The notes: a model not told the origin generated them from the sequence alone. A DNA stretch of 64,000 nt from Novosphingobium sp. (GCA_031383985.1 JANNAE010000009.1:76051-140050); one strand, 5' to 3'; counted from the first letter of the stretch, positions 1 through 64,000 are shown. Numbers and translations: made by a program.

Positions 1-969
1 CCCGAGATGGTCAATCCGGACAGCGAGCTTTACCGCGCTCATCCCGACTGGGCGCTTAACCTGCCGCAGCGCGAGCAGCCGACCGCGCGCAACCAGCTGG
101 TGCTCGACCTGTCGCGCGGCGAAGTGCGGGATTATCTGTTCGAGGTGCTGGATGCGCTGCTGACTGAATTGCCGCTCGCTTACCTCAAATGGGATCATAA
201 CCGCGATCTCGCTCCCGCCGGGGGCCGCGCGCAGGTGCTGGGTACCTATGCATTGCTGGAGCGGTTGCGCAGCGCTCATCCTGATGTCGAGATCGAAAGC
301 TGCGCCGGCGGCGGCGGGCGTAGCGATGCCGGGATTGCAGCTTACACTCACCGGTTCTGGACCAGTGACAATCTCGACGCGGTGAGCCGGGCGGACATCC
401 AGCGCGGCTTTCTGGCTTTCCTGCCGCCCGAATTGATGGGCGCGCATATCGGGGCGAGCCCGGCCCATGCCACGGGCCGCGCCCAGGCATTGGCGTTTCG
501 CGCGGCGGTTGCCATGCCCGGACATTTCGGCGTCGAGCTCGATCCGCGCGCCCTAGGCGAAAATGAGCGGGCGGAGCTGGCTGACTGGATCGGCTTTTAC
601 AAGGACTGGCGCAACCTGCTGCACGGCGGGCGGGTCTGGCTGGGCCAGGGCGCGGACGGATTGCTGTGGCAGGCGCAGGGCCGGGAGGACGAGCTCCTGC
701 TGTTCGCCATCCGCACCGCGCCTGCGCTCGATCGCCGCGCCCAGCCGTTACAGCTACCCTTCCTTGCAGGGACCGGAAACTGCACAGTGAAGCTGCTCCG
801 GATCGCCGGTGGTGGTGACGGGCATACTGCACACAGCGCCCCTTTGTTCGGCGCCATGCGCGAAGCTCCAGTGGCTTTCACCGGTAGCTGGCTCGCTCAT
901 GCCGGCTTGCCATTGCCGCCGCTCAAAGCCGAAAGCGTTGCCATCTTCCACCTCAAGGTGACAAAATGA
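1..969 (+). CDS. alpha-galactosidase, GH36 family, C-terminal part (5' end lies outside the window)
   Basis: The reading frame is open from base 1. GH36 hallmarks are present: LKWDHNRDL (nucleophile region), ESCAGGGGR and FWTSDN (acid/base region). The stop overlaps the galT start as ATGA. Confidence 0.85.
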   Translation, partial: PEMVNPDSELYRAHPDWALNLPQREQPTARNQLVLDLSRGEVRDYLFEVLDALLTELPLAYLKWDHNRDLAPAGGRAQVLGTYALLERLRSAHPDVEIESCAGGGGRSDAGIAAYTHRFWTSDNLDAVSRADIQRGFLAFLPPELMGAHIGASPAHATGRAQALAFRAAVAMPGHFGVELDPRALGENERAELADWIGFYKDWRNLLHGGRVWLGQGADGLLWQAQGREDELLLFAIRTAPALDRRAQPLQLPFLAGTGNCTVKLLRIAGGGDGHTAHSAPLFGAMREAPVAFTGSWLAHAGLPLPPLKAESVAIFHLKVTK

Positions 970-1997
970 GCACTATTTCTCCTTGGATCGACCTCCCCCA
1001 CCGCCGCCGCAATCTGTTGACCGGAGAATGGCTGCTGGTCTCGCCGCACCGTGCCAAGCGGCCGTGGCAGGGCGAAGCTGCACCACCGCCTGTGCCGCAT
1101 CCGCCGTCGCATGATCCGGCTTGCCACCTGTGCCCCGGCAACACGCGAGCGACGGGTGAGACGAACCCGGACTATGCCGACACTTTCGTCTTCCCGAACG
1201 ACTTCGCAGCGCTGATGGCCGAGAGCTTCGAGGGAGATACATCGGACAGTATCTTCGAGATCCAGCCTGCCGCTGGTGAGGCGCGGGTGATCTGCTTCGC
1301 GCCCGATCATGGCACCACGCTTGCCCGGCTTGACCAGCCCGCGCTGTCCCGGGTGATCGAACGCTGGTGCGATCTTTCGGCGGAACTGGGCGCGCGCTGG
1401 GCGCATGTCCAATTGTTCGAGAACAAGGGGGCCATGATGGGCGCCTCATCGCCTCACCCCCACGGGCAGGTCTGGGCGAGCGATTTCATTCCCGAATTGG
1501 TGAGCAAGGAAGACGCCCGCCAGCGTGCGTGGCTCACAGCCCGCAAGTCGGTATTGCTTGACGCTGTTGCAGAGGCCGAAATCGCCGCTGGCGAACGGGT
1601 GGTCGAAAGCAACGATCACTGGCTGGCGGTGGTGCCGCACTGGGCGGCTTGGCCGTTCGAAGTGTTGCTGATGGCGCGCGGGGCGGTGGCGCGGCTCGAA
1701 GATCTTGACACCGAAGCGCGCCGCGCGCTCGCCGCGATCCTCTCACGCTTGCTACAACGCTATGACGGGCTGTTTGAGACGGACTTTCCCTATTCGATGG
1801 GCTGGCACGGCGCGCCGCATGGGCTGGGCGATGATACTGCGCATTGGCGGCTCCATGCCCATTTCTTTCCGCCGCTGCTGCGCTCTGCAACCGTGCGCAA
1901 GCATATGGTCGGTTTTGAGCTACTCGGCGAAGCGCAGCGCGATCTCACGCCCGAAGTCGCAGCGCAGCGCTTGCGCGAAGTAGCCGTTAAATCATGA
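966..1997 (+). CDS. galT: galactose-1-phosphate uridylyltransferase
   Basis: RRNLLTGEWLLVSPHRAKRPWQG, a CHLCPGN zinc motif and the HPHGQ active-site His-Pro-His. ATGA overlaps occur at both ends. Confidence 0.92.
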   Translation: MSTISPWIDLPHRRRNLLTGEWLLVSPHRAKRPWQGEAAPPPVPHPPSHDPACHLCPGNTRATGETNPDYADTFVFPNDFAALMAESFEGDTSDSIFEIQPAAGEARVICFAPDHGTTLARLDQPALSRVIERWCDLSAELGARWAHVQLFENKGAMMGASSPHPHGQVWASDFIPELVSKEDARQRAWLTARKSVLLDAVAEAEIAAGERVVESNDHWLAVVPHWAAWPFEVLLMARGAVARLEDLDTEARRALAAILSRLLQRYDGLFETDFPYSMGWHGAPHGLGDDTAHWRLHAHFFPPLLRSATVRKHMVGFELLGEAQRDLTPEVAAQRLREVAVKS

Positions 1998-3142
1998 GCG
2001 CGCTGGAGCAAGCCCGCGCCGGGTTCGTTGCGCATTTCGGGCACGAGCCCGATGGCATTGCCTTTGCGCCCGGCCGGGTGAACCTGATCGGCGAGCATGT
2101 CGATTACAACGACGGGCTGGTGCTGCCGATGCCGATCTCGGCCGGCACCGCCGCCGCCTGGAGCGCCATGCCGACCGAGCGGATCGATGCGGTCGCACTC
2201 GATCTGGATGGCGCGACTGACAGCTTTGTCCCCGGACAAGTCAGCCCCCACTCGCCCGCAGACTGGCGTAGCTATCTGCGGGGGACGGCGGCAGGTCTTG
2301 CCCAGCGGGGCCTCTCGTCTGGCGGAGCTAAACTGGCGATCTCCGGAACAATTCCGCGCGGGGCCGGCCTCTCGTCCTCGGCTTCGCTATGCGTGGCGAT
2401 TGCCCGCGCGCTGGCTGCAGCAGGCGGGATGAGCGAACCCGATCCGCGCGCGCTGGCCTTTGCCGCGCAATCCGCCGAGCATGATTGGGCCAGGGTCAAT
2501 TGCGGGATCATGGACCAGATGGCGGTTGCCGCTGGCCAGATGGGAAGTGCCCTGATGCTTGATTGCCGCAGCCTTGCGACCCGCCTGGTATCCTTGCCTC
2601 CGGACTGGGCGGTCATGATCGTCCAGTCTGGGGTGAAGCGCGGATTGGTCGATGGGCATTACAACCAGCGTCGCCGCGATTGCGAAACTGCCGCTGCGGC
2701 GCTCGGCGTGGCAAGCCTGCGCGATGCCACCCTCGCCAATTTGCCAGGCGCAAAGATCGATCCCAGGCTGCGCAGGCGTGCCCGGCATGTGGTCAGCGAG
2801 ATCGCGCGAACCGCTGCCATGGTGGACGCCATCGCGGCGGGCGAGATCGCCGCTGTCGGCCGGCTGCTTGCGGAAAGCCACGCCTCGCTGCGCGATGATT
2901 TCGAAGTCAGCGTGCCCGCGGTCGATGCACTGGTGGACCAGTTGGCTGCCGCGATCGGCCCCGATGGCGGCGCGCGGATGACGGGCGGCGGCTTTGGCGG
3001 CGCGGTGGTCGCCATCTTGCAATGCGACGCCGTCCCGCAAGTCTATGCAGCGATCCAGAAAACATACCGGACGCCCGATGGAACGGTGCCGGAGATCATG
3101 ATCGAAGTATTTAATGGCTCAGCCATCAGGGAAAAAGAATGA
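1994..3142 (+). CDS. galK: galactokinase
   Basis: GRVNLIGEHVDYNDGLVLPM galactokinase signature and the GHMP kinase motif PRGAGLSSSASL. Confidence 0.93.
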   Translation: MSALEQARAGFVAHFGHEPDGIAFAPGRVNLIGEHVDYNDGLVLPMPISAGTAAAWSAMPTERIDAVALDLDGATDSFVPGQVSPHSPADWRSYLRGTAAGLAQRGLSSGGAKLAISGTIPRGAGLSSSASLCVAIARALAAAGGMSEPDPRALAFAAQSAEHDWARVNCGIMDQMAVAAGQMGSALMLDCRSLATRLVSLPPDWAVMIVQSGVKRGLVDGHYNQRRRDCETAAAALGVASLRDATLANLPGAKIDPRLRRRARHVVSEIARTAAMVDAIAAGEIAAVGRLLAESHASLRDDFEVSVPAVDALVDQLAAAIGPDGGARMTGGGFGGAVVAILQCDAVPQVYAAIQKTYRTPDGTVPEIMIEVFNGSAIREKE

Positions 3143-4278
3143 CGAGCAATTCTTCTCAAGCCGAGTCCGGAGAACAGTGGTCGCCGGCCGGTGTGTCGCG
3201 GTGGCGGCCGCAATCGATTGTGGGTGCGGAAATCGCGCTGATCGAAGAGGCGGGAGCGGCGCCGATCCTGCAGGATATCGATCTGTGGGACAATTGGCAG
3301 CTCACGCATGAGGATGGCCGCCTTGCCGTGCTGGACGGCCGCCAATACTGGTTTTTCCTCAGCGCGCCCCGGTTCGCCGATCCGGGTCAGCGACACGACG
3401 CCGCACGTATCCGGCTGGCTTCGCTGGGGGCAGATGGTTGGCGTGATCACGGCCCGGTGCTGTCCGACGGGCAAAACCCCGGGAGCCGCGAATGGGCAGG
3501 ATCGGCGGTGCTGCATGACGACGGGGTGAGTGTTACACTGTTCTACACCGCCGCGGGTCGGCGCGGCGTAGCCCAATCCTTCGAGCAGAGGATATTTGCC
3601 GTCGACGGCACGCTGGAGGCTGATGGTCTGGCCAAGTGGCAAAGCCCGCGCGAAATTATCACCGCCGACGGCATCCGTTATGTCGTCGCCCGCGAGGCTG
3701 ACGGCAGGCCCGGGATGATCAAGGCGTTCCGCGATCCAGCCTGGTTCCGCGATCCTGCAACTGGCAATTGCCACGTTCTGTTCACGGGCAGCGCTGGCTG
3801 GTCGGATGATGACTACAATGGCGTGGTCGGCCTTGCGACGCTGGTCGGCGAGGAATGGCACCTCGAAGATCCGTTGATCGAGGCGGTTGGCGTCAATAAC
3901 GAGCTTGAGCGTCCGCATGTGGTGTTAAAGAACGGGCTCTATTACCTGTTCTGGTCAACCCAGCGCCGGACCTTTTCGCCGGACTCCGCGGCGGGACCGA
4001 ACGGGCTCTATGCGATGGTCGCCAAACAGCTTTCCGGCCCCTGGCAGCCGGTGAACGGCGATGGGCTGGTCGCGGGCAACCCCGCCAGCGAACCGACCCA
4101 GGGTTACAGCTGGTGGGTGACCGGCGAGGGCGAAGTGTGGAGTTTTGTCGACCATTGGGGAATGCAGGGTCGCAGCTTTGAGGATCATCCAGCCCTGTTG
4201 CGCCAGCAATTCGGGGGCACCCCCGGCCCGGTGTTTCGCCTTGCCTTCGACGGCGGGCGCGTGACCATCGCTGCCTGA
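3139..4278 (+). CDS. glycoside hydrolase family 68 protein (levansucrase / beta-fructofuranosidase-like), no signal peptide
   Basis: GH68 triad motifs LWDNWQL, REWAGSAV, FRDP (present twice, FRDPAWFRDP) and NELERPHV. The start overlaps the galK stop as ATGA. The N-terminus is hydrophilic. Confidence 0.8.
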   Translation: MTSNSSQAESGEQWSPAGVSRWRPQSIVGAEIALIEEAGAAPILQDIDLWDNWQLTHEDGRLAVLDGRQYWFFLSAPRFADPGQRHDAARIRLASLGADGWRDHGPVLSDGQNPGSREWAGSAVLHDDGVSVTLFYTAAGRRGVAQSFEQRIFAVDGTLEADGLAKWQSPREIITADGIRYVVAREADGRPGMIKAFRDPAWFRDPATGNCHVLFTGSAGWSDDDYNGVVGLATLVGEEWHLEDPLIEAVGVNNELERPHVVLKNGLYYLFWSTQRRTFSPDSAAGPNGLYAMVAKQLSGPWQPVNGDGLVAGNPASEPTQGYSWWVTGEGEVWSFVDHWGMQGRSFEDHPALLRQQFGGTPGPVFRLAFDGGRVTIAA

Positions 4279-4305
4279 TCCCTACTGACCTGAGCGGATT
4301 TTTTC

Positions 4306-5613
4306 ATGCGCCCGTCCTATCACTATGCGCCCGCCGCCAATTGGCTGAGCGATCCCAACGGCCTGGTCCATTTTTCCGGCGAATGGCATCTCTTCTACCA
4401 ATACAACCCGCAAGGCGAGGATTGGGGGCACATGAGCTGGGGCCATGCGGTGAGCCGCGACCTGGCCCATTGGGATGAACTTCCACCCGCGTTGCTCGAA
4501 GACGAGCAGCACCTGATCTTCTCGGGCTCGGCGGTGGTCGATCACCAGGGCACGGCTGGATTGGGCCATGACGCAATGGTCGCACTCTACACCGGTGCGG
4601 CGCTGGGCGCGGCTGCGCACCAGTCGCAATGCCTGGCCTGGAGCAACGATCTCGGGCGGAGTTGGCAGAAACTGGCCGAAAACCCCGTGCTCGACATCGG
4701 TATGGCCGATTTCCGCGATCCCAATGTCTTCTGGCACGCGCCAAGTGGACAGTGGATCATGGTCGTGGTTCTTTCGGCAGAAAACCGTGCACTGATCTAT
4801 GGCTCGCGCGATCTGCTGAGCTGGCACGAGCTTTCCGCGATTACCGGCGCCGGCGCTCCCGGCGACATCTGGGAATGTCCGTTGCTGATCGAACTGCCGG
4901 TCGAAGGCGGCGGCACGCACTGGTTGTTCAAGGTCGACGTTCTGAGCGGTGCTCCGGGTTCGGGCGCGCTTTACCAGACCGGCAGCTTCGATGGCACAAG
5001 CTTCATCCCCGATGCGGAAGGGCAATGGCTGGTCGTAGACGCGGGCAGCGATTTTTATGCCGCGATCGCCTGGCATGAGCCGCGCGACGAGGCGGGTCGT
5101 CCGGTGTGGATCGGTTGGATCGGCAACCATGCCTATCAGGGCAAATTGCCGGTTCAGGGCTGGCGCGGCGCGATGAGCGTGCCGCGCCGGATCTCGCTGC
5201 GCTGGGAAGGTGAGCGGCTGCGCCTGGTGCAACAGCTGGAGCCTGCCGCGATCGTCGGCGTGGCGCTGGCCGGGCTTGATCAGACTGAGATCGCGATCGC
5301 TTCGCGTCTTGCTTTGCCCGACGGAGTGTTCGTGCTGCATTTGGCTGATGCCCTCGGGCGAATGCTGACAATCGAGCAAGATGCCACCCTGCTGCGGGTC
5401 ACCCGGCTTGATCCGGCAAGCCCCTTTCTCGATGCGTTTCGCGAAGTGCAGTTGCCAGCCGGGCATGGGCTGGAGCTGTGGCTCGACGCCGGGAGTATCG
5501 AGATCGTCGGAGAAGGCGGCGCTCTGTCGTTGACAATGCAGCACCGGATGGCGGGAGAGCGGCTCTTGCTTGGCTGGAATAAGTGCCAGGCCGGGCAACC
5601 CTGCGCGGCGTGA
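4306..5613 (+). CDS. glycoside hydrolase family 32 (sucrose/fructan beta-fructofuranosidase), cytoplasmic
   Basis: YHYAPAANWLSDPNGLVHFSGEWHLFYQYNP, FRDPNVFW and WECPLL, the GH32 catalytic motifs. No signal peptide. Confidence 0.9.
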   Translation: MRPSYHYAPAANWLSDPNGLVHFSGEWHLFYQYNPQGEDWGHMSWGHAVSRDLAHWDELPPALLEDEQHLIFSGSAVVDHQGTAGLGHDAMVALYTGAALGAAAHQSQCLAWSNDLGRSWQKLAENPVLDIGMADFRDPNVFWHAPSGQWIMVVVLSAENRALIYGSRDLLSWHELSAITGAGAPGDIWECPLLIELPVEGGGTHWLFKVDVLSGAPGSGALYQTGSFDGTSFIPDAEGQWLVVDAGSDFYAAIAWHEPRDEAGRPVWIGWIGNHAYQGKLPVQGWRGAMSVPRRISLRWEGERLRLVQQLEPAAIVGVALAGLDQTEIAIASRLALPDGVFVLHLADALGRMLTIEQDATLLRVTRLDPASPFLDAFREVQLPAGHGLELWLDAGSIEIVGEGGALSLTMQHRMAGERLLLGWNKCQAGQPCAA

Positions 5614-5619
5614 GGCCGG

Positions 5620-6639
5620 TCAGGCGGTATCGCGCTTGATCAGCACCGGCTCCATCTCGACCGGATCGGTGTCATTCCCGGCGATCCGGTCGAACAATGT
5701 GGTCACCATGGCTTGTGCGCCCCGGGCGATATTCTGGCTGATCGTGGTCAGGCGCGGGATGGTTTGTTCGGCAAGCGGCAAATCGTCGAAGCCGACCACG
5801 GAAATATCTCTGGGCACCGCAATATCGTGATCGGCAAGCGCCCGCACTGCTTGCATCGCGATCAGGTCGGAACCCGCTGAAATCCCGTCGAGCGCGCGGA
5901 TTTGGTCCATGTGGCCACCGATTTCTTCGGCCATCGTGTCAGATGCCAGATGGATGTCGAGCTGAAGCGGCGCGGGGAGCCCAGCGGCGGCGGCCGCATC
6001 GCACAGGCCCAGATAACGTTCGTGCAATTCAGGCACGTCGATCTCGCCCAGAAAGGCGAGCCGCTTGCGACCAGCGGCAATCAGACACTCGCCCGCCAGC
6101 CGGCCGCCCTGGCGGTTGTCGACCCCGACGGTGCAATGGATTTGTCCGGCTGTGTGGCTGCCCCAGACAACCATCGGCCGGTAATATTGCGCCACCCGCT
6201 CCAGCGCTTCGAACTGATTGGACTGCCCGATCACCAAAACGCCGTCGAGCATACCTGAATCGACGATCCGCTCGAGCCAGTCGTCCTCGTGAGGAATCAC
6301 GCGGCTCAGCATGATGTCATAACCGCTCTCGGTCAGCGCATCGGCCAGATGTCCCAGGATCGTCATAAAGAACGGGTCCGATAGATGCTGACGCTGTTCG
6401 TGCCCCAATGGCACGACCACGCCGATCACTCTGGTTTCCTGCACCCGCAGACGCCGCGCCATTTGGTTCGGACGGAACCCGTGTGCGCGCGCCAAAGCCT
6501 GGATGCGCTCCCGCGTTTCCTTATTGACCAGCGCCTTATTGGCGAGTGCGCGCGACACTGTGCCCGCCGAAACCCCAGCGAGTCGCGCCAGCTCGGCAAT
6601 GTTGCGGATGCGTCCGGGGGGAGTGGTGTTACTGTTCAT
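5620..6639 (-). CDS. LacI family transcriptional regulator
   Basis: N-terminal HTH IAELARLAGVSAGTVSRALAN followed by a periplasmic-binding-protein-like sugar domain. Divergent from the TonB receptor gene. Confidence 0.9.
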   Translation of the reverse strand: MNSNTTPPGRIRNIAELARLAGVSAGTVSRALANKALVNKETRERIQALARAHGFRPNQMARRLRVQETRVIGVVVPLGHEQRQHLSDPFFMTILGHLADALTESGYDIMLSRVIPHEDDWLERIVDSGMLDGVLVIGQSNQFEALERVAQYYRPMVVWGSHTAGQIHCTVGVDNRQGGRLAGECLIAAGRKRLAFLGEIDVPELHERYLGLCDAAAAAGLPAPLQLDIHLASDTMAEEIGGHMDQIRALDGISAGSDLIAMQAVRALADHDIAVPRDISVVGFDDLPLAEQTIPRLTTISQNIARGAQAMVTTLFDRIAGNDTDPVEMEPVLIKRDTA

Positions 6640-6839
6640 ATCAGGCTGCCCATCCTGGCGCAGTTGCCCCGTGTCGCGCGGGCGAATGCGACTGATGCGT
6701 CGCGGTCACCCGGACTGTCAACCACAGGTCGCTCAAATCGGGCAGTTCGTCGCGGCTCATCTCAATCCTTAGATCACATTAGGTCTAAACGTTTTGACCG
6801 TGGCAGATGTTGCAATGATGCCACGGGAAATATTCATTG

Positions 6840-6874
6840 GCAATCGATTGCAAAAAACAATTGCAATCGATTGT
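6840..6874. promoter_or_regulatory. two LacI-type operator candidates: GCAATCGATTGC (perfect 12-bp palindrome, 6840-6851) and GCAATCGATTGT (6863-6874)
   Basis: Read directly from the sequence in the divergent LacI/TonB-receptor intergenic region. A third near-copy lies at 13772-13783. Confidence 0.55.
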
Positions 6875-6937
6875 TGCGTCTGCCAGTGCAGCCTCGACTT
6901 GCTCGAGGCAAGCGATTCGTTGATTGGGGAGAGGTTC

Positions 6938-9445
6938 ATGAAAAAATCCGTACTGAAGGGCTGCGTGTCGATCGCGTCCATCGTGATGATGAGCGCATTT
7001 GCCGCTCCTGCATTCGCGCAAGATACCGCTCCTGCCGATACTGCCGATACCGATGCCACCGGGCTTGATGCGATCGTCGTCACGGCCTCGGGCAAGAACA
7101 AGTCGCAGCTGAACAGCTCGGTCTCGGTCACCAGCATCAGCGCTGACCTCATCGAAGATTTCAAGCCCAGCTCGGAAGCGGAAGTTTTCCGCATGATCCC
7201 GGGCATTCAGGTTGGCGGTACCGCCGGCCCGGCTGGTAACTCGAATATCGCAGTTCGGGGCCTTCCGGTCGCCACCGGCGGCTCGCCGTTCGTCCAGATC
7301 CAGGAAGATGGCCTGCCCACCGTTCTGTTCGGTGACATCCAGTTCGGCAACAACGATTACTGGACGCACTTCGATGCGTCGGTCGCCAATGTGGAAAGCG
7401 TTCGCGGCGGTTCGTCATCGACCTTCGCGTCGCAGGCTCCCGGCGCAGTCATCAACTACATCAGCCACACCGGCAAGCAGGACGGCGGCTATATCCAGCT
7501 CAACAAGGGTATCAACTACGACGAGAACAAGGTTGATTTCCGCTATGGCGGCCATCTGAATGATAGCCTCAATTTCCACGTCGGCGGTTATTTCAAGAGC
7601 GGCCGCGGCCCGCTGCATTCCGGCTACAACGTCAGCGACAGCTATCAGGTGAAGGCCAACGTCACGAAGGAATTCGATGACGGCAAGGGCTACATCCGCT
7701 TCCTGTTCAAATTTGCTGACACGCAGGAACCGAATTATCCCGGACATCCTGCTCTGGCAACGATCACCAATGGCGAGGTCAGCAATATCCGTCCGTTCCC
7801 GGGCTATGACGGGCGCAGGCAATCGAACATCTCGATCCACAATCAGACGATGCAGATCGTGAACCGCGACGGTGTGCTGGAACGGGTTGCGCTGGACGGC
7901 ATCACGACCAAGGCGAAATCGATCCAGAACCAGTTCCATTATGAGTTCGATGGCGGGATCAAGATCGACAATAACATGCGCTGGACCGATATGAGCGGTG
8001 CGTTCGCGAGCGCGTTCCTGAACGTATCGCGAGCATCGGGCGTAATCGGTTCGGTCGTCAACGGCGGCACGGTTGCTACCCTGCGCTATGCCAATGGCCC
8101 GAGAGCAGGTCAGGTTTACACCGGCACCTACATCAACAACAACGCCAACTTCCGCACCAACATCCGCGATATGGGCAGCTTCACCAACGATCTTGCTGTT
8201 TCGGGCAAGATCGATGCCGGAATGGGCACGCTGACGGCGCGCGCTGGCTGGTTCTTCATGAACCAGAAGATCGCGATCGACTGGCACGTCAACAAGGCTT
8301 TCGCTGAAATCAGCGGCGACAACCCGGCCAATCTCGATCTCTTCACCGCGGCCGGTGCCAAGCTGAGCCAGGATGGTATCGCTGGCTTCAACAACAATTG
8401 GGGTGATTGCTGCGCTCGTGATTACAGCCTGGGCTATGCCAACAATGCTGGCAGTTTGAACCTCGATTTCGATACCGACAATTTCGTGCTCGACGGCAGT
8501 GTCCGCTTTGAAAACGTCAAGGCAAGCGGCTGGACACAGCAGGGCGGCCCTGAATTCAACACCAATGTTGGCGGTGTTGCGATCCCGACCATGCTGGCGA
8601 ATGGCCGCCGTGAAGTGCTGGATTATTCGCGCAACTATGTCTCCTGGTCGGTTGGCGGCCTCTACAAGGTCAGCAACAACACCAGCGTGTTTGCTCGTGC
8701 ATCGAAGGGTGGCCGTTTCAACGGTGACCGTCAGACCGTCGGCGGCAAGATTGCCAGCGACGGTTCGCTGTGCAGCGGCGCGATGGCGCAGGCCGGCACG
8801 CTGGGCTGTTCGGCCGATGGCGTCACGCCGTCGATCGATTTCGTCAAGCAGTACGAGCTTGGCGTGAAGACCCGCGGTGATCTGGCCGGCGGCCGCTTCA
8901 CTGGCGAACTGACGCTGCTCAAGGGCAATTTCAAGCAGAGCACGTTTGAGCTTTCTGCGACGAAGTGCCCCGGCGGTGCTGGTGGCTGCGTGATCGATGC
9001 CAGGTACAAGTCCTATGGTGCCGAACTCTTTGCAACCTACCAGAACAGTGGTCTCTCGCTTGTCGCTAACGCGACCTATTCCAAGGCAACCCGCGCTGGT
9101 TCGGGATCCAGCGTGTTCAGCCGTTCACCCAACCTGCCTGACCTGAGCTACACGGTGTCGGCCAGCTATGACATCGGTGACATGGCCACCTTCGGCATTA
9201 ACACCACCGGCCAGACCGGCACGCTGGGCGATGATGGCAACCGTTATCCGGGCAGCGCCACGATTGGCGCGGTGCTCCGCGTCCGTCCGGTCGAGAACCT
9301 CGAACTTGGCGTGCAGGCCTATAATCTGTTCAACAAGTACGATCTGCGCGGGCCGGGTAATCTGGCTGACGCCAGTGCTGGTGTGATCGGTAGCGGCACA
9401 GCTTTGGGCCGCACCTTCACCGGATCGGTTCGCTATAGCTTCTAG
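6938..9445 (+). CDS. TonB-dependent receptor
   Basis: The internal ATG at 6938 is preceded by GGGGAGAGG and gives a signal peptide MKKSVLKGCVSIASIVMMSAFAAPAFAQ. A plug-domain region (DAIVVTASG) is present and the protein ends with a terminal aromatic residue (RYSF). Confidence 0.9.
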   Translation: MKKSVLKGCVSIASIVMMSAFAAPAFAQDTAPADTADTDATGLDAIVVTASGKNKSQLNSSVSVTSISADLIEDFKPSSEAEVFRMIPGIQVGGTAGPAGNSNIAVRGLPVATGGSPFVQIQEDGLPTVLFGDIQFGNNDYWTHFDASVANVESVRGGSSSTFASQAPGAVINYISHTGKQDGGYIQLNKGINYDENKVDFRYGGHLNDSLNFHVGGYFKSGRGPLHSGYNVSDSYQVKANVTKEFDDGKGYIRFLFKFADTQEPNYPGHPALATITNGEVSNIRPFPGYDGRRQSNISIHNQTMQIVNRDGVLERVALDGITTKAKSIQNQFHYEFDGGIKIDNNMRWTDMSGAFASAFLNVSRASGVIGSVVNGGTVATLRYANGPRAGQVYTGTYINNNANFRTNIRDMGSFTNDLAVSGKIDAGMGTLTARAGWFFMNQKIAIDWHVNKAFAEISGDNPANLDLFTAAGAKLSQDGIAGFNNNWGDCCARDYSLGYANNAGSLNLDFDTDNFVLDGSVRFENVKASGWTQQGGPEFNTNVGGVAIPTMLANGRREVLDYSRNYVSWSVGGLYKVSNNTSVFARASKGGRFNGDRQTVGGKIASDGSLCSGAMAQAGTLGCSADGVTPSIDFVKQYELGVKTRGDLAGGRFTGELTLLKGNFKQSTFELSATKCPGGAGGCVIDARYKSYGAELFATYQNSGLSLVANATYSKATRAGSGSSVFSRSPNLPDLSYTVSASYDIGDMATFGINTTGQTGTLGDDGNRYPGSATIGAVLRVRPVENLELGVQAYNLFNKYDLRGPGNLADASAGVIGSGTALGRTFTGSVRYSF

Positions 9446-9500
9446 GCCCCAACCGGTCGCAAGGGCTGACGGTTCATAAGTCAGCAGTCCAACAGGAAGA

Positions 9501-9527
9501 GGGGGTAACTTCGGTTGCCCCCTTTTT
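9501..9527 (+). terminator. rho-independent terminator candidate after the TonB receptor gene
   Basis: GGGGGTAAC-TTCG-GTTGCCCCC stem-loop followed by TTTTT. Confidence 0.6.
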
Positions 9528-9572
9528 CTGTTGGTGTCAGGATCGGCGCATGCACACCCCCGGATTTCCGCG

Positions 9573-11129
9573 ATGACCCCCGAGCCGGACCGCCAACTCG
9601 CCCAAGCGCTTGCCACAGCGCAGCAACGTGTGCGCGGTGCGGCACAGTTGCGCCCGGAGGACCGCGCAGGCTCGGTGGCACTGGCGCGGCGGGCGCTTAG
9701 CGCCGGACTGGGCGGTCAGGCGATCCCGCTGCTTGCCGCGCTGAACCGCAAGCTACCGATCGACGCCGAGATCGTAACCCTCCACGGCGTGGCCCTGCGC
9801 CTCGCGCAGAAACTGGTCGAGGCGGCCGAGGTCTTTGCCGCAGCCCGCACCGCAGGATTGGCTGATCCCGCAGTGCTCCAGGGTCTGGCGCAGACGCGCT
9901 ATGAGCTTGGCCTGCCCGCAGCGGCGTTGTTTGGCGAGGCCCAGCGTGCCAGCCCGGACAATCTCGAACTACTGCGCAACCGCGCAGCGGCCATGGCATC
10001 CGAGGGCGACCGCGCCGGGGCGCTCCGGTTGCTGCTTGAGACACTGCGGACCATTCCCGGCTGGCTCGATGGCCACAAGACAGTGGCAACGCTGCGCTGG
10101 ACCGGCGGCGACCGCGAGGGCTTTGCCGCAAGCTACGGCGATGCGGTCCGGGCCGAGCCGGGGAATGCGGCTTTGTGGCTCGCCTGGTTCGGTGCACTTG
10201 CCCAGACGCAGGACTGGGAGCAAGCCCGCGCCATCCTTGCCGGGGCTGAAACCCAGCTCGGGATCACGCCCGCGATCCTCTCGGCCCAGCTGTTCCTCGC
10301 CTGCGAAGCGGACGATCCCGCCCGGGCCGAGGCGTTGCTGGCCAAAACGGCGCATTTCGCCGGAGACACGATCCAGCTGTGCCGGATCCGCCATGCCCTG
10401 CGCTACAATCGCTTTGAGGCGGCGCGCGATCTGGTCCAGCCGCTGCTCGGCGGGGCAAGCGCCGGGCTGTTCTGGCCCTATGCCTCACTCGTCTGGCGGC
10501 TGCTGGGCGATCCGCAGGCGCAGTGGCTTGATCGGCCCGACACCACCATCCAGTCGCGCGCGATCGCGCTGGATGCCGCTGAAATGGCCGAGCTGGGCGA
10601 TGTGCTGCGCGCGCTTCACACCATGGAGGCGCCCTATGCCGAGCAGACCGTGCGCGGCGGCACGCAGACCGATCGCTCGATCATGCTACGGCACGAGCCG
10701 ATCCTGCAGCGCACCCGCGCGGTATGGATGGAGGCGATCCGGGCCAATATTGCCGAATTGCCCGCGCCTGAGCAGGGCCATCCCTTCCTGCGCCAGTCGC
10801 GCAATCAGCTTTTGCTCGGTGGCAGCTGGTCGGTCAGGCTCGGCGCGGCTGGCCACAACGTGCCGCATACCCATCCGATGGGGTGGATGAGCTCGTCGCT
10901 TTATGTTGTCATACCGGATGAAGCGGCGCGCGGACCGGCCCCGGCAGGGCATATATCCTTCGGCACGCCGCCGCCGGAACTGGGCCTGAGCCTTGCCCCT
11001 TATTGCAGTATCGCGCCCGAACCCGGGCTGGTGGTGACCTTTCCCTCGATGATGTGGCACGCGGTCGAGCCGTTTGCGGCGGGAGAGCGGTTGATGATCG
11101 CGCTCGACATCCGCCCGCCACAATTCTGA
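9573..11129 (+). CDS. TPR-like helical protein with a C-terminal putative 2OG-Fe(II) oxygenase-like domain
   Basis: The N-terminal two-thirds is Ala/Leu-rich and helical-repeat-like. The C-terminal part has [20 protein letters not shown] ... [13 protein letters not shown] ... RLMIALDI, resembling the TIGR02466-type double-stranded beta-helix. The start was chosen at the first ATG past the terminator (MTPEPD). Confidence 0.65.
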
Positions 11130-11208
11130 TGCGCCGGTTCGGGCGTCGTTTTCCTGTCCACAAACGATTGCATCTGGTTTAGTGCAGCGCGATTCCAGGA
11201 GCGGTTCG

Positions 11209-12717
11209 ATGCAGAATGACAAGGCGATAAAGTCAGTCGTGATCGTCGGCGGCGGCACTGCGGGATGGATGACCGCTGCCGCGCTTGCCAACGCGCTTGA
11301 GGCCAATTGCCGGATCACGCTCGTCGAAAGCGATGAAATTGGCACGGTCGGCGTTGGCGAGGCGACGATCCCGCCGATCCGCACTTTCAACGAGACGCTG
11401 GGCATCGACGAGAACGACTTCGTCAAGGCGACCCAGGGCTCGTTCAAGCTGGGTATTCAGTTCAAGGGCTGGGGAAGCATCGACCAGACCTATTTCCACC
11501 CGTTCGGCTCCTATGGCCGCGATGCCGATATGGTCCCGCTGCACCAATATTGGCTGGCGGCCCATGCGCAAGGGGCTGCGCCGCCGCTGGATGAGCTGTG
11601 CATGGCCTGGGCCGCGGCCAAGCGGGGCAAGTTCGGACGCCCCCTGCCCGATCAGCGCAATGTGCTGTCGACGTTCGATTATGCCTATCACTTCGATGCC
11701 GGGCTTTATGCGCGGTTCTTGCGCAGCTATGCCGAAACGCGCGGAGTGACCCGGATCGAGGGCAGGATCGGCAGCGTCGAGCAGAATGGCGAGAGCGGCT
11801 TCGTTACCGCTGTAACCCTTGAAGACGGCCGCAGTTTCGCAGGCGATCTGTTTGTCGATTGCTCGGGCTTTCGCGGCCTGCTCATCGAAGGCGCGTTGGC
11901 GACCGGCTACCAGGACTGGACGCATTGGTTGCCCTGCGACCGGGCGATGGCGGTCCCTTGCGCCAAGGCGGGCGAGTTCACGCCCTACACCCGCTCCACT
12001 GCGCGCGAGGCCGGGTGGCAATGGCGGATCCCGCTGCAACACCGGACCGGCAATGGCTATGTCTATTGCAGCAACTTCATCTCCGATGACGAGGTGGCTT
12101 CGACCCTGCTTGCCAATCTTGATGGAAAGGCGCTGACCGATCCCAAGCCGCTGCGCTTTATCACCGGACGCCGCAATCTGTTCTGGAACAAGAACGTGGT
12201 CGCGATTGGTCTGTCCGGCGGTTTCATGGAGCCGCTTGAATCGACCTCGATCCATCTGATCCAGGCAGGGATTGCCAAATTGCTCGCACTGTTCCCCGAC
12301 CGCGATTTCGATCCGCTAGTGACCGATGAATACAACCGGATCGCGGTGGGCGAGTATGAACGGATCCGCGATTTCATCATCCTCCACTACAAGCTGACCA
12401 GGCGGACTGACGGTGAGCTGTGGCGCTATTGCGGGGCGATGGACATTCCAGACACGCTGACCTGGAAGATCGAGCATTTCGGCCGCTATGGCCGCCTGCT
12501 GGCGCGTGATGCAGACCTGTTCGGCGCGCCCAGCTGGCTGGCCGTCCATGTCGGACAGGGCAATATCCCCACCGGTGGCGAGCCGCTGCTCCTTCACCGC
12601 GCCAGCGATCAGCGGGAGTGGATGAAGAAACTTGAAGCCGCGCTGGCGCATGCGGCCGAGGGGATGCCTACGCACCAGCAGTGGATCGACAAGTTCTGCA
12701 AAGCCGAGCCTGGCTGA
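11209..12717 (+). CDS. tryptophan-halogenase-like FAD-dependent protein (copy 1)
   Basis: [44 protein letters not shown] (WxWxIP) and [16 protein letters not shown] lies 8 nt upstream of the ATG at 11209. Confidence 0.88.
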
Positions 12718-12727
12718 GGCAGGTCGA

Positions 12728-13624
12728 CTAGCCCAGCGCTTGCCGACCCAGACCGATGGCTCCGGTGATCCCGGCCTCATCGCCCAGCGCCGGGGCGACG
12801 ATATAGCGCTCCAATCCGGGATCAAGCTGCGGCGCCTTGATGTATCCGCCCAGCTTCGCTTCGGTTGCGCGGCGCAGCGCTTCGATCAGGCCGGGCGTTT
12901 TCATCACCCCGCCGCCGAAGATCAGCCGGTCGGGCATGTGCAGCAATACGAGGCTGACCGCCAATTGCGCGATATAGCTGGCAATCAGTTCGATCTTGTC
13001 AGCCGGGCTGCCGAGCCTGGAGAGGCTGTCCCCCCAGCGCGCTTCAATCGCCGGGCCACTCGCCAGCCCTTCAAGGCAATCGCCGTGGAACGGGCAGCAG
13101 CCGGAAAAAGGATCCGCGACAAGATCATGCGGCATGGGAATGTGGCCGCTTTCGTAATGCGAAAAGCCCATGATCGGAAGGCCATCTCGGACCACGCCGC
13201 TGCCGATGCCGGTGCCGATTGTGGTATAGGCAAGCGTGGTACAGCCCTGTCCGGCACCCTGCGCCCATTCTCCCAGTGCCGCGCCATTGACATCGGTATC
13301 GACGATGATCGGGGCGCCAAACCCGCCCAGCACATCTTGAAACCGAGCGCCTGCCCAACCGGGCTTGGGGGTGGTGGTAAAAGTGCCATAGGCGGGCGAG
13401 GTTGGGTCAATATCAATCGGGCCGAAGCTTGCGACGCCGAACGCGGCGACCCGGCCATGCGTGGCAGCGGCGCTGCGGAAGAACTCCGCCAAGGCCGGAA
13501 AGCATTCCGCCGGGGACTGCGTCGGGATACGAATCTGGGCCAGAATTGTTCCATCTTCGCGCGCCAGTGCGGCGACGAATTTCGTGCCGCCAGCCTCGAG
13601 CGCACCTATCAGTCGTTGTGCCAT
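12728..13624 (-). CDS. ROK family fructokinase
   Basis: GALEAGGTKFVAAL N-terminal ATPase motif and the ROK zinc motif GHIPM...CCPFHGDCLEG. The start was chosen at MAQRLIG. Confidence 0.85.
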   Translation of the reverse strand: MAQRLIGALEAGGTKFVAALAREDGTILAQIRIPTQSPAECFPALAEFFRSAAATHGRVAAFGVASFGPIDIDPTSPAYGTFTTTPKPGWAGARFQDVLGGFGAPIIVDTDVNGAALGEWAQGAGQGCTTLAYTTIGTGIGSGVVRDGLPIMGFSHYESGHIPMPHDLVADPFSGCCPFHGDCLEGLASGPAIEARWGDSLSRLGSPADKIELIASYIAQLAVSLVLLHMPDRLIFGGGVMKTPGLIEALRRATEAKLGGYIKAPQLDPGLERYIVAPALGDEAGITGAIGLGRQALG

Positions 13625-13771
13625 GATCTGCCAGTTCCAATTTTGGAGATATAACCGAATAACCGCCGCCGGGAGCAAACCATAGCGCATAGCTGCTGGC
13701 GCCGGGCATGGCTTAATCGCTCCAAGTCCCTTTTCGAATTAGCTTTGATGCGCTGTCCATTGCCTTCGATT

Positions 13772-13783
13772 ACAATCGATTGC
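13772..13783. promoter_or_regulatory. third operator-like copy ACAATCGATTGC
   Basis: It matches 11 of 12 positions of the 6840 palindrome and lies in the fructokinase/SDR divergent intergenic region. Confidence 0.45.
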
Positions 13784-13999
13784 AACTCTAATTGATGGTC
13801 TCCGGCCTCATCCCGGGTCGGCAGGTGGGACCAAACGACAGGCGCTCAGAGCTCCTGCCTGCATCTGTACCAGAAAAACCCGCTATGAAGCCGACCGGGA
13901 ATGGGTATGGTCGTAAGCAACTGACAGGTCTCGCACCGCCGATGCCCCGCCAGATCATCAACCTTACGCCGGGCTCGGGCAATCAATTGAGGGACTTTC

Positions 14000-14812
14000 A
14001 TGACCATGACTGGGCAATTAAACGGAAAGATCGCGATCATAACCGGCGCGGGTTCGGGCATCGGCCGGGCCAGCGCACTGCGGTTTGCCGCTGAGGGCGC
14101 GAAGCTCGTCATCGCCGACAAGACCGAGGCCGTCCACGAAACTGCCAGGTTGGCGATCGACGCAGGCGGCGCCGCAATCGCGCTACAGATCGATGCAGGC
14201 GTCGAAGCCGATGTCAAAAAGCTCGTCGAAACCGCGCTTTCCACCTACGGCGGCCTCGATGTCGCCTTTGCCAACGCGGGTATCAGTGGCGGTATGGCCG
14301 GGATTTTCGATCTGACGCCCGAGGATTGGACGGAGATCCTCCGGGTCAATCTGATCGGCCCATGGCTGATCGTCAAACATGCCGGCAAGGCCATGGCCGA
14401 TGCCGGCAAAGGCGGATCGATTATCCTGACGGCGAGCGTCGCGGGGATCCGTTCGGGCGCGGGCGGACCAGCCTATTCGGCTTCGAAGGCGGGTGTTATC
14501 AATCTGGCAATGGTCACCGCGCAGCAGCTTTCCGAAACTGGCGTGCGCTGCAACGCGATCTGCCCGGGCCTGACCGAGACCGGAATGACCAAACCGACCT
14601 TCGACTATGCCAAGACCAAGGATGTGATGCACAAGGTTGGTCGCCTCAATCCGCTGCGCCGCGCCGCCCAGCCCGACGAGCTGGCAAATGTCGCGCTGTT
14701 CCTCGCCTCCGATCAGGCCAGCTATATCAACGGCCAGGCGATTGCGGTTGATGGCGGGCTTTCCTCTTCACATCCGGTGACGCGCCAGCTCACCGGCCAG
14801 ACGGCAGTTTGA
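14000..14812 (+). CDS. SDR family oxidoreductase
   Basis: [10 protein letters not shown] cofactor motif and the YSASKAG catalytic YxxxK. Confidence 0.9.
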
Positions 14813-14816
14813 TCCA

Positions 14817-15761
14817 ATGAAAATGCGTGAACTCGGCGATAGCGGAATCAAGGTCTCGGAAATCTGCCTCGGCAGCTGGCTGACTTACGGCGTGGGGGTC
14901 GATACCAGCGCGGCCAGGGCCTGTGTCGATGCGGCCTTCGATGCGGGCATCAATTTCATCGACACGGCCAACGTCTATGGCCGCGGGGCGGCCGAGACAT
15001 TTCTGGGCGACGCCTTGAAGGCGCGTCCGCGTGATAGCTATGTCATGGCGACCAAGCTCTACTTCCCGATGTCAGACACCGACCAGGGCTTGTCTCGCGC
15101 GCAGATATTCAAGCAGGTCGATGCCTCGCTGATGCGATTGCAGACCGATTATCTCGATCTCTATCAGTGCCACCGCTATGACCCCGAGACCCCGATCGAA
15201 GAGACGATGGAAGCGCTCTTTGAAGTTGTCCGCTCGGGCAAGGCGCGGGCGATCGGATTTTCGGAATGGTCGCCGCAGAACATCCGCGATGGCTTGGCCG
15301 TGCCCGATGGCGTGAAGTTCGTATCGAGCCAGCCGCAATATTCACTGCTGTGGCGGCGGCCTGAAAAGGAAGTGATCCCGCTGTGCGCTGCCAACGGCAT
15401 TTCGCAGATCGTCTGGTCCCCGCTCGCCCAAGGGCTGCTCACCGGCAAATACAGCAAGGACACCCCGCCTCCGGCCGACAGCCGGGCGGCGAGCAGCGAG
15501 ATGGGCGGGTTCATGGACCGCTGGCTGGTGCCCGAACTGCTTGAAGCGGTCGAGGCGATCAAGCCGCTCGCGGCGGAGGCTGGATGCAGTCTGGCCCAGT
15601 TCGCCCTCGCCTGGGTGCTGCGCGAGCCCAATGTGGCCAGTGCAATCATCGGCGCAAGCCGGCCTGAACAAGTGGCCGAGAACGCCGCGGCATCTGGCCT
15701 GAGCATTGACCCTGCCCTGTTTGCCAAGGCCGAGGCGATTGCCCAAGGAGCGCAAAACTGA
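14817..15761 (+). CDS. aldo/keto reductase
   Basis: GINFIDTANVYG, DYLDLYQCHRYD and SPLAQGLLTGKY, typical AKR motifs. Confidence 0.9.
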   Translation: MKMRELGDSGIKVSEICLGSWLTYGVGVDTSAARACVDAAFDAGINFIDTANVYGRGAAETFLGDALKARPRDSYVMATKLYFPMSDTDQGLSRAQIFKQVDASLMRLQTDYLDLYQCHRYDPETPIEETMEALFEVVRSGKARAIGFSEWSPQNIRDGLAVPDGVKFVSSQPQYSLLWRRPEKEVIPLCAANGISQIVWSPLAQGLLTGKYSKDTPPPADSRAASSEMGGFMDRWLVPELLEAVEAIKPLAAEAGCSLAQFALAWVLREPNVASAIIGASRPEQVAENAAASGLSIDPALFAKAEAIAQGAQN

Positions 15762-16963
15762 TGCTGAGTGTGTCCAATTCTCGCGATCTTGGCTTCCTTC
15801 CCGACCGGCTGGCGCGGATCGATGCGCATATCCAGGCGAAATATCTCGACACCGGCAAGCTGCCCCATGCCGCGCTGCTGATCGGGCGCGGCGATGAGAT
15901 TGCCCATCTGTGGCATTCAGGGGTGGCCGATGATGCGATTTTCCGGATCATGTCGATGACCAAGCCGATCACGTCGATCGCGCTGATGCAACTTGTCGAG
16001 CAGGGCAAGATCGCGCTTAGCGAGCCGATCGCGAAATATCTCCCCGAGTTCAAGGACATCGGCGTTTTCGCCGGTGGCGGGGGCACCAGCCCGTTCATGA
16101 CCCGTCCGCCCGCATCGCCTCCGCGGATCGTGGATCTGATGCGCCACACGGCCGGCTTTACCTATGGTTTTCAGGACCGCACCAACATCGATGCTGCTTA
16201 TCGCAAAAGTGATGTGGATGTCTGGAGCAAGCACGACAACGACGAATTTGTCGCCAAGCTGGCCAAGCTGCCGCTCGAATTCGATCCCGGTACGAGCTGG
16301 AACTACTCGGTTGCAACCGATCTGTGCGGCGTCATCGTGGCGCGGGTTTCTGGGATGTCGCTGGGGGCCTATTTCGCGGCCAACATCCTTGGCCCGCTGG
16401 GGATGGACGATACCGGATTTGTCGTTGCTGCCGACAAGGCTCACCGCATTCCGCCAGCCTATTCGTGGCACCCGACCGAAAAGATGAAACTGGCGGACAA
16501 GGCCGGCGGCGAAAGCGCGTGGGCGCGGGCGCACAAATTCCAGTCGGGCGGCGGCGGCCTCGCCTCGACACTGGCGGACTATCACCGGTTCTGCCGCATG
16601 CTGCTGAACGGCGGTGCGCTTGACGGCGTCCAGATTATCAGCCCGAAGACGCTTGAGCTGATGACGGCAAACCATTTGCCCGGCGGCGGTGATCTGACGC
16701 AGCACAGCAGATCGCTGTTCAGCGAGGCTGAAATGGCCGGAACCGGGTTCGGTCTGGGTTTTGCCCAAATTATCGATCCTGCCGCAACCATGACCATCTG
16801 TTCGCCCGGCGAATTTTTCTGGGGCGGGATGTATTCGACGGCCTTCTTCATCGATCCGGTCGAAGACATTGCGATGGTCTTCATGACCCAGCTGATGCCG
16901 TCGAACAGCTATCCGATCCGCCGCGAAATCAAGAACATGCTTTATGGCGCGCTTGCCGCCTGA
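15761..16963 (+). CDS. serine hydrolase, beta-lactamase (class C / esterase) family
   Basis: SMTKPITS SxxK motif, and the length and overall pattern fit this family. Confidence 0.85.
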   Translation: MLSVSNSRDLGFLPDRLARIDAHIQAKYLDTGKLPHAALLIGRGDEIAHLWHSGVADDAIFRIMSMTKPITSIALMQLVEQGKIALSEPIAKYLPEFKDIGVFAGGGGTSPFMTRPPASPPRIVDLMRHTAGFTYGFQDRTNIDAAYRKSDVDVWSKHDNDEFVAKLAKLPLEFDPGTSWNYSVATDLCGVIVARVSGMSLGAYFAANILGPLGMDDTGFVVAADKAHRIPPAYSWHPTEKMKLADKAGGESAWARAHKFQSGGGGLASTLADYHRFCRMLLNGGALDGVQIISPKTLELMTANHLPGGGDLTQHSRSLFSEAEMAGTGFGLGFAQIIDPAATMTICSPGEFFWGGMYSTAFFIDPVEDIAMVFMTQLMPSNSYPIRREIKNMLYGALAA

Positions 16964-16987
16964 GGCTAGCTGTACCGCAGCGCTCGC

Positions 16988-18448
16988 CTACTCGCTGAGC
17001 GCCGCCCGGTCCGCCCAGCAGCTGTGCGTACCGCTCGAAATCTTGTGCGGCAGCGCGATCCGGCAAACCGGGCCTGCCTCGATATCGCGAGCATCGATCA
17101 GCATGCATTCGCTGGTGCCGGTATTTTCGTCGGTGATAAAGCTGAGCAAGTAACCGTCATCCTCGGCCATACTGCCGATCCGCGGGGCGAACGGTGTCTC
17201 GCTGGCATACCGGCCTTCTTCCAGCTCCAGCGTCCAGCTTTCGCCCGTCTCGAGATCATGTTTGACGAAACCGGTGAACAGGAACCAGCCGGGTTTGGAG
17301 GTGGTCGAATAAATATAGCGGTGCTTGCGGCCGGCGACCCGCTGATCGATCATCCCGAATTCCAGGACGCGGTCGTCCAGCCGCTCTTCGCGCGTTGTCC
17401 CATCGGCAAGATTGAAACGCCAGCGATGGAGTTTGGGCTGAAAGCTGTGCTCATCGACATAGGCCATCATATGGCCATAGCCGTCCTCGTTAGGCAGCGG
17501 CGCAGGCTGGGGATTGTCCTGGAAATATCCGTCCATCACCACCTCGTCACCGTCCTCATAGGCGTTAAGGAAGTGGAGGATGTAAGTCGGCGCAGCGTCG
17601 AACCAGCGGATCTCATCCGGCTGGCCGTGGCGCGGGATCAGCGCAAACCTGCTCGGCAGCCCAGGGTGCAGGCGCGCCGCATGGATGTTCCGTTCGAGCA
17701 TCGCGCCATCCCAGAACAGCGGCAGATCGTTGAGGATCGACCAGTGCTCGGAAAAGATCATATCGTGCGGCAGTCGCGGTCCAGGCAGTGGCACGGGGAT
17801 ATAGTGAACAAGCTGCCCGCGTCGATCAACCACGCCGTAATGCATGAACGGCGCGTGTTTTGCATAGTTGAAGAACAAGAGTTCACCGGTGCGGCCATCG
17901 ACCTTGGGATGAGCAGAAATTCCATCGAGCGGAACCCATGGCGCAACCCCCAGCGGGGCGAGCGTTTCGGGATCCAGCTGGTAGGCCTCACCGCACTGGT
18001 AAAAGGTTGAAATCGCCTTGCCGGCATGGACGATGATATCCGTGCTCGACGCATCCTTAAGCCCGCCATGCGCGCCAAAGCCGGGGCGCTTTGAGGTGCC
18101 GGACTTGTCCATCAACCCGCCCCACAGCGCGGCCCCTGCCTCCTGCTCGGCCGCCAAGCAGCGCGTGCGGACCCAACGATTGCGGTAGCTTGCTTTGCCC
18201 CCGGTGAAGCTGATCTGATGGATCATCCCGTCACCATCAAACGGGTGATAGCGGCCCAATGGCTGGTGCAGCTGGTTTTCGGTGTTGCGCAGATAAACTC
18301 CGTCGAGGTCGGTCGGAATGCGCCCCGCAATAAGCCGAAGATCTGTCGCGGTCACTTCCTCATGCTGGGGGGTCCATGCACCGTTGAGATAGGGGTGATT
18401 GCTGGGCTGGAGCGATGAACGCAACGAGGGGAGACGATCGATCTGCAC
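16988..18448 (-). CDS. carotenoid oxygenase family protein (carotenoid / stilbene cleavage dioxygenase)
   Basis: NHPYLNGAWTPQHEE, HPFDGDGMI and four-His scaffold regions (STDIIVHAG, HDMIFSEHW, LHFLNAYE). Confidence 0.85.
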   Translation of the reverse strand: MQIDRLPSLRSSLQPSNHPYLNGAWTPQHEEVTATDLRLIAGRIPTDLDGVYLRNTENQLHQPLGRYHPFDGDGMIHQISFTGGKASYRNRWVRTRCLAAEQEAGAALWGGLMDKSGTSKRPGFGAHGGLKDASSTDIIVHAGKAISTFYQCGEAYQLDPETLAPLGVAPWVPLDGISAHPKVDGRTGELLFFNYAKHAPFMHYGVVDRRGQLVHYIPVPLPGPRLPHDMIFSEHWSILNDLPLFWDGAMLERNIHAARLHPGLPSRFALIPRHGQPDEIRWFDAAPTYILHFLNAYEDGDEVVMDGYFQDNPQPAPLPNEDGYGHMMAYVDEHSFQPKLHRWRFNLADGTTREERLDDRVLEFGMIDQRVAGRKHRYIYSTTSKPGWFLFTGFVKHDLETGESWTLELEEGRYASETPFAPRIGSMAEDDGYLLSFITDENTGTSECMLIDARDIEAGPVCRIALPHKISSGTHSCWADRAALSE

Positions 18449-18745
18449 AGGGCTGGTTCTCCACGGGCGGGGAAGCTGGCACCGAGCTTAAACGGCCATT
18501 CGGCTACGCGCCAGTGCAGAGCGAGCGATGCTTTGCAATCATCCCAAACACCACCAATGCCGCCGAGGTCATGGACCTGCCGCGCCAAGCTCTCTAGAGC
18601 ACGATGCGATAAAGCTGAATCGCATCATGCTCTCCAGTTCTTTGTTGTCGCGTGATTTACAGCGAAAAACCGGTTCCCACTTTTTCGCATCACGCTCTAG
18701 ACTGGTTGACTGCATGAGCGGCGAAACCTGAGGATCCTTAAAAGC

Positions 18746-19318
18746 ATGTCCCGGCTGATCCTGTTCAACAAGCCGTTTGGCGTGCTGTGCCAGTTTACCG
18801 ATCGTGACCCACCCACCAGCGGGATCGCAGGATCGGCCCGCCCGACGCTGTCGGATTACATCGACATCCCCGGCGTCTATCCGGCGGGCAGGCTCGATCT
18901 CGACAGCGAGGGGCTGCTGTTGCTGACCGATGATGGCCGCCTGCAGGCGCGGATCGCGGATCCCAGGTTCAGACTGGCGAAATCCTATCTTGCGCAGGTT
19001 GAAGGAGATGTCGAAGAAGCGCGCCTCGACCAGTTGCGCCACGGTGTCCGCCTGAAGGACGGCCTGACCCTGCCCGCCGAGGCGGCGCGCATCCCCGCCC
19101 CGATGCTATGGTCTCGCGATCCGCCGATCCGGGTCCGCCAAAGCGTGCCTGACTGCTGGATCAAGCTGACGATCCGCGAAGGCCGAAACCGCCAGGTGCG
19201 GCGGATGACGGCGGCGGTCGGCCACCCGACCCTGCGGCTGGTGCGCTGGGCGATTGGCGACTGGACGATCGAGGGGATGAAGCCCGGGGAATGGCGTGAA
19301 GTGACGGCCGATATCTAG
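18746..19318 (+). CDS. rluE: 23S rRNA pseudouridine synthase E
   Basis: LILFNKPFGVLCQFTD, GRLDLDSEGLLLLTDDG and REGRNRQVRRMTAAVGHPTLRL, close to E. coli RluE. Confidence 0.88.
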   Translation: MSRLILFNKPFGVLCQFTDRDPPTSGIAGSARPTLSDYIDIPGVYPAGRLDLDSEGLLLLTDDGRLQARIADPRFRLAKSYLAQVEGDVEEARLDQLRHGVRLKDGLTLPAEAARIPAPMLWSRDPPIRVRQSVPDCWIKLTIREGRNRQVRRMTAAVGHPTLRLVRWAIGDWTIEGMKPGEWREVTADI

Positions 19319-19329
19319 GCCAGCAAGAC

Positions 19330-20493
19330 TCAATTCTCAGGCTCGAAAGCCACGCTGCCTTGATTGCACAGCGTCATGATCAAGCCGGCCGCCGGTTCCG
19401 ATCTGGCCAGGTCCGGAGCGATGGTCAAACGGCTGTGCGCGCAGAGTTGCTGGGCGAAGGCACTGCTTTCCCCGGCGCATTCAAAGCACTCGCCATCGAC
19501 GAACAGCGTCACCGATTCCCCCTGCCCGCGGATGAATGAAAAGCGGCTGGCCGGGTTGCGGATCAGCGGCACATTACCGCCCAGGCATGCGCGCAGGGCA
19601 TCGGCTGTCATCGGCTGTTCGGGCTGCCATTCCATATCGGGATATTTGGGGGTGCTGGTAAACGCACCAAACCAGCGCGCAAATGCCGCGCGGTCGTGCA
19701 GTTTTTCGGTGATCAGCGAATGGAGGCCGGCGATGGCACTTCCAGAAATCTCGCCCGGATTGGCTTGGGGCGACAAGTCCGGATCGGCATAGCGATCTTC
19801 GTCTTCGAGATCGCCGACCAGATCATCGCACCAGCTTTCGATCAGCTCGCGGCGCGATGGCGCGCGGAAACCGATCGAATAGGTCATGCAATCATCGCTG
19901 ACTGCGACGCCATTATGGGCAAAGCGGGGCGGGACATACAGAATATCGCCGGGTTCGAGAATCCACTCTGCGGTGGCTTCGAAATTGGCGAGCAGGCGCA
20001 GATCGTCGTGCGGCAACAGCGCGGTATTGGCATCGCAGATCGCGCCGATCTGCCAGCGCCGCTGGCCCAAGCCTTGCACCAGAAACACGTCATACTGATC
20101 GAAATGCGGCCCCACTCCGCCGCCCGCAGTGGCATAGCTGACCATCACGTCATCAATCCGCCAATTGGGGACAAACCGGAACGGTTCGATCAGCGCGGCA
20201 ACCTCTGCGACGTGGTGATCGACTGCCTGAACGAGCAGCGTCCATGGCTGTTTGCCAAGCTGGCCAAACCGTTTTTGCGGCAAGGGTCCATGTTCGGCTG
20301 CCAGCTGATCGGGCGCGCCATCGCGGCCAAGGGTGATCAGCCGCGATTCGACTTCGTCTTCGCAGGCCAAGCCGGCAAGTTCATCCGGATCGAGCGGATT
20401 TTCCCATGCTTGCCACGGATTTCTGATCAGCAGCGGCTGCTTCTGCCAATAATCACGCAGGAACACAGCGGGGTCGAAGTCGGTGAATTGCAT
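19330..20493 (-). CDS. roxA: cupin-4 / JmjC ribosomal oxygenase-like protein (YcfD/RoxA-like)
   Basis: FLRDYWQKQPLLIRN...DPDELAGLACEDEVESRLI parallels the E. coli YcfD N-terminus. An HFD iron-binding motif is present (GVGPHFDQYDV). The start was chosen at MQFTDF. Confidence 0.75.
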   Translation of the reverse strand: MQFTDFDPAVFLRDYWQKQPLLIRNPWQAWENPLDPDELAGLACEDEVESRLITLGRDGAPDQLAAEHGPLPQKRFGQLGKQPWTLLVQAVDHHVAEVAALIEPFRFVPNWRIDDVMVSYATAGGGVGPHFDQYDVFLVQGLGQRRWQIGAICDANTALLPHDDLRLLANFEATAEWILEPGDILYVPPRFAHNGVAVSDDCMTYSIGFRAPSRRELIESWCDDLVGDLEDEDRYADPDLSPQANPGEISGSAIAGLHSLITEKLHDRAAFARWFGAFTSTPKYPDMEWQPEQPMTADALRACLGGNVPLIRNPASRFSFIRGQGESVTLFVDGECFECAGESSAFAQQLCAHSRLTIAPDLARSEPAAGLIMTLCNQGSVAFEPEN

Positions 20494-20551
20494 AAGCCCT
20501 CGCGACAAGAAATTGTGATCGTGTGCCGGGATCAGCTCCGCATGGCACAGG

Positions 20552-22435
20552 TCACGCGGCAATTTTCTCCAGCGCTTCGCTGGCCGCAAGCCAGGCCGCT
20601 TCGGCGGCTTGGATCTGTTTCGCGGTTTCGCCCCGGCGCTTCATCAGGTCGGTCATGTTGAGCCTGGCCAGCGTCGCATCGGCCGCCGAGGGATCAAACA
20701 TCGCCAGCTCGATGGCGCTGCGTAGCGCGGTCAGCCGTTCCAGCTCGGCTTCGGCATGACGCGCGTTCTTGCGCGCCGCCTGACCCTTTTCGCGGGCTTC
20801 GGCATTGGCCTTGCGCTGGTCCTTCTTGTTGAGCCTGGGTTCGCCGTTCGCGCCCTCGCGGCGCGATCCGGCGGGCTCCTTGGCGAGAACGAAGGCGATG
20901 TAATCCTCGATCGAGCCGTCAAAATCCTTGGCGGTGCCGCCATCGACCAGCACCAGCCGGTCGGCAGTCATTTCCAGCATGTGGCGATCGTGGCTGACCA
21001 TGACAACAGCGCCGGTATAGTCATTGAGCGCCTGAATCAGCGCCTCGCGCGCATCGACATCGAGGTGGTTGGTCGGCTCATCGAGGATCAGCATATGCGG
21101 CGCATCGCGGGTGATCAGCGCCAGCGCCAGCCGGGCGCGCTCCCCGCCGGACAGCTTGCCCACCTCGGTGGTGGCCTTTTGCCCGGAGAAGCCGAAGCGC
21201 CCCAGCTGGCCGCGCACCGCAGACTGGCTCGCGCCCTTCATCAGCACGGTCATGTGCTGGAGCGGGGTTTCGCTGCGATCGAGCTCCTCGACCTGATACT
21301 GGGTGAAATAGCCGACCCGCATCTTGCCGCTGGCGGTCATCGCGCCGTCCATCGGCTTGAGCTGCGCCGCCAGCAACCGGGCCAGCGTGGTCTTGCCATT
21401 GCCGTTGCGGCCCAGCAGCGCGATCCGGTCATCGGGATCGAGCCGCAGATTGAGGCGGCTGAGGATCGGCGTATCGGTATAACCGACCGAGGCCAGATCG
21501 AGCGTGATCAGCGGCGGGCGCAGTTCGTCGGGATTGGGGAAATCGAAGCTCAGCGACGGATCGTCGACCAGCTCGGCAATCGGCTGCATCCGGGCCAGCG
21601 CCTTGGCCCGCGACTGGGCCTGCTTGGCGGTCGAGGCGCGGGCGGAATTCTTGGCGATATAGTCCTGCAAATGCTCGCGCTGAGTCTGCTGTTTGGCCCG
21701 CGCCGAGGCGATCTGCGCCTGCCGCTCGGCCCGCTGCCGCTCGAACGCATCATAGCCGCCGGGGTATAACGTCAGCTTGCCCGCGCTCAGGTGGAGGATG
21801 TGATCGACCACATTGTTGAGGAAGTCACGTTCGTGGCTGACCAGCAGAATCGTCGCTGGATAGCTTTGCAGGAAATCTTCCAGCCACAGCACCGCTTCGA
21901 GATCGAGGTGGTTGGACGGTTCATCGAGCAGCAGCACATCGGGCTGCGAGAACAGCAGCGCGGCCAGCGCCACGCGCATCCGCCAGCCGCCCGAAAAGCT
22001 CTCCAGCGGCTGATGCTGCGCGTCTTCGTCAAAGCCGAGGCCGACCAGGATACGCGCGGCGCGGCTGGGCGCGGAATGGGCCTCGATCGCGATCAGCCGC
22101 TCGTGAATCTCGCCAAGACGGTGCGGATCGTCGCCCATCTCGCTTTCAATCATCAACGCCGCTCGCTCGATATCGGCGGCCAGCACCGTCTCGAACGGAG
22201 TCGAATCTCCGCCCGGCGCGTCCTGGGCAATGTAGCCAAGGCGGCTGCCGCGCGGCATGTCGACCGAGCCGGTATCCGCCTCGAGCATTCCGGCGATCAC
22301 CCGGATCAGCGTGGACTTGCCCGCGCCATTGCGGCCGATCAGTCCGATTCGCCCGCGCGGGGGCAGCTTGGCGGTTGCGCCGTCGAGGATCGTGCGCCCG
22401 CCAAGGCGGACTGTGATGTCGGAAAGGTTGAGCAT
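20552..22435 (-). CDS. ABC-F family ATPase (two ABC cassettes, no TM domain)
   Basis: Two Walker A motifs (GRNGAGKST and GRNGNGKTT), two LSGG signatures and a charged C-terminal coiled region. Confidence 0.92.
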   Translation of the reverse strand: MLNLSDITVRLGGRTILDGATAKLPPRGRIGLIGRNGAGKSTLIRVIAGMLEADTGSVDMPRGSRLGYIAQDAPGGDSTPFETVLAADIERAALMIESEMGDDPHRLGEIHERLIAIEAHSAPSRAARILVGLGFDEDAQHQPLESFSGGWRMRVALAALLFSQPDVLLLDEPSNHLDLEAVLWLEDFLQSYPATILLVSHERDFLNNVVDHILHLSAGKLTLYPGGYDAFERQRAERQAQIASARAKQQTQREHLQDYIAKNSARASTAKQAQSRAKALARMQPIAELVDDPSLSFDFPNPDELRPPLITLDLASVGYTDTPILSRLNLRLDPDDRIALLGRNGNGKTTLARLLAAQLKPMDGAMTASGKMRVGYFTQYQVEELDRSETPLQHMTVLMKGASQSAVRGQLGRFGFSGQKATTEVGKLSGGERARLALALITRDAPHMLILDEPTNHLDVDAREALIQALNDYTGAVVMVSHDRHMLEMTADRLVLVDGGTAKDFDGSIEDYIAFVLAKEPAGSRREGANGEPRLNKKDQRKANAEAREKGQAARKNARHAEAELERLTALRSAIELAMFDPSAADATLARLNMTDLMKRRGETAKQIQAAEAAWLAASEALEKIAA

Positions 22436-22486
22436 GGCGCGCGCCTAGAGGGATTCGGCGCAAAATGATACCATTCTCAAGCAGGA

Positions 22487-24673
22487 TCACGGCAAGGGGA
22501 AATTCTCCCCGAAAATCAGCTTGGGTTCGCCGCAGATTGCGCGCGAGGCTTCCATGCCCGACATGGTCGCTGCCTCGACACAGCCATAGTTGAGCCCGGT
22601 GTGAGTCCAGTCGCCCGCCAGCTTGAGATTGGCATAGCCTGAATTCCCGGCTCGCAGCCGATACTGGGTCGAGCCCTTGACCGAAAGGACATAGCGCTCG
22701 GAAGGGTCGACATTGGCCCGCCAATACTGCTGGTTGAAATGATCGCTGGCCGGTTTGCCCGTTTGTTCCGCTCCGTAAAGCACAGCGAAGTCAAGCGTAT
22801 CGGGAAAGCTCTCAGGATAGCCGGCGAACATCGAGCCAGGCAGAATGAACTGCGCATTGCTGCGCATCCATTCCGACGCGCGAACGTTGGCGGCGGCATC
22901 TTGATACGCCGGGTAGAAGAAGCTGTCCGGCTTGGGGATCCCTTTTTCGAGCGGGAGCGGTCCGCAGAAATAATAGATCGCTTTGGGCTCGTTGCCGGCC
23001 GGCCAGTTCTCCCGCGGGAGCAGATGCGACATGTCGGCAATCGTGTTGTGCGGCTGGGCAAAACCGCCGTAGATCGGCCGCACCGGCTTGTCCTCCAGCT
23101 CCTCGCCATCGGGGGCTTTGCGTAAGCTTTTATCGTCCAGATTGGTCCAGATCTGGAACGCCTGCGTCCCGATTACCTCGACATTGTCACACATCGCCTG
23201 CCATTCGGGCTTTTGCCTGAGCAACTGCGGACAGATGATCGGGATCGGACCCAGCGAAGTGCCCAGAACCACCTCATCGAAATCCTCACCCACTTTCAGG
23301 GTGTCGGTGCGGACATCGGGCCAGTTGTTCCAGTAGGATTCCAGATTGATGCGATTGCCCGCAATTTTGTCCCCCTCGACCAGCTGATCGAGGAACGGTT
23401 CGCTGGGCCAGCAATCCAGCCCTTTTACCGAATAGAGCGGGCTGTAATCCTTGCCATCCGTGCCATCCTTAATCGTCGCTTGTCGGCCGATGGTGATCGC
23501 CTCGATCCGGGTGCCGTCGGCCGAGGGGATGACTTCGCGAACGATACTGAAGAATTCGAACTTCACCCCACGCGCTTTGAGAACCTCATAGAACGGCACG
23601 AACATGGTGTCCCCCATCCCGGCCTGCATCTTCCAGGCAAACGCCTCCTTGTAAGTGAAGCTCAGCCGCAGCAGCCCGCGCAAGCCGGTGCCGGCCGCCA
23701 GATCGGGCTTGGCATAGGAACCCTGCGAGAAGGCGAAGATGCTCTCATAGGCCACCCGCAACGAATCTGAATCGAGCGCCACCGATTGCGCGCCATGGCT
23801 CGCCAGCCACTCGCGCAGATCGAGGTGATCGAGCTGATCGAAACCCTTGTTCGCCACATCATCGACGATGATGCCTTTGAGCATGTAGAAACTCAGCTCG
23901 ACCAGCGAAAGAATCCGCCGCAGGATCGGGATTGCTTCGACATCGTTCTCGATCATCGCATCGATCCGGCGATTGACCGCCGCACCAACCTTTTCAACGA
24001 ACTGCTCACACTCTTTGAGTGCCTCGAGCAGCAATCCCTGCGCTGTGCCTGTGTCCGGATTCGAGGCTGCCAGCTTGATCAGGTCGCGGGCCGCCGCAAG
24101 GCTCAATTCCTCCACATCCTTGATCGCGGCCAGTCCGATCCGGCGCAACAGTCGGTGGAACCAGCCGCCAGCCGCGCTCGGCGCACCGGGCATGGCGCCC
24201 TCCACATGGATATGCAGCCCATGCAGCAGCCGGTCGATCAGCTCCCAGAAGGTCGGGATCGTCCCGTCCCCCGGTACGCCGCTGAGCGGCGGCGGGGAGA
24301 GGTGCCATTCGGACCACTGCGCCTTATTGAACTGCATCAGGATGAACAGGCTGTGCGGCTTGAAGGCATCGCGCCAGGTCGCCAGCGGCTGATCGGGCTT
24401 GCGGTCCAGCGCGGCATAGACCCGCTGGATGATGTTGAAGGCATTCTCATAATAGCCGAACCAGAAGTGCAGCCCGTGTTCCTCGATCCGGTCGCCTTGC
24501 TTGCGATTGCGGCCGCTTGCGCCTTTGCCGCCGAGTCGCCAACCCATCTGGTAGACGGTGATCGCATATTTGTCCTGCCAGCCGGGTTGTTCGGTCAGCT
24601 CGAATGCGGTGGTCATCGCGCCGACGCCGCCGCCCAGAATCGCAATCTTCTGCTTTGCCGGAGTATCAACCAT
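22487..24673 (-). CDS. large NAD(P)/FAD-binding oxidoreductase (amine-oxidase / desaturase superfamily), specific function unknown
   Basis: KIAILGGGVGAMTTAFEL dinucleotide-binding motif, then GGKGAS...EHGLHFWF. The start at 24673 has an upstream GGAAGG and overlaps the preceding gene's stop by 8 bp. Confidence 0.75.
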   Translation of the reverse strand: MVDTPAKQKIAILGGGVGAMTTAFELTEQPGWQDKYAITVYQMGWRLGGKGASGRNRKQGDRIEEHGLHFWFGYYENAFNIIQRVYAALDRKPDQPLATWRDAFKPHSLFILMQFNKAQWSEWHLSPPPLSGVPGDGTIPTFWELIDRLLHGLHIHVEGAMPGAPSAAGGWFHRLLRRIGLAAIKDVEELSLAAARDLIKLAASNPDTGTAQGLLLEALKECEQFVEKVGAAVNRRIDAMIENDVEAIPILRRILSLVELSFYMLKGIIVDDVANKGFDQLDHLDLREWLASHGAQSVALDSDSLRVAYESIFAFSQGSYAKPDLAAGTGLRGLLRLSFTYKEAFAWKMQAGMGDTMFVPFYEVLKARGVKFEFFSIVREVIPSADGTRIEAITIGRQATIKDGTDGKDYSPLYSVKGLDCWPSEPFLDQLVEGDKIAGNRINLESYWNNWPDVRTDTLKVGEDFDEVVLGTSLGPIPIICPQLLRQKPEWQAMCDNVEVIGTQAFQIWTNLDDKSLRKAPDGEELEDKPVRPIYGGFAQPHNTIADMSHLLPRENWPAGNEPKAIYYFCGPLPLEKGIPKPDSFFYPAYQDAAANVRASEWMRSNAQFILPGSMFAGYPESFPDTLDFAVLYGAEQTGKPASDHFNQQYWRANVDPSERYVLSVKGSTQYRLRAGNSGYANLKLAGDWTHTGLNYGCVEAATMSGMEASRAICGEPKLIFGENFPLP

Positions 24674-25649
24674 TGGCCGCCGCCTTCCAGACTTCGCGCC
24701 CGGCACCGATGGTGAAATCGAAATTGACCCAGAAGCCGAGCTCAAGCGGGACCGTTCCCGGCGCAATCCCCAGATCGCTGGCCAGCGGGTGGCTGTCATA
24801 TTCGGCGATTGTCGCGCTATAGCTGCCGTGCAGCAGCCCGCCCGAATGGAATGCGGTGACGAACGACCCCGCCTCGATCACCGCCTGATAGCTCGCCCTT
24901 GTGCCATCGGCAGCGTCGCGGAACTGGCGCAGGAACACGCCCGGCACTTCCTTGCGGGTCGCCAGGCTGACGATATCCTCGATCAGGCTCAGCCCCGGCA
25001 CGATCCACTGCCCGCCGCCAACCACCATATGGGCAATCGCCCCGATTGCCTCGCCGGCATCCGTCCAGATCGTTTCAGCGCGGGTCTGCGCCGCGATTTG
25101 CTGAACCTCGATCAACGGCGCGATCACGCCCTCATTTTGCGGGCCGAATGTCTTCATCACCAGCGTCGCGGCCGAGAAACTGGTGGCAGCTTCGCCCTGT
25201 TTGGGGATCACCAGCGGGCCATAGCCCTTGGGAAAGCCATAGACCTCGCGCCCCGCAGCCAGCGACCAGCTGTTATCGACGCAGATATAGGCGGGATACA
25301 TCACCAGCCGCTGGCCCACGGTAAAGCCCAGTTCGTGCTTGACCTCGACCAGCGGAATCCACAGCGTCCAGCTGTTCTCGGGGACCCAGCCGATCCCGTT
25401 ATCGGGCGGCAAGGTGCTGGTGCCCTGCGCGGCATAGGCGAACGACAGCAGCACCATGTCGCTCAGCACCCGGTAATCCAGCGCGCCGCCGGTGGGGGCA
25501 TTGAGGATCGGATCGACCAGCCGGGCCTGCATGATCGCGGCATCGGCCTTGAGGTAAAAACCATACATCTGCGTGTTGCGGCAGGCATAGGGCTGGAGAT
25601 GGACCGATTCGGCTGGACGGCGGATATAGGCAGGGAGATCGTCGCGCAT
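24666..25649 (-). CDS. acetoacetate-decarboxylase-like (ADC fold) protein, function unknown
   Basis: The motif VDNSWSLAAGREVYGFPKG resembles the GRE-x-WG-x-PK signature of the ADC family. An AAGGA RBS precedes the ATG at 25649. Confidence 0.55.
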   Translation of the reverse strand: MRDDLPAYIRRPAESVHLQPYACRNTQMYGFYLKADAAIMQARLVDPILNAPTGGALDYRVLSDMVLLSFAYAAQGTSTLPPDNGIGWVPENSWTLWIPLVEVKHELGFTVGQRLVMYPAYICVDNSWSLAAGREVYGFPKGYGPLVIPKQGEAATSFSAATLVMKTFGPQNEGVIAPLIEVQQIAAQTRAETIWTDAGEAIGAIAHMVVGGGQWIVPGLSLIEDIVSLATRKEVPGVFLRQFRDAADGTRASYQAVIEAGSFVTAFHSGGLLHGSYSATIAEYDSHPLASDLGIAPGTVPLELGFWVNFDFTIGAGREVWKAAANG

Positions 25650-25660
25650 CGCATCATCCT

Positions 25661-27358
25661 TCAGATATGACCGTCCCAGGGCAGGCCCTGGTCGAAACGG
25701 CGTTTGTCGTGCCACCGGAATGGAGCGAAGATCCCGGGCTCGTGCAGCGGCCACAGCTCGCACGGATCGGCGCTCGAGCCGAACAGCGTGAGCAACCCGT
25801 TGACCGCCCGGCGCGCCGCTTCGTTGGCCGCTTCCATGCACGCGACATCGGTGAAGCTGCGGACATAGTCGGAGGCCAGAACCATGTTCGAGGTCGCGGT
25901 GACCGCCTCCGGGCGGAGCGCCCAGCTATTGATGAAATTGACAAACAACGGCTCGGCATCGGTCAGGGTCAGCTTGCCGCCGCTCGATTGGACCAGATCG
26001 GGGTCGAGGAAATGGCTGTGGACATTGGCATTGGTGAGGATTTCCTGGCCTTCGACATTGACCGATTTCTTGATCTGGGCCCAGACTTCCTGCGCAATTT
26101 CCTCACGCGTGCAGTCCAGCGCCGTCTTGCCAAAGACAATCCCGGGCGCATTCCAGCACGAGATGCAGGCCGAAAGGATCCCGCGCACGGTGCCGTCCCC
26201 ACATTGCGGCAGATGCTCTTGCGACCAGAACTGCGCCTCGGAGATCGAGGTCAGCGCCCACGGCGTGTCCGAATAGAGTACATGGCCATGCGCGATCGGG
26301 ACATCCTGAAACAGGAAGAACTGAATCCCGTTCATCCACCGCACATTGGCGGCGATCTGGAGAATATTGGCCAGTGCCGGATCGCCTTTTTGCGGATCAT
26401 CTGGGCCGCCCGCACTGTTGGTCAGCAGCTCACCCATCCGCTCGACCGGGAGTGCAAAGATATAGGCATCGCCGGTCACTTGATGGGTGCCGCCAGGGCC
26501 GGTTAGCGATGCCGAGGTGACCTGTCCGCCGGCAATACCGAAGCTATCGACCGACTCGCCCAAATGGAAGATGACGCCCAGTCCTTCGAGGTGCTGGCGC
26601 CAGGGTTCGAGCCAGACCTTGCTGGTCGGTCCGTTTAGCAGCCGGTCGGTCGGATGGCCGGGGGCGAGCATACCCAGCAGCAGCTGGATATTGGTATCGC
26701 CCACCGTCCGGACACTGGCATGGACCGGATCATTGGCGAGCAAAGACCGTGACAAGCCATCGACCAGCAGGGTCTGATAGGCCCGCGAATGGCGGCCGGC
26801 CTCGAGATAATTCCACCAGGTGATCTTTTCATATTCGCCCAGCCGGCGTTCCGCACAGCTGGTCAGGATCTGCCACAACCGTTCGGCGAAGAACTTTGCC
26901 TCGCCCGGCAGCAGCCCGGTATCGCCATCGAACAAGGCTTCGAAATCGGTAACGAGGTCTGAAATCGACTGGGGAAAGCGGGAGGATATGACGATCGGCG
27001 GCTTGTCGAACCGGGCGACTTCCATCCGATCTGCGACTACCAGATTTTCAAACACGCTTGCGGTGCCATAGGGAATGCGCCCCATCGTATCGGGCAGATG
27101 CTTGTAAAAGCCCGGAAAAAACCGGAAACCATGTTCCCCCGGCAGCGGATCGCGGCCACCGGTGGCCGAGTTCGGCACCGCAATGCTGCGTGCCTTGCCG
27201 CCCACTGCATGGTCACGCCTGTCATAGACGTGAATTTCGAAATCGACGCCAAAGCCGCTGCGTTCGGCAAGCTCGTGCGCAGCGCTCAGTCCGGCAACGC
27301 CGCCGCCCAGCACAATGATCTTTTTGGTCGCCACAAATCCCCCCTTGCAACGATGCAA
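25661..27358 (-). CDS. NAD(P)/FAD-binding oxidoreductase (phytoene-desaturase / amine-oxidase-like), function unknown
   Basis: KIIVLGGGVAGLSAAHELAE...VYDRRDHAVGGKARS...GEHGFRFFPGFY. The true start may be the GTG at 27334 (VATKK), which is preceded by AAGGGGGGA. Confidence 0.78.
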   Translation of the reverse strand: MHRCKGGFVATKKIIVLGGGVAGLSAAHELAERSGFGVDFEIHVYDRRDHAVGGKARSIAVPNSATGGRDPLPGEHGFRFFPGFYKHLPDTMGRIPYGTASVFENLVVADRMEVARFDKPPIVISSRFPQSISDLVTDFEALFDGDTGLLPGEAKFFAERLWQILTSCAERRLGEYEKITWWNYLEAGRHSRAYQTLLVDGLSRSLLANDPVHASVRTVGDTNIQLLLGMLAPGHPTDRLLNGPTSKVWLEPWRQHLEGLGVIFHLGESVDSFGIAGGQVTSASLTGPGGTHQVTGDAYIFALPVERMGELLTNSAGGPDDPQKGDPALANILQIAANVRWMNGIQFFLFQDVPIAHGHVLYSDTPWALTSISEAQFWSQEHLPQCGDGTVRGILSACISCWNAPGIVFGKTALDCTREEIAQEVWAQIKKSVNVEGQEILTNANVHSHFLDPDLVQSSGGKLTLTDAEPLFVNFINSWALRPEAVTATSNMVLASDYVRSFTDVACMEAANEAARRAVNGLLTLFGSSADPCELWPLHEPGIFAPFRWHDKRRFDQGLPWDGHI

Positions 27359-27478
27359 GCCTGGTTGCTGCTGCGTTGCGACCCTAATGCACCGCTACCG
27401 ATGGTTAAGGTTGCGCAAACCGGCAGGCAATGCAAGGAAATGCACTTATTTTAACGGATTGGCAGAACGTCGCACTTC

Positions 27479-27507
27479 TCGACGGTTCGGCGATTCACCG
27501 TTACAAT
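27479..27507 (+). promoter_or_regulatory. sigma70-like promoter candidate (TCGACG, 17-nt spacer, TACAAT) upstream of the TIR gene
   Basis: Spacing was counted directly. It is followed by a tandem GCGCGGAGG GCGCGGAGG (27517-27534), whose second GGAGG lies 7 nt before the TTG start. Confidence 0.3.
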
Positions 27508-27541
27508 CACAGAGGGGCGCGGAGGGCGCGGAGGAACGGGC

Positions 27542-30500
27542 TTGCCGGACATTTTTCTATCCTACAGCCGGGACGACCAGCAGCGGGCGCGCGACTTCGC
27601 CGAGGCGCTGCTGGCCGAGGGATTCGATGTCTGGTGGGATGTCGCGCTCAAGACCGGTGAGGCCTATGACGAGGTCACCGAAACCGCCCTGAATACCGCA
27701 AAGGCAGTGATCGTGCTGTGGTCGCAGCGCTCGGTCAAGTCGCGCTGGGTCCGGGCCGAGGCCACCGTCGCCCAGCGCAATCGCAGCTTCGTGCCGGTGA
27801 TGATCGAAGATTGCGTCCGCCCGGTAATGTTCGAACTGACCCAGTCAGCCGATCTCATTGCCTGGCAGGGCGATGTCGCCACTCCGGCGTGGAAGGGCTT
27901 TCTGGCTGACCTCAAGCACCGCATCGGCAGCGTCGCGGTGCCCGCCGCTGCGCCAAAACCTGCGCCAGCGGCGCCACATGGCAGCGAGCGGCGGCTGGTT
28001 GCCGTGCTGGATTGCGCGCTGGCGATGCAGGCCACCGGCGACGAATTCGATCCGGAAGACTGGGATGCGGCGGGGCAGCAGCTGCTCACCCGGGCGCAAA
28101 AGGTTCTGGAGCAGCATGACTGCCGGATCGTTGCCGGCGGAGGCAGGCTTGCCGCGCTGTTCGGCGCCGAGCGCACCGGCGAGGACGATGCCTTGCGGGC
28201 GGTCCAGGCGGCGCTGGCGCTGATCGAACACGTCGGCGAGATCGCGCTGCCCGGCGGCGAACGGGCGCGCCCGCGGATCGGGATCGACTTCGGGCCGCTG
28301 GTGATCGGCGGGCTTGCGCGAACCCCCTCGGGCGCGGCGGTGGAGGGCGCGGCGCGGCTCCAGCTGCAGGCGGCGCCGGGCAGCGTCTCGATCAGCCGGG
28401 CGGTGGCGAATGTCGCGGGTGGTTATCTTGCGCTGGAGCGGCAAGGCAACGCCGACTTTACCGTACTGGGCGTGACGGGAACCCATACCCGCTTTGAGTT
28501 ATCGCGGGCGCGCGGGCTCAGCCGGTTTGTCGGCCGCAGCGCCGATTTCGATCTGCTTGGCACAGCTCTGGACCAAGCCAGCGCCGGCCACGGCCAGGTG
28601 GTCGGGATCATGGCCGAGGCCGGAACCGGCAAGAGCCGGCTGTGTTTTGAATTCATCGAGGCCGCTGAAGCGCAAGGCATCTCGGTATTTCGCGGCAGCG
28701 CCACGGCGCAGGGCGGCAGCACCCCGCTATTTGCGGCGCTTGATCTGCTGCGCTCATTCTTTGGCATCGATAGCCAGGACGATGCCGCCACCGCCCGCAT
28801 AAAAATCGAAACCCGCGCCACCGAACTTGACCCTCGTCTGGTTGAAAACCTTCCCGCCATGTTCGATCTGCTGGCGGTTCCCGATCCGGAGCGGCCCGCT
28901 CCGCCGCTCGACCCGGAAGGCCGCCAACGGCAATTGCTTGCGCTCACCCGCCATCTCCTCAAGCTGGCCGGGGAAGTGCAGCCGACCATCGTGCTGGTCG
29001 AGGATCTGCATTGGCTCGATCCGGCCAGTGCCGTCTTCGTCGAAGGGCTGGTCGAGGCCAATGAGGGGCTGCGCAACTTGCTGCTGCTCAACTACCGGCC
29101 CGAGTTCCGCCCGAGCTGGCTGCAAAACAGCGCCTGCCGCCAGATTGCCCTGAAACCGCTGGATCAGGACCATCTGGCCGAATTGCTGGCCGATCTGCTG
29201 GGGGATGATCCCGGTGTCGCACCGCTGTTCGCGCCGATTGCCGAGAAGACCAGCGGCAACCCCTATTTCGTCGAGGAAATCGTCCAGACCTTGCTCGAAA
29301 CCGGCAAGATCGAAGGGACCAAGGGCGATTATCGGCTTATCGGGGTGTATTCTGGCCTCGACCTTCCCCCCACGGTCCGCGCGGTGGTCGCAGCGCGAAT
29401 TGACCGGCTGGAGGCCCGCGAGCGCGATCTGTTGCAGCTCGCTGCGGTGATCGGGCCCAGTTTTTCCGAACCACTGCTCGCCGCCGCCTCCGGCCTCAGT
29501 GCCGGCGAGCTGGGCAGCGCGCTCGACAATTTGCGGCGCACCGGGTTCATCGTCGAACAGGCGGTCTTTCCTGTGGCCGAACATGGCTTCAAGCACCCGC
29601 TGACGCTGGAAAGCACCCTCGCCAGTCTGGTCAAGGCCCGGCGGCGCGCGCTTCATGCGACAGTCGCAGGCGCGATCGAGGCAGACAAAACGGCGCAAGC
29701 GGGAGCCAAGGCGCTCCGTCTGGCCTGGCATTGGGATGAAGCGGGTGAGGCTGTTCCAGCGGCTCTGTGGCATTTGCGCGCGGGCGAGCATGTCGTGCGC
29801 ACCGATTTTCCTGCCGCTTCCCGGCATTGGCAGCGGGTCCGCGCGCTCTGCCGTGAGGCCGGGGACAATCCGGTGGCCGCACAGCTGTTTGTCGGTGCCT
29901 CGATCCAGCTGTTGAATACCGCACACCGGCTGGGGATCGATCTGGCCGAAGCAATGGCGATCCTCCAGGCCGGTGAGGAAATGCTCGGGGCCGAGGGCGA
30001 CGCCGGTTTGCGGCTGGTGCTGTCGATGTGTTTTTCACGGGCGCTGTGCGCTGCAGGCGATGTCGGCGCCTATCTCGCGCTGGCGCAGGACAATCACGCC
30101 AAGGCGATGGCCAGCGGCGAATTGCGGCTGCAGATCGTCGCCAAGATCAGGCTCTGCGATGCCCTGTCGCACAGCGGCGCGCACCGCGAGGGACTGGCGG
30201 CATCGGAAGCGGCAATGGCGCTTTATTCGCGCGATCTGGCCCGGCCGGAGTGGCTGCCCGATTTTCATCCCAACACGTTCTTTGCCTTCATGCGCGGAAT
30301 CTCGCTGACCTGGCTGGGCCAGCTCGATGAGGCCGAGCGGCAGCTGCGCCAGGTGATCGTCGATGCCACCGCCGATGAAACCCCCGAGGTGATCGCCTGG
30401 GCCTGCTATGCCCTGTCGCACTGCTATTATTGCAAGGGCGAGCCCGATCAGGCCCTGGCCAGCGCGACCAGAGTGGGCGAGATCAGCGAGCTGCTCGGCT

Positions 30501-31039
30501 CGCCGCTGCTGGTGTCTTATCGGTATATGGCGCATGTCTGGGCGGCGTTGGCGGGTGGTCAGCATGCCAAAGCCCTCGAAAACGCCCGCGCCGCAGTCGA
30601 GCTGTTCGGAACGGTCGAGCAGCATTGGGCCGCCGCGGCGCGGATGCTGGTCGCCCGCGCATTGCTCGAGCTGGGTCACCACGGCCAAGCAGCCGAAATG
30701 GCCGAAGCCGCTGTGACCGGGTTTCAGGATTGCAGCATCAAGCATTTCGAGATCGAGGCGTGGGGGGTCCTCGCCCGGGCCTGGCTGGCGCAAGGCGGGG
30801 CTCAGGCAGCGGCAGCAAGTGCCGGCGCACTGGCCAAGGCCGAGGATGTGATGGAGGTGGCGGGCCTTGAAGTGATGCGCCCGTTCCTGGCCGAATGGCA
30901 GGCCGAACTGGCTGGTCACGAGCGCGATCAACCCGCGCGCCGGGCGATGCTGGCCAAAGCCGCTGCCGCCCATAACGGCAACGGCGCGCCGCGCCACGCC
31001 CGGCGAGTCGAGCAGCAGCTGGCTGCGCTCGGCACCTGA
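27542..31039 (+). CDS. TIR domain + degenerate class III cyclase-like domain + STAND/AAA_16 P-loop ATPase + TPR-like C-terminal region (1165 aa)
   Basis: TIR: MPDIFLSYSRDD...VIVLWSQRSVKSRWVRAEA. Cyclase-like: ERRLVAVLDCAL...GGGRLAALFG...RIGIDFGP. Walker A GIMAEAGTGKSRL and Walker B TIVLVEDLHWLD. About 650 aa of helical repeat follow, with no terminal HTH. TTG start with a GGAGG RBS. Confidence 0.85.
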   Translation: MPDIFLSYSRDDQQRARDFAEALLAEGFDVWWDVALKTGEAYDEVTETALNTAKAVIVLWSQRSVKSRWVRAEATVAQRNRSFVPVMIEDCVRPVMFELTQSADLIAWQGDVATPAWKGFLADLKHRIGSVAVPAAAPKPAPAAPHGSERRLVAVLDCALAMQATGDEFDPEDWDAAGQQLLTRAQKVLEQHDCRIVAGGGRLAALFGAERTGEDDALRAVQAALALIEHVGEIALPGGERARPRIGIDFGPLVIGGLARTPSGAAVEGAARLQLQAAPGSVSISRAVANVAGGYLALERQGNADFTVLGVTGTHTRFELSRARGLSRFVGRSADFDLLGTALDQASAGHGQVVGIMAEAGTGKSRLCFEFIEAAEAQGISVFRGSATAQGGSTPLFAALDLLRSFFGIDSQDDAATARIKIETRATELDPRLVENLPAMFDLLAVPDPERPAPPLDPEGRQRQLLALTRHLLKLAGEVQPTIVLVEDLHWLDPASAVFVEGLVEANEGLRNLLLLNYRPEFRPSWLQNSACRQIALKPLDQDHLAELLADLLGDDPGVAPLFAPIAEKTSGNPYFVEEIVQTLLETGKIEGTKGDYRLIGVYSGLDLPPTVRAVVAARIDRLEARERDLLQLAAVIGPSFSEPLLAAASGLSAGELGSALDNLRRTGFIVEQAVFPVAEHGFKHPLTLESTLASLVKARRRALHATVAGAIEADKTAQAGAKALRLAWHWDEAGEAVPAALWHLRAGEHVVRTDFPAASRHWQRVRALCREAGDNPVAAQLFVGASIQLLNTAHRLGIDLAEAMAILQAGEEMLGAEGDAGLRLVLSMCFSRALCAAGDVGAYLALAQDNHAKAMASGELRLQIVAKIRLCDALSHSGAHREGLAASEAAMALYSRDLARPEWLPDFHPNTFFAFMRGISLTWLGQLDEAERQLRQVIVDATADETPEVIAWACYALSHCYYCKGEPDQALASATRVGEISELLGSPLLVSYRYMAHVWAALAGGQHAKALENARAAVELFGTVEQHWAAAARMLVARALLELGHHGQAAEMAEAAVTGFQDCSIKHFEIEAWGVLARAWLAQGGAQAAAASAGALAKAEDVMEVAGLEVMRPFLAEWQAELAGHERDQPARRAMLAKAAAAHNGNGAPRHARRVEQQLAALGT

Positions 31040-31055
31040 TCATGCGAAGGAGAGG

Positions 31056-33023
31056 ATGATCACCACCAAGTCCCCCGCCACCGATCTCACAGCCCCGCCG
31101 CTGCGTTTGACCATCGGCATTACCGGTCATCGGGAGTCGAACCCCGCCTTTGCCGCCAATCGCGATGCGATTGCGGCGACGGTCGCGGCGCTGTTTGCCG
31201 AATTCGATCAGGTTGCCGGGAAAGTTCGCCCGCGCTTGCACAGTCTGCTGGCCAATGGCTCCGACCTGACCGCGGTTGAGGCGGCCTTGTCGCTCGACTG
31301 GCAGATTTGCGCGCCTTTGCCGTTCGGGCTTGACCTCAACATCGCGATCAATGCCATGCCGGCCAACGCCGGGGAAGGCCTCCGGTTGCTGGCCGGCGAC
31401 AGGTTCGGCGATTCTCCCGCTTTCGAACGCGCACGCCAGATCGCCAAGCTGGCCGAGCATTGCGAACGGTTTGAACTGGCCGAAGCGGATGAGCCAATCA
31501 CTGAGTTGTTTATCACCGCGCTTCATGCACCCGATGACCTGGCGGCGCATCAGGCCTGGTCAACTGCCGCGTCCGATCGGGCGGCGCTGGCGGGACGGGT
31601 GATGATCGAACAGTCCGACCTGGTCATCGCAATCTGGGACGGCGAGACTCCCGGGATGATCGGCGGAACCCGGCACACCATCATCGCCGCGCTTGAGCAA
31701 GGAGCCCCCGTGGTGTGGATCGATGCCCGCGCACCGCACGGCTGGCACATCCTCGATGGCCCGGAAATGCTGGCCGATCTGCCTCAGGCGGCCGCGCGGG
31801 CGCCGCATGCATCGCGTGCCGCTCTGCGCAAGATCGTCACCCATGTGCAGGGCAGCGAACATACCGGCGGCGGCGAGAATTTCGGCAATGCCGCCTGGCG
31901 TCCCCACAGTCGCCGCCGGTTCCATGCCTACCGCCGGGTCGAGGCGTTGTTTGGCGCGGTTGGCGTGGGCAAGCGGCTGGCGCGGCTGCAACAACACTAT
32001 GAACTGCCCGCAGAAGTTGCCGCAGGATCAGGCGCAAAGCTGCTCAAAGCAGCGCGGGACTTGCCGGGTGGCGATGTCCGAATGGTGGCTGAAATCGAAA
32101 CTTCGATCCTGCGCCGCTTCGCCTGGGTCGATGGCCTTTCGACCTATCTGTCCGATGCCTACCGGGGCGGCATGGTCGCAAGCTTCCTGCTGTCGTCGCT
32201 GGCAATCATCGGCGGGATTGCCTATTTGCCGTTCGTCGCTGTCAGCTGGAAATGGCCCTTCGCCTTGTTCGAGTTCCTGCTGCTGGTCGGGATTCTTGCG
32301 ATCACCGCGATCGGCAATCGCCGCGAATGGCACAACCGCTGGTTCGAAACCCGCCGCGTGGCCGAGTATCTCCGCCATGCTCCGATCCTGCTGCTGCTGG
32401 GCGTAGCGCGCGCGCCGGGGCGCTGGCCCAGTGGCGCGCGGACCAACTGGCCGGAATTCTATGCGCGAAGTCTGCAGCGCGAAATCGGCTTGCCACGGGT
32501 CCGGTTGGACGAGCCCTATCTGCGCGCCTTGCTCGGCGATCTGCTGCGGCCGCATGTCGTCGCCCAGCGCGATTATCATCGCAGCAAGGCCAGTCGGCTC
32601 GGCCGGGCGCATCATAACCTCGATCGCCTGTCAGAGGCTTTCTTTCTTCTCGCGGTCGTTGCGGTGGCGAGCTATCTGGCGGTCGTGGTGTGCGCACGGC
32701 TCGGCCTGGTCCCACATTCGCTCGATTATGCCCTGGCCAAACCGCTGACTTTCCTTGGCGTATTGTTCCCGACCCTGGGCGGTGGCATTGCCGGAATTCG
32801 TTATTTTGGCGATTTTGAACGCTTTTCCGCCATTTCCGAAGTGACCGCCGAAAAGCTTGACGCGATCGAGCGGCGGATCAGCAGACTGATGGCCGCCCCG
32901 CCCGGAGGGATGAATTTTGCCCGGGTCAGCAGTCTGGCCCACGCTACCGATGATGTGGTGGTGACCGAGATCGAGAGCTGGCAGGCGGTGTTCGGCGGCA
33001 AGCATATTACCGTGCCAGTTTAG
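31056..33023 (+). CDS. SLOG-like Rossmann domain fused to a four-TM SLATT-like membrane module (655 aa)
   Basis: The N-terminus has LRLTIGITGHR, NGSDLTAVEAAL and LVIAIWDGETPGMIGGTRHTIIAALEQGAPVVWID (LOG/DprA/YpsA-like pattern). TM helices: MVASFLLSSLAIIGGIAYLPFV, PFALFEFLLLVGILAITAIG, AFFLLAVVAVASYLAVVVCA and LTFLGVLFPTLGGGIAGI. The ATG lies 16 bp after the TIR gene stop and is preceded by GAAGGAGAGG. Confidence 0.8.
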   Translation: MITTKSPATDLTAPPLRLTIGITGHRESNPAFAANRDAIAATVAALFAEFDQVAGKVRPRLHSLLANGSDLTAVEAALSLDWQICAPLPFGLDLNIAINAMPANAGEGLRLLAGDRFGDSPAFERARQIAKLAEHCERFELAEADEPITELFITALHAPDDLAAHQAWSTAASDRAALAGRVMIEQSDLVIAIWDGETPGMIGGTRHTIIAALEQGAPVVWIDARAPHGWHILDGPEMLADLPQAAARAPHASRAALRKIVTHVQGSEHTGGGENFGNAAWRPHSRRRFHAYRRVEALFGAVGVGKRLARLQQHYELPAEVAAGSGAKLLKAARDLPGGDVRMVAEIETSILRRFAWVDGLSTYLSDAYRGGMVASFLLSSLAIIGGIAYLPFVAVSWKWPFALFEFLLLVGILAITAIGNRREWHNRWFETRRVAEYLRHAPILLLLGVARAPGRWPSGARTNWPEFYARSLQREIGLPRVRLDEPYLRALLGDLLRPHVVAQRDYHRSKASRLGRAHHNLDRLSEAFFLLAVVAVASYLAVVVCARLGLVPHSLDYALAKPLTFLGVLFPTLGGGIAGIRYFGDFERFSAISEVTAEKLDAIERRISRLMAAPPGGMNFARVSSLAHATDDVVVTEIESWQAVFGGKHITVPV

Positions 33024-33024
33024 A

Positions 33025-34023
33025 CTAAGGCCCTTCTAGCGCGAGCAGTGCAAAGGTCGCCAGCCAATGCTCGCCCATGAAATCATCGGCGAGATGCGGC
33101 AGTGCAGCGGCGAGATGTTGCCGGGCCGTCGCGCGCGCGGGAGCGATCACCGGATGGCCAGCGGGCAGCGATGCCGCGATCTGCCGCCAGCACCACGCGC
33201 GGCTCAGGTTCAGCCCGTCGAGATGCGCGATCTTGCCGTCGCTGCGGTCTGAGACCGTGGCGGGGGTAAACAGCGTGATTGGCTGCTGCGTGGCGGCGGC
33301 GGGCAGGAACAGGTCGAACCAGGCGGCAAACTCTGCGGCGGGCAGGACCCGGCTCATCACCAATGCCTCGCACAGGGCAGAAGAGAGAAACTCGTCGCCC
33401 CCCGGCTCCCACGCCTGACAGGCACGATCGGCGCTGAACCATTCGCGCGTGCGAGCCTCGATCAAACCGGCCAAGGCGGGATCATGCCGGGTTGCCCAGT
33501 CATGGGCCAGCGTCATCGCAAACGCGCTGTTGTAATGCGTGCCGACGCGGATCGGATACGTCTGCTTGGGCAGGAAATCATGGAACCGCGCGGCAAAGGC
33601 CCGGGCGAAAGCTTCGGCATGAGCCGCCCACGGCTCTGCGCTGTGCCGGGCAAGCTCGCCGTGCAGCGCCAGCGCCCACCCCCAGCCATAAGGCCGCTCA
33701 AACCCGCGCGCCGATGGCCGGGCAAGATAGGAGGTTTCACCTGCGAAGTTCGCTGCCGTCAGCATTTCACCAGCCTTGGCTCGCACGGCGGCGGCTTGCG
33801 GCAGTTCGGGAAAGAGCCGGGCGAGCCGCAGCACTTGCCACCAGCCGTGAACGCAGCTGTGCCAATCGAAGCTGCCGTGGAAGATCGGATGGAGCTGCGC
33901 CGGTGTCGCGGCGTCGTCCGGTCCGTCCATGACATGATCGAGCTTATGCGGATATTCGCGGGTCAGATGCCCCAGCGTCAGCGTCATGAACTGCGCGGCG
34001 ATTGCGGGAGTCAGACGGCTCAT
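33025..34023 (-). CDS. DUF2891 family protein
   Basis: MSRLTPAIAAQFMTLTLGHLTREYPHKLDH...HPIFHGSFDWHSCVHGWW. The start ATG forms an ATGA overlap with the DUF979 stop. The 666-aa ORF in the track is an out-of-frame upstream read-through. Confidence 0.8.
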   Translation of the reverse strand: MSRLTPAIAAQFMTLTLGHLTREYPHKLDHVMDGPDDAATPAQLHPIFHGSFDWHSCVHGWWQVLRLARLFPELPQAAAVRAKAGEMLTAANFAGETSYLARPSARGFERPYGWGWALALHGELARHSAEPWAAHAEAFARAFAARFHDFLPKQTYPIRVGTHYNSAFAMTLAHDWATRHDPALAGLIEARTREWFSADRACQAWEPGGDEFLSSALCEALVMSRVLPAAEFAAWFDLFLPAAATQQPITLFTPATVSDRSDGKIAHLDGLNLSRAWCWRQIAASLPAGHPVIAPARATARQHLAAALPHLADDFMGEHWLATFALLALEGP

Positions 34024-34958
34024 GGGAAAGCCAGCCACCAGATCAGTGCGATATTGACCGCCAGCAGCGGCAACGCCGTGCCAATTTGCGCCTTCACCAC
34101 CGCATTGCGGTCTGCCAGGTCCAGCAATGCTGCGGGCACGATGTTGAAATTCGCTGCCATCGGCGTCATCAGCGTGCCGCAAAACCCCGCCAGCATCCCG
34201 ATCGCGGCAATGATTGCGGGATCGCCGTGATATTGGTGGACCAGCAGCGGCAGGCCGATCGCAGCGGCCATCACCGGGAAGGCGGCAAAGGCATTGCCCA
34301 TCACCATGGTGAACAGCGCCATGCCGAGCCCGTAGGCGAGCACCGCACCAAGCAAGCTGCCACCCGGGATCACCCCCGACATCAGCTGGCCAACCACCTG
34401 CCCCACCCCGGCCAGCGCAAACACCGCGCCAAGGCTGGCCAGCATCTGCGGTAGGACCGCCGCCCAGCCAACCGCGTCCATCAGCCGCCGCCCTTCTTCG
34501 AGCGGCACCAGCCCTGGCGGGCGAAGCCAGGCCAGGCCGATGATGAGCGCAAGGATCACCCCGAGCGCCAGGCTGACCAGCGTCACCTGTTTGGGTTCGA
34601 CCAGTGCGGGCAAATATTCGAACAACAGCGTCCCGATCAGCGCAGTGGCCGGGATGACCAGCGCGAGCAGGAACAAGCGGTTGCCATGCTTGGCTGCCCC
34701 GGCCTGCCGCTCTTCCACCAGGCTGTCGTCGGTGCCGCGCCCCAGCCCGCGCAGCCCGGCAATGCCCACCAGCGCCAGCACCAGCAGGCCATTGCCAAAA
34801 TCGCCCAGCCGGTCCCCTGCCAGCATGCTCAGTGCCAGCAGACCCCAGAAGGCCGCATTGGCGAGCCGCTTGGGATTGGTGGAATCGCCCACCGACAGAG
34901 CGGCAAAGGCGGCGAAGGTCAGCCCCGCCAGGGTGTAGACAAACGGGAGACCGATCAT
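34020..34958 (-). CDS. DUF979 family membrane protein
   Basis: Polytopic hydrophobic sequence starting MIGLPFVYTLAGLTFAAF. It has ATGA overlaps with both neighbouring genes. Confidence 0.8.
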   Translation of the reverse strand: MIGLPFVYTLAGLTFAAFAALSVGDSTNPKRLANAAFWGLLALSMLAGDRLGDFGNGLLVLALVGIAGLRGLGRGTDDSLVEERQAGAAKHGNRLFLLALVIPATALIGTLLFEYLPALVEPKQVTLVSLALGVILALIIGLAWLRPPGLVPLEEGRRLMDAVGWAAVLPQMLASLGAVFALAGVGQVVGQLMSGVIPGGSLLGAVLAYGLGMALFTMVMGNAFAAFPVMAAAIGLPLLVHQYHGDPAIIAAIGMLAGFCGTLMTPMAANFNIVPAALLDLADRNAVVKAQIGTALPLLAVNIALIWWLAFP

Positions 34959-35637
34959 GATCCGGCCCCCTGCCCCAGCTGCCGCGCCGCCAGCTTGCGA
35001 TCCAGCCGCCACAGCCGGAAGGCATGGATCACAAAGGCGGCGATCGCGGTGGGGATCGCCCAGATCGACAGGTCGAACGGACTGAGGACGATGCCTTGTT
35101 GCTCAAGAAACCCCTTCATCAGCAGGATCGAGCCGATCGCGATGAAGATATCCTCGCCAAAGAACAGCCCGACATTGTCGGTCGCGGCGGCCATCGCCTT
35201 GACCTTGTCGCGCGTTGCGGGATCCAGCGGGGCAGTCACCTCGGCCGCCGCCTCGGCCATCGGCGCAACCAGTGGCCTGACGGTCTGAGCATGGCCCGCC
35301 ACCGAAGTCAGCCCCAGCGCGGCGGTGATCTGGCGCAGCAGCAGATAGCCGGTCAGCAGCCGTCCGGTGGTGGCACCCTTGAGCCCGGCGATGAGCGCGC
35401 GGGCGCGTTCCTGAAGACCATGACGTTCGAGCAAGCCGATCACCGGCAGCACGATCCACACCACGCTGACATAGCGGGTATCGTTGAACGCCTTGCCGAA
35501 CGCGGAGACGATCGCGTGCAGATCGAGCCCCGCCGCGAGCCCGGTGACCGCAGCGGAGGCGACCACCACCAGCAGCGGATTGAAGCGCAGGACAAAGCCC
35601 GCCACAATCACTGCAATACCCAGCAAAACCCACATCG

Positions 35638-35641
<4 letters not shown>
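34955..35641 (-). CDS. DUF969 family membrane protein
   Basis: MTMWVLLGIAVIVAGFVLRFNPLLVV. The GTG start overlaps the oxoprolinase stop (GTGA). Confidence 0.8.
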
Positions 35642-39267
<3,626 letters not shown>

Positions 39268-39373
39268 GGCGTGGTGATTGGCGCAGCCCCCGCAAAAGCA
39301 CAATACCAGCTCGTGATTGGTTTCCACTGTAACCAGTGATAGGAGCCGAAACTATTCAAGGAGAGCCGCGCCA

Positions 39374-42300
39374 GTGTCTGCCCCGCTTGATCGCACTGCT
39401 GTGCGCAACGCCTATCGCCGTGACGAGGAGGCCTGCATTGCCGAACGGCTGCGTCAGGCTGCCCCCGCCACTGCCGTGCATGGCGAGGCCAGCCGGATTG
39501 CCGCGCGGCTGGTCGAGGGCGCGCGAGCGCTCAAGGCCGGTGGACTCGACGCGTTTCTGCAAACTTATGGGCTCGGCACCGACGAGGGCATCGCCCTGAT
39601 GTGCCTCGCCGAAGCGCTGCTGCGGGTGCCCGATGCAGCCACCGCCGACGCGCTGATCCATGACAAGCTCGCCGGGATCGACTGGTCCGATCACATCGGG
39701 GCAAGCAGTTCGACCTTCGTCAACGCCGCCACGTTCTCGCTGATGCTGACCGGCCGGGTGCTCGAACAGCGGCGTGATGCTGCGGATGGAATGGGCGGCA
39801 CCTTGAAGCGCGCGGTGGGCCGTCTGGGTGAGCCGGTGATCCGGCAGGCAACGTTGCAGGCGATGAAGATCCTGGGCGGTCAGTTCGTGTTCGGCCGGAC
39901 CATCGACGAAGCTCTCGAGCGCGCCGCGCCTGAGCGCAAGGCAAACTTGACGCACAGTTTTGACATGCTGGGCGAGGCGGCCATGAATTTTGCCGATGCG
40001 GAGCGTTACCGCCAATCCTACGCTCTGGCGCTCGACCGGATTGCGTCAGAAGCGGGCGAAGGGATCGTCCGCTCGCCCGGCATTTCGGTCAAGCTGTCCG
40101 CGCTTTATCCGCGCTACGAATATGCTCACGCTGCGGCCGCCACAGCCGCGCTGGTGCCGCTGCTGCGGGATCTCGCCGCCAAGGCGCGCGATGCCGATAT
40201 CCATTTCACCATCGATGCCGAAGAGGCCGAGCGGCTCGAATTGTCGCTGGATATCATCGAAGCACTGGCGGCTGACGACAGCCTGTTTTCAGGCGGCTGG
40301 CAGGGCTTTGGCCTCGCGCTGCAAGCCTATCAGAAACGCGCGGTGCCGCTGACCGAATGGGTGATTGCCCTGGCCCGCCGCCACTCTGGCCAATATCGGC
40401 GCCGGATCATGGTCCGGCTGGTCAAAGGCGCCTATTGGGACAGCGAGATCAAGGCTAGCCAGGTGGGCGGCTATGGCGATTTCCCGGTGTTCACCCGCAA
40501 GGTCGCCACCGATGTCTCCTACCTTGCCTGCGCCGCCAAACTGCTCGCAGCGCCCGACGCAATCTATCCCGCATTCGCCACGCATAACGCCTACACCGTG
40601 GGCGCAATCAAGGCGCTGGCCGGTAACACCGACTTTGAATTTCAGCGCCTCCACGGCATGGGCGAGGATGTTTACGGCGAGCTTGCCCGGCTTGAGGAAG
40701 CTGCCGGCAATGTCCGCACCCCGGTGCGGATCTATGCGCCGGTCGGCGGACACAAGGACCTGCTTGCCTATCTGGTCCGCCGCTTGCTGGAAAACGGGGC
40801 CAACAGTTCATTCGTCAACCGGATGGCCCAGACGCAAGTGCCGGTGGCCGATCTGGTGGGCGATCCGGTGGCCGAACTCACTGCGCTGGAACCTCGCCGC
40901 AATCCGGCAATCCCCCTGCCGCCGCAGATTTTCGGTACCCGCACCAACAGCGCCGGGGTCGATCTGGCCGATCCGCTGGTCCGAACGCCCTTGCTCGAAC
41001 GGCTGGGCGGGCTGGCGGGTACGCGCTGGGAAGCAGAGCCGACCGCGCTGGCCAGCAAAGAGGGCCCGATCCGCGAAATTCGTGCGCCGCATGACCACAC
41101 CCGGCTGATCGGGACGATGCGCGAGGCGACCGCCGCCGATGTCGCTTTCGCAGCAGAACGCGCTGCCGCCGCCCAGCCGACATGGGATGCGCGGGGCGGG
41201 GCCGCGCGGGCCAAATTGCTCGAAGCTGCGGCCGATGCCTTCGAAGCTCATACCGCTCAGATCCTGTCGCTATGCCAACGCGAAGCCGGCAAGACGCTGG
41301 CCGATGCGGTGGCCGAACTGCGCGAGGCGGTGGACTTCCTGCGCTTCTATGCAGGCGAAGCGCGGCGGCTGTTCACCAGCGACACCCCGCTTCCCGGCCC
41401 GACCGGTGAAAGCAACCGCCTGCACCTGGCCGGGCGCGGCGTATTTGTAACAATCAGCCCGTGGAACTTCCCACTGGCGATCTTCATCGGCCCCACTGCC
41501 GCCGCGCTGGCTGCAGGCAATTCCGTGCTGGCGAAGCCTGCCGAACAGGCCCCGCTGGTTGCGGCGCTGGCCGTCCGGCTGTGCCACGAGGCCGGGATTC
41601 CCGGCGATGTCCTCCAGCTGGTCCCCGGCGATGGCCGGGTTGGCGCGGCACTCACCTCCGACCCGCGAATTGCCGGTGTCGCCTTTACCGGCTCGGCCGC
41701 AACCGCCCGCGCGATCAATCGCAGCCTGGCAAGCCGCGATGGCCCGATCGCGACGCTGATCGCCGAAACCGGCGGCCAGAACGCGATGATCGTCGACAGC
41801 TCCGCCTTGCCGGAGCAGGTGGCGCGCGATGTTCTCGCCTCGGCGTTCCAGAGCGCGGGGCAACGCTGCTCGGCGCTGCGGGTACTCTACCTTCAGGACG
41901 ATGTGGCTGATGCGATGCTGGCAATGATCCGCGGCGGCTTCGAGGCGCTGGAGATCGGCGATCCGGAACTGCTCGCCACCGATGTCGGTCCGGTTATCGA
42001 CGCAGCTGCCAAGGCCGCGCTCGATCGGCATATCGCCGGGATGAAGAAGGCCGGGTGCAAGGTCTGGCAGCGCAAGCTGCCCAAGGGGACCAAGGCCGGC
42101 TGCTTCGTCGCCCCGACGATTATCGAGATCGCCGGCATTGACGTGCTGACGCAGGAAAATTTCGGCCCGGTGCTCCACGTTGCCCGCTTCGGCGCGGGCG
42201 AGCTGGAGGCGGTGGTCGAAGAGATCAACGCCACCGGCTATGGCCTGACGCTGGGTCTGCATAGCCGGATCGACGCGACCCGGCGGCTGGTTCAGGCCAA

Positions 42301-42502
42301 GGCACGCGCCGGAAATTTCTACGTCAACCGCGACCAGATCGGCGCGGTGGTGGAGAGCCAGCCATTCGGCGGCGAGGGCCTTTCGGGCACCGGGCCAAAG
42401 GCGGGCGGGCCGCATTATGTGGCGCGCTTTGCCACCGAACGGGTGGTCTGCATCGACACCACGGCGGCGGGTGGCAATGCCAGTCTGATGGCGGGCGGAT
42501 AG
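39374..42502 (+). CDS. putA: bifunctional proline dehydrogenase / L-glutamate-gamma-semialdehyde dehydrogenase
   Basis: A PRODH region (RLVKGAYWD, FATHNA) is followed by an aldehyde dehydrogenase half (ISPWNFPLAIF, ETGGQNAMIVD, GQRCSA). The GTG at 39374 lies 8 nt after GGAGAG and is preferred over the TTG at 39317. Confidence 0.88.
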   Translation: MSAPLDRTAVRNAYRRDEEACIAERLRQAAPATAVHGEASRIAARLVEGARALKAGGLDAFLQTYGLGTDEGIALMCLAEALLRVPDAATADALIHDKLAGIDWSDHIGASSSTFVNAATFSLMLTGRVLEQRRDAADGMGGTLKRAVGRLGEPVIRQATLQAMKILGGQFVFGRTIDEALERAAPERKANLTHSFDMLGEAAMNFADAERYRQSYALALDRIASEAGEGIVRSPGISVKLSALYPRYEYAHAAAATAALVPLLRDLAAKARDADIHFTIDAEEAERLELSLDIIEALAADDSLFSGGWQGFGLALQAYQKRAVPLTEWVIALARRHSGQYRRRIMVRLVKGAYWDSEIKASQVGGYGDFPVFTRKVATDVSYLACAAKLLAAPDAIYPAFATHNAYTVGAIKALAGNTDFEFQRLHGMGEDVYGELARLEEAAGNVRTPVRIYAPVGGHKDLLAYLVRRLLENGANSSFVNRMAQTQVPVADLVGDPVAELTALEPRRNPAIPLPPQIFGTRTNSAGVDLADPLVRTPLLERLGGLAGTRWEAEPTALASKEGPIREIRAPHDHTRLIGTMREATAADVAFAAERAAAAQPTWDARGGAARAKLLEAAADAFEAHTAQILSLCQREAGKTLADAVAELREAVDFLRFYAGEARRLFTSDTPLPGPTGESNRLHLAGRGVFVTISPWNFPLAIFIGPTAAALAAGNSVLAKPAEQAPLVAALAVRLCHEAGIPGDVLQLVPGDGRVGAALTSDPRIAGVAFTGSAATARAINRSLASRDGPIATLIAETGGQNAMIVDSSALPEQVARDVLASAFQSAGQRCSALRVLYLQDDVADAMLAMIRGGFEALEIGDPELLATDVGPVIDAAAKAALDRHIAGMKKAGCKVWQRKLPKGTKAGCFVAPTIIEIAGIDVLTQENFGPVLHVARFGAGELEAVVEEINATGYGLTLGLHSRIDATRRLVQAKARAGNFYVNRDQIGAVVESQPFGGEGLSGTGPKAGGPHYVARFATERVVCIDTTAAGGNASLMAGG

Positions 42503-42551
42503 AGCTTGCCGCTGGCACACGGGCGCGGCACATTGCATCCGGGAGATACCA

Positions 42552-44120
42552 ATGACCGAAACGCTTACCACGGCGCAAAAGACCGCTGATCTGTTCAGCT
42601 TTGACGAATTTATCCGGTACTGGGCCAAAGACCGTCCCGATCGGCTGGCGATGGAGGGCGATGATTTCGCGCTTACCTATGGCGAGCTGGAAGAGTTGAC
42701 CTCGCGAATCGTCGGCGGGCTGATGGCGATGGGGCTCAAAAAGGGCGACCGGATTGCGTGGTTCGGCAAGAACAGCGCAACCTATTTTACCCTGTTCTTC
42801 GCTGCAGCGCGCGCCGGGATCGTCATGGCGCCGATCGGATGGCGGCTGGCGGAACCGGAAGCCGCCTGGATCATCGGCAACAGTGACGCGAAAGTGCTGT
42901 TCCTGGGTGATGGCTTTGAGGCCTGCCGGGAAACGCTGGGCAAAGACGTGGCGCATTGCATGACTGCCGCCGAAGCGCGCAACTGGATGCAAGGCCTCGC
43001 TCGCGCTGATTTTGCCTCTGTCGGGCCAGACGATGCGGTGCTGCAACTCTACACCTCGGGCACCACCGGCAATCCCAAAGGCGCGGTGCTTTCCAACCGC
43101 AACCTCTTCGGGCTGCGCAAGGCGAGCATCGCCAACCCGCAGCCTCACACCAGCTGGTCCGATGATGAGGCAGTGCTGGTTGCCATGCCCTGTGCCCATA
43201 TCGGCGGCACAGGTCTGGGCATTGTTGCGCTTGCCTCGGGCCTTCCCGGCGTGATCCTTACGGAGTTTGAGCCAACGCGCGTCTTTGATGCGGTGGAGAA
43301 TCGCGGCGTCACTCGCTTTTTTGCTGTGCCCGCCGCGCTGCAACTGCTGCTAAATCATCCAGATTGCGCCAAAACCGATTTCAGCCAGATGAAGTATATC
43401 TCCTATGGCGCTTCGCCGATCCCGCTCGAACTGCTGCGCGAATGCCTCAAGATGTTCGGCGCTGGGTTTATCCAGAATTACGGCATGACCGAGACTACCG
43501 GCACGATCTGCGTGCTTCCGCCCGAGGACCACTCGCCCGAGGGCAATGAGCGGATGCGCTCGGCCGGAAAGCCGGTTACCGGAGTCGAAATCGAGATCCG
43601 CGGCGAGCACGGCCAGGTGCTGGGCGTGCGCGAGATTGGCGAAATCTTCACGCGCTCAAGCGCCAATATGCTAACGTACTGGAAACTGCCCGAAGCCACC
43701 CGCGCGACCATGAGCGACGATGGCTGGATCGCCACTGGCGATGCCGGTTATCTCGATGAGGACGGCTATCTGTTCATCCACGACCGGATGAAGGATATGA
43801 TCATCACCGGCGGGGAAAACGTCTATCCGGCGCAAGTCGAAAGCGCGATCTACGGCCATCCCGATATCGAGGAAGTCGCGGTGATCGGCGTACCGGATGA
43901 CAAGTGGGGCGAGGCAGTCAAGGCGATCTGTGTGGCCAAACCCGGCCACACCATCGATACGGACAGTGTGATTGCCTGGACCCGCGAAAGGCTTGCCGGG
44001 TTCAAAGTGCCCAAGAGCGTCGATGTGATCGAGGTGCTGCCACGCAACCCATCGGGCAAGATCCTGCGCCGCCAGTTGCGCGAACCCTATTGGGCAGGCT
44101 TTGACCGGCAAGTGAATTAG
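42552..44120 (+). CDS. AMP-dependent acyl-CoA synthetase/ligase
   Basis: [40 protein letters not shown] and [11 protein letters not shown]. Confidence 0.9.
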
Positions 44121-44157
44121 CCTCAGCCAATTTTGCCACTTCAATCAGGAAACCACC

Positions 44158-45426
44158 ATGTCTGAACCCCTGCCCGGCGCACTGAACCACATCCAGCAAG
44201 CGCTCGCCTTGTCGTCGCGGATCGACCACCTGCCTGCCGACACGCCGCTGCGCCCAATCGGCCGCGTCGGAGTGATCGGCGCGGGGACCATGGGCGGCGG
44301 GATTGCGATGAACTTTCTCACCGCCGGAATCCCGGTCACGATTGTCGAGCAGGAGCAGGCCGCGCTCGATCGCGGCGTCGATGTGATGGGCAGGAACTAT
44401 GCCGCCAGCGTCAAACGCGGACGGATCGAGGCCGCCGATGCCGAAGCTGCCATGGTGCGGCTAACCCCAACCCTCGACTTTGCAAGCCTGGCGCAGGCCG
44501 ATCTGGTGATCGAGGCGGTTTATGAATCGATGGAGGTGAAGAAAGACGTATTCGGGCGGCTTGATGCGATTGCCAAGCCCGGAGCGATCCTCGCCAGCAA
44601 CACCAGCTATCTGGATATCGACGCGATCGCAGCTGAAACTTCGCGCCCGCATGCGGTGCTGGGGATGCACTTCTTTTCTCCAGCCAACATCATGAAATTG
44701 CTGGAAGTTGTTCGCGGCGCGAAAACCGGCGGGGAAGAGCTGGCGACAGTCATGGCGCTGGCCGGGAAGATTGGCAAAGTTCCGGTCGTTTCAGGCGTGT
44801 GCCACGGCTTCATCGGCAACCGCATGCTCTCCAAGCGGCAGGAGCAGGCCAATGCCCTGCTGATGGCGGGTGCCAGCTATGTCGATATTGACGAAGTGCT
44901 GCTTGAATTCGGTTTCCCGATGGGGCCGTTCCAGATGGGCGATCTGGCCGGGCTCGACATCGGCTGGCACCGCGATCCGGCGCGGGTCGGAACCATCCGT
45001 GAAGCGCTGTGTGCGGTCGGCCGCTGGGGCCAGAAAACCGGCAAGGGCTTTTACGATTATGACGAGAGCCGCAAACGCAGCCCTTCGGCCGAGGTTCAGG
45101 CGATCATCGCCGATTTTGCCCGGAAGCAGGGCACGGCGCAGCGCGAGATCGTCCGTGACGAGATTCGCGAACGGCTGCTCTATCCGATGATCAGCGAAGG
45201 CGCGCTGATCCTCGATGAAGGCATCTCGCAGCGCGCTTCCGATATCGATCTGGTCTGGCTCAATGGCTACGGCTGGCCTGCCTGGACCGGCGGCCCGATG
45301 TACTGGGCGGATCACACCGGACTGGCAAAGATCGTAGCCGGGCTCGAACGGCACGGGCTACCGGTCGCTCCGCTACTCGCAAAGCTGGCGGACAGCGGAG
45401 GCCGGTTAACCGAGTTTGCTGCTTAG
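44158..45426 (+). CDS. 3-hydroxyacyl-CoA dehydrogenase
   Basis: [17 protein letters not shown]-binding motif, SNTSYL, and a C-terminal HCDH domain (GFIGNRM). Confidence 0.88.
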
Positions 45427-45488
45427 TCGGTGCCAGCGGTTGGCCGTTCCCGCGCTTGAGGATCGGTCTGGCAATTTGAGTGCGGTGG

Positions 45489-46697
45489 TCAGAACCGCCG
45501 ACCCAAAGGCGTCAGCAGCAGGCTCGCCATCACAGCGAGAGCCGCGAAGAGCAGGAATAGACCTGAAAATCCGAAATATGGGACCAGCGCCAGGGCGAAC
45601 CACGGCATGACCAGCGACGGCATGGTATTGGTCAGGTTGAACAGACCAAGATCCCGCCCGCGCCGATCAGACCTGGGCAGCACCCGCAGTGTCTGCGCCG
45701 AATGCAGCGCCAGGAACACCGAAGTGGCAAACCCGAACAAGGCATAGGTGCCGATCGCTGCAGGCAAACTGCGCGCCAAGGCCATACCCACCAGCCCGAC
45801 CGCGGAAATCGCAGCGCAAATCACCAGCGGCGCTAACGGGCGGTCACGCCGATCAGCCCACCGCCCGGCGAGCAGCGCGATCGGAGCGGACAGCAACAGG
45901 ATCACGCTGAAGACCCGCGCTGTCCGATTATCGCTCATGGCAGGATCGATCGAACGAAACCAGAAGTAGAGATATGAAAACAGCGCGGCTTCGGCGATTT
46001 GTACTGCAAGCCGCGCTAGCCACATCCGCGATACCGAACCGTGTCGGTCCAGCAAGTCGGCCTCGATCACCCTGGCTGCTCGCTCCGGCAACGGAGAATC
46101 CGGCTCCGCAGCCTGCAATGGCGCACCCATGACAAGCACCGGCAGCACACAGCAGATGACAAGCAGCGCGACCACTGCCAACCGCGCGTCAGGCGATGCC
46201 AGGCCCGGAATAGTCACAACCGCGCCTGAAAGCGCGCCGAATCCCGGGGCAAAGGCCAACAGTCCGCCCAGCAGTCCCTTCTGGTCATGGGGCACGCAAT
46301 CGCCCGCCCAGGCCGCGAGCGGGGCGAGCATCATGTTGAGCCCGAGTTGCCAGCAGACGATCACCACGATCAATCCGGAAAGATCGCTCACCCTGCTGAC
46401 CGCGAACAGCAGGCCGCATGAGAGCGCCAGCCCAAGCCCGATCCAGCTGCGCCGATTGCCGGTGATGTCGCTCAGATAACCGAAGCCGATATGGCCGATG
46501 CTCGCCGCGATAGCTCCGGCAAAAGCGATATATGCCATTGCGGCGACGCCATTGTCTTCGCCCACAAGTGTCGAAACCCGAACCGGGAGCAGGATGGTAA
46601 GGAACGGGACATAGGCGATTGCGCTGCCAGCCCAGGCCAGCGCATAGAGTAACAGGAACCGGGTCGATTGCCGGGCAACCGGCACCCGATCAGCCAT
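45489..46697 (-). CDS. MFS transporter
   Basis: About 12 hydrophobic segments. The start was chosen at MADRVPV and overlaps the LacI stop by 8 bp. Confidence 0.8.
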   Translation of the reverse strand: MADRVPVARQSTRFLLLYALAWAGSAIAYVPFLTILLPVRVSTLVGEDNGVAAMAYIAFAGAIAASIGHIGFGYLSDITGNRRSWIGLGLALSCGLLFAVSRVSDLSGLIVVIVCWQLGLNMMLAPLAAWAGDCVPHDQKGLLGGLLAFAPGFGALSGAVVTIPGLASPDARLAVVALLVICCVLPVLVMGAPLQAAEPDSPLPERAARVIEADLLDRHGSVSRMWLARLAVQIAEAALFSYLYFWFRSIDPAMSDNRTARVFSVILLLSAPIALLAGRWADRRDRPLAPLVICAAISAVGLVGMALARSLPAAIGTYALFGFATSVFLALHSAQTLRVLPRSDRRGRDLGLFNLTNTMPSLVMPWFALALVPYFGFSGLFLLFAALAVMASLLLTPLGRRF

Positions 46698-47754
46698 CCG
46701 ATTGGTCTGGACAGGCGGCGACCGATCCACGTTCGACCAGGTCTGCCGACATCACCGTCAAGGCCTTGGGCCGCTCTTCGCCTTTCCGGGCGGCAATAAT
46801 CAGCTCGACCGCTTTGGAAGCCGTGGCGGCGATGGGCTGGTCGATCGCAGTCAAGCGTGGCTGGGTGAAATTCATCAGCGGCGTATTGTCGAAGCTGATC
46901 ACCGAAAGGTCTTCGGGCACGCCCAGTCCCAGCGAACGCGCAACCTCAAGGGTAGCCAGCGCCATTTGGTCATTGCTGGCAATGATCGCAGTGGGCCGGC
47001 CGGCTGCCGTGAGCAGCTGCCGCGCAGCGCGCTCGCCCGAGGCGTAGCTGAAATCGCCTTCCTCCAGCAGGTTCGCCGTCAAAAGGCCCACCTCCGCCAT
47101 CGCTGCCTTCCAGCCTTCGACCCGCCAGCCGCTTAGATTGTATTCGGGCGACCCGGCGATGAAGCCAATCCGCCGATGCCCCAGTTTCGCAAGATAGCGC
47201 GTTGCCGCTCGGGCCGAACCCTCGTCATCCATCGAAACCGAGATTCCCGCGCCGTTCTCTTTCGAGCCGATCCGCACGAAGGGGATGTTCTGCCCGGCCA
47301 GAAACTCGACAATCTGAGGATTGTCGGAATGCGGCGGGGTGAGGATGATCCCGTCGGGCTGGAGTGCGGCAATCGCTCCCAGCAGTTCGCGTTCGACGTG
47401 ATCGTTGTGAGTATCGACCAGCTCGAAGATCATCCGGTAGCCGTGCTCGGCGCATTTGAGCATGCCTCCCATTAGCATCTGGTCGACCCAATCGGTGCCC
47501 TGCCGCGCGCGCCAATCGGCGATGGTCCGTTCGCGGTCGTTAATCGCAAGGATCAAATACGAGCGCGAGCCGCTCATCCGTTGTGCCGCGATCGATGGGA
47601 CATAGCCCAGCTTGTCGATCGAGGACTGGACCCGCTGTTTCATTTCCGGGCGGACGTTGGGCTCGTCGTTGATGACACGGCTCACAGTCTGCAAGGACAC
47701 CCCGGCGTCCGCAGCAACATGCTTGATCGTCACCGCCTGGCGGCGCCTCGCCAT
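46690..47754 (-). CDS. LacI family transcriptional regulator
   Basis: TIKHVAADAGVSLQTVSRVIN HTH plus a sugar-binding domain. Confidence 0.9.
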   Translation of the reverse strand: MARRRQAVTIKHVAADAGVSLQTVSRVINDEPNVRPEMKQRVQSSIDKLGYVPSIAAQRMSGSRSYLILAINDRERTIADWRARQGTDWVDQMLMGGMLKCAEHGYRMIFELVDTHNDHVERELLGAIAALQPDGIILTPPHSDNPQIVEFLAGQNIPFVRIGSKENGAGISVSMDDEGSARAATRYLAKLGHRRIGFIAGSPEYNLSGWRVEGWKAAMAEVGLLTANLLEEGDFSYASGERAARQLLTAAGRPTAIIASNDQMALATLEVARSLGLGVPEDLSVISFDNTPLMNFTQPRLTAIDQPIAATASKAVELIIAARKGEERPKALTVMSADLVERGSVAACPDQSDG

Positions 47755-47757
47755 GCC

Positions 47758-48702
47758 TTACTTGCCCCCTTCGCCGGATTGTCCCGGGGGAGTGGTAGCC
47801 GCCGCGTCACCTTTTTGCCAGATACGAACCCAATCGATTGCGAAGTGTTTCGGGAAGCCCTTGGCCGAAACTCCGCCCAGACCCCGTTTCTCGGCCAAAC
47901 CGCCGCCAATTGCCAGGTTGAGAAGCAGGTGAAACTCCTTGTCGAACGGAGCACCGGGCGCTTTCGATCCGGCTGACCACCATTCACTGGCCGTCCGCTC
48001 GGCAAATGTCCGGCCATCGATCTGCCAGGTGATGCGATCATTCTGCCATTCGATCGCATAGGTGTGGAACCCTTTTAGCACTTCGGGGGCATGGACTTCG
48101 CTTCCCTTGTGCCGGTTGTCAGGCCACTTCGCGCCATAATGCAGCGTGCCCAGGATCGTGCTTTCGCGGCCGCCGGGGCAAGTGACGCAAGCAACCCCCA
48201 GATTGACCGCTTCGAGGATATCGATCTCACCCGATGCCGCCCAGCCACCATAGGCATCGGTTTCCGGCAGCATCCAGATCGCCGGCCAGACCCCTTGCCC
48301 CTGCGGCAGACTGGCGCGCACCTCGATCCGGCCATAGCGCCACGCCGCCTTCCCCCGGGTCGTCAACCGCGCGGAAGTGAACTCACGGGTGACCGCTGCA
48401 TTCGGATCAGATGCCCCGTGCCGCTGCGCCTTGGGCAATGCCGGGCCGGTCGACCGCTGGCGGCGCGCGGTGATGACCAGCTTGCCATCGACGATCGCGG
48501 CATTGTGCTTGCTGGTGGTATAGCACTGCCGTTCTTCGTTGCCGCCGCCCCAGCAATCGACGTCGAAGCCCCACTTGGCAGGATCGATAGCGGACTTGTC
48601 GAATTCATCCGACCAGACCAGCCGCCACTCCTCAGCAGCAGCCGGTTGCGCCGCAAGCAGCGACAACAGCGTTGCAGCCATTTTTCCCCAGTGGTTCATC
48701 AT
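47758..48702 (-). CDS. GH16 glycoside hydrolase (laminarinase / beta-glucanase-like), secreted
   Basis: Signal peptide MMNHWGKMAATLLSLLAAQPAAA. GH16 catalytic motif SGEIDILEA. Confidence 0.88.
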   Translation of the reverse strand: MMNHWGKMAATLLSLLAAQPAAAEEWRLVWSDEFDKSAIDPAKWGFDVDCWGGGNEERQCYTTSKHNAAIVDGKLVITARRQRSTGPALPKAQRHGASDPNAAVTREFTSARLTTRGKAAWRYGRIEVRASLPQGQGVWPAIWMLPETDAYGGWAASGEIDILEAVNLGVACVTCPGGRESTILGTLHYGAKWPDNRHKGSEVHAPEVLKGFHTYAIEWQNDRITWQIDGRTFAERTASEWWSAGSKAPGAPFDKEFHLLLNLAIGGGLAEKRGLGGVSAKGFPKHFAIDWVRIWQKGDAAATTPPGQSGEGGK

Positions 48703-50201
48703 GCCGCCTCAGCCTCCTTCGTAGCGCAGTAACGGGCGACATAGGCGTGATGCTCGGGCAACCCCGCGACGGTTTTGGTGATACTGTCGCGCAGGCCCGC
48801 GAGCAGCTGGTCGAGCTCCTCGTCGGAAAGCTTAGTCACAATCGGATGATAGGCATGCGGCAAGATCCCCTGGCCCATCATCACCTGAACCCAGCTGTTC
48901 TCGGCGAACAGCTCCTCGTTCTTGCGGAAGACCCGCCCGGTTTCGCGGAACAGCTCGATCTTCTGGGTCAGGCTGTCGGGGATTTCCATGTCGGCGCATT
49001 GCCGCCAGAACGGGCTGTCGCGCCGCTCGGTCGCCTTGTAGTGAAGGATCAGGAAGTCGCGCACCTGCAGCATGTCGGTATGCTGCTGATCGTTGAACTC
49101 CGCAACGTCGCGCGCGCTGACCTCGCCCATCGGCAGCATCCGGATCAGCCGCAGGATGGCGCGCTGGATGAGGTGGATGCTGGTCGATTCGAGCGGTTCC
49201 ATGAAACCACCCGAAAGGCCGACGGCGATGCAGTTCCGGTGCCACTGCTTGCGCCGCGCGCCGGTGGTGAAGCGAATGAAGTTGGGCTCAGTCAGCCGCT
49301 CACCCTCGACACTCGACAGCAGGCGCTCGAGCGCGGCGTCGCGATCAAGGTAGCGGCTGCAATAGACGATGCCGTTGCCCTGGCGGTGTTGCAGCGGGAT
49401 GCGCCACTGCCAGCCCGCATCATGGGCTATTGCGCGGGTGTAGGGTATCGGCGGGCGCACGCTAGCGGTCTGCACCGCAATCGCCGAGTCACACGGCAGG
49501 TAATGCGTCCAGTCATCATAGCCGACATGCAACGCCCCTTCGATCAGCAGCGCGCGAAAGCCGGTACAATCAAGAAACAGGTCACCCTCGATGCGCTGCC
49601 CCGATTCGAGCACCAGCGCAGCAATGTTGCCGGTCTCGCCATCGAGCTTGACCTCGGCGATCTTGCCCTCGACCCGGCGCGCGCCATCGGCTTCGGCCAG
49701 CTTGCGCAGAAAAGCAGCGTAGAGCGTCGAATCGAGTTGGTAGGCATAGTTCATCCGGTTTTCGGGGAGATGCGCAAACTTTTTGGCGTAGGCCGCCTTG
49801 AGCTCAAGGCAGTAGTCGTCAAAACTCCAGTCGTGCCCCTTGGTTCGTCCGTACATCCAGAAATGCTGGAACCCGGCCGACCAGTGGTCGCGGCCAGTGA
49901 GGCCGAAGGAATGGAAATAGTTCTCGCCCTGAACCTTCCAGTTCTCGAACTCGATGCCAAGTTTGAAGGTCGCCTGGGTTGCGCGCATGAACTCGGCCTC
50001 GCCGATGCCGAGCAGGCGGTTATAGGTAACCAGCGGCGGGATGGTGCTCTCGCCCACGCCGATCGTACCGATGGCATCGGATTCGACGAGGGTCAGCTCG
50101 ATCGCCTCGCCCATCGTTCGCGCCAGCGCGGCGGCTGCCATCCAGCCAGCTGTGCCGCCGCCGGCAACCACGATCCGCCGCTTTTTATATTCACCAATCA
50201 T
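48699..50201 (-). CDS. tryptophan-halogenase-like FAD-dependent protein (copy 2)
   Basis: [44 protein letters not shown] and [11 protein letters not shown]. Confidence 0.88.
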   Translation of the reverse strand: MIGEYKKRRIVVAGGGTAGWMAAAALARTMGEAIELTLVESDAIGTIGVGESTIPPLVTYNRLLGIGEAEFMRATQATFKLGIEFENWKVQGENYFHSFGLTGRDHWSAGFQHFWMYGRTKGHDWSFDDYCLELKAAYAKKFAHLPENRMNYAYQLDSTLYAAFLRKLAEADGARRVEGKIAEVKLDGETGNIAALVLESGQRIEGDLFLDCTGFRALLIEGALHVGYDDWTHYLPCDSAIAVQTASVRPPIPYTRAIAHDAGWQWRIPLQHRQGNGIVYCSRYLDRDAALERLLSSVEGERLTEPNFIRFTTGARRKQWHRNCIAVGLSGGFMEPLESTSIHLIQRAILRLIRMLPMGEVSARDVAEFNDQQHTDMLQVRDFLILHYKATERRDSPFWRQCADMEIPDSLTQKIELFRETGRVFRKNEELFAENSWVQVMMGQGILPHAYHPIVTKLSDEELDQLLAGLRDSITKTVAGLPEHHAYVARYCATKEAEAA

Positions 50202-51244
50202 CGGCTCAGTGTCCTTAGTAGAAAAGCGCGCAACCGGCCGGCTGTTGCGGCGTTCAGCGGGGCTAGCACGCTGCGCGCTGCTGCGGGAATGTGATCGGTG
50301 ACCTGCGGCCCGTTGGCGAACACGTAATGCTCGAACAGAGCACGCCAGATCGCCTTGTCCTGACCCGGAAGGTCGCGAATTGCGAGTATTGCGTGATTGA
50401 GCGCGTCTTGTGGCTGGCCGAGGAAGCGCGGCGTGTCACGCCACCAGTAATTGAGCAGAATGTTGAACGGCGCGAGGCCTTCGACATGATGCCACCACAT
50501 CGACGGGATGAACAGCGCATCGCCCGGCTCAAGCTCGGTCACTTGAGCCTGTTCGAGCGCCTCGGCGAAGTGCGGATGTGCCGCGAAATCTGGCGCATGG
50601 AAATCGACCATGCTGACCGCGCGGCCCGCAGGCGTGTTGTCGAGCGGTCCCAGGTAGAGGTTGCGAAACTGCTCAGGCGGAAAAAGCGTGAAGCGGCGGC
50701 GTCCGGCGACGCAGCAGGCAAGGTTGTCTGGAAAATCGTTGTGCGCGGCAATGCGCGTCGGCGTACCGATCCACAAGCTGACCAGCGGCTCGCGGGCGCC
50801 AAGGTCAAGCCGGTTTTCTTCGTGTACGCCGTCGAAGTGGGTGGGGACGTCGATCGACGCGAGGTAAACGGCGGGCGGATCGGCGCGGTCTTGGTTGGCG
50901 TCGATCTCACTGAAAATATCGGCTAGCTTGCCGCGTTCAGTGCGGAAATTCATCTCCATCGCCGCGTCGTAGTACATCCGGCCATCGTGGCCCGGTGGGC
51001 CGATCGACACGGCGAAAGGCACGGCGCGGGCGCGATCAAGCAGATAGGTCCGGGCCTCGCGTGCCGAGCGCAGCCCCGTCTTCACCAGCGGCCAATCAGC
51101 CACCAGTCCGCGGATCACGAAGGGCGTGCGTGCGCCCCGCAACAGCGCATCGAGAGCCGGCGCGGTGGCGGCCTCGCGCTCTACCACCGCCGGCATGGCG
51201 GCGAAGATCGAGGCCTCAGCCTCAGCCACCAGCCACCCGTGCAT
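50198..51244 (-). CDS. cupin-like (JmjC-type) domain protein
   Basis: AAHNDFPDN (HxD) and SMWWHHVEG motifs. The start is uncertain (51244 or 51196). The 51322 start in the track would overlap SapC extensively. Confidence 0.7.
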   Translation of the reverse strand: MHGWLVAEAEASIFAAMPAVVEREAATAPALDALLRGARTPFVIRGLVADWPLVKTGLRSAREARTYLLDRARAVPFAVSIGPPGHDGRMYYDAAMEMNFRTERGKLADIFSEIDANQDRADPPAVYLASIDVPTHFDGVHEENRLDLGAREPLVSLWIGTPTRIAAHNDFPDNLACCVAGRRRFTLFPPEQFRNLYLGPLDNTPAGRAVSMVDFHAPDFAAHPHFAEALEQAQVTELEPGDALFIPSMWWHHVEGLAPFNILLNYWWRDTPRFLGQPQDALNHAILAIRDLPGQDKAIWRALFEHYVFANGPQVTDHIPAAARSVLAPLNAATAGRLRAFLLRTLSR

Positions 51245-51941
51245 TCTTGCGCGCAACCAGTTCCGAAAACTGCGACAGTGAGGCCAACACCATGAAGATT
51301 GGCAGCAGATGCCCCTCGGCATGGAGAACGCCTAATGCCTCGCCGTCCAGCCCAGCAAGGCGGCTTTCGTCAATCGTATGGAAGCCAACCAGCGAATGCT
51401 TCGAGCCGTCATCGAGTGGCACTTCGAGCGTAAACGGCTCGAGCAAGGCATAACGTTCCAACGCAGCGAAGAAGGCCGGACTCTCGCGATAACCAAAATC
51501 GAGGTCACCGAGTTTTTCGGCAATGGCTTCGAGGTAAGGGGTTGGCTTGCCGTCCTCATCAAAGACCCGGGTGCCTTCCCCGTTCTGCGCGATGCGCGGA
51601 TGGCCCATATCTATATGCACTTGTGCCTCGCCGTCCTTGGCTGCTGGACGGCCGACCAGGAATGGCTGAATGGCAAGTGCCAGCGGGCGGTACCTTGCAT
51701 CCCAGCGGGTGCCTTCGAGAAACAGGTTTTCACCGTTTTCGAAACCAAACAACGCCAGAGCGGAGAAGTTGCCGGTTTCGATGTCGCGACGAAACACGAT
51801 CGGGAAGTGCCCCTGTACCTGGCGGAATTCGGCTGGCACGGTGAGGCAGGCCATCACGCTGTCGCCATGCTCCGTCCCCGCTTCGGTGTGCACCCTGAGG
51901 TCACCGTGATCGGAGTTGTTGAGGATTTGGTGGTTACTCAT
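51222..51941 (-). CDS. SapC family protein
   Basis: The size, the pattern [11 protein letters not shown]...FPIVF and the position between halogenase-like and cupin genes are typical of TonB-receptor loci. Confidence 0.7.
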
Positions 51942-53491
51942 CGTGTGACGAATTCTCCATGGGTTGCCTGCGGTTCAGCCTGCGCGGCTACAGCGAGGAA
52001 ATAGTTTCGGTTTGCGGGCAGCGCCGCGGCAAGGGCGCGGGCGCGCTCCCGCACATCGATCAGGCGTCCGGCGGCAACGGGTGAGGGCTCAGCGCCCGGC
52101 TGCGGCACCGGGAACCCCATACCGTAAAGTACATATTGCTGGCTGGCGGCGGGAAATATTTCGTCCACACGCGGCAAGTCCCATGCCGACGGCGGCTGAT
52201 CGTGCCACAGGGCAAGGTTTTCGGCTAGCCGCGCGGGGATCGTTTCGGGGGCACGCTGCGCCTGCCAATAGGGTTCCTCGCGGCGGCTGAGGACATAGTG
52301 CAGTTTGAGAAATTCGACGATCCGGTCCCAGCGATAATGGAACAGTTCGTTGAAGCGCGCGGCGTGGATATCCATGGTCGCGCGGCTCCCCGGGAAGTTC
52401 GCGGCAAGCGCCGTGAGCGACAGTTCGATCATGACGATCGCCGATGCCTCGAGCGGCTCGATGAAGCCTGCTGACAGCCCGACTGCCAGACAGTTGCGCT
52501 CCCAGAACCGCGCGCGGTGTCCGGTCGCAAAAGAGAGCTTGCGCGGCGAGACTATGGCAGGATCAATGCTGGACACATGCAGGCGCAGGTATTCCGCCAG
52601 AACCCGTTCCGCCGCTTCGTCCGTCATAAAACGGGAGCTATAGACGCAGCCGATGCCGCGACGGGTGGGCAAAGCAATGTCCCACAGCCAGCCCGCCTCA
52701 TGCGCCGTACCAACGGTTTGCGAGGCCACCGCGCTGTCAGGCGCCACCGGCACTTGCACCGCCAGGGCACGGTCGTTGAACGAGACGTCCGAGCGGTCGA
52801 TCCACCCGGCACCGAAATGCCCGCCGATGAGGATCGCAGCCTGGCCCGAGCAATCGATGAAGAAATCGCCGGCGAGCATTGCGCTGCCCCGCAGTTCCAG
52901 CGCTGCTATGTCGCCGTCGGCGCTTGCCACAACGCCGGTTACTTCGGCAGAAACTCTGACAACCCCCAGACGGTCGGTGGCGTGCCGGGCCAGCAAGGCC
53001 GCGAATTTTCCGGCGTCGAGATGGTAGCCGTAGTTCAAGGCTCCGGCATAATCGGGCATGGCGCGCTGTCTGGGCGCAAGATCGCGCGCACAGACCGCAT
53101 CCTGCGCCGTCATCGCGGCGGCAAACGGCGTGTCGGCACCGCTCAACTGCCAGGCAGCCAGCAGATTGCGCATGTCGCCTGGCGGAGGCGCGGTGAACGG
53201 GTGAAGATAGCTGTCGCCAGCCGACCCATCGACCCATCCGTCGAAGCGCGAACCCTGCTTGAACGAGGCATCGCATTCGCGGAGGAATTCAGCCTCGGCG
53301 ATGCCAATCGTCGCCAGCGTCTCGCGCATGGTTGGCCAGGTGCCCTCGCCGACTCCGATGGTGGGAATATCAGGGGCCTCGACCAGCGTAATCGCCAGCC
53401 CGGGCTGTTTTGCCGCGAGCAGGCAGGCGGCCAGCCAGCCGGCGGTGCCCCCGCCCACAATCACGACCCGCTGAATTGAACTACCCATCAC
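51938..53491 (-). CDS. tryptophan-halogenase-like FAD-dependent protein (copy 3, divergent)
   Basis: [37 protein letters not shown] and [11 protein letters not shown]. The WxWxIP motif is altered to WLWDIA. Confidence 0.85.
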
Positions 53492-53525
53492 CCGTCAGCC
53501 ATAGCGGACATTCGTCCATCCTGAT

Positions 53526-53560
53526 AAAAAAAGAGCCGCACTGACGATCAGTGCGGCTCC
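53526..53560 (-). terminator. rho-independent terminator candidate after the TonB receptor gene (minus strand)
   Basis: On the minus strand, a GGAGCCGCACTG-ATCGT-CAGTGCGGCTC stem-loop is followed by TTTTTTT. Confidence 0.7.
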
Positions 53561-53595
53561 TTGATACCCAACCGTTTCGGATCAACCCTTCCGGA

Positions 53596-56556
53596 TCAGA
53601 AACCGAACCGCACACCCGCAGCATAGCGGGCATAACCCGGCGCCGAGAAGAACACGATCTGATCATTGCGCTGATGACCCTTGCGATCGGCGTTGGTAAT
53701 GTTGATGCCCTCGACAAAGACGGTGAGGCCCTTGCGGACTTCGTAGCTCGCGCTGACATCAAACTGGCCATAGGCTTCGATATAATAGGGATCGTTGCCA
53801 TAACCACTCAGGAATTCGTCACGCCAGTTGTAGGCGACACGGGCCTGAAGGCCGTTCTTGTCGTAATAGAGCACAGCATTGGCACTGTCGCTGACGCCGT
53901 CCACCGCAAATTGTCGTACATGATAATTCAGGGCATCATTGTATTTCGTGTCGCTCTTGACCACAGTGTAGTTGAGGATCACGCCGAAACCGGTCTCCCA
54001 CAACTTGTGCTGGACTGCAAACTCCCAGCCCCAAAGCTTGGCCTTTTGCGTGCTGTTGAACGGCTGGGTGATCACGAAATTGACCAGCGTATCGGTCGAT
54101 TGTCCAATGGCGTCAAAATTCGCGTCGAGCGTCCCGGGGAAGTTGGCCTTAAAATAGGCCCTGAGCTGGTCTGCCGTCGCGGTTGGCCCGAGGGCCGCCC
54201 TTGCTGCAGCGGCGCGGGGTCCAACCGCCGCATTGGTCAGGCCGAACGCAGGCGTATTAACCACCGTAGTACCGATGTAGTTACCGACGTCCTTGTGGAA
54301 GAACCCGACCGACACATAGCTCTCCCGGTCGTAATACCACTCAGCCGACAGGTCGATGTTCTTAGATTTGAACGGCAACAGGCCGGGATTGCCTCTGCTG
54401 CCTTCGCTGCCGCCGATGCGGATCGGCGAATTGAGGGTCGTGCCGCCCTGCAGATTGTCATAGCTCGGCCGGGTGATGGTGTGGCTGTAGGCCGCGCGCA
54501 GCTTGACGTTGTTGATCGGCTCCATGTCAAAGTCGATCGCCGGCAGCCAGTTTTCATAATCGCCTTTCAGCGTCGTGAAATCCTGCGCCGCGCCATAGAC
54601 GATCGCGGTTTCGTTGCCATAGCTCCAGACGGTTCCGGTCGGGATCGGCACCAGCGCCGATGAATCGATCTTGGTCTTTTCGTACCGCAGACCCAACCGC
54701 AGATGCCCCGGGTTACCCCCAAGATCGAATTCATGCGTCGATTGGATGTAGGGAGCAATCGTCTTCTCCTGGATGCGGCGATCGGCTGTGTATTTGGCCA
54801 GGCAAGTGCCGGGCTGGGCAAGGCCGCCTCCACTGCAGATCTTACGCTGGCTTTCAAGCAACGTGATCAGCCCGACCGTGTTGACCTCGAAATAGCTGGG
54901 AATGATGCCGGCCGTGTTCGAACCCGCTACGCCCGCCAGACGATCCGGCAGCCCGACGATATTGTAGAGGTTATCAGGCGTCTCGGCTGCGGACAGGGTA
55001 CCGCCCCAGGTGTCGTTCTGGATGTTGCCGAAGGCTGACCGCACCTTGTTCTCGGTATAGGTTACCCCGAAATCGAGGCTTTTGATGAGGGACGCGTCAA
55101 AATCATATCCGCCCTTGAACGAGAACTCATTGATCTCGTCGCGCATGTACCCGTTGCGGAAGGCGTTGCCGGCCGGGCGGATATTCGCCGCATTGATTTC
55201 AGCCCCGGGATACATGGTGACCGAGATCACCGGTATGTCGGTGGTAAAGTCGACCCTCTGCGTTTTCACGCCGAAGATCGCGCTGCCGATCGCGATGTTG
55301 CTGCCGTACGGGGTTGTCGGCTTGCTTTCCGCCGTTGAGTGATGACCATCGACCGCCAGCCGCAGGCCGCCTGGGCCGTCCCACGCGATGTTGCCGCCAA
55401 TCGATTTGTTGATCGAACGGTTGGCCGCGACCGCGCCGGTGATGGCAAGGTCCTTGCCCTCGCCGGGGGCAAAATTTTCGGCATAGAAGTTGGGGCCAGC
55501 GGCCGGGCCATCGGTCCAGCTGCTTTCCGTCTGGAAGTGATTGAACCACACGCCGATGCTGTTGGTGCGCGAATCAAACGTATTCTGCGAAAATGTGTAG
55601 TCGATCACAGCCGAGAGCGTGTCGGTCGGCTTGACCTGCAGGACGACCTGGCCGTTGATCCGCTTGCGCTCGAAATCGGTGAAATCATAGCCGGCGTTCT
55701 GCGTCACTTGATAGACATCAGTCGGATCCGGGCGATTGAGGGTCTTGCTGAAGTTGCCGCGCCAATCGTTGTTGGCGAATGGCAGCGCACCCCATTCGTT
55801 CTCCGCCGATCCGAGATAGCCTTCGCGCCAGCCAGCGTTAAACTGCGCCTGGCTTCCCTTGCGATCCTGATACGAACCGGTGACCAGGATGCCGATTTTT
55901 CCGTCGGCGAAAGTGTCGCTGATGATGCCCGACACCTCAGGCGTGATGTTGGTGCCATCGAAGCGCGAGGTGTCGTAGACCGCCTTAGCGCCGATGCTGC
56001 CCCGGAAACCGGGGCGATCGAGCGGGCGCGGGGTCTTGATGTTGATAACCGAACCGATGCCGCCGGTGGGCAGGCCAGCACGGCCCGACTTGTAGACTTC
56101 GACTCCGGCAACGCCTTCGGAAGCGAGGTTGCCAAAATCAAAGCTGCGCGAAGAGGGCACCCCGCTGCCAAGGCTTGAGGCCGGCATCTGGCGGCCGTTC
56201 AGCAAGACCAGATTGAAGCTCGGGCCGAACCCACGAACCGTGACTGTCGAGCCTTCGCCGCTGTTGCGGTCGATCGAAACGCCAGTGATGCGCTGGAGTG
56301 ATTCGGCGAGGTTGGTGTCAGGGAACTTGCCGATGTCTTCAGCTGAAATCGCATCGATCACGCCCTGCGAATCGCGCTTCAGATCCAGTGATTGGCGGAG
56401 GCTGGCGCGGATCCCGCTGACGAGGATTTCGTCCGCCGCACTTGCGGTACCGGGGCTTGCATCCTGCGCAAAGACTGGCTGAGCGCCAATCACAATTGCA
56501 ACTGCAGACGCACTCAGCATGAGACGCCCAAAAGCAGGTGTGCGCGATCCGTTCAT
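53596..56556 (-). CDS. TonB-dependent receptor
   Basis: The start at 56556 is preceded by GGGAGGG. Signal peptide ...SAVAIVIGAQPVFAQ, plug motif DEILVSGIR and C-terminal GVRFGF. Confidence 0.9.
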   Translation of the reverse strand: MNGSRTPAFGRLMLSASAVAIVIGAQPVFAQDASPGTASAADEILVSGIRASLRQSLDLKRDSQGVIDAISAEDIGKFPDTNLAESLQRITGVSIDRNSGEGSTVTVRGFGPSFNLVLLNGRQMPASSLGSGVPSSRSFDFGNLASEGVAGVEVYKSGRAGLPTGGIGSVINIKTPRPLDRPGFRGSIGAKAVYDTSRFDGTNITPEVSGIISDTFADGKIGILVTGSYQDRKGSQAQFNAGWREGYLGSAENEWGALPFANNDWRGNFSKTLNRPDPTDVYQVTQNAGYDFTDFERKRINGQVVLQVKPTDTLSAVIDYTFSQNTFDSRTNSIGVWFNHFQTESSWTDGPAAGPNFYAENFAPGEGKDLAITGAVAANRSINKSIGGNIAWDGPGGLRLAVDGHHSTAESKPTTPYGSNIAIGSAIFGVKTQRVDFTTDIPVISVTMYPGAEINAANIRPAGNAFRNGYMRDEINEFSFKGGYDFDASLIKSLDFGVTYTENKVRSAFGNIQNDTWGGTLSAAETPDNLYNIVGLPDRLAGVAGSNTAGIIPSYFEVNTVGLITLLESQRKICSGGGLAQPGTCLAKYTADRRIQEKTIAPYIQSTHEFDLGGNPGHLRLGLRYEKTKIDSSALVPIPTGTVWSYGNETAIVYGAAQDFTTLKGDYENWLPAIDFDMEPINNVKLRAAYSHTITRPSYDNLQGGTTLNSPIRIGGSEGSRGNPGLLPFKSKNIDLSAEWYYDRESYVSVGFFHKDVGNYIGTTVVNTPAFGLTNAAVGPRAAAARAALGPTATADQLRAYFKANFPGTLDANFDAIGQSTDTLVNFVITQPFNSTQKAKLWGWEFAVQHKLWETGFGVILNYTVVKSDTKYNDALNYHVRQFAVDGVSDSANAVLYYDKNGLQARVAYNWRDEFLSGYGNDPYYIEAYGQFDVSASYEVRKGLTVFVEGINITNADRKGHQRNDQIVFFSAPGYARYAAGVRFGF

Positions 56557-56607
56557 TCCAGTTTCCCTCCCAATTTTCGTACGATCCAAGTCTGTGGATC
56601 ACCGAAT

Positions 56608-56636
56608 GTGAACGTTCACTAGATTATAACGTTCAC
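56608..56636. promoter_or_regulatory. tandem operator candidates GTGAACGTTCAC (perfect palindrome, 56608-56619) and TATAACGTTCAC (56625-56636)
   Basis: Read directly from the sequence, about 50-80 bp upstream of the TonB receptor start. The central CG is typical of LacI/GalR operators. Confidence 0.5.
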
Positions 56637-56640
56637 TTGG

Positions 56641-56844
56641 TCAAGGTGTTGTAGGTTCGATGACCGGCAAATCGCCGACAATCCCGAAGCTGCCGGCCCC
56701 ACCATCAACCGCTCGAATTCCATTGTCGCCTTTTCAGTCTCGATTTCGGCGAGCTAGTCTCCCACCTTGACCGCGTCTCCTGCGGCGACCAGCCACCTGG
56801 CAGGCGCGCCCGCTAAGAGCCGGAATTTTGAGGTCGAGAGGCAC
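56641..56844 (-). pseudogene. decayed N-terminal lipoyl domain of a 2-oxoacid dehydrogenase E2 (frameshifted, in-frame stop, truncated)
   Basis: Minus-strand translation gives VPLDLKIPALS in one frame, ARWLVAAGDAVKVGD-stop-LAEIETEKATMEFE in another, and AVDGGAGSFGIVGDLPVIEP in a third. There is no catalytic domain downstream. Confidence 0.7.
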
Positions 56845-56846
56845 TG

Positions 56847-59189
56847 TCAGTCTCCCAGGAACAATTCGGCGGCGGCATCGATAATGGCATCCGCGTCAAG
56901 CCGATAGGTGCGATACAGGTCGGGCAGGTCGCCGGTCTGGCCGAACCGGTCGACCCCGAGTGGACTGATCCGCATTCCCTTCACGCCGCCCAGCCAAGAC
57001 AAGGCACTGGGCGATCCGTCGATCACAGTGACCAATCCGGCACCCGGTGCCATTGCCGAAAGCAACGTCTCTACATGGCTTGGCGCGCTGCCATTCCCAG
57101 CCCAGCGCGCCGCGCGCCGCGCAGACCAATCACGATGCAGCAGGTCTGGCGAAGTAACATTGAGGATCCCGAGGCCGGGAATATCGTCAATCAAGGCCTC
57201 GCAGGCAGCGAGCGCTTCTGGCGCGATAGCTCCGGTAAACGCAATCGCAGCTTCTGCGCCCGGTGCTGGCCGCCAAAGCCAATATCCACCTTTCAGCGCG
57301 TCGGCCTCCCACGCATCATTTTCCCTGACTTGCTGGGCAATCGCACGCGTGCTCAGCCTCAGATAAACCGAACTGCCATCGGGGCGCTGCATATAGTCGA
57401 ATGCCCAGCGCATGAAGAGCGCGACCTCATCGGCCCAGGCGGGTTCGAAATAGGCAAGATTGGGCTGGCCCATGCCAATGAGCGGGGTGTTGATCGATTG
57501 GTGCGCGCCGCCTTCGGGTCCAAGTGTCAAGCCTGAGGGCGTACCTACCAGCAGGAAGCGGGAATCCGAATAGCAACCATAGTTGAGTGCATCGAGACCG
57601 CGCGAAATGAAGGGGTCATACACCGTACCCACCGGGATTAGCCGGGTGCCGAAATGCGGCCCGGCAAGCCCGAGAGACGTCATCATCAGGAAGAAGTTGT
57701 TCTCGGCGATCCCCAATTCGATATGCTGACCTGCGGCATGCGCCGCCCATTTTTGTGCCGAGGGAATTTTCGCCTCGCGGAAAATGTCTGCCACCTCGGC
57801 GCGGCGGAACAGTCCGCGCTGGTTGACAAAACCACCCAGATTTGTCGTCTGGGTCACGTCTGGCGCGGTGGTTACGATCCGGTTCGCCAGTTCTTCGCCA
57901 GATTTGGCCAGATCAAGCATGACATGGCCGAACGCAGCCTGGGTCGACTGTGTCTCACCCTGCGGAACGGGCAGCCGGGCAGGAACTGTTACAGCAATCG
58001 GGGAAGGTTCGGCGGGCTTGCTCGCCAATACGCTTGTCTCGACAAAAGCCTTGAGCCGCGCTGCCGCATTGTCTCCCAAGCCGCTATAGGGGTTCCATTC
58101 ATCGCCTTCGCTGATGCCCATGCTGGTGCGCAATCGATCCATCTGCGGCGGGTTCATCATGCCGCTGTGATTGTCCTTATGGCCTGCAAGAGGAAGGCCA
58201 TATCCCTTGACCGTATAGGCAATGAACAGCGTCGGGCGTTCATCCTGGGCGCTGTCGAACGCGTCAATCAGCGATTCAACACAGTGCCCGCCCAGATTGG
58301 TCATCACGGCAGCGAGACCTTCATCATCAAAGCTTTCGAGCAGCTTCTTCACATTGGGCTTGGTGCCAATGTCTGCCATGAGGCGGGTGCGCCAAGCGGT
58401 CCCGCCCTGATAGGTCAGCACGGCGAATTCGGCATTGGGGCAGTTTTCGATCCAATCCTCTACCGATTTGCCCCCGGGTCGAGCAAAGACCTCGCGCTGC
58501 AATTTCCCGCTCTTCAACGTGATCACTCGCCAGCCGCACGTTTCGAAGATGTCGTCAAAGCGGCGGAACATGCGATCGGCTGTCGTGCTGTCGAGCGACT
58601 GGCGGTTGTAATCGACTACCCACCAGCAATTACGGATGTCGTGTTTGTACCCCTCGATCAGGCATTCATAGATATTCCCTTCATCGAGCTCGGCATCGCC
58701 CATTAGCGAAATCATGCGTCCCGCATCGCTTTCGGCCAGCCGACCATGCGCAATGAGATAGTCCTGCACCAGACTGGAAAAGGCGGTGATCGCCACGCCC
58801 AGCCCGACCGAGCCGGTCGAGAAATCGACCGGGATCGTGTCCTTAGTGCGCGAAGGATAGCTTTGCGCACCACCCAGTCCGCGAAAACGTTGCAGTTGTT
58901 CAAGCGACTGGTTGCCGAGCATGTAATGGATGGCTTGGAGAACCGGTCCGGCGTGCGGCTTCACAGCGACCTTGTCCTGCGGACGCAGCGCGTGGAAATA
59001 GAGCGCTGCCATGATAGCCGTCATCGAAGCACAGCTGGCCTGATGCCCGCCGACCTTGAGTCCGTCGCGCTTTTCGCGGAGATGGTTGGCGTTATGGACG
59101 ATCCAGGAGGAAAGCCAGCGTAACCGCGCGTCCAGCAACTCAAGGGCCAGTAACGTTTCGGCGCGGGTGTCTGCAATTTTGATGGCCAT
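56847..59189 (-). CDS. thiamine-diphosphate-dependent E1-like enzyme (homodimeric pyruvate dehydrogenase E1 / transketolase-like)
   Basis: HNANHLREKRDGLKVGGHQASCAS and the TPP-binding motif GDAELDEGNIYE. 780 aa. Confidence 0.8.
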   Translation of the reverse strand: MAIKIADTRAETLLALELLDARLRWLSSWIVHNANHLREKRDGLKVGGHQASCASMTAIMAALYFHALRPQDKVAVKPHAGPVLQAIHYMLGNQSLEQLQRFRGLGGAQSYPSRTKDTIPVDFSTGSVGLGVAITAFSSLVQDYLIAHGRLAESDAGRMISLMGDAELDEGNIYECLIEGYKHDIRNCWWVVDYNRQSLDSTTADRMFRRFDDIFETCGWRVITLKSGKLQREVFARPGGKSVEDWIENCPNAEFAVLTYQGGTAWRTRLMADIGTKPNVKKLLESFDDEGLAAVMTNLGGHCVESLIDAFDSAQDERPTLFIAYTVKGYGLPLAGHKDNHSGMMNPPQMDRLRTSMGISEGDEWNPYSGLGDNAAARLKAFVETSVLASKPAEPSPIAVTVPARLPVPQGETQSTQAAFGHVMLDLAKSGEELANRIVTTAPDVTQTTNLGGFVNQRGLFRRAEVADIFREAKIPSAQKWAAHAAGQHIELGIAENNFFLMMTSLGLAGPHFGTRLIPVGTVYDPFISRGLDALNYGCYSDSRFLLVGTPSGLTLGPEGGAHQSINTPLIGMGQPNLAYFEPAWADEVALFMRWAFDYMQRPDGSSVYLRLSTRAIAQQVRENDAWEADALKGGYWLWRPAPGAEAAIAFTGAIAPEALAACEALIDDIPGLGILNVTSPDLLHRDWSARRAARWAGNGSAPSHVETLLSAMAPGAGLVTVIDGSPSALSWLGGVKGMRISPLGVDRFGQTGDLPDLYRTYRLDADAIIDAAAELFLGD

Positions 59190-59339
59190 CGGGAATCTCC
59201 GGATATCTCTTGAATGCCCATAGCTGGACCGCCCAGGGCATGTCCTTGCAAATCCATGCGTAATTTGGTACTAAATTGCTATAAATTACCAACACAAAGA
59301 CAATCAAAGATAGATTATGCCAGTTTATGCGGAAGATGG

Positions 59340-59607
59340 CTAATACCAACCTGCGGTGATCCTGACCTATGAGGACGGTTTCTGGTGGTTCTCGGCAAGG
59401 AGCGTCCGAGGTGACGATGTGGTGCATCGTTACGAGGGCGCGACGCAGTCCGAGGGCCACCAGAAACCGCCCGTAGGGTTGGCAGTTCCGCCCGCTGGCA
59501 GCGTCGGAGCGTCGCGACGATGAACCACATCGGCGCTTCCGCTCCTTCTCGCCAGCGAACGGGACTGTCAATCCTCATAGGTCAGGATCACCGCAGGTTG
59601 GTATTAG
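59340..59607. repeat. 268-bp MITE-like palindromic element bounded by perfect 36-bp inverted repeats
   Basis: The left repeat is CTAATACCAACCTGCGGTGATCCTGACCTATGAGGA (59340-59375), and its exact reverse complement lies at 59572-59607. The subterminal arms are also partly complementary (GGTTTCTGGTGG/CCACCAGAAACC and CGATGTGGT/ACCACATCG). Confidence 0.75.
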
Positions 59608-59699
59608 GCCGCAAAATTCTGGAGCAGTTGCCGGCATCGGACCCGGTGGCATGGGGATAGATCAGCAATGCCGCATTTTCGGTCAGGCTTTCGTCGTCT

Positions 59700-60090
59700 G
59701 CAACCAACGTCGTCACCTTGCCGAGCGCCGAAACCGATAGATATTTGGGCGTTCTTGAGCTTGTTGAAGCAGCGTTCGACCGTATTGCGCAGGGCTTAGA
59801 TTACGGTGTTGACGGGCAGTTGAAACACACCGTTGCGCTTGGTCGGGATCATCGCAGTGCCGCCGCGCCACCGTTGATCTAGGCGACATGTTCGCCACAC
59901 GTCAAAGGCCGGGACGGACACCGCTGGGTCTGGCGCGAGGATCGCCGCATCCTCGGCGAAATCGTCATCGAGGATCGCGGCGGCCGAGGCCGATATAGAG
60001 TAGGTGATTGCGCCATTCTCTCCCCGGGCTTTCGACATGGTTCCCGCGATCGCGGCGCAACTGGACCGGGAACCCATAGATTATCGGGCC
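59700..60090 (-). mobile_element. IS5-family-like transposase C-terminal remnant (pseudogene)
   Basis: The minus strand encodes ...GGTAMIPTKRNGVFQLPVNTVI-stop-ALRNTVERCFNKLKNA, resembling the IS5-family IP-x-K-x-N ... RN-x-VER-x-FN-x-LK block. It is interrupted by a stop, and the N-terminal two-thirds are absent. Confidence 0.5.
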
Positions 60091-60095
60091 AGCAC

Positions 60096-60845
60096 CTAAC
60101 CCCGCACAGCCTCTGCCAACCGTGCAGCGCCTTGCAGCAGAAAGTCGTGATCCGACCCAAGGATGAACAGGCTCGCCCCCTTTTTCCGCCACATCAGCAC
60201 ATCGCTGACCCGGCCGAGGAACATGCCCGTTGTCCGCCCTGCGACCTTCCCTGCCGCACAGATGCGGTCAACGGCGTCCACCACCACAGCGTCGTCTGGC
60301 GTTTCGGCACCAAAGGCAATGGTCAGATCGGCCCGACCGATGAAGAGGGCGTCGATGCCCTGCACGCGGGCGATGGCATCGATATTGTCCACGCCCTCGA
60401 CATCCTCGATCTGCGCGATGACGATCGCTCCGGCTGCATCGGCGCGGTGTTTGGCCATGCCTTTTGTGGTGTAGTCGGCGGCGCGCGAACTCCCCGCATA
60501 GCCGCGTCCGCCGCGGACATAGTGGCAGGCCTTGACCGCCTCCTCCGCTTCCTCAGCGGTGCGGATATGGGGGAGGATCACCCCGTCTGCGCCGCAATCA
60601 AGCGCGTTCAATATATGTTCGTGTGCAGACGACGGCGGGCGGACGAGGATCGGCTTGCCACCCGCCTTCGCGGCCAGGATACACTGGTCGAGGCTGCCCC
60701 GGTCAAACGGCGCGTGTTCGGCGTCGAGCACCAGGACATCGAGACTGGTGAGGCTTAGCACTTCGACGACATGGGGATGCGGCGTCTTCACCCATGTTCC
60801 GGTGAGGAGGTCTCCGCCGAGGAGACGTTCGCGAAAGTTCACCAC
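60096..60845 (-). CDS. HpcH/HpaI family aldolase
   Basis: GTWVKTPHPHVVEVLSLTSLDVLVLDAEHAPFD and QIEDVEGVDNIDAIARVQGIDALFIGRADL. Confidence 0.88.
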   Translation of the reverse strand: MVNFRERLLGGDLLTGTWVKTPHPHVVEVLSLTSLDVLVLDAEHAPFDRGSLDQCILAAKAGGKPILVRPPSSAHEHILNALDCGADGVILPHIRTAEEAEEAVKACHYVRGGRGYAGSSRAADYTTKGMAKHRADAAGAIVIAQIEDVEGVDNIDAIARVQGIDALFIGRADLTIAFGAETPDDAVVVDAVDRICAAGKVAGRTTGMFLGRVSDVLMWRKKGASLFILGSDHDFLLQGAARLAEAVRG

Positions 60846-61978
60846 AGCCGCTTACTCGCAAGGTCTGCACCCTCGGCCAATGTCTTGAGCTTGGCCCAGA
60901 CGATATCGGGATCAACCACCCCGAACCCGGCAAAGGTGGAAAAACCGCAGTCCGTTCCCGCGATTACCCGCTCGCGCCCGATAATGTTCGCATAGCGCTC
61001 GATCCGCTCTGCCACCACGCGGGGATGTTCGATGAAGTTGGTGGTGCTGTCGATCACGCCGGGGATCAGCACCTTTTCTTCCGGAATGATATCCGCCATC
61101 TCGACGAAGTAATTCCAGTCAGCTTGATGCCGCGGGTTCGACGTTTCGAACAGTAACGCGGCGGGTTTGGCCTGCATCAGCGTGGGGAGGATCACGCCAA
61201 GCTCGACATCGCAGCAATGCGGCCCTTCATAATTGCCCCAGCAGACATGCATCCGAATGCGGTCTGCGGGGACGTTCCGCAGTGCGTGATTGAGTGCCTC
61301 GACATGCCCGCCGATCAGCGTGAGATATTCGGCGTCGCTGCGATCCTTGTACATCATGTGCCGACCGAGCCCGAGGTCCGGACTGTCGAGCTGAAGATAG
61401 AGCCCCGCCGCGACAATCGCCTCATATTCGGGCCGCATCGCCTCTGCCAGCGCCTCAAGATAAGTATCCTGCGTCGGATAAAACTCATTGGGCTGGAACA
61501 GCGCGATCACGCCTGGGGAGGCCGCATTCATGAAGCCGCCAACCGGCGAATGCTCCGCCAGCGCTGCCTGCATATGCGCCACATCTTCGTGCAATGGCGC
61601 GAGCGTTTTGGGCGCGACCGGGCCGACGCATTTGGGACGGCGATAAGTCGGGGTGCCGCCGCCTTTATTCTGCCGCGCCATGAAGTTGGGAAACATCTCA
61701 AGATCTTTGGGCGGTGTCCGTGCGCTGTCGCCGTCGAATCCGGTAATCCGGTCCTTGATATAGGTGGCGTAGCTGATTTTGGACATTTCGCCGTCCGAAA
61801 CCAGATCGACCCCGCTCGCCACCTGACGCGCCACGGCATCGTCAACCGCCGCACCGATGACCTGGTCAAATGTAGCCGGATCAACTGCCTCTCCCCGTTC
61901 TTGCGCAAAAACGAGATCTGTCACGGCCTTTGATCGCGGGAGTGATCCGACATGGGTTGTCAAAATACGTTCAGCCAT
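60839..61978 (-). CDS. cobalamin-independent methionine synthase II family protein (MetE C-terminal-like)
   Basis: ILTTHVGSLPRSK N-terminus and HVCWGNYEG. The ATG at 61978 is preferred because of RBS spacing. Confidence 0.82.
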   Translation of the reverse strand: MAERILTTHVGSLPRSKAVTDLVFAQERGEAVDPATFDQVIGAAVDDAVARQVASGVDLVSDGEMSKISYATYIKDRITGFDGDSARTPPKDLEMFPNFMARQNKGGGTPTYRRPKCVGPVAPKTLAPLHEDVAHMQAALAEHSPVGGFMNAASPGVIALFQPNEFYPTQDTYLEALAEAMRPEYEAIVAAGLYLQLDSPDLGLGRHMMYKDRSDAEYLTLIGGHVEALNHALRNVPADRIRMHVCWGNYEGPHCCDVELGVILPTLMQAKPAALLFETSNPRHQADWNYFVEMADIIPEEKVLIPGVIDSTTNFIEHPRVVAERIERYANIIGRERVIAGTDCGFSTFAGFGVVDPDIVWAKLKTLAEGADLASKRLW

Positions 61979-61992
61979 CAGGCACATTCCCC

Positions 61993-62288
61993 CTACTTGT
62001 TAAGCCACCTATCGATTATTGCTGCAAAAGCAGACCATGCTTCGAGCGGAAGCATGTGTCCTGCACTTTCACCCACCTCAAAATATGCGTTCCGGTTGAG
62101 CGTAGTCCATTCGCGGTGCCAAGTGGGCAGAGCGTGTCTTCAGCACCACCAGCATGAAACAAAGGCATGTTGAACCTGGCGCTCGCTTGCTGCCATTCCG
62201 CGCGAAGACGCAGCGCCTCGCGCTGTCGGAGGAGAACATCGACTACCGGTTTATTGCCGGGAAGCAGGCCAGCCGTCGGCGGAATCAA
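61993..62288 (-). pseudogene. C-terminal remnant of an alpha/beta hydrolase (frameshifted, N-terminus missing)
   Basis: One frame gives ...NMPLFHAGGAEDTLCPL.... A frameshifted continuation gives VGESAGHMLPLEAWSAFAAIIDRWLNK-stop (catalytic His region). The upstream part is occupied by the LacI gene. Confidence 0.55.
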
Positions 62289-63325
62289 CCCAGCCGCGCC
62301 GAACTGCCGGGCAATAACTCGCCCGGGAACAGTCGTTGTTCGGCGGACAAGTCAGGCCGTTCAATCCGTTCGAGCAACATGGCCACGGCCGCTTCGGTCA
62401 TCCGCCGCACCGGCTGCCGGATGGTGGTCACCTGATAGGCAAGCCAGGTGGCCGGACCAACGCCGTCAAACCCGACCACCGAAAGGTCGTGCGGAACTGC
62501 GATGCCGAAATTGGTGCGGGCGCTGTCAATCACGCCAATTGCCATCAAATCATTGGCGCAGATCACCGCATCCATATTCCGGTCGGTCATCCGCATCAGT
62601 TCACGCAAGGCCGCATCGCCGCTGGCATAATCGAAATTGCCGCGGACAATCAGGCAACTGCGGCCCAATTGTTGCAATCGGCGGCGCGCGGCCTCGACCC
62701 GTTCTTCACCAACATAGCTATCCGCCGGCCCGGATATGATGCCAAAGACCTGATGGCCGCTCGCAAGCAGGGCATCGACCAGGGCGTGTTCGCCGCTGAC
62801 TGAATCGCAACAGACGCTGGCCACAGGGATGCCTTCGCCAATGCGGTTATAGAGAACCACCGGCACACCCCGGTCAGCAAAGGCCGCCAGCTGTTCGGGG
62901 TGCAGCCTCGCCGCGACAATTGCGCCATCGACGCGGTAGCGCCAGACCTGGTCGAGCACTTCATCCACGTCCGATTCTGCGGCAAGCGAGAACAGCAGCA
63001 CCCGGATACCCTGCGCCGACAACCGCTGCGTGAGCTCCGCCAGAACTTCCGGGTAATAGAGGTTGGTCAGGTTCGAAATCATCACGGCGACCAAGTTCGA
63101 TTGCTTGGTGATCAGCCCCGAAGCCATCGCATTGGGAAAATACCCCAGTTCGCGCGCCGCCGCGACCACGCGCGCGCGGGTCTTGGGTGAAATGCTCGAT
63201 CCGGGCCGGAAACACCGCGACACTGCCGACTGAGATACGCCCGCACGCTGTGCAACGTCGTAGGACGTCGATTGCCCGGTACGCGCCGCAACGGGTTGCT
63301 CGCTCATCTCCAGTGACTCTGTCAT
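62285..63325 (-). CDS. LacI family transcriptional regulator
   Basis: SYDVAQRAGVSQSAVSRCF HTH plus a sugar-binding domain. The start is ambiguous (63355 TTG, 63325 or 63307 ATG). Confidence 0.85.
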   Translation of the reverse strand: MTESLEMSEQPVAARTGQSTSYDVAQRAGVSQSAVSRCFRPGSSISPKTRARVVAAARELGYFPNAMASGLITKQSNLVAVMISNLTNLYYPEVLAELTQRLSAQGIRVLLFSLAAESDVDEVLDQVWRYRVDGAIVAARLHPEQLAAFADRGVPVVLYNRIGEGIPVASVCCDSVSGEHALVDALLASGHQVFGIISGPADSYVGEERVEAARRRLQQLGRSCLIVRGNFDYASGDAALRELMRMTDRNMDAVICANDLMAIGVIDSARTNFGIAVPHDLSVVGFDGVGPATWLAYQVTTIRQPVRRMTEAAVAMLLERIERPDLSAEQRLFPGELLPGSSARLG

Positions 63326-63388
63326 GCAGTGTTGACTGCCAATTCTTGAGCACAAACTCCAGCGCTATCGCTGCACCAAAGTTTTCGA

Positions 63389-63442
63389 TGGTTCGGGCGG
63401 TGGGAATCGAACCCACACGCCGCTGCGGAACCGGATTTTGAG
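63389..63442 (-). tRNA. partial tRNA-Leu(CAA): anticodon loop to CCA end only (att-like fragment, not a functional gene)
   Basis: The minus strand reads CTCAAAA-TCCGG-TTCCGCAGCGGCGT-GTGGG-TTCGATT-CCCAC-CGCCCGA-A-CCA. This is an anticodon loop with CAA, a long variable arm, a T arm, the 3' acceptor strand and CCA. No matching 5' acceptor strand, D arm or 5' anticodon stem exists upstream. Confidence 0.75.
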
Positions 63443-64000
63443 TGGGATACGTGTGGGTTAGATTACTGATTTAATACAATTTTTATTAAACCTCTCTCAA
63501 ACTGTGTAAGGTTTTGTGTAAGTTAGGGCGGATGGATGCCCCCTCCAGCACTATCCGAAGTCCGCTGCGACCGCCGATCAACGCAGGTGACCCTGCGGAC
63601 TCGATTGCACGACGGGTCAGAAACCTTTGACCAAATCGGTGATGCAGTGCGGTTCGCCCAGACAGGTTCTCGGCCGCTTAGTTGCAGAAGGTTCGATACC
63701 GGCTGTGACCACCTGGCTCAGGTCGACCTTAAACACTCTTTATTTGCCCGCGGTGAATGCTGGCCCCGAGTTCGTCAGCAATGCCTGTGGTCGATGCCGT
63801 GTTTGCCTGCCGCAAAACCATCGTTTCGCTTGGCCCATGCTGCGCACGCGCTTGGCGAGTTACGGCCATCAATACCCCGATCCGGCGTCCTTGATCGGGC
63901 GTCTTTCGTGCCAATTTTTAATGTCGCGCGTAGACGAACGGTTTACCGGTCCCGAATGCAATTACCGGAAAGCGATCAGCAGCCATGCCGGGCACCTCCA

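Follow-up and report, generated by a model that had tools for sequence, protein, structure and literature searches.

A TIR-STAND gene beside a SLOG-SLATT gene in Novosphingobium: a candidate variant of the Thoeris signalling scheme

The window analyzed here is a 64,000-nt stretch of Novosphingobium sp. DNA in which ORF calling recovered two adjacent genes on the plus strand, both already located by a first-pass annotation (Table 1). Gene 1 begins at a TTG codon preceded by GGAGGAA, and its MPDIFLSY opening is common to its orthologues, which at full length share 39-82% identity. Gene 2 begins 16 bp past the gene 1 stop with AAGGAGAGG just ahead, so that the ribosome-binding site first attributed to it can be read directly in the spacer. 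This short spacer and its binding site imply an operon from which both genes are co-transcribed. On the other side of gene 1, a cluster of FAD-oxidase and ADC-like genes (22487-27358) runs in the opposite direction, and the same divergent layout is repeated in L085, L087, L088, L089, and L091.

Table 1. Coordinates of the genes, domains and intervals in the window
Feature	Coordinates	Strand	Basis
Large FAD/NAD_binding_8 + Amino_oxidase-like protein, up to 770 aa, candidate accessory	22487..24799	-	Pfam
ADC-like (acetoacetate decarboxylase family) protein, ~327 aa, candidate accessory	24666..25649	-	Pfam ADC partial, E 3.7e-8
FAD/NAD_binding_8 amine-oxidase-like protein, 565 aa, candidate accessory	25661..27358	-	Pfam
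Divergent intergenic region, oxidase/ADC cluster vs gene 1	27359..27541	.	ORF coordinates
Gene 1, TIR + pseudo-cyclase + AAA_16 STAND NTPase + TPR-like tail, 1165 aa, TTG start	27542..31039	+	ORF, Pfam, NCBIfam
TIR domain, aa 4-106, candidate catalytic Glu E73	27551..27859	+	Pfam TIR_2, E 3.2e-20
Degenerate class III cyclase-like domain, ~aa 144-296	27971..28429	+	Pfam Guanylate_cyc; PDB 2w01, E 9e-5
AAA_16 STAND P-loop module, aa 328-515	28523..29086	+	Pfam AAA_16, E 1.1e-19
C-terminal helical TPR-like region, aa 516-1165	29087..31036	+	Pfam TPR_12 weak; TOMM_kin_cyc alignment to aa 1108
Spacer, 16 bp, with AAGGAGAGG ribosome-binding site	31040..31055	+	Sequence read
Gene 2, SLOG-fold domain + two SLATT 2-TM units, 655 aa	31056..33023	+	ORF, AlphaFold, NCBIfam
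SLOG-fold Rossmannoid domain, ~aa 17-233	31104..31754	+	Foldseek, invariant columns
SLATT unit 1, aa 349-471, TM helices ~378-396 and ~402-420	32100..32468	+	NCBIfam SLATT_1; hydropathy
SLATT unit 2, aa 501-644, TM helix ~528-546, Gly-rich helix ~554-585	32556..32987	+	SLATT_1; model helices; hydropathy

The six domain types originally assigned to the two proteins (TIR, cyclase, AAA_16, TPR, SLOG, and SLATT) hold under Pfam, NCBIfam, AlphaFold, Foldseek, and alignment to PDB 2w01, and E73 and K364 of gene 1 are at the residues claimed for them. E73 is invariant in an alignment of 15 members of the TIR subfamily and coincides with the Glu in the RWVRYE motif of Bacillus cereus MSX-D12 ThsB. The Guanylate_cyc match spans aa 180-292 (E 1.4e-5; 25.2 bits, cutoff 21.9), and alignment to 2w01 places Ala and Gly at both metal-binding Asp positions; to judge by its sequence, this class III cyclase is degenerate or dead. 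The STAND module features an AGTGKS Walker A motif, which contains K364, and a VLVEDLHWLD Walker B motif (aa 484-493). TPR matches in the tail are weak and fall below the cutoff (TPR_12, E 2.6e-4), and the Pfam scan detected no DNA-binding domain in gene 1, with no HTH family at E ≤ 1, in agreement with the first description of the tail.

The NCBIfam model TOMM_kin_cyc aligns to aa 125-1108 of gene 1 (E 3.3e-67, below cutoff), which likens the body of the protein to the cyclase-AAA_16-TPR "large ATPase" regulators (LAL/SARP-like proteins and the TOMM kinase/cyclase fusion). TIR-less relatives of ~38-50% identity bear a zinc ribbon (DZR), BTAD, or Trans_reg_C at the N-terminal position that the TIR domain takes in gene 1, which indicates that the TIR stands where a sensory scaffold has its output domain. 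Unlike these regulators, gene 1 has lost both metal-binding Asp residues from its cyclase and has a TIR output in place of a DNA-binding domain.

Gene 2 belongs to a large family (over 1600 clusters when grouped at 90% identity, 3023 when grouped at 50%), and its AlphaFold model is confident (pLDDT 88.5, pTM 0.86). The best Foldseek matches of its N-terminal domain are YpsA (2nx2; TM by target 0.62, prob 1.0), a LOG-like protein (1rcu; 0.56, prob 1.0), and DprA (3uqz), and alignment columns show three invariant loops (T23-G24-H25-R26, W194-D195-G196, and G203-G204-T205..H207). In profile searches that included Pfam and NCBIfam, no sequence profile calls this domain SLOG, and nothing stronger than marginal matches to nucleoside 2-deoxyribosyltransferase was obtained. 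Each 2-TM unit alone matches NCBIfam SLATT_1 (E 1.2e-5 and 6.5e-5), the second over model positions 6-130 of 132, and unit 1 additionally matches Pfam DUF4231 (E 3.5e-4). Scanned at full length, gene 2 falls short of the SLATT_1 cutoff of 41 bits at 39.2 bits, while the L042 orthologue reaches 47.1 bits.

The fold of the N-terminal domain bears on what it does. SLOG members include true hydrolases (the LOG clade) and predicted signal generators, and the domain could be a LOG/YpsA-like enzyme acting on N-glycosidic bonds that either produces or breaks down a nucleotide-derived molecule at the membrane, with the TIR protein as its partner in a two-enzyme pathway. A LOG-like protein among the best structural neighbours, the marginal deoxyribosyltransferase matches, and the invariance of the glycine-rich loops are in keeping with such an enzyme. 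However, the closest structure is that of YpsA, whose clade is linked to cADPR sensing, and fusion to pore-type SLATT modules is in line with an effector gated by its ligand, on the pattern of the SLOG and SLATT effectors already known. Taken as a whole, the two-enzyme pathway is considered very unlikely.

The relationship between the two genes was followed in other genomes. A TIR ORF is within reach in 56 of the 80 genome loci centred on gene 2 homologues, and among the 43 that are fully flanked (5 kb or more to either side of the homologue) it lies within 8 kb in 32 and is adjacent in 17. Near gene 2 the TIR genes appear in three layouts that are independent of one another: divergent TIR-FlgO-TPR (Novosphingobium sp. 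RL4, whose genome is complete, has a divergent TIR/gene 2 pair), co-directional single or tandem TIR-FlgO-TPR, and TIR-NB-ARC-TPR. The TIR subfamily involved, ~55-73% identical over the domain, sits next to gene 2 homologues across many unrelated genomes and on different scaffolds, in a subset of which a TM helix is predicted to separate the TIR from the FlgO-like/TPR part. Diverged TIR-sensor paralogues also occur in tandem arrays of two or three. The layout of the window itself is found again in L089 (55% identity for gene 1, 50% for gene 2, 2-bp spacer), indicating that the two genes have been inherited together across deep divergence. The TIR genes near gene 2 homologues and the diverged L089 pair support the predicted signalling from TIR to SLOG-SLATT, and from conserved neighbourhood a functional link between the gene 1-type TIR subfamily and the SLOG-SLATT family is well supported.

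This co-occurrence, proposed as a check in the first-pass annotation, is clear from the gene 2 side but not from the TIR side: of 80 metagenome loci centred on the TIR, no more than 16 have gene 2, though many contigs in this set are short, and none of the four gene 1 orthologues that were checked (L085-L088) has it within 8 kb. In seven syntenic Novosphingobium relatives, gene 2 lies between ABC-F and PutA with no TIR within 8 kb, and these copies are under purifying selection (dN/dS ~0.10-0.13), so a TIR in cis is not a requirement for gene 2. Relative to these genomes, the window has an extra 8.6 kb block containing the oxidase/ADC cluster and gene 1. The complete two-gene chain first envisaged is therefore not a fixed unit. 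Distribution is sporadic: a collection of 185,579 species genomes gave 329 matches, which are spread over several orders, including Gamma- and Betaproteobacteria and Acidobacteriota, and have a flat identity of 50-57% whatever the taxonomy, which suggests horizontal spread.

Treating the two genes as the whole module also overlooked a recurrent third partner. The oxidase/ADC cluster recurs with gene 1 or gene 2 homologues in shuffled order: orthologues of the 565-aa protein adjoin gene 1 orthologues in L085, L088, L089, and L091; the ADC-like gene is directly upstream of gene 2 in L042, L043, L057, and L062; and the large oxidase-like gene accompanies a TIR gene and/or gene 2 in L042, L043, L057, L062, L082, L085, L087, L088, L091, L112, and L114. 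The ADC-like ORF extends to 25841, but the 315-328 aa lengths of its orthologues point to MRDDLP as its start. In Caulobacteraceae, the oxidase/ADC genes share one operon with gene 2, and in one operon the ADC gene overlaps it; the link of gene 1 to the oxidase and its link to gene 2 are thus not alternatives. The cluster probably serves the system as an accessory, and the module probably exceeds two genes.

An alternative possibility is that the genes are independent, with gene 1 either a self-contained STAND protein of the Avs/NLR-like kind that depletes NAD+ when triggered or a partner of the oxidase/ADC genes, and gene 2 an unrelated membrane protein already resident at this chromosomal site. 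Avs and NLR-like STAND proteins with an N-terminal TIR share the order of gene 1 (N-terminal output, STAND NTPase, C-terminal repeat sensor) and act alone; their TIRs are regarded as NAD+-depleting effectors, and a recent preprint left them out of Thoeris (10.64898/2025.12.03.692087). Of the four gene 1 orthologues examined, three adjoin oxidase/ADC genes and none has gene 2, which in relatives occupies the same site without gene 1. In contrast to Avs, gene 1 belongs to the cyclase-AAA_16-TPR (TOMM_kin_cyc-like) lineage and has recurrent SLOG-SLATT and oxidase/ADC partners. The subfamily's recurrence beside gene 2 on differing scaffolds, the L089 pair, and the Caulobacteraceae operon all count against independence, which is quite unlikely.

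It is judged slightly more probable than otherwise that genes 1 and 2 form a Thoeris-like nucleotide-signalling module. 3'cADPR is bound by the SLOG domain of ThsA, and for SLATT a pore-forming role in response to nucleotides has been predicted. Here, the TPR-like tail and dead cyclase of gene 1 may sense a trigger that switches the STAND (AAA_16) module to oligomerization. This would gather the N-terminal TIR domains, and E73, if it behaves as in established TIRs, would act on NAD+ to yield an ADP-ribose-derived signal. The modelled SLOG fold of gene 2 would bind this signal, whereupon the two SLATT 2-TM units may permeabilize the membrane or form a channel, leading to cell arrest or death; this switching step is modelled on the SLATT effectors of CBASS and type VII Thoeris. 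Elsewhere, the same TIR subfamily on FlgO-like+TPR or NB-ARC+TPR sensors appears to feed the same effector family.

Together, genes 1 and 2 look like a variation on Thoeris, a known scheme of anti-phage signalling. Their pairing was first thought uncharted, which is only partly the case. Yirmiya et al. (bioRxiv, December 2025; 10.64898/2025.12.03.692087) define type VII Thoeris as a TIR joined to a SLATT effector (ThsB + ThsH) through the canonical cADPR signal, and they list a putative "SLOG and 4TM" or "4TM SLOG" class in Tables S1 and S2, two systems of which gave no defence in E. coli. TIR + SLATT logic is thus already known, while the TIR-STAND + SLOG-SLATT pairing remains unvalidated experimentally. 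The "SLOG and 4TM" class has the outline of gene 2, a SLOG and four-TM effector beside a TIR gene, although the effectors are likened by description; its Streptomyces TIR is weakly similar to that of gene 1 (28% identity, E 6e-6). That class was predicted from defence-island-enriched clusters of small TIR proteins, whereas gene 1 carries its TIR on a 1165-aa pseudo-cyclase-STAND-TPR protein (FlgO-TPR scaffolds elsewhere) and no defence island was found around it. Type VII shares the combination of TIR signal generator and SLATT membrane effector, but ThsH is annotated as SLATT only, with ligand pockets predicted between SLATT protomers, whereas gene 2 has a dedicated N-terminal SLOG and two SLATT units; type VII TIRs are not detectably related to that of gene 1 (E 0.03-0.5). 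Type I (ThsB + ThsA SIR2-SLOG) and type III (several TIRs + SLOG effector) also use SLOG to receive an ADPR-derived signal made by a TIR, and several TIR paralogues per effector are found here as well, in tandem arrays, but the output of gene 2 is a 4-TM SLATT module and not SIR2. Among the preprint's TIRs, that of gene 1 most resembles the ones whose partner is a SLOG effector, the nearest being type III TIR1 and TIR4 (32-37% identity). The NCBIfam model ThcB4 matches it weakly (26.7 bits, cutoff 220), and none of the NCBIfam Thoeris effector models matches gene 2.

Conflict or anti-phage defence is the most likely role of the module and yet the least supported part of the explanation. The abortive infection first proposed drew no support from genomic context, nor did the defence-island setting or an existing PADLOC classification that had been suggested as checks. 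Neighbours in the window are metabolic or ordinary by Pfam (ABC-F, oxidoreductases, DUF2891, DUF979/DUF969, oxoprolinase, PutA), and defence genes are not enriched in PADLOC and Pfam searches of 136 neighbour ORFs from 41 loci. About six of these proteins give multi-member PADLOC matches; Pfam ABC_tran matches the same number, so that these look like ABC-ATPase cross-hits, and one or two single matches are left. PADLOC has no model for gene 2, relatives of either component are absent from the 2.9 million viral contigs searched, and the sole plasmid match is a 1.8 Mb non-mobilizable chromid; in the loci and collections searched, the module showed no association with defence islands, phages, or mobile plasmids.

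These observations are consistent with non-immune second-messenger signalling, in which the TIR would be the output of ordinary sensory scaffolds, here a STAND/TPR protein and elsewhere (TM)-FlgO-like-TPR one-component sensors, and would make a nucleotide signal when the envelope, metabolism, or surroundings supply a cue. Gene 2 would be a ligand-gated channel that tunes physiology and does not kill, and the oxidase/ADC genes part of the same regulated pathway. As a single proposition this is unlikely, though several points speak for it: gene 2 is held at a fixed chromosomal site under purifying selection in seven Novosphingobium genomes, some TIR partners have a predicted TM helix as in transmembrane sensors, scaffold relatives have DNA-binding or cyclase-type outputs typical of regulation, and metabolic-looking FAD-oxidase/ADC genes are repeatedly linked, to the point of overlapping gene 2. 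On the other hand, all bacterial TIR-signal systems characterized so far are anti-phage, and known SLATT effectors are cell-killing modules. The sporadic distribution with flat identity suggests horizontal spread, and the arrays of diverged TIR-sensor paralogues resemble immune-receptor diversification.

The two reading frames lie exactly where the first-pass annotation had placed them, and their spacing is operon-like, with gene 2 beginning 16 bp past gene 1 and preceded by AAGGAGAGG. The TTG start of gene 1 is credible because GGAGGAA lies ahead of it and orthologues open with the same MPDIFLSY. Gene 1 had been read as a TIR domain, a degenerate cyclase, a STAND/AAA_16 module and a TPR-like tail without an HTH, and most of this anatomy holds up in profile searches. 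The TIR and AAA_16 assignments are recovered by Pfam, and both E73 and K364 are found at the residues named. E73 is invariant across the TIR subfamily and is aligned with the Glu of RWVRYE in ThsB of B. cereus MSX-D12; gene 1 therefore has the kind of TIR domain known from Thoeris, with a putative catalytic Glu and predicted activity. As in other AAA_16/STAND proteins, Walker A (AGTGKS, aa 360-365) and Walker B (VLVEDLHWLD, aa 484-493) motifs are followed by predicted repeats. In this tail Pfam finds no HTH family, as proposed, but its TPR matches are weak. When compared to PDB 2w01, the cyclase-like domain carries Ala and Gly in place of the two metal-binding Asp, in agreement with its description as degenerate, and judging from these residues it is a pseudo-enzyme domain and not a class III adenylate/guanylate cyclase. 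Gene 1 aa 125-1108 also align to the TOMM kinase/cyclase fusion family of NCBIfam (E 3.3e-67, a match far below the cutoff of the family), which places the gene 1 body in a cyclase-AAA_16-TPR "large ATPase" lineage. The close relatives of this body (38-50% identity; P0296-P0305, P0314, P0323-P0388, P0376) are the ones with a swapped N-terminus. Relatives without a TIR feature a zinc ribbon/DZR, BTAD or Trans_reg_C domain in its place, and in many of them Pfam still recognizes a cyclase domain. The N-terminal position in this family thus resembles an exchangeable output slot, and the other domains found there argue for the TIR as the output of gene 1.

Gene 2 is confidently modelled by AlphaFold (pLDDT 88.5, pTM 0.86, with 33 homologues as input). 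In Foldseek searches, the best PDB fold matches to its N-terminal domain are YpsA (2nx2, TM by target 0.62), LOG-like 1rcu (0.56) and DprA, all of which belong to the SLOG superfamily. Sequence profiles do not recognize SLOG here: aa 1-338 have no match in Pfam or NCBIfam, and a PDB profile search of the N-terminal part returns only a marginal match to nucleoside 2-deoxyribosyltransferase (E 0.25). The SLOG domain proposed earlier is thus a structural call, made by fold search and backed by the invariant loops TGHR, WDG and GGT.H; the modelled domain combines a Rossmannoid fold with glycine-rich loops of the nucleotide-binding type, as expected after strand 1 and a later strand of a SLOG fold. 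The C-terminal half contains four helices of TM character (AlphaFold model and hydropathy), in 2-TM hairpins with flanking helices as is typical of SLATT domains. Against the whole of gene 2, SLATT_1 reaches E 6.1e-10 and 39.2 bits (cutoff 41); the Caulobacteraceae orthologue at locus L042 exceeds the curated cutoff with 47.1 bits, and members of the gene 2 family match DUF4231. An internal SLATT duplication is not detectable by BLASTP (E 0.59); the two SLATT units are instead established by separate profile matches, each of the 2-TM units read from the sequence matching SLATT_1 alone (E 1.2e-5 and 6.5e-5).

Features in the window and at homologous loci
Feature	Location	Strand	Description
Oxidase/ADC cluster	22487-27358	-	FAD/NAD_binding_8 amine-oxidase-like genes and ADC-like gene
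Gene 1	27542..31039	+	1165 aa, TTG start
TIR domain	gene 1 aa 4-106		Pfam TIR_2, E 3.2e-20
Cyclase-like domain	gene 1 aa 180-292		Pfam Guanylate_cyc, E 1.4e-5, above gathering score
STAND module	gene 1 aa 328-515		Pfam AAA_16, E 1.1e-19
Gene 2	31056..33023	+	655 aa
Second extra block	~33025-39327	-	DUF2891, DUF979, DUF969, 1229-aa hydantoinase/oxoprolinase
RL4 locus (L171)	NZ_CP141945.1 483920-503860		gene 2 homologue at record 492920-494860, 50% identity; TIR/gene 2 pair at ~490.8-494.9 kb
Tandem TIR arrays	metagenome L090, L093-L098, L100, L110, L128, L156; genome L029, L060, L068
TIR-NB-ARC-like-TPR gene	L054 2263-4866; L058; L140 9995-12598

The gene 2 family is large (>1600 clusters at 90% identity, 3023 at 50%) but sporadic, with 329 matches among 185,579 species genomes. 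Sphingomonadales, Caulobacterales and Hyphomonadaceae account for most of these matches; a few come from Gamma- and Betaproteobacteria and one from an Acidobacteriota MAG. Membership of gene 2 in the sphingomonad core genome is rejected on account of this low number and its spread over several orders. A TIR ORF is within reach at 56 of the 80 gene 2 genome loci; 43 of the loci are flanked by 5 kb or more in both directions, and of these, 32 have a TIR within 8 kb and 17 have one directly adjacent. Since TIR genes are rare in bacterial genomes, their frequency beside gene 2 would be far above chance. When the search is centred on the TIR, gene 2 is present at 16/80 metagenome loci (an unbiased contig scan in which many loci are short). 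Two kinds of TIR partner occur. One consists of ~650-aa TIR-FlgO-like-TPR proteins, whose genes mostly diverge from gene 2; in the other, a TIR ~55-73% identical to that of gene 1 is fused to FlgO-like and TPR regions (often as tandem paralogues) or to NB-ARC-like STAND and TPR regions. TM helices in these partners were called by a crude hydropathy threshold, and as Gly/Ala-rich class A linkers may be missed, the fraction of partners with a TM helix is a lower bound. On the one contig of a distant gene 2 branch (~30% identity) with readable context, no TIR was found.

Two loci illustrate the pairing. The layout of the window is repeated at metagenome locus L089, where the identities are 55% for gene 1 and 50% for gene 2, and only 2 bp separate the genes; such divergence indicates long-standing joint inheritance of the pair. 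In Novosphingobium sp. RL4, whose genome is complete, a TIR-FlgO-TPR/gene 2 pair lies on a 1.8 Mb chromid, with the divergent TIR gene 125 bp upstream of the gene 2 homologue. In the PLSDB gene table, this 1.8 Mb "plasmid" record has one annotated feature overall and none in 483920-503860.

The expected co-occurrence is borne out at these loci but not at others. In seven syntenic Novosphingobium relatives, gene 2 has ABC-F and PutA as its immediate neighbours, and no TIR gene lies closer than 8 kb. These MAG contigs (L001, L005-L010) share 72-87% nucleotide identity with the window, in a synteny spanning ABC-F, gene 2, PutA, an AMP-binding enzyme and 3HCDH, and the window has two blocks beyond them, at ~22.5-31.05 kb and ~33.0-39.3 kb. 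From this synteny, the window most likely stems from a sphingomonad resembling Novosphingobium. The orphan gene 2 copies are under purifying selection (dN/dS ~0.10-0.13). Gene 2 lies directly downstream of gene 1 in the window and at L089, unlike at the four gene 1 orthologues checked on long contigs (N. aquiterrae, a Novosphingobium MAG, Qipengyuania and Phenylobacterium), near which gene 2 was not found. Given these unpaired copies of both genes, the link between the TIR and gene 2, if real, must often work in trans. A single-gene system of the Avs type would match the four orthologues without a nearby gene 2; the oxidase/ADC cluster is nonetheless retained beside three of these. Accidental juxtaposition, by insertion beside a resident gene 2, is rejected as the main reading by L089 and by the Caulobacteraceae operons described below. 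The second of the extra blocks lies between gene 2 and PutA and is missing from the syntenic relatives. A 666-aa ORF listed at 33025..35025, which covers DUF2891 (33025 to ~34050) and runs into the DUF979 gene, is probably an artefact.

A further partner is the cluster of NAD_binding_8/amine-oxidase and ADC-like genes, from which gene 1 is divergent in 3/4 of the orthologues checked. The cluster recurs beside the TIR subfamily and/or gene 2 at L042, L043, L057, L062, L082, L085, L087, L088, L089, L091, L112 and L114. At L085 and L088 it is a three-gene set (oxidase, ADC-like, oxidase), and at L087 an ADC gene with one large oxidase. In four Caulobacteraceae loci, the ADC-like gene and a large oxidase share one operon with gene 2, in the order TIR(-), oxidase(+), ADC(+), gene 2(+), with an overlap of the ADC stop and the start of gene 2 at L042 and L043. 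L082 shows a third arrangement of the ADC-like gene and large oxidase, and at L112 and L114 these two adjoin TIR-FlgO-TPR genes. The order is shuffled yet the association is retained, which argues for a functional link of the oxidase/ADC genes. The oxidase and ADC-like proteins have no PDB relatives and no PADLOC models, and their only NCBIfam matches are N-terminal and at the Rossmann level (e.g., HpnE, carotene desaturase).

Predictions that couple SLATT and SLOG domains to nucleotide signals reportedly trace to Burroughs et al. 2015. As cited in PMC9503650 and PMC7159879, the Aravind group predicted SLATT to be a nucleotide-responsive pore former and also predicted TIR-SLOG coupling. Among the Thoeris systems, type I features a SIR2-SLOG effector, type III several TIRs with a SLOG effector, and type VII a TIR with the SLATT effector ThsH, signalling through cADPR (Yirmiya et al., bioRxiv 10.64898/2025.12.03.692087). 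Like ThsH, gene 2 is a SLATT-domain membrane protein, with two SLATT_1 matches; ThsH, compared by description, has SLATT only, whereas gene 2 adds a SLOG domain and a second SLATT unit. The type VII TIRs also differ from that of gene 1 (E 0.03-0.5 against a profile of its subfamily), and gene 1 and gene 2 do not form the combination of a ThsB-related TIR and a ThsH-family effector that defines type VII. By description (Table S2), gene 2 also resembles the putative "SLOG and 4TM" effector class (effectors IMG 2862473379 and 2691454910), as it combines SLOG with four TM helices beside a TIR gene; two tested examples of this class gave no defence in E. coli (10.64898/2025.12.03.692087). TIRs that accompany SLOG effectors, rather than those of type VII, come nearest to the TIR of gene 1; every one of these similarities is weak. 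A search with the "4TM SLOG" TIR as the query yielded nothing beyond 55-64% homologues on short contigs, and the contig examined, L170, has no effector. Most of the prior art for the pairing of a TIR with SLATT or with "SLOG and 4TM" proteins is covered by the same preprint (10.64898/2025.12.03.692087).

The genes and domains first noticed are confirmed, and their interpretation as a Thoeris-like module leading from a TIR to a SLOG-SLATT effector is partly supported: gene 1 has a conserved neighbour with a domain of the small-molecule-binding type, for which binding is predicted from the modelled SLOG fold. By analogy with established STAND, TIR, SLOG and SLATT proteins, the TPR/STAND part of gene 1 would sense a trigger and oligomerize, the TIR would turn NAD+ into an ADPR-derived signal, the SLOG domain of gene 2 would bind this signal, and the SLATT units would permeabilize or gate the membrane. 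Such a module, if it works in this way, would for the first time make the "SLOG and 4TM" effector class accessible to functional study, and would mean that large STAND or periplasmic-type sensor scaffolds, and not just small ThsB proteins, can drive TIR signal generators.

The unusual traits of the module are the TIR on large sensor scaffolds, the recurrent oxidase/ADC partner and the lack of a defence-island context. The defence-island context that the first-pass annotation had proposed to look for was not found: the gene neighbourhood in the window is metabolic, and no enrichment was found there or in 136 neighbour ORFs from 41 loci scanned with PADLOC and Pfam. Multi-member PADLOC matches among these neighbours (mad3, AriA, PtuA, GajA) come from ~6 proteins, the same number as match Pfam ABC_tran/ABC_tran_Xtn, and on these equal protein counts, rather than a one-by-one mapping, they are apparent cross-hits of ABC-F ATPases; beyond them are one or two single matches. 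No relatives of gene 2 or of the TIR subfamily occur in 2.9 million viral contigs, and the only plasmid match is a non-mobilizable chromid. A search for an existing classification returned no model for gene 2 in PADLOC (2023).

Whether bacterial TIR signalling is immunity-only is a question raised by the lack of defence-island context, by a position on the chromosome that is stable and by the recurrence of the oxidase/ADC partner. An alternative, which we consider improbable as a whole, is a four-part TIR second-messenger pathway for ordinary non-immune signalling in Alphaproteobacteria. Interchangeable STAND-TPR, NB-ARC-TPR and (TM)-FlgO-like-TPR scaffolds would carry the TIR output, the TIR product would gate the SLOG-SLATT membrane channel, and the FAD-oxidase/ADC-like enzymes would make the sensed cue or process the TIR-derived signal. 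If real, such a system would have no described counterpart. Speaking against a housekeeping role are the sporadic spread of gene 2 across orders at a flat 50-57% identity and the tandem diverged paralogues of the TIR sensors, both typical of conflict systems. As cultured Novosphingobium sp. RL4 carries the pair, the immunity-only question becomes testable.

Tandem arrays of 2-3 diverged paralogues are frequent among the TIR-FlgO-like-TPR genes that belong to this TIR subfamily; some arrays end in a gene 2 homologue, and others have none within 10 kb. A third scaffold with the same TIR, an 867-aa protein with an NB-ARC-like STAND and a MalT-like TPR region, directly adjoins a homologue of gene 2 in loci of the Caulobacter/Brevundimonas type. 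In 4/41 loci (e.g., L003 4547-6040), the immediate neighbours of the TIR/gene 2 pair include a trypsin-like serine protease gene, which may reflect chance or a further accessory gene.
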